NCBI GenBank assembly: GCA_965247685.1
Contig: OZ252021.1
Location: 450,001 to 482,000 of the forward strand
Direction: 5' to 3'
Length of the DNA: 32,000 nucleotides
Origin: Bdellovibrionales bacterium
Lineage (GTDB): Bacteria > Bdellovibrionota > Bdellovibrionia > Bdellovibrionales > UBA1609
Positions 1 through 32,000 of the stretch are shown here, piece after piece. A program made the translations under genes and the position numbers. The notes beneath the pieces were generated by a model. That model was not told the DNA's origin and ran no database searches. It saw only the letters and a list, made by a program, of their open reading frames with translations. How positions within the stretch are numbered: position 1 is the first letter of the stretch; each line of letters opens with the position of its first letter.

Positions 1-14
1 TAAAAGTAGACTCA

Positions 15-905
15 ATGGAAATTCAAAAAAACACTCCATTAAAAGATTGGACGAGCTGGAAGGTGGGAGGCCTAGCAGAGTATCTTTGCTTTCCTTCTCA
101 TCTGAAAGACCTTCAAAAAGCTTGTGTGTGGGCTCATGAGAAAAAAATACCTATTACCACTTTGAGTGGAGGAACCAATGTTCTTATTAGCGATCAAGGA
201 ATCCCAGGTTTAGTTATTATCTTAAACAAATTAAACTCTGTAAAAGTGCAGGAGAATAAAGATGAAATTGCCATTCAAGCTCTTGCAGGTGCTTCTAAAG
301 GTCAAATTTTTAAAATTTTTTCACTTTATCAATTAGCTCCTGCTTTATTTCTTTGTGGATTACCAGGTGATGTTGGCGGAGGAGTCGTGATGAATGCAGG
401 TGTCAGTTATGATATTTATCCTTATGAATTTTCCCAAATTGTAGATTGGGTGGAAGTTTTGAATGATAAACAACTTCAAACTTTTAAAAAAGAAGAACTT
501 ATTTGGAAATACCGCTCCTGCCAAGGTTTTACAGGAATCATCTATAGAGTAGGACTTAAATGGCCAAACCAAAAATTAGAAAATTTCCATCAGCAAGTTC
601 GAACGATCAACCGTAAAAGATTATCTTCTCAACCTTTAAACCATCCAAGTTGTGGGTCTGTTTTTGTGAATCCTCCCAAAGAAAAATCGGGTCGCCTTAT
701 TGAAAAAGCAGGGCTTAAAGGTTTCAAATTGGGTGGAGCTGAGGTTTCGAGTAAGCATGCTAATTTTATAGTGAACCAAAATCAAGCTACAGCGCTTGAT
801 ATTCATCAAATCATTTGTCATGTTCAAAAAACTGTGAAAGAAAAATTTAATATCCAATTAAAAACAGAAGTGAAGTATTTAGGTTCATGGGATAAAGAAG
901 AATAA
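15..905 (+). CDS. murB: UDP-N-acetylenolpyruvoylglucosamine reductase (MurB)
   Basis: 296-aa ORF with MurB-type FAD-binding N-terminus (WKVGGLAEY, GGTNVLISD) and C-terminal motifs (SCGSVFVNP, GGAEVSSKHANFIVN). Followed 9 nt later by ddl, a common cell-wall synteny. Confidence 0.9.
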   Translation: MEIQKNTPLKDWTSWKVGGLAEYLCFPSHLKDLQKACVWAHEKKIPITTLSGGTNVLISDQGIPGLVIILNKLNSVKVQENKDEIAIQALAGASKGQIFKIFSLYQLAPALFLCGLPGDVGGGVVMNAGVSYDIYPYEFSQIVDWVEVLNDKQLQTFKKEELIWKYRSCQGFTGIIYRVGLKWPNQKLENFHQQVRTINRKRLSSQPLNHPSCGSVFVNPPKEKSGRLIEKAGLKGFKLGGAEVSSKHANFIVNQNQATALDIHQIICHVQKTVKEKFNIQLKTEVKYLGSWDKEE

Positions 906-914
906 TTTTAAAAA

Positions 915-1907
915 ATGAGCAGCATGAAAAAAATAGTTTTAATTCAAGGTGGAAATGGAGCTGAAAGCTCCATCAGCTTGATGACAGGAAAAAAAGTAGC
1001 TGAAGCTTTAAAAGAGTTGAATATTCCTTTTACTCCTCTGGAAGCTAATTCAAAACTCTATAGCAATTTAATGAAAATTCGACCTGATGCGGCTTTTTTA
1101 GCCGTGCATGGAACTTATGGAGAAGACGGATTGCTTCAAGGGATTTTAGAATATTTAAAAATTCCCTACACAGGAAGTGGAGTTTTATCGAGCGCCCTAT
1201 GTATGAACAAAAATGTTTTCAAACAGATTCTGTTAAAGAATAAGATATTAACAGCTCCCTTTTTATTTTTGAATATACAAAAAAATTCATATCAAGTTTT
1301 AGATTTTTATGGACTTCAAAAAAGTACAATAGAAAATCTTCAAACTGAGCTTCAAAAAAATGGAACTTTATCTGCCCCACCTTTTTTACCTTGCGTAGTG
1401 AAACCTAATCGTTCAGGTTCCAGCATTGGAGTGACAATTTGTACATCTGAAGGGGAGTGGAAGACAGCTATCGAAAGTGCATTAAAAGTGGATCATGAAA
1501 TCCTCATCGAAAAGTATATCAAAGGAGTAGAAATTGCAGTCTCTTATTTTGATGAAAAAGCTCTCACCCCTGTTGAAATCAAACCTCCGAGAGGTTTCTT
1601 TTATGATTTCAAACGCAAGTATGAAAAAAACCAAACTCAATATATTCTTCCACCGACACTCAACCCTCATACGGTTGAAAAACTCAAAACCATTACCTTG
1701 AATGTCCAAAATCTATATCAAGTGAAAACTTACGGGCGAATAGATTTTATTTTAGATCAAAACGAAAAGGCCTATGCTTTGGAGATGAACACTTTACCAG
1801 GGCTTACTCTTCTTTCTTTATTACCAATGTCTGCAAAATATGACGGTATTTCTTACAATCAACTCATTCAAACTATTCTTGAAAAGGCCGCTCTCGAATA
1901 CTCATAG
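915..1907 (+). CDS. ddl: D-alanine--D-alanine ligase
   Basis: 330-aa ORF with Ddl/ATP-grasp motifs: HGTYGEDGLLQGILEYLKIPYTGSGVLSSALCMNK, GRIDFIL, EMNTLPGLT. Confidence 0.9.
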   Translation: MSSMKKIVLIQGGNGAESSISLMTGKKVAEALKELNIPFTPLEANSKLYSNLMKIRPDAAFLAVHGTYGEDGLLQGILEYLKIPYTGSGVLSSALCMNKNVFKQILLKNKILTAPFLFLNIQKNSYQVLDFYGLQKSTIENLQTELQKNGTLSAPPFLPCVVKPNRSGSSIGVTICTSEGEWKTAIESALKVDHEILIEKYIKGVEIAVSYFDEKALTPVEIKPPRGFFYDFKRKYEKNQTQYILPPTLNPHTVEKLKTITLNVQNLYQVKTYGRIDFILDQNEKAYALEMNTLPGLTLLSLLPMSAKYDGISYNQLIQTILEKAALEYS

Positions 1908-1950
1908 AAGTTTTAAGACTATTATTAGACTCTGCTTTATCCTTTGAGTT

Positions 1951-2805
1951 TTATTTTTCATAGGTAGTAATAACTAGTTCCTTCTCCTGTTTTTTTCTTT
2001 CATTCCCTTTGCAGTTAATACACCTTCTAGTCTGTACAGTATGAAAGTGAAAGTCTTTATAAAGTTCTCTAATGACCGTTGTATCTGAATTTGAGATCAT
2101 AACTTTGCAAGTTTTAGACCATATTTTCACATATTCAGCCAGCAATATGTGATAAGCTTCTATAAACCCATCATTCTGATAATTAGAAAAACAATCATGA
2201 TACGGAGGATCACAGTAAATAAAAGAACCTTTTTTAGGTTTTACATCTTCAAAACTTAAATTTTTTATTTTCCAATTTTGTAATGCAACAGAGACTCGTC
2301 TTAAATTTTTTTCATCACAAATATTAGGATTTTTATATCTCCCAAAAGGAACATTAAACTCTCCCTTGCTATTGACTCGATAAAGACCATTAAAACAAGT
2401 CTTATTCATATAGATAAGTCTTGCTGTACTTTTTATCTCATTTTCTATTTTATTTTTTTCTCTTATGAAGTAATAATACTCTTTAGAGTGATTTTTTTCA
2501 TGCTTTTTTAATTCTTTAATGAGGCTCTCCACATCATCCTTAACTATATTGTAAGCTAAAATAAGTTCTTTATTAAGATCACTGATCTGAGCAAATTTTA
2601 ACCAAGGAGAAATTTTAAAAAATAACGCTCCTCCTCCTATAAAAGGTTCATAATAAGAGGAGTAATCATTAGGAAAAAGTTTTATGAGTCGACTCGAAAG
2701 AAAACCTTTCCCTCCAGCCCATTTTAAAAATGGTTTAGCTGGAAAAATATTTTCAAAATTGTAACTTACAGTGTGATTGTAGTTTTTATTTAAAAGCTCA
2801 TTCAT
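1951..2805 (-). CDS. dam: Dam-family (D12 class) N6-adenine DNA methyltransferase with no adjacent endonuclease
   Basis: 284-aa ORF with FLKWAGGK, EPFIGGGALFF (AdoMet motif I), NKTCFNGLYRVNSKGEFNVPFGRY and catalytic IYCDPPY. AGGA lies about 8 nt upstream of the ATG. Target specificity (GATC or other) cannot be read from the sequence. Confidence 0.85.
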   Translation of the reverse strand: MNELLNKNYNHTVSYNFENIFPAKPFLKWAGGKGFLSSRLIKLFPNDYSSYYEPFIGGGALFFKISPWLKFAQISDLNKELILAYNIVKDDVESLIKELKKHEKNHSKEYYYFIREKNKIENEIKSTARLIYMNKTCFNGLYRVNSKGEFNVPFGRYKNPNICDEKNLRRVSVALQNWKIKNLSFEDVKPKKGSFIYCDPPYHDCFSNYQNDGFIEAYHILLAEYVKIWSKTCKVMISNSDTTVIRELYKDFHFHTVQTRRCINCKGNERKKQEKELVITTYEK

Positions 2806-2838
2806 TCATCCGTCCTTTAAGACAATAGATAATTATAT

Positions 2839-3801
2839 CTACAAAAGAAAAATAAGAATCCAAATTAAATAGATAGTGATAGCATGGATCAGTTTCCACT
2901 CCACAGGAGAGAGTAAAAGCAAGGTCACTATTCCGCTTAAAACACCAGCAAAAAATAAACTTATAAATAAATAAGGCTTTCGAAATTCAAACCACTCATA
3001 CCACCAGCTAAGAGTTAAATTTGAAGGCTTTTCATTGATCTTAATTAATAACTTATTTCTTAATAAATATAAAAAATGAACTAAAAAAACACCTGAGAAA
3101 ACAATAGCTATTAAAGGATGAAGAAAACGAAGCTGCAAAATCCAAGGAGAATGAGGACTAAAATCCATCATTAAACTTTCTTTCAAAGAAGAAGAAGGAT
3201 AAGCAATATTAGAAAAAGAAGCGAAAGAGCCTAGAAATACAATCAGTAGAAATGAAATAGAATAAAGTATGATTTTTCTTATTGGGATAACAGAAAAAGG
3301 AGGGAAAGCAAAACGATACTGTAGGAGTTTTTCTTCATTCCAAGTTGAAATAAAAGAATAACGCCAACATAAAACTAAAGAAGCAACAAGAAGCAAACTA
3401 TTGATCAAATGAACATTCAGGACAAAAAGTCTGAGTGTAGAAACATTAAAACCAGTTAAGCCTTTAAGAACAAGGACCGCTCCAATTAAAACTTCAGTGA
3501 GTGTAAAGAGCAAAGACATTCCCGCATAAAATCGAACCTTATCTCTTTTTTCGAAAAACTTCAGACTCCCAATAAACAAAACCAATATAGATAAAGCAAA
3601 GGCTCCAGATGTTATTCGATGAAACCACTCCACCCAAGTTTTATCCTCTTGAGCTTGAGGAACCCATTGATCCTGACACATCGGCCACTGATCACCACAT
3701 CCGTCTCCTGAAAAAGATAAACGAACCCACATTCCCCATAAGATGACAAACAAAGCCAGTAACAATGTGAGAAAAACAAATATATGAAATTTTTTTTTCA
3801 T
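2839..3801 (-). CDS. ctaA: COX15/CtaA-family heme A synthase-like polytopic membrane protein
   Basis: 320 aa, about 8 hydrophobic segments. It has an N-terminal Cys cluster (GDGCGDQWPMC), an E..HR-type motif (VEWFHRITSG) and conserved His residues in later helices (NVHLINS, FLHPLIA). The start shares one base with the lpdA stop (TAATG), suggesting translational coupling. Confidence 0.6.
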   Translation of the reverse strand: MKKKFHIFVFLTLLLALFVILWGMWVRLSFSGDGCGDQWPMCQDQWVPQAQEDKTWVEWFHRITSGAFALSILVLFIGSLKFFEKRDKVRFYAGMSLLFTLTEVLIGAVLVLKGLTGFNVSTLRLFVLNVHLINSLLLVASLVLCWRYSFISTWNEEKLLQYRFAFPPFSVIPIRKIILYSISFLLIVFLGSFASFSNIAYPSSSLKESLMMDFSPHSPWILQLRFLHPLIAIVFSGVFLVHFLYLLRNKLLIKINEKPSNLTLSWWYEWFEFRKPYLFISLFFAGVLSGIVTLLLLSPVEWKLIHAITIYLIWILIFLL

Positions 3802-5183
3802 TACATTTGTCTTGCCCGAGATTGAACAGCAAGGCTCGCCTCCCGCATCGTTTCCGACAATGTAGGATGAGCATGAAAGGATCGTGCGATGTCTTCACTT
3901 GTTGCACTAAATTCCATAGCCACTGCTGCTTCCGCAATCATATCTGACGCTCTTGGACCAATAATATGAACTCCTAAAACTTCGTCTGTGTTCTTATCTG
4001 CTATCACCTTTACGAAACCTTCCGTGCAACCTAACGCTTTCGCTCTACCGCTTGCAGCAAATGGAAAACGACCTGTTTGAATAGATAACCCTTTTTCTTC
4101 ACACTGTTCTTGCGTCCACCCTATTGAAGCCACTTCTGGCCAAGTATAAATAACAGAAGGTAAAGTTTTATAATTCACATGACCATGACCAGAAGAAATA
4201 ATCTCTGCCACAGCCACTCCTTCTTCTTCTGCCTTATGAGCAAGCATTGCTCCTCCTATAACATCTCCAATGGCGTAAATAGAAGGAATAGAAGTTTGGA
4301 ATTTTTCATTTACGGATATAAAGTTTTGTTCGTTGGTGACAACACCTAGTTCTTTTAAACCTAAGTTTCCAATATAAGGAGTACGGCCAATAGATACTAA
4401 GGCCACATCTCCTTTAATTTCTTGAGATTGAGAATCCTGCTCATAAGTCACCAAAGCTGTAGAACCTTTAGATTGCACCTGAGTTACATTCGACTGAAGA
4501 TGAAACTTTAAACCTTGTTGACTAAGAGATTTCAAAAGAGCAGAAGAAATATTTTTATCTAAAGCAGGGCAAAGTCTGGAAGAGTATTCTAACACATGAA
4601 CCTCGGTTCCTAACCTATTCCAAACAGAGCCCATCTCTAAACCAATATATCCACCACCAATCACTATCATCACTTTCGGAACTTTCTTTAAACTCAAAGC
4701 TTCAGTCGAAGAAATAATGGTTTTAGAATCAAAAGGAGCAAAAGGGAGAGTTCGCGGTGCACTTCCTGTAGCAATAAGAATATTTTTTGCCTGAATTGTT
4801 TTTTTATTATCCACTATAATTTCTTGAGAAGATTGAATAGTGGCTGTACCTTCAATTTTTTTAATTTTATTTTTCTTCATCAAGAAATTCACACCATTTG
4901 TCAAATCTTGAACTATTTTATCTTTTCTCTTCATCATTTGAAGAAGATCCAACTTCACATGACCTACATTGATTCCATGAATCGCGCTTTCAGCTAAAGT
5001 AAAGTGATAATGTTCGCTAGAATCCAATAAAGCTTTAGAAGGAATACACCCCACATTGAGACAAGTGCCACCTAAAGTAGATTCCTTTTCTATAATGCAT
5101 ATCTTTAAGCCCAGCTGCGCTGCTCGAATAGCCCCTGTATATCCTCCTGGGCCAGCTCCAATAACTGCTAAATCAAATTCCAT
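3801..5183 (-). CDS. lpdA: Dihydrolipoyl dehydrogenase (E3 component)
   Basis: 460 aa with FAD motif VIGAGPGGY, redox-active disulfide GGTCLNVGCIPSK, NAD motif VIGGGYIGLE and C-terminal HAHPTLSE. Confidence 0.92.
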   Translation of the reverse strand: MEFDLAVIGAGPGGYTGAIRAAQLGLKICIIEKESTLGGTCLNVGCIPSKALLDSSEHYHFTLAESAIHGINVGHVKLDLLQMMKRKDKIVQDLTNGVNFLMKKNKIKKIEGTATIQSSQEIIVDNKKTIQAKNILIATGSAPRTLPFAPFDSKTIISSTEALSLKKVPKVMIVIGGGYIGLEMGSVWNRLGTEVHVLEYSSRLCPALDKNISSALLKSLSQQGLKFHLQSNVTQVQSKGSTALVTYEQDSQSQEIKGDVALVSIGRTPYIGNLGLKELGVVTNEQNFISVNEKFQTSIPSIYAIGDVIGGAMLAHKAEEEGVAVAEIISSGHGHVNYKTLPSVIYTWPEVASIGWTQEQCEEKGLSIQTGRFPFAASGRAKALGCTEGFVKVIADKNTDEVLGVHIIGPRASDMIAEAAVAMEFSATSEDIARSFHAHPTLSETMREASLAVQSRARQM

Positions 5184-5384
5184 GATATTTCTCTCTGATC
5201 AAAGATTGTTATTTTTCATTATAAGCTACAAAACTTTAATCATGGTGTCTAGCTTCTTTTCCTTTAGGTAAAGTGTAAAAATCTTAATGTTTTGTATCAA
5301 ACATGCTGAAAGACAGGCTATTCATACCCCTCCAAAAAACTTTATTCTACAGTTTGTTTTCCGATCAACTATATGAGTGATTTA

Positions 5385-8300
5385 TTATTGGGACAAGCTC
5401 CTCATAATTCCATCACAACTGTTAGGTTTCCCACCTTGTGATTGAATAATCAGTTGAGCCTGCTTATGATCTTGTTCGGCTGCTCTTCTAAACCACTCCA
5501 TAGATTTTTTAGGATCTGGACTGAACCTTTTGCTGCCAGTGTGAAGTAATAGTCCTAGTCTAAATTGAGCCTCAGGGTGACCTTGTTCGGCTGCTTTTTT
5601 AAGCCATCTTTTGACTTCTTTGAAGTCCACAGTAGTTTGTACTCTTTTTTCATCATTGAATATAGTTCCAATCATAAACTGAGCCTCCTTATGACCTTGT
5701 TCGGCTGCTTTTCTAAGCCAATAAAGAGCTTGCTTATCATCTTTTTCCACTCTACCAGGGCCTTGGAGGTGTAATAGACCCGTCATAAACTGGGCGTGAG
5801 GATGACCTTGTTTTGCCGCTTGTTCAAACCGATAAAAAGCATGGTCTGGGAGGGGTTTAACAACACCTATGCTGTTAAGTATAAACTTTCCAAGATTAAA
5901 CTGAGCTTCCGGAAGACCCTTTAAAGACGCTCTCCACATCATCTCGAAAGCTTCCCTTTCCTGTTCTTCTTGAGCATATAATACTCCAAGCTCAAACTCA
6001 GCTTCTAGGTGCTTTTTATTAGCAGCCTTTTTGAACAAATCTTTTGCAAGTTGGAAATTCTGAGGAATTCCAATTCCATGTAAAGAGAACACTCCTAAAG
6101 TAAATTGTGCCTCTGTATAGCCATATTCTGAACCTTTTTTTAAATAAGAAAAAACTAATTTTCTAGAACTTTCAGACTGTCCCACCAATCGCTTAAGGAT
6201 CCTTCTTAAATGAAAACTGCTATTTGGATATTGAGCTTGTGGATTCTTAATATAATTTTTCATATGGTTTTTCAAAAGTTCTCGTTCTTTTTGAATACAA
6301 CGAATATCTTGATTACATAAAGTTCCTAATTTTCCAGAAAACACCCGACTTAAATGATCAGCTGAAGTAAAGTAAATAATGCTGCTAGCTGAATCATAAC
6401 TCATGCCTATATATTCTCCTCTGGCATTTAAAATGGGACTCCCACCCACAGCTTGAAAATTCTTAGAATAATTAAAAATTATTCGATATGCACTCAGCAC
6501 TTCATCTAATTTTACAGGTCTGTTTATACTTGTTATTTGATACATTTCCCTTTGGTTATAACCTATGGAATATAAATAGCCTCTATTCAGAATTTCTCCT
6601 TTTTTTATAATATGTTTTGATTCTTTTTCTGTTTTTAAAAAAGCAACATTTCCATAAAAAGAAACTGCAACTATTTCTCGAACTTTCATTGAAGTACCTT
6701 CATAGAATAAAGTGATGTCACCAGCATAAGAAACATCTTCTACTGTTTCAAAAGTTGTCACAGCCAAATTTGGCTGAATAAAAAACGCTGTTCCTTTAGA
6801 TGAAGGTGTTTCTACTCGATAGATAGCGGGTTTCACTTCTTGAACAGCTCTTTGAGCAAAAGCTGGACGTCCTCTTTGCTCAGTTTCCTTTTCAAACCAG
6901 TTAGTAGCAATTTTAGGGTCTTGCTCTACGTAAGATTTTTCAGTAAGGACCTGAGCCTCAGGGTGACCTTGTTCGGCTGCTTTTTTAAGCCACTTCGTAA
7001 ATGTTAGTAAATTTTTTTCAACCACTATTCCTTCCAGATAGGACATTCCAGTTCTAAATTGAGCTTCCGGATATTTCTGCTTTGCAGATCGAAGTATCCA
7101 CTCAAAAGATTTTTTTAAATCTCTAGGAACTACTGTGCCTTCAGCATAAAAATCTCCAAGTTCAAATTGAGCCTCAGGGTGACCTTGTTCGGCTGCTTGT
7201 CTCATCCAATGTACAGCTTTTTTATGGTCTCTCCTCGCATAATTCAAAATACTCCAATCTTTAGAGGAGTAGGCACCTTGAGTGTAGAACTTGCCAAGAA
7301 CAAACGAAGCCTCCTTATGACCTTGTTCGGCTGCTTGTCTCATCCAATGTACAGTTTTTTCATGGTCTCTCCTCGTATAATTCAAAATACTCCAATCTTT
7401 AGAATCTTCAGAGTAGGCACCTTGAGCGTAGAACTTACCAAGAACAAACGGAGCCTCCTTATGACCTTGTTCGGCTGCTTCTTCCAGCCACTTCGTAAAT
7501 GCTAGCAAACTTTTTTCAACCACTATTCCTTCCAGATAGGACATTCCAGTTCTAAATTGAGCTTCCGGATATTTCTGCTTTGCAGATCGAAGTATCCACT
7601 CAAAAGATTTTTTTAAATCTCTAGGAACTACTGTGCCTTCAGCATAAAAATCTCCAAGTTCAAATTGAGCCTCAGGGTGACCTTGTTCAGCTGCTTGTCT
7701 CATCCAATGTGTAGCTTGTTCATAGTCTCTCCTCGCATAATTCAAAATACTCCAAGCATTAGAATCTTTAGAGTAGGCACCTTGAGTGTAGAACTTGCCA
7801 AGAAGAAACGAAGCCTCCTTATGACCTTGTTCGGCTGCTTGTCTTATCCAATGTACAGCTTTTTTATGGTCTCTCCTCGCATAATTCAAAATACTCCAAT
7901 CTTTAGAATCTTCAGAGTAGGCACCTTGAGCGTAGAACTTACCAAGAACAAACGGAGCCTCCTTATGACCTTGTGTGGTTGCTTCTTCAAGCCACTTCGT
8001 AAATGCTAGCAAACTTTTTTCAACCACTATTCCTTCCAGATAGGACATTCCAGTTCTAAATTGAGCTTCCGGATATTTCTGCTTTGCAGATCGAAGTATC
8101 CACTCAAAAGATTTTCCTAAATCTTTAGGAACTACTGTGCCTTCAGCATAAAAATCTCCTAGTCTAAATTGAGCCTCAGGGTGACCTTGTTCGGCTGCTT
8201 GTCTCATCCAATTTGCAGCTTTTTGATGGTTTCTCTCCAAATAATTCAAAATACTCCAATCTTTAGAATCTTCAGAGTAGGCACCTTGAGTGTAGAACTT

Positions 8301-9212
8301 GCCAAGAAGAAACGGAGCCTCCTTATGACCTTGCATAGCTGCCTGTTCTATCCAACCAATATCAAGAGATAAAAATCCGAAGTGAAATTGTGCCTCTGTG
8401 GATCCTTTATAAGCACCTTTTTTTAAATAGAAAGTAATTAAAGTTCCTAAATGCTTTTTAGCATATTTTAAAACATTTCTTAAATGAAAAATTTTATTTT
8501 GATAGTGAGCTCGTGGATTCCTAATATAATGTTCCATATGATTTTTCAAACGTTTTCGTTCTTTTTCAATACAACCTAAAGCTGTTTCACAAGTGCTTTT
8601 TTTACTTGCGAGAGAAGTTAAAGATTTTGCAGAAATAAAATGGGCATGATTTTTTGTTGAATGATAAACCATTCCCACAAACTTTCCTTTATTATTAATC
8701 ACAGGAGCTCCATTTAAATGGATAATATCCTTAAAAGATTCAAATAACGCTTGATAGTGATTTGTATTAGATAATTCTATTAATGGAAAAGGAAGGTCTT
8801 TTATTTTTATTTGTTGTAACTGCCCCTGATCGTATCCAATGAGCAAAAAAGGAGATTTAAAAACTGCAGAACTTTTTTCTAAAGAAATTCCTAATTTTTG
8901 TTTCGTTTGTAAAATAGCAATGTCTTTTAAAAAAGAAGCTGCAACTACTTTTTGAATTTGAACATCCGAAGAACCTTCACGAGATAAAGTAATTTCATCA
9001 ATATCAGAAACATCTGCGACGTTATGAAAAGTAGTAGCCACTAAATTGTTTCCTATAACAAAAGCAGTTCCCGTTGAAGAGTTTGTTTTTAATTTATAGA
9101 CAGCAGATTGAATTTTTTCATCAAGTTGAATTTTTTTAACATGCTCAGGGAGAACTTCTGCTTGAACTAAAGCTCCTGACATAATCAAAAAAAGTATTTT
9201 AAGAATCTTCAT
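5385..9212 (-). CDS. Secreted modular protein: signal peptide, then two tandem modules of [trypsin-like (probably inactive) domain + CX5C helix + Sel1-repeat array]; about 20 Sel1-like repeats in total
   Basis: 1275-aa ORF. GGAGGGG lies 5 nt upstream of the ATG (9218-9224, minus). N-terminal signal peptide is MKILKILFLIMSGALVQA/EV. Trypsin_2-like domains span about aa 40-185 (nt 8658-9095) and aa 797-945 (nt 6378-6824). Paralogous linkers are CETALGCIEKERKRLKNHMEHYIRNP and CNQDIRCIQKERELLKNHMKNYIKNP. Sel1 signature AAEQGH[PK]EAQF.LG..Y recurs about 13 times (aa ~262-760) and about 7 times (aa ~1022-1256). Confidence 0.8.
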   Translation of the reverse strand: MKILKILFLIMSGALVQAEVLPEHVKKIQLDEKIQSAVYKLKTNSSTGTAFVIGNNLVATTFHNVADVSDIDEITLSREGSSDVQIQKVVAASFLKDIAILQTKQKLGISLEKSSAVFKSPFLLIGYDQGQLQQIKIKDLPFPLIELSNTNHYQALFESFKDIIHLNGAPVINNKGKFVGMVYHSTKNHAHFISAKSLTSLASKKSTCETALGCIEKERKRLKNHMEHYIRNPRAHYQNKIFHLRNVLKYAKKHLGTLITFYLKKGAYKGSTEAQFHFGFLSLDIGWIEQAAMQGHKEAPFLLGKFYTQGAYSEDSKDWSILNYLERNHQKAANWMRQAAEQGHPEAQFRLGDFYAEGTVVPKDLGKSFEWILRSAKQKYPEAQFRTGMSYLEGIVVEKSLLAFTKWLEEATTQGHKEAPFVLGKFYAQGAYSEDSKDWSILNYARRDHKKAVHWIRQAAEQGHKEASFLLGKFYTQGAYSKDSNAWSILNYARRDYEQATHWMRQAAEQGHPEAQFELGDFYAEGTVVPRDLKKSFEWILRSAKQKYPEAQFRTGMSYLEGIVVEKSLLAFTKWLEEAAEQGHKEAPFVLGKFYAQGAYSEDSKDWSILNYTRRDHEKTVHWMRQAAEQGHKEASFVLGKFYTQGAYSSKDWSILNYARRDHKKAVHWMRQAAEQGHPEAQFELGDFYAEGTVVPRDLKKSFEWILRSAKQKYPEAQFRTGMSYLEGIVVEKNLLTFTKWLKKAAEQGHPEAQVLTEKSYVEQDPKIATNWFEKETEQRGRPAFAQRAVQEVKPAIYRVETPSSKGTAFFIQPNLAVTTFETVEDVSYAGDITLFYEGTSMKVREIVAVSFYGNVAFLKTEKESKHIIKKGEILNRGYLYSIGYNQREMYQITSINRPVKLDEVLSAYRIIFNYSKNFQAVGGSPILNARGEYIGMSYDSASSIIYFTSADHLSRVFSGKLGTLCNQDIRCIQKERELLKNHMKNYIKNPQAQYPNSSFHLRRILKRLVGQSESSRKLVFSYLKKGSEYGYTEAQFTLGVFSLHGIGIPQNFQLAKDLFKKAANKKHLEAEFELGVLYAQEEQEREAFEMMWRASLKGLPEAQFNLGKFILNSIGVVKPLPDHAFYRFEQAAKQGHPHAQFMTGLLHLQGPGRVEKDDKQALYWLRKAAEQGHKEAQFMIGTIFNDEKRVQTTVDFKEVKRWLKKAAEQGHPEAQFRLGLLLHTGSKRFSPDPKKSMEWFRRAAEQDHKQAQLIIQSQGGKPNSCDGIMRSLSQ
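6951..8345 (-). repeat. About 2.8 copies of a roughly 500-bp higher-order tandem repeat, each unit encoding 4 Sel1 repeats, with a nested ~130-bp sub-repeat
   Basis: The landmark cacttcgtaaatg recurs at 6991, 7489 and 7993 (periods 498 and 504 bp). It is followed by long stretches that are nearly identical base for base. gagcctcagggtgaccttgttc[g/a]gctgc recurs at about 6953, 7169, 7667 and 8171, and also at about 5567. Periods are multiples of 3 and in frame. Confidence 0.9.
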
Positions 9213-9314
9213 ATTATCCCCTCCACTTCACATAAGAGAGCCGAGAGGTTAACATAATTATATATTTTTATTAACTTAAGAAAATAAATGTGTAATTTTT
9301 ATACTATTTTGAAA

Positions 9315-10568
9315 TTAAATATCTAATAAAATGCGTGTAGGCTCTTCAATACACTCTTTGACTGCCACTAAAAACCCAACAGATTCTTTTCCATCAACAA
9401 TTCGATGATCGTAAGATAATGCGAGATACATCATTGGACGGATAACAATTTCTCCATTCACAACAACCGGCCGCTGTTCAATTTTATGCATACCTAAAAT
9501 ACCACTTTGAGGGGGATTTAAAATAGGAGTGGAAAGCAAGGAACCAAAAACACCTCCATTACTTATTGTAAAATTTCCTCCCATGAGATCATCGGGTAAA
9601 AGTTTTCCTTCACGAGCTTTTTTTGCATATTCTAAAACTTCAGCCTCTAATTCAGCAATCGATTTTTGATCTGCATATCGAATCACTGGAACAATGAGAC
9701 CTCTTTTCGTACTCACTGCAATACTGACATGACAATGATTAAAATAAACAAGTTCGTCACCCTCTATCTGGGCCCCCACTCGAGGGTGCGCTTTCATACT
9801 TTGAATCACAGCTTTAATAAAAAAGCCCATAAACCCTAACTTCATATTGTATTTTCTTTGAAAGACCTCTTGATAATTTTTTCTTAATTGAATAATGCGA
9901 CTCATATCCACTTCATTAAAAGTGGTGAGAGTTGCAGTGCTCCTTTGAGAAGCTAGCAATCTTTCAGCAATTCTTTTTCGAATCGTTGTCATTTTTTCTT
10001 TGCGCATTTCCACACCAGCGACAGTCGTTATCTTTGGAGACTGAACTGTTTGCTGCGGCATTGAAGGAGGAGAGGGAATAGATGACAAATCAGACATTTG
10101 AAGACGTCCTCCTTTACCTGTGCCCTGCAATGTTGACGGATCAATATTTTTGGTCATCAAAGCATGACGAACGGAAGGAGAGTGACGAGAAGAATCCCAA
10201 GAAGGAAGTTGAGATGTTTTTACAGATTGTGAAGTCTGAGGCTCAGGTTTACTTTCAATGGTTTTAGAGGAAGAAGGAGTAGCTTCCTCTTTTTTTTCTG
10301 CAGGTCGAGAGGTTTGAGGGGCTTTTTTAGAAGTATCAATAATCCCAATCACTTCACCCACAAGAACTTCTTCTCCTTCTTTTTTCAAAATTTCAACCTG
10401 ACCTGCGTTTTCAGCAGGTACTTCCATGGAAGCTTTGTCTGTTTCTAGTAAAACAATAACTTCATCTCGTTGAACAAAATCTCCTGAAGCTTTATTCCAA
10501 GATCCAATAACTGCTGAATTGACAGACTCTCCTACTGAGGGAACTTTAATTTCAATTTTCATAGTCAT
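9315..10568 (-). CDS. sucB: Dihydrolipoyllysine-residue succinyltransferase (2-oxoglutarate dehydrogenase E2)
   Basis: 417 aa with lipoyl domain [12 protein letters not shown], a Pro/Ser/Thr/Gln-rich linker, a peripheral subunit-binding region ([14 protein letters not shown]) and catalytic domain DHRIVDG. Confidence 0.92.
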
Positions 10569-10657
10569 CCCTTACCTTCAAGCAAGCATCGATATTTTAT
10601 TGAGATTATCGTATTAACAACAGCCTTAATACAGTATCCTATATTTTGCAAATAAAG

Positions 10658-10692
10658 GAGTCAACGAGGAACCATCGGAGTTTGTTTGACTC
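10658..10692 (-). terminator. Weak hairpin immediately after the sucA stop (possible attenuator or RNA-processing structure between sucA and sucB)
   Basis: Inverted repeat gagtcaa (10658-10664) / ttgactc (10686-10692) with a 21-nt loop, followed on the minus strand by CUUUAUUU. The stem is short and the loop large, so support is weak. Confidence 0.2.
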
Positions 10693-13410
10693 TCATAAAA
10701 TCATCTGAGCTAAACAGCGATTCACAAGCTTTTTTTGCTCTTGTTCAAATCCTTGAAAAGAACCATCTGCAGGAGATGCTTTACTTTCACGACCAATGTA
10801 TTCTAGTTTCACATTTTTTTTCCCTAAATCTTTTAAGAATTCTTGAAGTTCAGGCCTCACAAAAGAGTAGGCTCCCATATTTTTAGGTTCTTCTTGAAGC
10901 CAAATAATTTTTTCTAAAGAAGATAACCCATTCAAGTATGGACCTAAAGATTTTCTAGGAAAAGGGTAGATCTGTTCTAGTCGAATAACCATCGTATGAT
11001 CAAGAATGTGATTTTTTTTACTCATTAAATCAAAGTAAATTTTACCTGTACATAAAATAAGACTTTTTATAGGAGTAGAGCTCTTAGATTTTGACACAAG
11101 AACTTCTTTAAAAGATCCTTTTAAAAGTTCGTTCGTATGAGATACCATTTGAGGATGACGAAGAAGAGATTTTGGAGTCATTACAACAAGTGGTTTATAA
11201 AAATCTCTTTTCACCTGTCTTCTGAGTAAATGAAAAAGATTTGCCGGAGATGTAGGGTAGCATACTTGCATATTATTTTGAGCACAAAGCTGTAAAAACC
11301 TTTCCATTCGAGCACTCGAATGTTCAGACCCTTGCCCTTCATAACCATGAGGAAGAAACAATGTTAAAGAACAAGACTGCATCCACTTTTCTTCTCCACT
11401 TGAAATATATTGATCAATGATAATTTGCGCTCCATTGGCAAAATCACCAAATTGAGCTTCCCATATATTAAGGCTTTTGTGATCCGAACAAGAATTTCCA
11501 TATTCAAAACCAAGCACAGCAAATTCAGATAAAGGAGAGTTATAAATACGAAACTCAGACTGCTTTGGGCTGAGCATTGCTAAGGGAGTGTATTCTTTGG
11601 CATTTTGAACATCAAAGTAAGAAGCATGACGATGAGAAAAAGTTCCTCGCTTGCAGTCTTGACCTGATACTCGTACAGGGTGTCCTTCCAAGCAAAGCGT
11701 CCCATACGCTGCTAACTCCGCTAAGCCCCAATCGATGTTGGAAGAATCTACAGATTTTTTTCTATTCTCGATGAGCCTTTTGACTTTAGGGTGAAGGTTT
11801 ATATTTTCCGGAACAGAAGTAAGAGTTTGAAATACTTGATTGAGATCATGAGAACTGGGGGTGGTTTTCACATTTTCTTCGATTTGATCATCAGAAGGCT
11901 TAGGATTGTAAATCCATAAAGGCCCTCTTAAATCACTTTCTTGAATGGGCTCAGGTTTTTTTCTTATCTGATCCAATATACCCTGCAAATAATCTGTATG
12001 TTCTTGAAAGCCTTTTCCTTGATCATCAGTTATTACTTTTTCCTGAATCAATTGTTTTTTATAAATATTCATCAAAGTCGGATGCTGTTTAATTTTACTA
12101 TACATCAAAGGTTGAGTAAAAGAAGGTTCATCCCCTTCGTTATGACCAAATCTTCTGTAGGAGATAAGTTCAATCACAATATCTTGTTGAAACTCTTGGC
12201 GAAATTTCACTGCAATATTTATAGCTTGGATACAACTTGCCACATCGTCTCCATTCACGAGTAAAACTGGAGCTCGAACAGACTTAGATAAGTCCGAAGA
12301 AAAGGGTGTAGATCGACCATCTTTAGAGTTTGTTGTAAATCCAATTTGATTGTTCACAATAATATGAATAGCACCCCCCACAGTATAACCCTTCAGTTGG
12401 GAAAGCTGTAAAGATTCACTCACGACACCCTGACCACAAAAAGAAGCATCTCCATGAATTAATATGGAAAGAGCCTTCTTTCGGGTTTGAGTATCTTTCA
12501 GCATTCTTTGACGAGCACGAGTCACTCCACATATCACAGGAACGATAGACTCCAAATGACTTGGATTAAAACCTAAAAGCACTTGGCAAGAGTGATTGGA
12601 GAAAGTCTTTTTTATACAGGAATACCCAATATGGTATTTCACATCTCCTGTAAAACCTATATCTGAAAAAATTCCGCCTTCAAATTGAGATAAAATAATT
12701 TTTTCATGCTGTTTTGTAAAGTTAGTCATCACATTCAGACGACCACGATGAGACATTCCTAGAATAAATTCTTGAACCCCTATTTGAGCACCTTGATCGA
12801 CCAACTGCTCCAACATAGGAATTAAAATATCTGATCCTTCAATGGAAAATCTTTTAGCTCCTAAAAATCGATTATGTAAAAATTTTTCAAAAGCTTCGAC
12901 TTGAGTTAGTTTTTTTAAAACTTTCTGTTTTAGTTCCACACTCATCTGAAAAGAAGACTGCTCAAAAGCTTGGTAAAACCACTGACGAATTTGAGGAGGA
13001 CACCCTTGAACATTCAACGCTAGTGTGGAGCAGTAAGTTTTTTCCAGATACTGAATCAACTTCCCTAGATTTTGAAAATCTTTATTGAGAGCTGAAAAGA
13101 CCTCAAACTTCTGACCTTCATCCTCTTTTTCTAATCCAAAACGAGAGAGATTAAAAGATTCACCCTGAGGTTTCGCAAGGCCCAAAGGATCTAGACGAGC
13201 TTTAAAGTATCCATTCTCACGATAAAATTGAATCAGTTCATAAATTTGAAGCTCTTTTTTAGAAAAAGAACCTTGATCAAGAACTCGAGCAAAATCAACT
13301 CCGTCAAAAAACAGTTTCCACTCTGGAGAAACAGACTGAGGGCTCGCTTGATATTTAGCAAACAAATCCTCAATATAGTGAATATTAGTTTGATCAATAG
13401 TAGTTTTCAT
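10693..13410 (-). CDS. sucA: 2-oxoglutarate dehydrogenase E1 component
   Basis: 905 aa, the size and layout of SucA. Matching regions include the ThDP-binding region (HGDASFCGQGVV, NNQIGFTT), RRFGHNEGDEP and FGDFANGAQIIIDQ. It sits directly upstream of sucB. Confidence 0.93.
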   Translation of the reverse strand: MKTTIDQTNIHYIEDLFAKYQASPQSVSPEWKLFFDGVDFARVLDQGSFSKKELQIYELIQFYRENGYFKARLDPLGLAKPQGESFNLSRFGLEKEDEGQKFEVFSALNKDFQNLGKLIQYLEKTYCSTLALNVQGCPPQIRQWFYQAFEQSSFQMSVELKQKVLKKLTQVEAFEKFLHNRFLGAKRFSIEGSDILIPMLEQLVDQGAQIGVQEFILGMSHRGRLNVMTNFTKQHEKIILSQFEGGIFSDIGFTGDVKYHIGYSCIKKTFSNHSCQVLLGFNPSHLESIVPVICGVTRARQRMLKDTQTRKKALSILIHGDASFCGQGVVSESLQLSQLKGYTVGGAIHIIVNNQIGFTTNSKDGRSTPFSSDLSKSVRAPVLLVNGDDVASCIQAINIAVKFRQEFQQDIVIELISYRRFGHNEGDEPSFTQPLMYSKIKQHPTLMNIYKKQLIQEKVITDDQGKGFQEHTDYLQGILDQIRKKPEPIQESDLRGPLWIYNPKPSDDQIEENVKTTPSSHDLNQVFQTLTSVPENINLHPKVKRLIENRKKSVDSSNIDWGLAELAAYGTLCLEGHPVRVSGQDCKRGTFSHRHASYFDVQNAKEYTPLAMLSPKQSEFRIYNSPLSEFAVLGFEYGNSCSDHKSLNIWEAQFGDFANGAQIIIDQYISSGEEKWMQSCSLTLFLPHGYEGQGSEHSSARMERFLQLCAQNNMQVCYPTSPANLFHLLRRQVKRDFYKPLVVMTPKSLLRHPQMVSHTNELLKGSFKEVLVSKSKSSTPIKSLILCTGKIYFDLMSKKNHILDHTMVIRLEQIYPFPRKSLGPYLNGLSSLEKIIWLQEEPKNMGAYSFVRPELQEFLKDLGKKNVKLEYIGRESKASPADGSFQGFEQEQKKLVNRCLAQMIL

Positions 13411-13645
13411 TTCAGTATTGCTTCTTTATAGTTTTCTGCTTCATAAATCAAGAAAAACATAGAGAATCTCTTGTTCCTCGTTTAGAGGAAGAAATCGACA
13501 ACAAAACTTGTCAACATATTTTAATTTCAGCTTGCATCGCAGAATAAAAATAATAAAAACATCTTTTTCATTCTTAGTTGATTCTCAATCTGATGAAAAT
13601 CTACCAAACTTCTTGAAAAAGGCAATCCCCTTCCTTTAAATGGAG

Positions 13646-13672
13646 AGACTTTTGTCTACTGACAAAGAGTCT
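13646..13672. promoter_or_regulatory. Imperfect 11/12-bp inverted repeat in the sucA/nrdB divergent intergenic region (candidate operator or leader hairpin)
   Basis: agacttttgtc-tact-gacaaagagtct with one bulged base, about 85 nt upstream of the nrdB ATG. No match to a regulator consensus that I know. Confidence 0.25.
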
Positions 13673-13741
13673 AATTTTGGATATGTGACAATAACTTCAT
13701 TTGGCTTTTATAGGTTAGTCTAAGTAAACTAGTTAAAAAAT

Positions 13742-13748
13742 AAGGAGG
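13742..13748 (+). promoter_or_regulatory. Shine-Dalgarno sequence of nrdB
   Basis: AAGGAGG sits 6 nt upstream of the ATG at 13755. Confidence 0.6.
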
Positions 13749-13754
13749 AAAGTT

Positions 13755-14753
13755 ATGTTATTAGATCCAGGGTTTGGGCTTACGCTAAGACCAATGAAGT
13801 ATCCCGTATTCTTTGAGATGTATAAAAATGCTATTAAAAATACATGGACTGTGGATGAAGTAGATTTTAGCTCAGACGTGATTGATTTAAAAACGAAACT
13901 ATCTTCTAGTGAAACTTTTTTGATTAAAAGATTGGTTGCTTTTTTCGCAACAGGGGACACCATTGTTGGGAATAATCTTGTTTTAAACCTTTATAAGCAT
14001 ATCAATTCACCTGAAGCTCGCATGTATTTAGGTCGTCAGCTTTATGAGGAAATGCTTCATGTACAGTTTTACCTCACTTTATTGGATACATACATCCCTA
14101 ATCATGATGAACGAGCGGATGCTTTTGTAGCTATTGAAAGTATTCCTTCTATCAAGAAAAAAGGAGATTTCAGCTTCAAATGGATGGATTCTGTTGAAAA
14201 ATTAGAAAGGCTTGAAACTCAAGATGACCGCCGCCGTTTTCTTATGAACCTTATTTGTTTTGCGGGAACTATTGAAGGGCTTTTCTTTTTTGCAGCTTTT
14301 GCCTACGTATATTTCCTAAGGTCTAAAGGGTTACTCAATGGTCTTGCGACAGGGACTAATTGGGTCTTTAGAGATGAAAGCTGCCACATTGACTTTGCCT
14401 TTCAAGCGATGGATATCATCGTGCGAGAAGAACCTTCCCTTATGCAGTCCAATATGAAAAGTATGATTATTGCCATGTTTAAAGAAGCTATTGACTGCGA
14501 GCTGACCTTTGCAGACGAGATTCTCTCGCAAGGGATGGCAGGAATGAGTCTCAGAGATATGAAAACTTATCTTCAATACATTACAGATTTAAGATTAGAA
14601 AGAATTGGCATTTCACCTCAATTTAGAGTGAGGAATCCTTTTCACTTTATGGATCTACAAGATACTCAAGAGCTCACTAACTTTTTTGAAAGAAGAGTTT
14701 CTGCTTATCAAACAGGGATTAAGGGTGAAGTTGCTTTCGACGAAACTTTTTAA
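13755..14753 (+). CDS. nrdB: Class I ribonucleotide reductase small (beta/R2) subunit
   Basis: 332 aa with di-iron ligand motifs (FFATGD, EEMLH, EGLFFF, RDESCH). A Tyr lies four residues after the His (HVQFY), which is the radical position. The acidic C-terminal tail is EVAFDETF. No nrdA in the window. Confidence 0.9.
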   Translation: MLLDPGFGLTLRPMKYPVFFEMYKNAIKNTWTVDEVDFSSDVIDLKTKLSSSETFLIKRLVAFFATGDTIVGNNLVLNLYKHINSPEARMYLGRQLYEEMLHVQFYLTLLDTYIPNHDERADAFVAIESIPSIKKKGDFSFKWMDSVEKLERLETQDDRRRFLMNLICFAGTIEGLFFFAAFAYVYFLRSKGLLNGLATGTNWVFRDESCHIDFAFQAMDIIVREEPSLMQSNMKSMIIAMFKEAIDCELTFADEILSQGMAGMSLRDMKTYLQYITDLRLERIGISPQFRVRNPFHFMDLQDTQELTNFFERRVSAYQTGIKGEVAFDETF

Positions 14754-14768
14754 TTCGCTCTGTTTTGT

Positions 14769-15662
14769 CTATAAAGATTCTCTTTGTACATAAGAGGAGA
14801 GTTTAACTTTTTTGACCTTCTTTAAATATTGACTAATACTTATTAATTTTTGGATGTCTATAAAAGTATCTTCTTTCATTTTCTTAAGAAAAAACACCAA
14901 GTCCTCTGTAGCAACATTTCCTGTCGCCCCTTTTGCGTAAGGACAGCCTCCAAGCCCCCCAATACTGCTGTCAAATTTGTGAACTCCCATATTCAGTGCA
15001 GTCAGTATGTTCGGGAGTGCGAGTCCATTAGTATTATGACAATGAAGACTTAACTGCGATAACGGAATTTTTTTCAAACAAAGATTTAAAATTTTTTGAA
15101 TTTGTAAAGGAGATGCAACTCCAATCGTATCACTCAACACGACTTCTTGCACCCCAGTATGGATCAACTTTTGAGCCCAATGAGAAACACGAGAAGGTAA
15201 AACCTCACCTTCGTAAGGGCAGCCAAATGACATACTTAAATAAGCTCGAACAAAAACTTTCTCCCTTCTCGCTCTTTGGCAAACCATTTGAATACGTTTT
15301 AAATTTTCTTTTATGGTGCAGTTGGTATTTTTTTGGGAAAAAGACTCTGTTGTAGAAGCCATCACTGCAACATATTTTAATCCATACTCTAAAGCCTTTT
15401 GATATCCTATTTCATTAGGGATCAAAGCCGAAAGCATTAAAGAATCAGAAAGTTTTAATTCATCACGAACTTTTTTCATCAAATGGGAAGTGAGCTTCAT
15501 GGAAGGAACAGCTTGAGAGGAGACAAAAGAGCCTATTTCAATATTTTTCACTCCAGCATCTATTAGTTTTTTTAGAATAAAAAATCGATCCGAAACACTA
15601 AAATGAATTTTTTCATTTTGTATCCCATCACGAAGACCTACTTCTAAAAGTTTTATTTCCAT
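14769..15662 (-). CDS. hmgL: Hydroxymethylglutaryl-CoA lyase
   Basis: 297 aa with EVGLRDGIQNE at the N-terminus, HCHNTNGLALPN and SSIGGLGGCPYAKGATGNVATEDLV, typical of the HMGL-like family. Confidence 0.85.
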   Translation of the reverse strand: MEIKLLEVGLRDGIQNEKIHFSVSDRFFILKKLIDAGVKNIEIGSFVSSQAVPSMKLTSHLMKKVRDELKLSDSLMLSALIPNEIGYQKALEYGLKYVAVMASTTESFSQKNTNCTIKENLKRIQMVCQRARREKVFVRAYLSMSFGCPYEGEVLPSRVSHWAQKLIHTGVQEVVLSDTIGVASPLQIQKILNLCLKKIPLSQLSLHCHNTNGLALPNILTALNMGVHKFDSSIGGLGGCPYAKGATGNVATEDLVFFLKKMKEDTFIDIQKLISISQYLKKVKKVKLSSYVQRESL

Positions 15663-15671
15663 TATAGAATA

Positions 15672-16247
15672 TTATACGACATTTTCTTTCCATAACTGAA
15701 GTTGAGAGCAAAGAATGATCAAAGGAAGACCTAAAATAGAGTTAAAGTCCGGTGAATCAATTTTTTCGAACAAACTAATTCCTCTTTTTTCGATCGTATA
15801 AGATCCCGCACATTCATAAGGTTGATCATAAGAAAGGTAATGATGAATTTCTTCTTTTGTTAAAGATCGCATTTGCATTTTATTAATCACAAGCTCTTCA
15901 TAATAAGAACCGTCAGGTCTTTGGAGGCAAAGAGCTGTCAAAAGTTCATGAGTTTGACCCTGAAGTTGTTTTAAAGTTTCAGCTGCTTTTGAATAAGTTT
16001 TTGGTTTATTAAATATCCTTCCATTCAATGAGGCGACTTGATCCGCACCAATAATCCAACAATCATTTTTATGAATCGCCTTCACTTTCTTTCTCGCTAT
16101 GGTTTGGCACAACTTATAAGGATCTTTTATGGTGTCTTTATATTGTTTTTCATTTACCTGTGAGGGAATAACTTCAAAAGGTAAACCTAAAGACGAAAGA
16201 ATTTTTTTTCGAGCTGGAGACTGGCTTGCTAAGACTATATTTTTCAT
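15672..16247 (-). CDS. maf: Maf-family nucleoside triphosphate pyrophosphatase
   Basis: 191 aa with LASQSPARKKIL, GADQV and AGSYTIE motifs. Confidence 0.85.
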   Translation of the reverse strand: MKNIVLASQSPARKKILSSLGLPFEVIPSQVNEKQYKDTIKDPYKLCQTIARKKVKAIHKNDCWIIGADQVASLNGRIFNKPKTYSKAAETLKQLQGQTHELLTALCLQRPDGSYYEELVINKMQMRSLTKEEIHHYLSYDQPYECAGSYTIEKRGISLFEKIDSPDFNSILGLPLIILCSQLQLWKENVV

Positions 16248-16367
16248 AAGTTCTAATTATGACAAACCCTTTGTAATAGCAACAATAAGTACTGTTTTAG
16301 AGTTTGAAAGGTTAATATTTAGGGATAAATCGTTTACTTTTAAAAGGAAAAATTATAAGGATGGATT

Positions 16368-17435
16368 ATGGCTAAGTGGATTTACTTACACAATCTCGAT
16401 CCTTTTATTTTCTCATGGTCTGAAACCGCAGGCATTCGTTGGTACGGTATGGCCTACATTGCAGGTATGCTTTGTGGTCATTGGTTTATGCTTCATCTCC
16501 TCAAAAAAAACCGCACACCTTTATCTAAAAAAGATATTTCAAACTTTGTGACTTTTATTATTTGTGGCGTATTAATTGGAGGACGCCTCGGTTTTTGCAC
16601 CTTTTATCAGCCAGAGTTGTGGCTGCAATGGAGCTCTTCTTTTCCTTTCTGGGGTGTTTTAGAGGTGCATAAAGGGGGTATGGCGAGTCACGGTGGCATC
16701 ATAGGACTTTTTGTTGCTTCATGGCTTTTTGCTTACAAAAAAAGATATTCTCTTTTACATTTGTTGGACTTAACTATTTTTGGAGGAGCCACAGGCATTA
16801 TTTTTGGAAGAATTGCAAACTTCATCAATGGAGAACTCTACGGGCGAGTGGTTGAAAGTTTTACTTTATGGGGAGTTCAATTTCCAAATGAAATAACTTC
16901 TTGGTACTACTATTGGAATGAGGAAAAACTTCGATCTTTAAAAACGGCAGTGTCCAAGTTAAAGTCTATTAAAAATCCTTTTGGAGAAAAGGAGATTGGA
17001 GCTTCAGAAGCTATGTGGGAAGTCTTTATCTCTAACAAAGACAGGTTTACAGCAGAGATACTTTCCACCTTAAATAAAATTTTATCCTATGTTGAAAAAG
17101 GCCACCAAGAAGTTATCCTCGCTTTAAAAGAAGTCTTGCCTGTCCGACACCCCTCACAGCTTTATCAAGCCGTCCTCGAAGGATTGATCCCTCTTTTATT
17201 GGTGCTTGTTATATGGAGAAAACCCAGAAAGTCGGGATGGATTGCGGGGATTTGGGGCATCTCTTATTTTGTTATGCGCATCGTGGGTGAACAGTTTAGA
17301 GAACCAGATGCTTATATCGGTACAGACCTTCTAGGGTTGACTCGTGGTCAGTGGCTCAGTGTATTGGGATTAGTAGCGGTGGGAAGCTATGTGTTTTTCC
17401 TTTATAAAAATCGCAAAAACTTAGACTCTTATTAA
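16368..17435 (+). CDS. lgt: Prolipoprotein diacylglyceryl transferase
   Basis: 355 aa with IRWYGMAYIAG, GGMASHGGIIG, GRIANFINGELYGR and RHPSQLYQAVLEG. The segment between GELYGR and RHPSQLY is 99 aa here, longer than I recall for E. coli Lgt. Confidence 0.88.
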   Translation: MAKWIYLHNLDPFIFSWSETAGIRWYGMAYIAGMLCGHWFMLHLLKKNRTPLSKKDISNFVTFIICGVLIGGRLGFCTFYQPELWLQWSSSFPFWGVLEVHKGGMASHGGIIGLFVASWLFAYKKRYSLLHLLDLTIFGGATGIIFGRIANFINGELYGRVVESFTLWGVQFPNEITSWYYYWNEEKLRSLKTAVSKLKSIKNPFGEKEIGASEAMWEVFISNKDRFTAEILSTLNKILSYVEKGHQEVILALKEVLPVRHPSQLYQAVLEGLIPLLLVLVIWRKPRKSGWIAGIWGISYFVMRIVGEQFREPDAYIGTDLLGLTRGQWLSVLGLVAVGSYVFFLYKNRKNLDSY

Positions 17436-17479
17436 TTTTTTTCCTTTATAAAAATCGCAAAACCTTAGATTTTTATCAA
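17394..17479 (+). repeat. Tandem duplication (period 44 bp) of the lgt 3' end, including its stop codon
   Basis: 17394-17435 (tttttcctttataaaaatcgcaaaaacttagactcttattaa) is repeated at 17438-17479 with 38/42 identities and no indel. Confidence 0.9.
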
Positions 17480-17739
17480 GCTAGTGGTAAGTTGGTGTTG
17501 TATTTAATAAGGTGAAAATTAGGAAATCTAGAGTTGGAAAATTTTATCTTAGATAGTGCAATTTTTTTTGAGAAATAATATGAGCACACCATCAAAATGA
17601 CTCAAAATAAAACACTAAAACATCAAATATCTTCGTTTTTTAAACCAAAAAATGGAAATAGAATATGGATAAGAAACTTAAAGGAAAAAGAGGAAGTAGC
17701 CGATAAAACTCAAGGGAGTTTTTCCTAGGGAGTCCTTTT

Positions 17740-19485
17740 ATGAGAAATAAACTGTTACTTATTCTACTATTCTTACCATTTGTTTCTTTATCTGAAGAAC
17801 CATGTTCTAATGACGAACTTATTAGACACAGAAAAGACCGTCAAACAAAGTTAACTGAAATGAGAAACCTTAAAATTGAAGCAATGGAAGCAGAAGAAGA
17901 TGATCGTGAAGAGGATCGTGAAGAGAATCCTTTAGATAAAGTACGAGAGTTATTAGATGAATGTATAGATTTTGAAACACAAATGAATGACTGTCGAGTC
18001 GACATAGCCAATCAAGGAGAAGGAGAACCAATATCTGTTGATTTGAGCAAGCAATGTCAAAATACGTATGACGAAATTAAGGATGAACTAGAAACAAGAG
18101 AAGAAAGGTTAATAAAAGAGGAAGAAAGAAAAACAGAGCAAGATCAAGCAGAAAGGGAAGCTATAGAAAAAAAACAGCAATTACTTCAAGAAAGATGCAA
18201 TGATGCTTATAATGAAGCCAAAAGAGAAAGGGACCAAATTGAAAAAAACGTTCAACGATTACAACAAGAGCTTGATAAAGTAGAGGATGCTATTTTAAAA
18301 GCCAATTCTGCGATCGCCACATCCGAAGATCGATTTAGGCAAAGCTTATTAAACAAAAAACAACAATACCGAAAAGAAACAGACCGAAAAGAAACTGAAA
18401 TAAGAGAACGTAAATTCGAGAAGAAGGAAAAAGAAAGACAGGCTATTAAAGACATTAGAAAATTAGAACAGATTAAAATAGAATTAGTCCATGCTCTTGG
18501 TCAAGCAGGAGAGGTTATACGAAATATCTGCTCCGATCGATTCCAAAAATATGTCGATACTTCAAGGGATTGCCACAATCTTGCCCTTCAAAATACTAAA
18601 AAAGAAAGGGATAATTTTTTTACAAAAATTGAATCAGGAGAATACCAAGCAGCTAGCCTTTCCACTCTTTTTAGCTTCGACCGTAAAAATACAATCAAAC
18701 GATGGAGAAATCGAATCCAAGAATTACATCAAGAATGTTATATAAACAGAGTAGGAGAAAATTTACCTACTAAAGGTCAAAAGTTAAAAGTACAAGTTTC
18801 TTGTGATGTAGCCACATTAGAAAAAAGAAAAGAAGATTGTGAGAAAATTCAAGATAACAGCCTTTTATGCCCTCAAAGTCCTATGGCAATAGGAATTGAG
18901 TTGGAAACTTTAAATAAACTTAAAAGTCAGAAGAAACTCTTAGAAACTACAAACAGGAGACTTAAGGATGCTGAAGAAAATTTAACACTCGGAAATGAAG
19001 AAATAATAGCTCAAAAATCAGAAATAGAAAAAAGAATCAAACAGGCTGAAAGACAATTTGAAAAGCTAAAGGAAAAACGTGACGAAGAAATTCAATTTGA
19101 AAACAATAAACTCACTAAAGCTCGTCATGACAATAGAAATAAAATTTTAAACCTAGAAAAAAAGAAAATAAGACTCCTTTCACAAGATCCTACAAGACAC
19201 TTTGAAGAAACTATATGGACTGCAAAATCTGCCTGTTGCACCCAGCTTCCAACTACTACTACTGCTTCATCAGAACACCAAGAATTTCAAACAGTGTTAG
19301 CAGGGCTCCAACAATTCAGTCAATCCGAATGCCAATATCTGAAAGCATACCTCAATGAGGCTTCCCGTTGGCAATTTATCTCAGTTCAAAATTTAGACCA
19401 CCTAAATTTAGACCACCTAACTTTAGACCGCCTAAAAGAAACCTCAGAAAAAATACCTAAACGACGAGATTCCCGTGGAATATAG
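17740..19485 (+). CDS. Secreted, Glu/Lys/Arg-rich coiled-coil protein with 14 Cys; no recognisable family
   Basis: 581-aa ORF with signal peptide MRNKLLLILLFLPFVSLS/EE. It has long heptad-like charged stretches, an even Cys count and a Thr-rich patch (CCTQLPTTTTASS). The C-terminus carries an NLDHL x3 repeat and the gene ends in a double stop TAGTAG. Confidence 0.7.
   Translation: MRNKLLLILLFLPFVSLSEEPCSNDELIRHRKDRQTKLTEMRNLKIEAMEAEEDDREEDREENPLDKVRELLDECIDFETQMNDCRVDIANQGEGEPISVDLSKQCQNTYDEIKDELETREERLIKEEERKTEQDQAEREAIEKKQQLLQERCNDAYNEAKRERDQIEKNVQRLQQELDKVEDAILKANSAIATSEDRFRQSLLNKKQQYRKETDRKETEIRERKFEKKEKERQAIKDIRKLEQIKIELVHALGQAGEVIRNICSDRFQKYVDTSRDCHNLALQNTKKERDNFFTKIESGEYQAASLSTLFSFDRKNTIKRWRNRIQELHQECYINRVGENLPTKGQKLKVQVSCDVATLEKRKEDCEKIQDNSLLCPQSPMAIGIELETLNKLKSQKKLLETTNRRLKDAEENLTLGNEEIIAQKSEIEKRIKQAERQFEKLKEKRDEEIQFENNKLTKARHDNRNKILNLEKKKIRLLSQDPTRHFEETIWTAKSACCTQLPTTTTASSEHQEFQTVLAGLQQFSQSECQYLKAYLNEASRWQFISVQNLDHLNLDHLTLDRLKETSEKIPKRRDSRGI
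17902..17925 (+). repeat. Perfect 12-bp in-frame tandem duplication (gatcgtgaagag x2; DREE-DREE)
   Basis: Read directly from the sequence inside the coiled-coil gene. Confidence 0.9.
18368..18397 (+). repeat. 15-bp in-frame tandem duplication (accgaaaagaaac[ag/tg] x2; RKETD-RKETE)
   Basis: 14/15 identity between adjacent units inside the coiled-coil gene. Confidence 0.9.
19391..19435 (+). repeat. 15-bp in-frame tandem repeat x3 (atttagaccacctaa; NLDHL-NLDHL-TLDRL)
   Basis: Units at 19391-19405, 19406-19420 (identical) and 19421-19435 (2 mismatches), at the 3' end of the coiled-coil gene. Confidence 0.9.
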
Positions 19486-19543
19486 TAGAATATTTTAAGA
19501 ACAAAACGTAAAAGAATATAGTGTGTAAAAAGGCCTGCGAAGA

Positions 19544-19573
19544 GGGAAGGTTTTCAAGAAAATCCCGTTTTTA
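19544..19573 (+). terminator. Candidate weak intrinsic terminator downstream of the coiled-coil gene
   Basis: GGGA-agg-TTTT-caag-AAAA-TCCC hairpin followed by GTTTTTA. The stem is A/T-rich and bulged. Confidence 0.3.
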
Positions 19574-19653
19574 TACAGGTGGGTGTAACAGTGACAACTT
19601 TAGGCTTCCTGCTGTTAAAAAACACAGGCTTGCACACCATCGCCAGAGGCTAC

Positions 19654-19685
19654 TCCCTACTTTTTGATTGTAGGGATTTCTTTCC
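19654..19685 (+). terminator. Second hairpin plus T-rich tail (terminator-like; could end a short transcript)
   Basis: tccctac (19654-19660) / gtaggga (19670-19676), 9-nt loop, followed by tttctttcc. Confidence 0.3.
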
Positions 19686-19740
19686 AACCTCACCCCAAGC
19701 AAGCTTCCTGAGATATAACACGAAAATAGAAAATATAAAA

Positions 19741-19770
19741 GAAAATTTAAACCAGGAAAATTTAAACCAG
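19741..19770 (+). repeat. Perfect 15-bp tandem repeat x2 (gaaaatttaaaccag), 47 nt upstream of xseA
   Basis: Read directly from the sequence. It shares the core AAATTTA[A/G]ACCA with the 19391-19435 repeat (11/15 positions). Confidence 0.9.
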
Positions 19771-19816
19771 TCTGGCGGTTGACTATTTAAAGCCTTTAAG
19801 AGTAACTCATTAAAAT

Positions 19817-21007
19817 ATGCACAAAAAATCGACTTTATTTCGCGTTGGTGAAATCACTAAAAATATTCGACATTTTCTAGAAACTCAATTTTCTCATATT
19901 GGTGTGCGGGGAGAAATCTCTAGTTTTACCCGTCACTCCTCAGGGCATTGGTATTTCACCCTCAAAGACATGGATAGCCAGATGTCTGTCGTGATGTTTC
20001 GAAGCTCTAATCAAAATACCCCTCCACCTCAAGTGGGAGAGGAGGTGATTGCATGGGGGCGTATTACCGTATACGAGCCTCGTGGAAACTATCAACTCCT
20101 TGCTCAAAAATTAGAAAAAGTAGGAGATGGAGTATTACAAAAAAACTTTGAACTCATTAAGGAAAAACTTAAAAAAGAAGGTCTTTTTGAACGAAAAAAA
20201 GCTCTTCCTTTTCTTCCTCAACATATTGCAGTCATCACTGCTCCCAGTGGAGCAGCTCTTCGTGACGTATTAAATGTTCTTCAACGTCGGTCGAAAAGCA
20301 TTCGTGTCACTCTTGTTCCAGCACTTATGGAGGGAAAAGACTCCGCCGTGTCAGTCCAGCTCGCATTAAAACAATCATGGAAACTTAAAAATTTAGATCT
20401 TATTTTGATCACAAGGGGAGGAGGAAGTGCTGAGTCCTTATGGACTTTTAATGATGAACCCCTTGCCCGTCTAGCTTTTGAAAGCCCTGTTCCTTTAGTG
20501 AGTGCTATCGGACATGAAATTGACTTTACAATTATGGATTTTGTAGCAGATTTGAGAGCTCCAACTCCTTCGGCAGCTGCCGAATTGATTTCTCAAAACA
20601 GTGTAGAGCTGTTAGAAAAAATTCAAGATAAAAAACAAACTCTGAGAAAGCTTATGATAAAAAATCTACAACAATATAAAAAAGATATTCTTCAATATTA
20701 TCGAGTGCTTGCTGCTCCAGTTTCTAAAATCGAAGATGCATTACTCAAATGTGACGATTATTCCTCTCGTATAGCTCGTTATTTACAAAACTCTCTAGAA
20801 TCTAAAAAACAACAACTTGAAAAATCAAAGGAAATACTTCATCAATTGAACCCTTTACAAATTATGAAAAGAGGGTACTCTTTAGTTTTTAAAAAGAACC
20901 AAATTATTCATCAATCGAGCCAGCTTAAAAGTAAAGATATGGTTCAAATTCAATTTTTTAAAGGTGCAGTGCAAGCACAAGTTATTAAAAAAGGAGAAGT
21001 GTCATGA
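19817..21007 (+). CDS. xseA: Exodeoxyribonuclease VII large subunit
   Basis: 396 aa with an N-terminal OB-fold region (GEISSFTRHSSGHWYFTLKD), then ITAPSGAALRD, RGGGS and GHEIDFT motifs. It overlaps xseB by 4 nt. Confidence 0.9.
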   Translation: MHKKSTLFRVGEITKNIRHFLETQFSHIGVRGEISSFTRHSSGHWYFTLKDMDSQMSVVMFRSSNQNTPPPQVGEEVIAWGRITVYEPRGNYQLLAQKLEKVGDGVLQKNFELIKEKLKKEGLFERKKALPFLPQHIAVITAPSGAALRDVLNVLQRRSKSIRVTLVPALMEGKDSAVSVQLALKQSWKLKNLDLILITRGGGSAESLWTFNDEPLARLAFESPVPLVSAIGHEIDFTIMDFVADLRAPTPSAAAELISQNSVELLEKIQDKKQTLRKLMIKNLQQYKKDILQYYRVLAAPVSKIEDALLKCDDYSSRIARYLQNSLESKKQQLEKSKEILHQLNPLQIMKRGYSLVFKKNQIIHQSSQLKSKDMVQIQFFKGAVQAQVIKKGEVS

Positions 21008-21249
21008 AGAAAAACACTAAAACTAACTTTGAAAGTAAGATGAAAGAGCTTGAGCAAATTGTTCAAAAAATGAGTCAAAGCACTCTTCCTTTAGACGAAT
21101 CCGTTCAGCTTTTTGAAAAAGGTATGTCTATTTCAAAAGACTGCGCTCAAGAACTCAATAAAGCTCAACAGAAAGTACAAAAAATTATCAATTCCAACAC
21201 TGAAGAAGATTTAGAACTGGAAGATCTCGCTTTACCTTCGAATGACTGA
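21004..21249 (+). CDS. xseB: Exodeoxyribonuclease VII small subunit
   Basis: 81 aa with FESKMKELEQIVQKM...LPLDESVQLFEKG, typical of XseB. ATGA overlap with xseA. Confidence 0.85.
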   Translation: MKKNTKTNFESKMKELEQIVQKMSQSTLPLDESVQLFEKGMSISKDCAQELNKAQQKVQKIINSNTEEDLELEDLALPSND

Positions 21250-22093
21250 AATCACCATGAAAAAAAATCTTTCATTTCTTTCAGAATTATCTCAAGAACT
21301 CAGGGAGTTTGAAGATTTTTTAGAAAAATATATAGAAGATCACTTTTTAAAAGAAAATAAACAAGGACTCAAAGAACTTACAGACTCTATTCGCTACACT
21401 TTATTTTCTTCTTGTAAAAGATTTCGTCCTACACTAGCTATCAGCACCTGCAAAACAATCGGCATACCTTATACTAAATGTTTTCCATTGGCGGCAGCTT
21501 TAGAGTTAATCCACACCGCCTCTTTAATCCACGATGATCTACCAGCAATGGATGATGATTCCATTCGAAGAGGAAAACCCTCTAACCATATTGCGTTTCA
21601 AGAAGATATAGCTCTACTAGCTGGTGATAGTTTACTCATTGAACCTTTTTATCTTCTGACTCACTATCAACAAGATAGAGAACTCATTCAGCAGGTGGCT
21701 CAAGCCACTTCCTTAAGAGGAATGATCGGAGGACAAGCTCTTGATTTACGTTTTCAACCTCAAAGTTTAATGAAAATTTACGAAATGAAAACAGGAGCCT
21801 TGATTCAAACAGGTGTCACAGGATGCCTCACTTTAACTTCCACACCCTATCAATATCAAAAAGCCCTCACGACTTATGCTTATTATCTAGGCCAGTCCTT
21901 TCAACTGGCTGACGACATTGAAGACTTTCACTCCAAAGAAAAGTCTAATATCTCACAAACAATGGATAAAAAACAAGCTTTGAAACAACTTGAAGAGTGG
22001 ACTCAAATCAGCTTAGACTCTATAAAAAATATGGAAGCACCTTTATTAAAAAGAATTGCTTTATTCAATCAAAATCGAGTATTAAGGTCGTAG
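21242..22093 (+). CDS. ispA: (2E,6E)-farnesyl diphosphate synthase-type short-chain polyprenyl diphosphate synthase
   Basis: 283 aa with first Asp-rich motif LIHDDLPAMDDDSIRRG and second motif FQLADDIED. It shows the conserved xseB-ispA synteny. The residue five before the first motif is Ala rather than the aromatic residue I recall in E. coli IspA, so chain length (C15 or C20) is uncertain. The start could instead be the ATG at 21257. Confidence 0.85.
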   Translation: MTEITMKKNLSFLSELSQELREFEDFLEKYIEDHFLKENKQGLKELTDSIRYTLFSSCKRFRPTLAISTCKTIGIPYTKCFPLAAALELIHTASLIHDDLPAMDDDSIRRGKPSNHIAFQEDIALLAGDSLLIEPFYLLTHYQQDRELIQQVAQATSLRGMIGGQALDLRFQPQSLMKIYEMKTGALIQTGVTGCLTLTSTPYQYQKALTTYAYYLGQSFQLADDIEDFHSKEKSNISQTMDKKQALKQLEEWTQISLDSIKNMEAPLLKRIALFNQNRVLRS

Positions 22094-22097
22094 CTTT

Positions 22098-22985
22098 ATG
22101 TGGCATAAAATTAATTCTAAAATTCGTTTACTCATTTATATTGGTTCATTCATTCTCATAGCCATAGGACAAACCCATTGCCAACACTTAAAGACATCCC
22201 CTCTTATGAAAAAGAAACTAAAAATCGGTTTTATCATTAGCCCTGGAGGAGCTCGAACCTTAAGTGCTATAGGAGTTTTAAAAGCTTTTGAAGAATATGA
22301 TATTCCAATTCATCATATTGTAGGTGTAGGGTGGGGAGCATGGATTGCGGCACTTTATTCTAAAAACAAAAGTCTTACAGAAGTAAGGTGGAGCTTTTAT
22401 AAACTTTCTAAATCTGGGTTTTTTGAAACTTCACTTTTAAAAAATCCTTTGAAACCCAAAAATTTATCTTCATTTCAAGAAAATATAAAAGCTAATTTTA
22501 CACCTTCAGTAAAAACCAAAATACCTTTTTCTTGTCCAATACTCACTCAAAGTCATAAAAAAATTTGGAAGACTCAAGCTTTTCTTAAAAATGCTGTCCA
22601 AAATTGTATAGGGCTTCCTCCATTTTTTAAAATAACAAAATTAACAAAAAGTTCCCCATTTTCCATAAGAGAGTCTATCAATTATTTAAAGAATCAAAAG
22701 ATGGACCTTGTGATTTGGGTCAACGCTTTAGGAGAAGGTTCTTTGTTTCCTAAAAATTACTCTCATTCTGATTTAGAACTTTTTTGGAATGAAATGGTCT
22801 ATATGTTTCAAAATATTGAAGATACTTCTTCTGTTTTAAAAATTTCCCCTTCTTTATCCTTATTTTCCATTGGCGATTTTTCAAAAATAGACTCGATTAT
22901 TGCCACAGGAGAAAAAGCAGGTTATGTTTTGACAAAACAGTTATATGAAAAATACCCTACTCTAAAACAAAATATATCTAAATAA
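22098..22985 (+). CDS. Patatin-like phospholipase-domain protein, probably catalytically inactive
   Basis: 295 aa with a hydrophobic N-terminus. The patatin N-terminal block is KIGFIISPGGARTLSAIGVLKAFEE (oxyanion G-G-x-R). The nucleophile elbow reads GVGWG (Gly78, nt 22329-22331) where GxSxG is expected. No DG[GA] dyad motif was seen. Confidence 0.6.
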   Translation: MWHKINSKIRLLIYIGSFILIAIGQTHCQHLKTSPLMKKKLKIGFIISPGGARTLSAIGVLKAFEEYDIPIHHIVGVGWGAWIAALYSKNKSLTEVRWSFYKLSKSGFFETSLLKNPLKPKNLSSFQENIKANFTPSVKTKIPFSCPILTQSHKKIWKTQAFLKNAVQNCIGLPPFFKITKLTKSSPFSIRESINYLKNQKMDLVIWVNALGEGSLFPKNYSHSDLELFWNEMVYMFQNIEDTSSVLKISPSLSLFSIGDFSKIDSIIATGEKAGYVLTKQLYEKYPTLKQNISK

Positions 22986-23003
22986 GAAAGAGATGAGCAT
23001 TTT

Positions 23004-24296
23004 ATGAAACAACCAGAAAATGTTAAAATATTTCAGAAAAGAAGAGAAAAACTGATTCAACAACTCAAAAAACATGAGATCATGATTCTATCCTCTCAGC
23101 CAGTCTATTATCGTCAACATGATATCCCTTTCCCCTACCGGCAAGAGAGTTATTTTTATTATTTAACAGGTTTTGAAGAATCAGATGCTTGTCTGATTCT
23201 TCAAGTTCAAAATCCTTCAAGTATTCTATTTGTACAAAAAAACTCTTCTTTAAAGGCACAATGGGATGGAGCTTGTTTCGGACCTGAAAGAGCAAAAAAA
23301 AGTTTCTTAATGGATCAATGCTATAGTATTGATCAATTTCCAAAACTCTTTCCTGAATGGATAAGAGATAAAAATTCTATTCACAGAACTCAAAATATTA
23401 ATAAAGATTTTGACAAACAGTTAAATGAGCTTATTATAAAAGTGCAAAAAAATTCTCCTCGCACTCTTATATCTTATGAAACTCACGATGCCAGAAAACT
23501 CATCGCACCTATGAGAATGATCAAAGAAGATTATGAAATTGAACAAATTCAAAAAGCTTGTGAGGTTTCCTCTCAAGCTCATATAGCAGTCATGAAAGCA
23601 TGTCGTCCTCAAATGACAGAAAGAACGTTACATGGAGTCTTTACACACTCCTTTATGAATCAAAATGCAAAAAGAGAAAGTTACACTGGAATTTTCGCTT
23701 CTGGAAAAAATGCTTTAACTCTGCATTATATCGATAATGATCAAGTATGCCAAGATGGAGAATTAATCTTAGTGGATGCGGGGGCAGAGTGGAATTATTA
23801 CGCCTCTGATATCACTCGCACTTTCCCTGTCAATGGCAAGTTTTCTCCAGCTCAAAAAACTGTGTACAATGCTGTTTTAAACATTCAAAAAACTCTCATT
23901 CAAATGATTAAACCTGACGTATCCACAACAGCGCTTCAAAATTGTGCGCTCGAAATGGTCCAAGATTTTCTTAAAGCAGAAAAAATATTCCCCGAAGTTA
24001 GCAAATCTAATGTCAAAAATGTATACCCTCATAATTTTGGGCATCTTTTAGGTTTAGATGTTCATGATGTTCAAATGTTAGAGGATAACCAAAGAAGTTT
24101 AATCTTAAAAGACAGAATGGTTTTGACTGTAGAACCAGGTCTTTATATACCTTACGATGATTGCATTCCAAGAGAGTTTCAAGGAATTGGTGTGCGAATT
24201 GAAGATGACATCTTGGTCACTCCAAATGGAGCTCGGGTTCTTTCTCATAAACTTCCTAAGGAAGTTCAAGAGATTGAAAAAATAATGGTACAGTAA
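23004..24296 (+). CDS. pepP: Xaa-Pro aminopeptidase (M24B)
   Basis: 430 aa with metal-ligand blocks VDAGAEWNYYASDITRTFP, HNFGHLLGLDVHD, TVEPGLY and GVRIEDD. Confidence 0.88.
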   Translation: MKQPENVKIFQKRREKLIQQLKKHEIMILSSQPVYYRQHDIPFPYRQESYFYYLTGFEESDACLILQVQNPSSILFVQKNSSLKAQWDGACFGPERAKKSFLMDQCYSIDQFPKLFPEWIRDKNSIHRTQNINKDFDKQLNELIIKVQKNSPRTLISYETHDARKLIAPMRMIKEDYEIEQIQKACEVSSQAHIAVMKACRPQMTERTLHGVFTHSFMNQNAKRESYTGIFASGKNALTLHYIDNDQVCQDGELILVDAGAEWNYYASDITRTFPVNGKFSPAQKTVYNAVLNIQKTLIQMIKPDVSTTALQNCALEMVQDFLKAEKIFPEVSKSNVKNVYPHNFGHLLGLDVHDVQMLEDNQRSLILKDRMVLTVEPGLYIPYDDCIPREFQGIGVRIEDDILVTPNGARVLSHKLPKEVQEIEKIMVQ

Positions 24297-24301
24297 AACT
24301 C

Positions 24302-26914
24302 ATGCACGAATTAAAACAATTTTTAAGATGGCCTTTTTTTATTACTGGTATTATTGTGGTTTCTATAGGGTTTTACTTCTTTATCATTTATAAAGATCTG
24401 CCTCAAACCTACGGCTTAAAAGATTATCAACCCCCACTAATCACCTTTATTTATGATCGCAATCAAAACCTCATCGGAGAATTCTTTAAAGAAAGAAGAA
24501 CTCTTGTTCCTTCTAAAGATTTTCCTGACTATTTAGTGCAAGCTTTTATATCTGCGGAAGATGGAAATTTTTTTAACCATAGTGGAATTAACTATAAAGC
24601 TATTCTTAGAGCTTTTTTAGCCAATATCCAAGCTGGCAAGAAAGTTCAAGGAGGATCCACGATCACTCAACAGGTCGCTCGTTCTCTTTTATTGTCTAGA
24701 AAAAAAACTTATACAAGAAAATTACAAGAAGCTATTCTCGCTTTAAGAATGGAAAAACATCTCACTAAGGAAGAAATTCTTTATCTTTATTTGAATCAAA
24801 TTTATCTCGGTCATGGAGCTTATGGAGTGGGAATGGCAGCGCGTATTTATTTTAAAAAAGAAGTGAAAGATTTAACTCTTGCAGAAAGCACCTTACTGGC
24901 AGGCCTCCCTCAAGCTCCATCTCGTTTTTCTCCTATCATTAATCCTAAAAAAGCTAAAACTAGACAACTTTATGTACTGAATCGAATGTCCAAAGAGGGA
25001 TATCTTTTAGAAGAAAGGTCAAAAGAAATAAAAAAACTTCCATTAAAAGTTTACAGAAGAGAAAACTATTTCAGTAGAGCTCCTTTTTTCTTAGAAGCTA
25101 TTCGACAAATACTAATAGAAAAAATAGGAGAAGAAACTTTACTTACTGCAGGTTTAAAAATTCACACTTCTCTAGATTTAAATATACAAGAAGAAGCACA
25201 GACTCAACTTAAAAAAGGTCTCAAAGACCTTGATAAAAGACAAGGATTTAGAGGACCTCTAACAAGTATAGATTTAAGTAAGCCTGATCAATTGGATTTA
25301 TTTTTTACAAAAAGACAAAAAAAATGGATTCAAAATCAACGATCTTACTTGATTCTATCTGAGAGTGGAGAGGATAGTGTAGATTATTCTCAATTCGAAA
25401 AACTAAAAACTGGAGATCAAGTTCAAGGAGTTGTGAGAAAGGTAGAAGACGAACTCGCTTATGTGGATCTTATGTTTAATTTAAAAGGAATTATTCATCT
25501 TCAAACTACGGAATGGGCTCAAAAGCCTAACACAAAAATCAATTCTGCGTTTCGCAAACTTCAATCCATGCATGATGCTTTAAAAAAAGGAGACGTGATA
25601 CAAGTTCAGGTAGAAAACATTGAAGATCATAAACAAGTTCTTCAAAGTATCGATGAAGAACTTTTAAAAGATTATAAACTTCTCACTCTAGAACAAGAGC
25701 CTCTAGTGGAAGGAGCTTTAATCTCTTTGGATCAAAAAACACAGGATATAGTAGCCATGGTGGGAGGTTATGATTTTTCCCGCTCACAATTCAATAGAAC
25801 TTTTCAAGCTAAAAGACAAACTGGTTCAGCATTTAAACCTATTATTTATTCTGCTGCACTCGATAAAGGTTTTCTTCCAAATTCCATCATTACAGATGAG
25901 CCTGTCGTCTACGAAGACGAAGAAGCAGATCTCCTAAAAAAAGCAGATTCCTTAGATATAAATAAAGAGTTAGAAGATGATAATGAAAAACCTAGAAAAT
26001 GGAAACCCTCCAACTATTCTCAGTATTTTACTGGAGATATTTTATTTAGAAATGCTCTGATTAAATCTTTGAATGTACCTACAGTAAAATTAATTGAAGA
26101 AATTGGAATTCCATGGGTTGAATTTTATGCTCGCCGCCTTGGAGTTATCCATCACTTAAACTCAGATTACACATTAGCTTTAGGTTCCAGCTCTTTATCC
26201 TTATATGAAATGACTAAAATTTTTTCTACTTTTGGCCGTCTAGGAAAAAAAATAACACCTTTCTTAGTGCAAAAAGTTTTCCTTCCATCAAAACAGCAAT
26301 TACTTTCTTCAATAAGTTTAGATGAAAAATTCGAAGAAAAGTTGTCCTCTTTTCAAGAGGAATTTAAAAAAAGTTGGGACACTTATTGGAAAGCTAATGA
26401 AGAAGAAAGTAATATTTTTTTTAAAAACCCCGATCAGATTATCCCTCAAGAAACAGCTTATCTAATGACTTCTTTACTCAAAGGAGTTATTCAAGAAGGC
26501 ACAGGGAGAAGGGCAAAAAATTGGAATCATAGTGCAGCCGGAAAAACAGGATCCACCAATGGCTATTATGACGCTTGGTTTATCGGTTACACTCCTTATT
26601 TAGCAACAGGAGTGTGGGTTGGGTTTGACAACGAAGATAGTCTTGGACAAGGAGAAACAGGATCGAGGGCGGCCCTACCCATTTGGTATGAGTTTATGAA
26701 AAATATCCATGAATCTCTTGAGCCTATGGAATTTAATGTTCCTCCTAATATTGTTTTTGCAAATATTGATAATGATACCGGCTATTTAGCAAGCTCTTCC
26801 TCTCGTCAAGTAAGAAAGCAAGCTTTTTTAGAAGGTACAGAACCTAAAGAGCAAAATAGCAGTGCTACAGAAAGTGAAGAACAAGATTTTTTTAGAAAAG
26901 ATATGGCTTTATGA
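24302..26914 (+). CDS. mrcA: Class A penicillin-binding protein 1A (bifunctional glycosyltransferase/transpeptidase)
   Basis: 870 aa with an N-terminal TM anchor. GT51 motifs are EDGNFFNHSGI, GGSTITQQ and RKLQEA. Transpeptidase motifs are SAFKP, KSLN and KTGST. Confidence 0.9.
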   Translation: MHELKQFLRWPFFITGIIVVSIGFYFFIIYKDLPQTYGLKDYQPPLITFIYDRNQNLIGEFFKERRTLVPSKDFPDYLVQAFISAEDGNFFNHSGINYKAILRAFLANIQAGKKVQGGSTITQQVARSLLLSRKKTYTRKLQEAILALRMEKHLTKEEILYLYLNQIYLGHGAYGVGMAARIYFKKEVKDLTLAESTLLAGLPQAPSRFSPIINPKKAKTRQLYVLNRMSKEGYLLEERSKEIKKLPLKVYRRENYFSRAPFFLEAIRQILIEKIGEETLLTAGLKIHTSLDLNIQEEAQTQLKKGLKDLDKRQGFRGPLTSIDLSKPDQLDLFFTKRQKKWIQNQRSYLILSESGEDSVDYSQFEKLKTGDQVQGVVRKVEDELAYVDLMFNLKGIIHLQTTEWAQKPNTKINSAFRKLQSMHDALKKGDVIQVQVENIEDHKQVLQSIDEELLKDYKLLTLEQEPLVEGALISLDQKTQDIVAMVGGYDFSRSQFNRTFQAKRQTGSAFKPIIYSAALDKGFLPNSIITDEPVVYEDEEADLLKKADSLDINKELEDDNEKPRKWKPSNYSQYFTGDILFRNALIKSLNVPTVKLIEEIGIPWVEFYARRLGVIHHLNSDYTLALGSSSLSLYEMTKIFSTFGRLGKKITPFLVQKVFLPSKQQLLSSISLDEKFEEKLSSFQEEFKKSWDTYWKANEEESNIFFKNPDQIIPQETAYLMTSLLKGVIQEGTGRRAKNWNHSAAGKTGSTNGYYDAWFIGYTPYLATGVWVGFDNEDSLGQGETGSRAALPIWYEFMKNIHESLEPMEFNVPPNIVFANIDNDTGYLASSSSRQVRKQAFLEGTEPKEQNSSATESEEQDFFRKDMAL

Positions 26915-29703
26915 AAAAAAAACAATCTTCTGGATACATTGAAATTCGCAAAGCAGAGCAAAACAATTTAAAAAAGATCGATGTCAACATCCCTTTAGAT
27001 CAGTTCACTGTCATTTGTGGTCCTAGTGGATCAGGAAAAAGCTCTTTAGCCTTCGAAACTCTTTTTGCTGAAGGGCAAAGACGTTATACAGAAACTTTAT
27101 CCAACTATGCTCGTCAATATATTAAAGAAGCATCTAAACCTTTAATTAAAAGTATTAAAAATATCCCCCCACCAATCTTACTCAGCCAAAGAAATACTGT
27201 CCGATCTTCACGCTCCAACATTGGATCTCACTCTGAAACTTTAAACCATCTTCATATTATTTTCTCTCAAATAGGGGTCATTCAATGCCCTCAACATAAA
27301 ATTCCTCTTAAGAAGCATTCCAGTGCGGAGGCAGCTTTAGAGCTAAAAAAAAACTATCAAAGAGGGTCTTTGTTATTCCCGATAGAAAAAACAAAAAAAG
27401 AAAATAAACTATTACACAAACAATTAATTCAAGATGGTCTCACAAGAATTGGTCTTACAAAAAGAAATAAAATCAACATTCAACCCTTAAGCGATATCTC
27501 AAAGCTTCCCTCACGTTTATTTTATGTGGTAGTAGATCGTTTAGACTTCAAAGATGAAAAACGCACTTCAGACTCTGTAAGCCAATGTTATAAAAATTCT
27601 TTAAAATACAACATTCATTTTCATTCCGGTCGAGCATTAGTTTATGATGTGAATGAGAAAATAACTTTTTTTAATGAGAAACCCTCATGCCCTATCTGTT
27701 GTTTTGAGTTCCCTTTACCTTTGACTCCTTCGTTATTTAACTTCAACTCCACACTAGGAGCCTGCTCTCAATGTAAAGGTTTTGGAAATAATTTAATTAT
27801 TGACGAGAAAAAAGTGATTCCTAATATTAATCTCTCTCTTGCACAAGGTGCTTTATCCATTTTCTCAACGCCAGCTACTGCCTTAGAACGAAGACAGCTC
27901 CATTCTTTTTGCAAACAAAATAAAATCGATCTCCATACGCCATGGAAAAAACTCAATGCTCGACAGAAAAAAATGATATGGAAAGGAGGCTCTTCCTATT
28001 ATGGAGTGGAGGGGTTTTTCGATTTTTTAGAAAAAAAAAAGTACAAGATGCATGTTCGCATTTTTCTTTCTCGATTTAAAACAGCTCAAACCTGTAATGA
28101 ATGCCAAGGTCAAAGGTTGAGAGAAGAGGCGATATGGGTGAAAATCCAAAATAAAACCATATCGGATTGTTCAAAATTCACTTTATCTGAACTTCAAGAA
28201 TGGCTTCAAAATTTAAAATTAACTCATTTCGAAGAAGCATTAATCACCGAGCCTCTTAAGAGATTGAGGCAAAAAGTACGTTTTATGAATGACATTGGCC
28301 TAGGTTACCTTCATTTGAACCGCCCTATTCGAACTCTTTCTGGAGGAGAATTACAAAGATTGAATCTATCGAGCCAACTCGGGATTGGGTTTTCTCAAAT
28401 TCTCTATATTTTAGATGAACCTACTATTGGACTCCACCCTTATGACAGTCAAAGACTGCTCAATATGATTAAAGGATTACAAAAATTAGGAAATACTCTG
28501 GTGATTGTAGAGCATGATGCTTCCGTGATAGAAAGCGCACAATATATTATAGAGATGGGTCCTGGATCAGGATTTCAAGGTGGAAAAATTGTTTATAGTG
28601 GCTCGAAGGCTGATTTTTTAAAACATAAAACATCCTCGACAGCCTTATCTTTGAAGAAAAACCAGACTCTACCTCAAAAGAAACTAAATAATTCAAAAAC
28701 ATTCCTCCACCTAAAAGGATGCCATCTCCATAATTTAAAAAACATTGATGTAAGTATTCCCTTGAATAGCATTTCTGTTTGCACTGGAGTAAGTGGATCA
28801 GGAAAATCTTCGCTTGTTACTCACACCTTGAATAAAGTTTTAAAAGATATATTAGAGAAAAAACAAAAAATATCTTTGAAAAACTACTTTTTAAAAAAAA
28901 TAGAAGGGTATAATTTTATTCAAAAAATCAATCACATCGATCAATCTCCTGCAGAACAGCATTCTCGCAGTTTAATTGTGACTTACATTGGGGTTTATAA
29001 ACTGATTCGAGAATTGATAGCTTCCACTCATATGAGTCATCAAAAAGGTTTTAGAGCAGGCTCCTACAGTTTGAACATCGACGGAGGACGTTGTCCAGAA
29101 TGCCGAGGCTTAGGATACCAAGAGATTGAAATGATTTTTATGGATCCTGTTCGCCTCACTTGTGAAACCTGCAAAGGGCTTCGCTTTCAACCTTCTTTGT
29201 TAGAAGTTCGATTTAAAAATAAAAATATTCATCAAATTTTACAAATGACTGTACAAGAGGCTCTTCAATTTTTTATGCCTTTTCCTTCAATTTTCAGTGG
29301 CTTATCTGTTTTAAATAAAATTGGACTGGAATACCTCTCATTAGGACAAAGCCTTTCCTCTCTAAGCGGTGGAGAGTCTCAAAGACTTAAACTCGCCCGA
29401 GAACTGAGTTCCGGCAAAATGAAAGACAATTTATACATTTTTGACGAACCCAGTACAGGGCTGCATTTTAGAGAAATTGATATGCTCATAAAAATTTTTC
29501 AAGAATTAGTCTCTAAAGGGGCTACAGTCTTATTAGTGGAACATAATTTGCAATTGATTTCTCAGTGTGACTACATCATCGATCTCGGTCCTTTTGCTGG
29601 GGAAAGTGGAGGAAATATTGTCCAACAAGGTTTTATACATGATTTTATCAAGACCAATAAAGGGGTAACATCTCAATGCCTCCAAGAATTTTTAAGCAGA
29701 TAG
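26911..29703 (+). CDS. uvrA: Excinuclease ABC subunit A (full-length but divergent UvrA)
   Basis: 930 aa with two ABC modules: Walker A GPSGSGKSS and GVSGSGKSS, signatures LSGGELQRL and LSGGESQRLKLAREL, Walker B ILDEPTIGLH and IFDEPSTGLHF. Cys clusters are CPICCFEF...CSQCKGFG and CPECRGLG...CETCKG. ATGA overlap with mrcA. Confidence 0.85.
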   Translation: MKKKQSSGYIEIRKAEQNNLKKIDVNIPLDQFTVICGPSGSGKSSLAFETLFAEGQRRYTETLSNYARQYIKEASKPLIKSIKNIPPPILLSQRNTVRSSRSNIGSHSETLNHLHIIFSQIGVIQCPQHKIPLKKHSSAEAALELKKNYQRGSLLFPIEKTKKENKLLHKQLIQDGLTRIGLTKRNKINIQPLSDISKLPSRLFYVVVDRLDFKDEKRTSDSVSQCYKNSLKYNIHFHSGRALVYDVNEKITFFNEKPSCPICCFEFPLPLTPSLFNFNSTLGACSQCKGFGNNLIIDEKKVIPNINLSLAQGALSIFSTPATALERRQLHSFCKQNKIDLHTPWKKLNARQKKMIWKGGSSYYGVEGFFDFLEKKKYKMHVRIFLSRFKTAQTCNECQGQRLREEAIWVKIQNKTISDCSKFTLSELQEWLQNLKLTHFEEALITEPLKRLRQKVRFMNDIGLGYLHLNRPIRTLSGGELQRLNLSSQLGIGFSQILYILDEPTIGLHPYDSQRLLNMIKGLQKLGNTLVIVEHDASVIESAQYIIEMGPGSGFQGGKIVYSGSKADFLKHKTSSTALSLKKNQTLPQKKLNNSKTFLHLKGCHLHNLKNIDVSIPLNSISVCTGVSGSGKSSLVTHTLNKVLKDILEKKQKISLKNYFLKKIEGYNFIQKINHIDQSPAEQHSRSLIVTYIGVYKLIRELIASTHMSHQKGFRAGSYSLNIDGGRCPECRGLGYQEIEMIFMDPVRLTCETCKGLRFQPSLLEVRFKNKNIHQILQMTVQEALQFFMPFPSIFSGLSVLNKIGLEYLSLGQSLSSLSGGESQRLKLARELSSGKMKDNLYIFDEPSTGLHFREIDMLIKIFQELVSKGATVLLVEHNLQLISQCDYIIDLGPFAGESGGNIVQQGFIHDFIKTNKGVTSQCLQEFLSR

Positions 29704-30398
29704 AAAAATCTCCTATTTGGAACTGGTTTAAAAACTGTGCAGTTTGTGGAGCTGTTTATCCTCCAATAAAAATTTTGTGTTCATACTGCACCCAACGACT
29801 CAAAAATTTATATATTAAACCTCAGTATATGATTCGATTGCAGTCTTCATTTTTTCACGTCCGACTCATAGATTGGACTTCAAAGAATCAACTTTTTATT
29901 CGACTTTTACTGAAAAATCTAAAAGGCACCAATGATTCTTTGCTTTTTGAAATACTAGCTCAAGAGTTTTGTTTCCGTATAAGGCAATTAGAATCTATAC
30001 AAAGACTTTTTCCCTATCAAATTATCCCTTGTCCTGCAGCTCCACAAGATCGATCTCTATGGGATATTCTACTTCAAAAAAAGACCTCTCCTTTAAATGA
30101 TATAAAAGATCACAGCTTTTACTGGGCTCAAGCTCTCAGCCAAAAAATAAAATACCCTGTTGAAAATATTTTAGCCCACCCTCCTTATTACTCACTTCAA
30201 AAACACAAAGATCTCTATAATAGACAAGGGAGGAAGTTTATTTTGAACAATAAAGTGAGTCCCCATCAAAACTACATATTCACCGATGATATTGTCACCT
30301 CCGGAGCAACAGCCAAGGCGGCTTATCGTGCCTTAGGAAAACCTTCCTCTTTTATGGTTTGGAGTATTTTTTGGAAGAAAAAGGACTTTTCCTCTTAA
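29676..30398 (+). CDS. comF: ComF-family protein (phosphoribosyltransferase domain)
   Basis: 240 aa with an N-terminal Cys4 motif (CAVCGAVY...CSYC) and C-terminal PRTase motif IFTDDIVTSGATAKAA. It overlaps the uvrA end by 28 nt, and the start is uncertain. Confidence 0.7.
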   Translation: MPPRIFKQIEKSPIWNWFKNCAVCGAVYPPIKILCSYCTQRLKNLYIKPQYMIRLQSSFFHVRLIDWTSKNQLFIRLLLKNLKGTNDSLLFEILAQEFCFRIRQLESIQRLFPYQIIPCPAAPQDRSLWDILLQKKTSPLNDIKDHSFYWAQALSQKIKYPVENILAHPPYYSLQKHKDLYNRQGRKFILNNKVSPHQNYIFTDDIVTSGATAKAAYRALGKPSSFMVWSIFWKKKDFSS

Positions 30399-30428
30399 CG
30401 AGAAAAACTTAATCAAAGAATTTTTATC

Positions 30429-31061
30429 TTGAAATCCAAAAGATTCAAAACTAATACTAAAACAAGTATGCAAAATCTAGTATTTATTTTTATTGTTTTC
30501 TTCTCTTTTTTTACAAACTCTCAAGATTTAAAATCTCAAAAACAAACTCAAGCTTCAGAAATTTATAAAGTTCTGAATCACTATCAAAAGAAAGATTCTA
30601 TTGTGATGGAAATTGACAAAAAATTTTCTCAGCCTTTTTTAAAAAAAGAAACTCAATCTAAAGGAAAGTTTTATTTCTCAAAGAGTCTTTGGAGGTTAGA
30701 GCTTTTTTCCACTCAAAAAACACAAATAATCTATGATGGAAAACATATCATCTACAAATTAGGTAATAATGTATCGCATTATACCCCCTCTTCCCAGTAT
30801 AATATTTTACCATCTTTGTTTAATCAGAAAGTGTTTACCCAAACATTCAAATATCAAGAGCGGACTCAAAAAGGTCGAACTTATATTTATTCTTTCAGTG
30901 GAACTCCTCCATCTCCTCCAAAAATATCCATTCAAATTGAAAAAGACCGTATTTTAAGCCTTCTCATTCAACTTGAAGAACCTTTGGGAGAAGAATATTA
31001 TCGCTTTTCATCCATTCAGTTTAATCAAAATCTTTCTAAAAAGTTGTTTCAAGAGCCTTGA
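30429..31061 (+). CDS. LolA-like periplasmic lipoprotein-carrier family protein
   Basis: The ORF track begins at TTG 30429. ATG 30468 (MQNLVFIFIVFFSFF..., signal-peptide-like) is a more likely start. The pattern F.Q...ETQSKGKFYFSKSLWRLE....QIIYDGKHI.YK and the C-terminal Y.F..I.FN..L....F resemble LolA. Confidence 0.5.
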   Translation: MKSKRFKTNTKTSMQNLVFIFIVFFSFFTNSQDLKSQKQTQASEIYKVLNHYQKKDSIVMEIDKKFSQPFLKKETQSKGKFYFSKSLWRLELFSTQKTQIIYDGKHIIYKLGNNVSHYTPSSQYNILPSLFNQKVFTQTFKYQERTQKGRTYIYSFSGTPPSPPKISIQIEKDRILSLLIQLEEPLGEEYYRFSSIQFNQNLSKKLFQEP

Positions 31062-31103
31062 TTCCTTGCTTAACTTAGGGAATAAACAAGTAAAGAGAAT
31101 TTT

Positions 31104-32000
31104 ATGAATCTACCCCAATTATTTAAAAGAGTTCAGGAATACCTCACACAAGATATGGCTATCGATTTAGGGACAGCTAATACCTTAGTATACACAAAAT
31201 CCAAAGGCATTATTTTGAATGAACCCTCCGTAGTCGCTGTACAGAAGAATGCCGACAATCAAAACCGTGTCCTTGCTGTAGGAAAAGAAGCCAAACATAT
31301 GCTTGGTCGAACACCTGGCTCTATCATTTCTGTTCGTCCTATAAAGGATGGGGTGATTGCAGATTTTGAAATTACACAAAAAATGCTCAAATACTTTATT
31401 GATAAATCCAATAAAAACAGTCCTCGATTCATCCGCCCAAACATTATTATTTCTGTGCCTTATGGAATTACTCAAGTAGAAAAAAGAGCTGTCAAAGAAT
31501 CGGCTCTTTCTGCGGGGGCTCGTGATGTCTATCTGATCGAAGAACCTATGGCAGCTGCTATCGGGGCAGGTCTTCCAATTACAGAACCTACAGGTAACAT
31601 GATTGTGGACATTGGCGGGGGAACAACAGGTATTGCTGTGATTTCTTTAGGTGGAATTGTAGACTGCGAATCTATTAAAGTTGCTGGAGATAAATTCGAT
31701 GAATCTTTAGTTTCCTATGTCAGAAAAAAGTTCAACCTGCTCGTTGGAGAACGAACAGCCGAAAATATCAAAATTGCACTTGGAACGGCTTATCCAGGGA
31801 ATAAAGAAATCTTTATGGAAATTAAAGGACGTGACTTGATCAAAGGAACTCCTAAAACCATTGAAATCAGCAATCATCAAGTGAATGAAGCTTTGTTGGA
31901 TTGCCTCAAAGACATCATCAATGCTATTGGAAGAACTTTGGAAAAAACTCCACCGGAACTAGCTGCAGATATCGTCGATAGTGGAATTGTCCTCACAGGG
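31104..32000 (+). CDS. mreB: Rod shape-determining protein MreB (3'-truncated by the window edge)
   Basis: Absent from the ORF track because there is no stop in the window. My translation from ATG 31104 gives MNLPQLFKRVQEYLTQDMAIDLGTANTLVY...VRPIKDGVIADFE...YLIEEPMAAAIGAGL...MIVDIGGGTTGIAVISLGGIV...AADIVDSGIVLTG. That is 299 codons in frame to position 32000 with canonical actin-fold MreB motifs. Confidence 0.93.
   Translation, partial: MNLPQLFKRVQEYLTQDMAIDLGTANTLVYTKSKGIILNEPSVVAVQKNADNQNRVLAVGKEAKHMLGRTPGSIISVRPIKDGVIADFEITQKMLKYFIDKSNKNSPRFIRPNIIISVPYGITQVEKRAVKESALSAGARDVYLIEEPMAAAIGAGLPITEPTGNMIVDIGGGTTGIAVISLGGIVDCESIKVAGDKFDESLVSYVRKKFNLLVGERTAENIKIALGTAYPGNKEIFMEIKGRDLIKGTPKTIEISNHQVNEALLDCLKDIINAIGRTLEKTPPELAADIVDSGIVLTG

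Follow-up and report, generated by a model that had tools for sequence, protein, structure and literature searches.

A protease-like/Sel1 protein encoded between sucB and lpdA in a Bdellovibrionales bacterium arose by lineage-specific fusion of two tandem paralogues

The gene between sucB and lpdA

Within the 32,000-nucleotide stretch of DNA analyzed here (the window), sucA, sucB, lpdA, and ctaA all lie on the minus strand, as a preliminary description of this DNA had stated and as domain scans and coordinates agree. The 3.8-kb gene that it had placed between sucB and lpdA in the same orientation is an ORF of 3,828 nt with an ATG start, encoding 1,275 amino acids. The locus comprises the following features.

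10693-13410, minus strand: sucA
9315..10568, minus strand: sucB (E2), upstream neighbor (Pfam and NCBIfam scans)
9218..9224, minus strand: Shine-Dalgarno sequence GGAGGGG, 5 nt 5' of the ATG (9212-9210)
5385..9212, minus strand: whole CDS of the A-B fusion (putative signal peptide, module A, 13 Sel1 repeats, linker, module B, 7 Sel1 repeats, Cys tail)
9159..9212, minus strand: putative Sec-type signal peptide, aa 1-18 (MKILKILFLIMSGALVQA), no lipobox Cys (rule of thumb, by eye)
8598..9122, minus strand: module 1 (A-type) chymotrypsin-fold domain, aa ~31-205; triad columns H63, D97, N167
8427..8591, minus strand: C208-x5-C214 and conserved helices (CIEKERKRLKNHMEHYIRNP...FHLR), aa 208-262
6870..8402, minus strand: Sel1 array 1, aa 271-781, 13 repeats (Pfam, repeat count)
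6834..6965, minus strand: fusion junction/linker, aa 750-793, a degenerate last repeat followed by RPAFAQ
6324..6833, minus strand: module 2 (B-type) chymotrypsin-fold domain, aa 794-963; triad columns E822, N855, G923
6138..6317, minus strand: C966-x5-C972 and conserved helices of module 2, aa 966-1025
5439..6119, minus strand: Sel1 array 2, aa 1032-1258, ~7 repeats, modeled as an alpha/alpha solenoid
5385..5438, minus strand: C-terminal tail with conserved Cys motif (..NSCDGIMRSLSQ, then stop)
3801..5183, minus strand: lpdA (E3), downstream neighbor (Pfam and NCBIfam scans)
2839-3801, minus strand: ctaA

The spacers, described earlier as AT-rich and of about 100 and 200 bp, measure 102 bp (GC 0.25) on the sucB side and 201 bp (GC 0.30) on the lpdA side, and the strong Shine-Dalgarno sequence is located as reported, 5 nt from the ATG. 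The public gene call (P0002) starts at M11; the Shine-Dalgarno sequence supports M1 as the start instead. At 36% GC, an open frame of 1,275 codons cannot be a chance product, because the ~0.07 stop codons per codon estimated from the base composition of the window give a P of ~1e-40. The GC and GC3 of the gene resemble those of its neighbors (GC3, 0.243 versus 0.246 to 0.268), and recent horizontal transfer was rejected on this basis. No terminator-like hairpin was detected in either spacer, in a scan that is uninformative given promoter and terminator counts no higher than in shuffled sequence.

The two trypsin-like domains and two Sel1 arrays of the preliminary description are borne out by profile and structure searches. 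Pfam places Trypsin_2 (PF13365) at aa 48-181 (41.5 bits; cutoff, 27.6). Module 2 escapes the Pfam scan; however, it shares 38% identity with module 1 over 257 aa (E = 9e-57), and in the AlphaFold model (pLDDT 91.8, pTM 0.88) it matches the S1 proteases Rv3671c, HtrA, and DegS (Foldseek); both modules thus adopt the peptidase S1/PA-clan fold, module 1 by profile and module 2 by identity and model. Each is followed by the conserved CX5C helix noted previously (C208/C214 and C966/C972), and a 99-nt island in this region of module 1 (8477-8575) is 87% identical to 6203-6301. The Sel1 family (PF08238) assignment rests on 342.8 bits (E = 1e-105), 20 repeat starts, counted as 13 plus 7 in line with the earlier estimate, and a helical model whose Sel1 half matches 6OK3, 8SXQ, 4BWR, 6DEH, and 1OUV at E values of 1e-10 to 1e-16 (Foldseek), the matched Sel1 proteins including, besides 6OK3, LceB, LpnE, and HcpC. 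Repeats 2 to 12 of array 1 form three ~500-bp super-repeats with 89 to 97% nucleotide identity, a recent, lineage-specific expansion.

The N terminus (MKILKILFLIMSGALVQA, followed by EV) has the n-, h-, and c-region layout typical of Sec signal peptides, judged by eye and by rule of thumb, in keeping with the cleavable-looking signal peptide first proposed. Hydrophobic leaders are also present at the starts of the A and B homologues described below. Together with the conserved Cys pair, the signal peptide suggests that the protein is exported via Sec.

Fusion of two tandem paralogues in a conserved slot

The position between sucB and lpdA is kept in five related genomes, three of which (L082, L083, and L084) carry two separate genes there, A (488 to 513 aa) and B (501 to 508 aa). 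The two genes are 2 to 8 bp apart or overlap by 4 bp, and each possesses its own hydrophobic leader. In a fourth sister genome, L001, A is kept and B is gone; a relic of B was not detectable in the 405-bp gap of L001 or in the 201-bp spacer of the window. At the site that corresponds to the junction, the sister genomes show the Cys tail of A, a stop codon, a short spacer or overlap, and the signal peptide of B. In the module tree, module 1 of the window falls within the A clade (bootstrap 100) and module 2 within the B clade (bootstrap 98), and module 2 is 46 to 47% identical to B versus 30 to 34% to A. A neighbor-joining tree of SucA, SucB, and LpdA, built without bootstrap, groups the window with L082 and L001, so the fused state is derived. 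Thus, the 1,275-aa protein is an in-frame, lineage-specific fusion of two old tandem paralogues. The architecture had initially been described as repeating twice; this does not reflect a duplication within one gene, the modules being A and B, which are separate genes in the sister genomes.

The fusion is known from one assembly. A metagenome scan with the junction peptide yielded no second contig with the same junction, and neither the window protein nor P0002 had an exact match in the contig index. Such a lack of records would be expected if the single frame were an assembly or sequencing artefact and the organism really had two genes, as do all three sister genomes with both modules; furthermore, the ~500-bp repeats of array 1 are hard to assemble. 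We consider an artefact quite unlikely, however. An indel would leave the Cys tail of A and the leader of B readable, but neither is hidden in any frame at the junction, both other frames being full of stops; the junction lies outside the high-identity super-repeats; and two-module proteins (P0006, P0008, and P0009) arose independently in the family.

Outside this group of genomes, the nearest Bdellovibrionales metagenome-assembled genomes (MAGs) show the order sucB, lpdA, ctaA, with a sucB-lpdA gap of ~10 to 140 bp at most loci and 362 bp in L005 and no A or B gene between. Because these more distant MAGs carry sucB directly beside lpdA, the A/B pair is an old insertion, conserved in a small-genome clade (contigs up to 1.1 to 1.4 Mb) related to Bdellovibrionales. 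The view of the gene as an insertion into the sucA-sucB-lpdA(-ctaA) cluster therefore stands, with the qualification that the gene order is conserved within the clade.

The conserved position in five genomes, the common strand, and the short spacers with no terminator-like site could also point to a protein whose function is bound up with the 2-oxoglutarate dehydrogenase (OGDH) complex, such as a factor for its assembly, tethering, or regulation. This is extremely unlikely. OGDH is cytoplasmic, whereas the signal peptide and the conserved Cys pair suggest export; relatives outside the clade have sucB and lpdA without the gene; family members occur elsewhere in unrelated contexts, such as a five-gene tandem array beside an SLT gene (L085); and the gene evolves at 3 to 6 times the rate of suc and lpd. 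Nor is the protein itself a component of the complex, given that no E1, E2, or E3 domain was found in it (Pfam and NCBIfam), that a signal peptide is present, and that the gene is missing from the nearest outgroup clusters. The position is most readily explained by an old insertion that has been tolerated: the suc-lpd location, through co-transcription, probably gives the fusion protein constitutive co-expression, with no role in OGDH, and the understanding of this tricarboxylic acid cycle gene cluster is unchanged.

Decay of the catalytic triads and the proposed function

Alignment to SplD/SplE and the family profile fixed the triad columns, which were then read over 160 domains. Neither module of the window protein has a complete His-Asp-Ser triad: module 1 (H63-D97-N167) is missing the nucleophilic Ser, and module 2 (E822-N855-G923) has lost all three residues. 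Among the orthologues, the columns read S-N-S, Y-D-N, N-D-S, or H-D-S in A and E-N-V or D-D-T in B. The label "trypsin-like" given at first accordingly holds for the fold and fails for the enzyme, and since both triads are incomplete, "pseudo-protease" is the better term.

An active secreted serine protease, in which His63 and Asp97 of module 1 would work with a non-canonical or displaced nucleophile while the Sel1 arrays recruit substrates, as they presumably do in the triad-bearing majority of the family, is nevertheless conceivable, considering that 128 of the 160 family domains are H-D-S, that the A orthologue A82 retains the full triad, and that the Trypsin_2 score exceeds the Pfam cutoff. 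We judge it unlikely. The nucleophile columns hold Asn167 and Gly923, His and Asp are also gone from module 2, and the columns vary in almost every orthologue, which indicates released constraint on catalysis rather than an alternative conserved mechanism. In part of the clade, catalysis may survive, as the residues kept by module 1 and A82 suggest.

The sister genomes show dN/dS of 0.39 for A and 0.15 for B versus 0.07 to 0.11 for sucA, sucB, and lpdA, values that are rough because dS (0.5 to 1.1) is near saturation. The A/B fold is thus under purifying selection while the catalytic triads of the clade decayed. Loss of the triads, the outright loss of B in L001 with no detectable relic, and the fast evolution of the A orthologues might alternatively mark a decaying gene, a functionless relic of a once-active protease pair in a shrinking genome. 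This reading is very unlikely: an intact frame of 1,275 codons persists in an AT-rich genome, the sister genomes show dN/dS values far below 1, the CX5C and helix motifs are conserved, and the Sel1 array, rather than eroding, was recently expanded.

As the triads decayed while the fold stayed under purifying selection, we favor, with moderate confidence, an exported, non-catalytic binding scaffold made by fusion of A and B and riding on the suc-lpd cluster for expression. Under this proposal, A and B, each combining a predicted signal peptide with an S1/chymotrypsin-fold domain, the Cys-x5-Cys junction and its helix, a Sel1 solenoid, and a tail that contains Cys, descend from a widespread secreted S1 protease-Sel1 family and entered between sucB and lpdA in the ancestor of the small-genome clade. 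The fusion deleted the tail of A and the hydrophobic core of the signal peptide of B, so that both modules would be exported through the signal peptide of A as a single bivalent protein. In the periplasm or on the cell surface, this protein may act as a binding or adaptor scaffold, with peptide or protein ligands held in its two inactive protease clefts and along the surface of its 20 Sel1 repeats.

A bolder, doubtful version can be framed. In it, A and B would form a fast-evolving exported pseudo-protease receptor system that is specific to an undescribed, small-genome lineage related to Bdellovibrionales and seizes a host or prey surface protein; fusion would have made an A-B heterodimer permanent, with the Sel1 surface tripled; placement in suc-lpd would tie production to respiratory metabolism; and the Trypsin_2-CxnC-Sel1 proteins at large, whose C-terminal Cys-x3-Phe tail is conserved, would constitute a new class of periplasmic proteases and pseudoproteases that are stapled by disulfides and form dimers.

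For the binding scaffold that we favor, one syntenic slot in five genomes offers a natural series (two genes, a fused gene, one gene lost) that would capture an enzyme fold turning into a binding module. The fusion constitutes "Rosetta stone" evidence that the paralogues may work together and provides a testable handle on a large, predicted exported protease-Sel1 family lacking any characterized member. Sel1 proteins frequently serve to establish contact with eukaryotic or prey cells, which makes the fusion protein a candidate interaction factor of this uncultured small-genome lineage.

The wider family and comparison with known systems

A word-based search with module 1 found one homologue only, and in a large database the full-length profile A4 drew so many Sel1-only proteins that only generic names emerged ("TPR repeat protein," "SEL1-like repeat protein," and "uncharacterized protein"). 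The exhaustive HMMER search with a module profile uncovered the family: 439 cluster representatives at E ≤ 1e-3, with Trypsin_2 in 95 and Sel1 in 84 of the best 100, and the two domains together in 84. The Cys-Cys columns are conserved in most profile matches, 102 of 150 family proteins have a hydrophobic run at the N terminus, and the window protein belongs to the family by the profile search, these columns, domain co-occurrence, and its own N-terminal hydrophobic run. The conserved Cys motif of the C-terminal tail (NSCDGIMRSLSQ) recurs in the A and B orthologues and in some members of the wider family, in which tandem arrays and two-module forms are also found repeatedly. No named member was found in the family clusters, no dedicated family in the Pfam and NCBIfam scans, and no characterized trypsin-like/Sel1 protein in literature searches; a Tryp-(Sel1)6 protein of Pelodictyon luteolum (YP_374752.1) was listed, with function unknown, in a 2008 survey (PMC2605481). 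The combination, which had not been recognized as a described family, is thus already known, widespread, and uncharacterized; the two-module form in the window is lineage-specific.

Similarity to anti-phage defense effectors (RT-Protease_XI, E = 1.5e-12; Avs1b, E = 9e-4) is limited to the generic protease domain; with no RT or NTPase domain and with a signal peptide, such a role was rejected.

The best structural match of module 1 is the S1C-like sensor domain of RsgI9 from Clostridium thermocellum (PDB 7SJY; Foldseek E = 2.8e-10), which is also its second-ranked profile match (E = 0.0027; ~20% identity). RsgI9 S1C is a cellulose-binding protease-like domain, a chymotrypsin fold reused extracytoplasmically in a non-catalytic role (PMC12203970). 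RsgI9 differs, however, in being a membrane anti-sigma factor with an NTF2 domain and without Sel1 repeats or the Cys-Cys helix. HtrA/DegP/DegS and MarP (Rv3671c) share the fold with both modules (Foldseek E, 1e-8 to 1e-9), and NCBIfam MarP is a weak match, but these proteins keep the whole triad and carry PDZ or transmembrane regions; the window protein has no PDZ match in Pfam and no complete triad and bears Sel1 repeats instead, which sets it apart from the HtrA/DegP (S1C) group.

Legionella EnhC, LpnE, and LceB, Helicobacter HcpC, E. coli c5321, and the Oxalobacter Sel1 proteins resemble it as exported alpha/alpha solenoids with 36- to 48-aa repeats. They contain no protease-like domain, and the similarity, at 22 to 28% identity, is confined to the repeats. 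EnhC is an all-Sel1 periplasmic protein that binds the Slt transglycosylase; the fusion protein is comparable to it in size but, with its two protease-like modules, is not EnhC-like. The closest likeness in architecture is to the Trypsin_2-Cys-x(5-7)-Cys-Sel1 family itself, with its N-terminal leader, S1 domain, Cys pair, and then Sel1 solenoid. Most members are single-module proteins of 400 to 550 aa that keep H-D-S, whereas the window protein joins A and B in 1,275 aa, has neither triad whole, and carries an array expanded to 13 repeats.

Gene order and the insertion between sucB and lpdA

X, the gene for a two-module trypsin-like/Sel1 protein, lies among the following features, the neighbouring genes having been identified with Pfam and NCBIfam.

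Features around X in the window
1951-2805, minus strand: Dam-type (N6-adenine) methyltransferase, adjoining ctaA
2839-3801, minus strand: ctaA
3801-5183, minus strand: lpdA
5385-9212, minus strand: X, one ATG-initiated ORF of 1275 aa
9224-9218, minus strand: Shine-Dalgarno sequence of X, GGAGGGG, 5 nt before the ATG
9315-10568, minus strand: sucB
10693-13410, minus strand: sucA
13755-14753, plus strand: nrdB

The ORF, its Shine-Dalgarno sequence, the spacers, and the minus-strand placement of sucA, sucB, lpdA and ctaA had all been correctly given in the preliminary description, as judged by ORF and spacer inspection and the two domain scans. The sucB-X spacer is 102 bp (GC 0.25) and the X-lpdA spacer 201 bp (GC 0.30). 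The public gene call, P0002 (1265 aa), begins at Met11, removing most of the signal peptide (window 9183-9212); the Met1 start is preceded at 5 nt by GGAGGGG and agrees with the leaders of homologues.

The neighbourhood common to the contigs of the closest matches is maf, lgt, nrdB, sucA, sucB, X, lpdA, ctaA, ddl, murB, nrdA. Outside the five-genome clade formed by the window and the syntenic sister loci L001, L082, L083 and L084, a comparison with the GTDB species set gives MAGs of Bdellovibrionales as the nearest genomes, with only ∼53 to 56% identity to the clade in SucA+SucB+LpdA; several exist as assembled chromosomes of 1.3 to 2.3 Mb. At most of their loci, ∼10 to 140 bp separate sucB from lpdA (362 bp in the outgroup locus L005), and ctaA often comes next. 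Comparison of this interval, proposed earlier as a check, thus identifies X as an insertion that the outgroup MAGs lack and whose slot is kept across the clade; a pair of genes, A and B, was inserted into an ancestral sucA-sucB-lpdA-ctaA cluster, and this insertion predates the diversification of the clade. The composition of X (GC 0.365, GC3 0.243) is indistinguishable from that of its neighbours, which suggests that the insertion is old, and no mobile-element trace was seen at the site. On this comparative evidence, X sits in an old insertion of the suc-lpd cluster, conserved in the clade. It may be expressed from suc-lpd transcription, as weakly suggested by the shared strand and by the spacers flanking X, where no terminator-like hairpin was found. 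For a gene lodged between sucB and lpdA, a direct role in OGDH could be considered; this is unlikely because the outgroup genomes have the same cluster without X and the product is probably exported.

Several other features of the locus were recorded. The Dam-family methyltransferase is variable within the clade, occurring at the same spot in L084 and being absent from L001, L082 and L083. A 6S RNA (SsrS) is encoded at 19527-19709 on the minus strand (Rfam RF00013, 62.5 bits versus a gathering score of 46.4). A 581-aa ORF (17740-19485, plus strand) with a signal-peptide-like N terminus and long Glu/Lys-rich coiled-coil-like sequence had no Pfam or PADLOC match and lies in a stretch of unusually high AT skew (0.32 to 0.36); ORFs of 591 and 754 aa, also lacking Pfam matches, occur in L001 and L084 on the same side of the cluster, that of lgt and maf. 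The source lineage (the window, L001, and L082 to L084), with contigs of up to 1.1 to 1.4 Mb, appears to be an undescribed clade; it keeps genes for peptidoglycan synthesis (murB, ddl, PBP1a), sucA, sucB, lpdA, and haem A synthase.

Two modules and two tandem genes

The X product scores 342.8 bits for Pfam Sel1 and 41.5 bits for Trypsin_2 at aa 48-181 (cutoff, 27.6), and its N-terminal leader shows features of a Sec signal peptide. Its two modules (aa ∼19-270 and 781-1031) share 38% identity across 257 aa (E = 9e-57), each followed by a C-x5-C pair (C208/C214 and C966/C972) with a conserved helix, and a signature count gives arrays of 13 and 7 Sel1 repeats. The domain calls, repeat numbers and duplicated module described previously are therefore right, although the reading of a twice-repeated architecture has to be revised to a fusion of A and B. 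In L082, L083 and L084, the X slot holds two genes, A (504, 513 and 488 aa) and B (508, 501 and 508 aa), separated by 8 or 2 bp or overlapping by 4 bp, each with its own hydrophobic leader and C-terminal Cys tail. The L001 slot holds A alone (464 aa), followed by 405 bp in which no B relic was detectable. A bootstrapped neighbour-joining tree of modules nests module 1 of X among the A modules (bootstrap 100), with the A gene of L001 as its sister (95.5), and module 2 among the B modules (98); pairwise module identities agree. The five genomes are 78 to 91% identical in SucA+SucB+LpdA, and a neighbour-joining tree of these proteins, without bootstrap, groups the window with L082 and L001 and places L083 and L084 as sisters. 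Together with the two-gene slots, this grouping indicates that two genes are ancestral, X being a derived fusion and L001 a derived loss.

Where A and B were joined (aa 750-793, nt 6834-6965), the final repeat of A is degenerate, and the A tail and the hydrophobic core of the B leader are gone, leaving an "AFAQ" that resembles the B cleavage region. These losses, and the stops that fill the other two frames, argue against a simple indel artefact. The Cys tail, C-x-x-[AILV]-[FM]-[KR], occurs in X (5385-5438) and at the C termini of the A and B genes of L001, L082, L083 and L084 (for example, SCDGIMR, SCETAMK, SCESAFK and LCGKIFN); the A copy was lost from X with the fusion. At 201 bp, the X-lpdA spacer exceeds the 54 to 63 bp seen in genomes with a separate B. 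Within it (∼5290-5345, minus strand), a second GGAGGGG and an ATG precede a 13-codon mini-ORF (MNSLSFSMFDTKH*), which could be due to chance or a relic of an earlier gene start.

Array 1 of X is enlarged to its 13 repeats by three super-repeats of ∼500 bp with 89 to 97% nucleotide identity. In addition, a 99-nt island in the helix after C-x5-C (8477-8575 versus 6203-6301, minus-strand coding) is 86 to 87% identical between modules, reaching 91% at third codon positions versus 61% module-wide. No such island appears in A-versus-B comparisons in the sister genomes, suggesting intragenic gene conversion in the X lineage. The conserved helix noted earlier is indeed present in both modules, but its conservation is partly explained by this island.

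The wider Trypsin_2-Sel1 family

Queried with module 1, a word-index search returned a single homologue, P0001, whereas an exhaustive HMMER search with a three-module profile returned 439 cluster representatives at E ≤ 1e-3, 102 of them at E ≤ 1e-10. Among the best 100 representatives, 95 carry Trypsin_2 and 84 Sel1. Of the best 150 matches, most keep the Cys-Cys pair, 102 have a hydrophobic N-terminal run, and 45 have a Cys in the last 16 residues, some in near-identical tails (RCLKIFK, KCRALFQ). Database names of the matches are generic, and Pfam and NCBIfam scans of X found no family specific to this architecture. A Tryp-(Sel1)6 architecture was, however, tabulated in a 2008 survey with function indeterminate (PMC2605481). 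The earlier impression that X belongs to no described family thus does not hold: the architecture is already known, though uncharacterised, and is not rare.

In three other two-module members (P0006, P0008 and P0009), a protein's own modules are mutual closest relatives (bootstrap 98.5 to 100), indicating that doubling arose more than once and independently. At L085, another locus with family members (6001-14183; ENA ERZ25071928 contig_1), P0008 is the first of five Trypsin_2(-Sel1) genes in a tandem array, which lies immediately downstream of a gene with an SLT (lytic transglycosylase) domain; four of the five have Sel1 repeats and the last is a protease domain only. Members of this family seem prone to amplify in tandem and then to fuse.

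Triad residues, fold and putative function

Triad columns were set by profile alignment to staphylococcal SplD/SplE and read over 160 domains, drawn from the top 150 matches to the family.

Residues at the His/Asp/Ser columns
X module 1: H63 / D97 / N167
X module 2: E822 / N855 / G923
A orthologues: S-N-S, H-D-S, Y-D-N, N-D-S
B orthologues: E-N-V, D-D-T, D-D-T
Wider family: H-D-S in 128/160 domains

Among the A orthologues, the one with an intact triad is A82 (P0005). Judging from these columns, catalytic constraint has been released in the five-genome clade, and X as predicted cannot be a canonical serine protease. Between L083 and L084, the dN/dS ratio of A is 0.39 and that of B 0.15, versus 0.065 to 0.11 for sucA, sucB and lpdA, values that are approximate because dS is 0.5 to 1.1; A orthologues are 32 to 55% identical versus 78 to 91% for the housekeeping proteins. 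By these estimates, A and B are maintained by purifying selection yet fast-evolving, A most of all. X has two dead chymotrypsin folds.

The proposed HMM and structure checks recovered Sel1, put Trypsin_2 above its cutoff and gave S1 and Sel1 structural matches. The module 1 model, from a shallow alignment, is mediocre (pLDDT 66.9); it matches chymotrypsin-fold proteins, led by the non-catalytic RsgI9 S1C domain (7SJY), then MarP, HtrA and exfoliative toxins. The aa 781-1275 model is confident (59-sequence alignment, pLDDT 91.8, pTM 0.88) and runs from a beta-barrel protease fold, via a short hairpin located where the Cys pair lies, into an unbroken helical solenoid. Its halves match S1 proteases and solved Sel1 proteins (6OK3, LceB, c5321, LpnE, HcpC), and no solved structure among its matches spans both.

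Conserved Cys pairs, of which X has two, are typical of oxidising compartments. X is putatively an exported, non-catalytic binder, which would bind through its degenerate clefts and along the surface of its solenoid. Conserved adjacency and the logic of fusion suggest that A and B cooperate; fusion would keep B exported despite the loss of its leader. An anti-phage reading was rejected, PADLOC giving generic protease-domain similarity only, with no RT or NTPase partner. As reconstructed here, X is a new form, lineage-specific, fused, catalytically dead and repeat-expanded, of a widespread, uncharacterised exported protease-Sel1 family. The original observation thus stands and its interpretation is partly supported; the series of two-gene, fused and one-lost slots is neat and yields testable hypotheses, overturning no expectations. 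Finally, RsgI9 offers a precedent for a protease-like fold serving as a binder, as proposed for X: its S1C-like domain is described as protease-like and cellulose-binding (PMC12203970).
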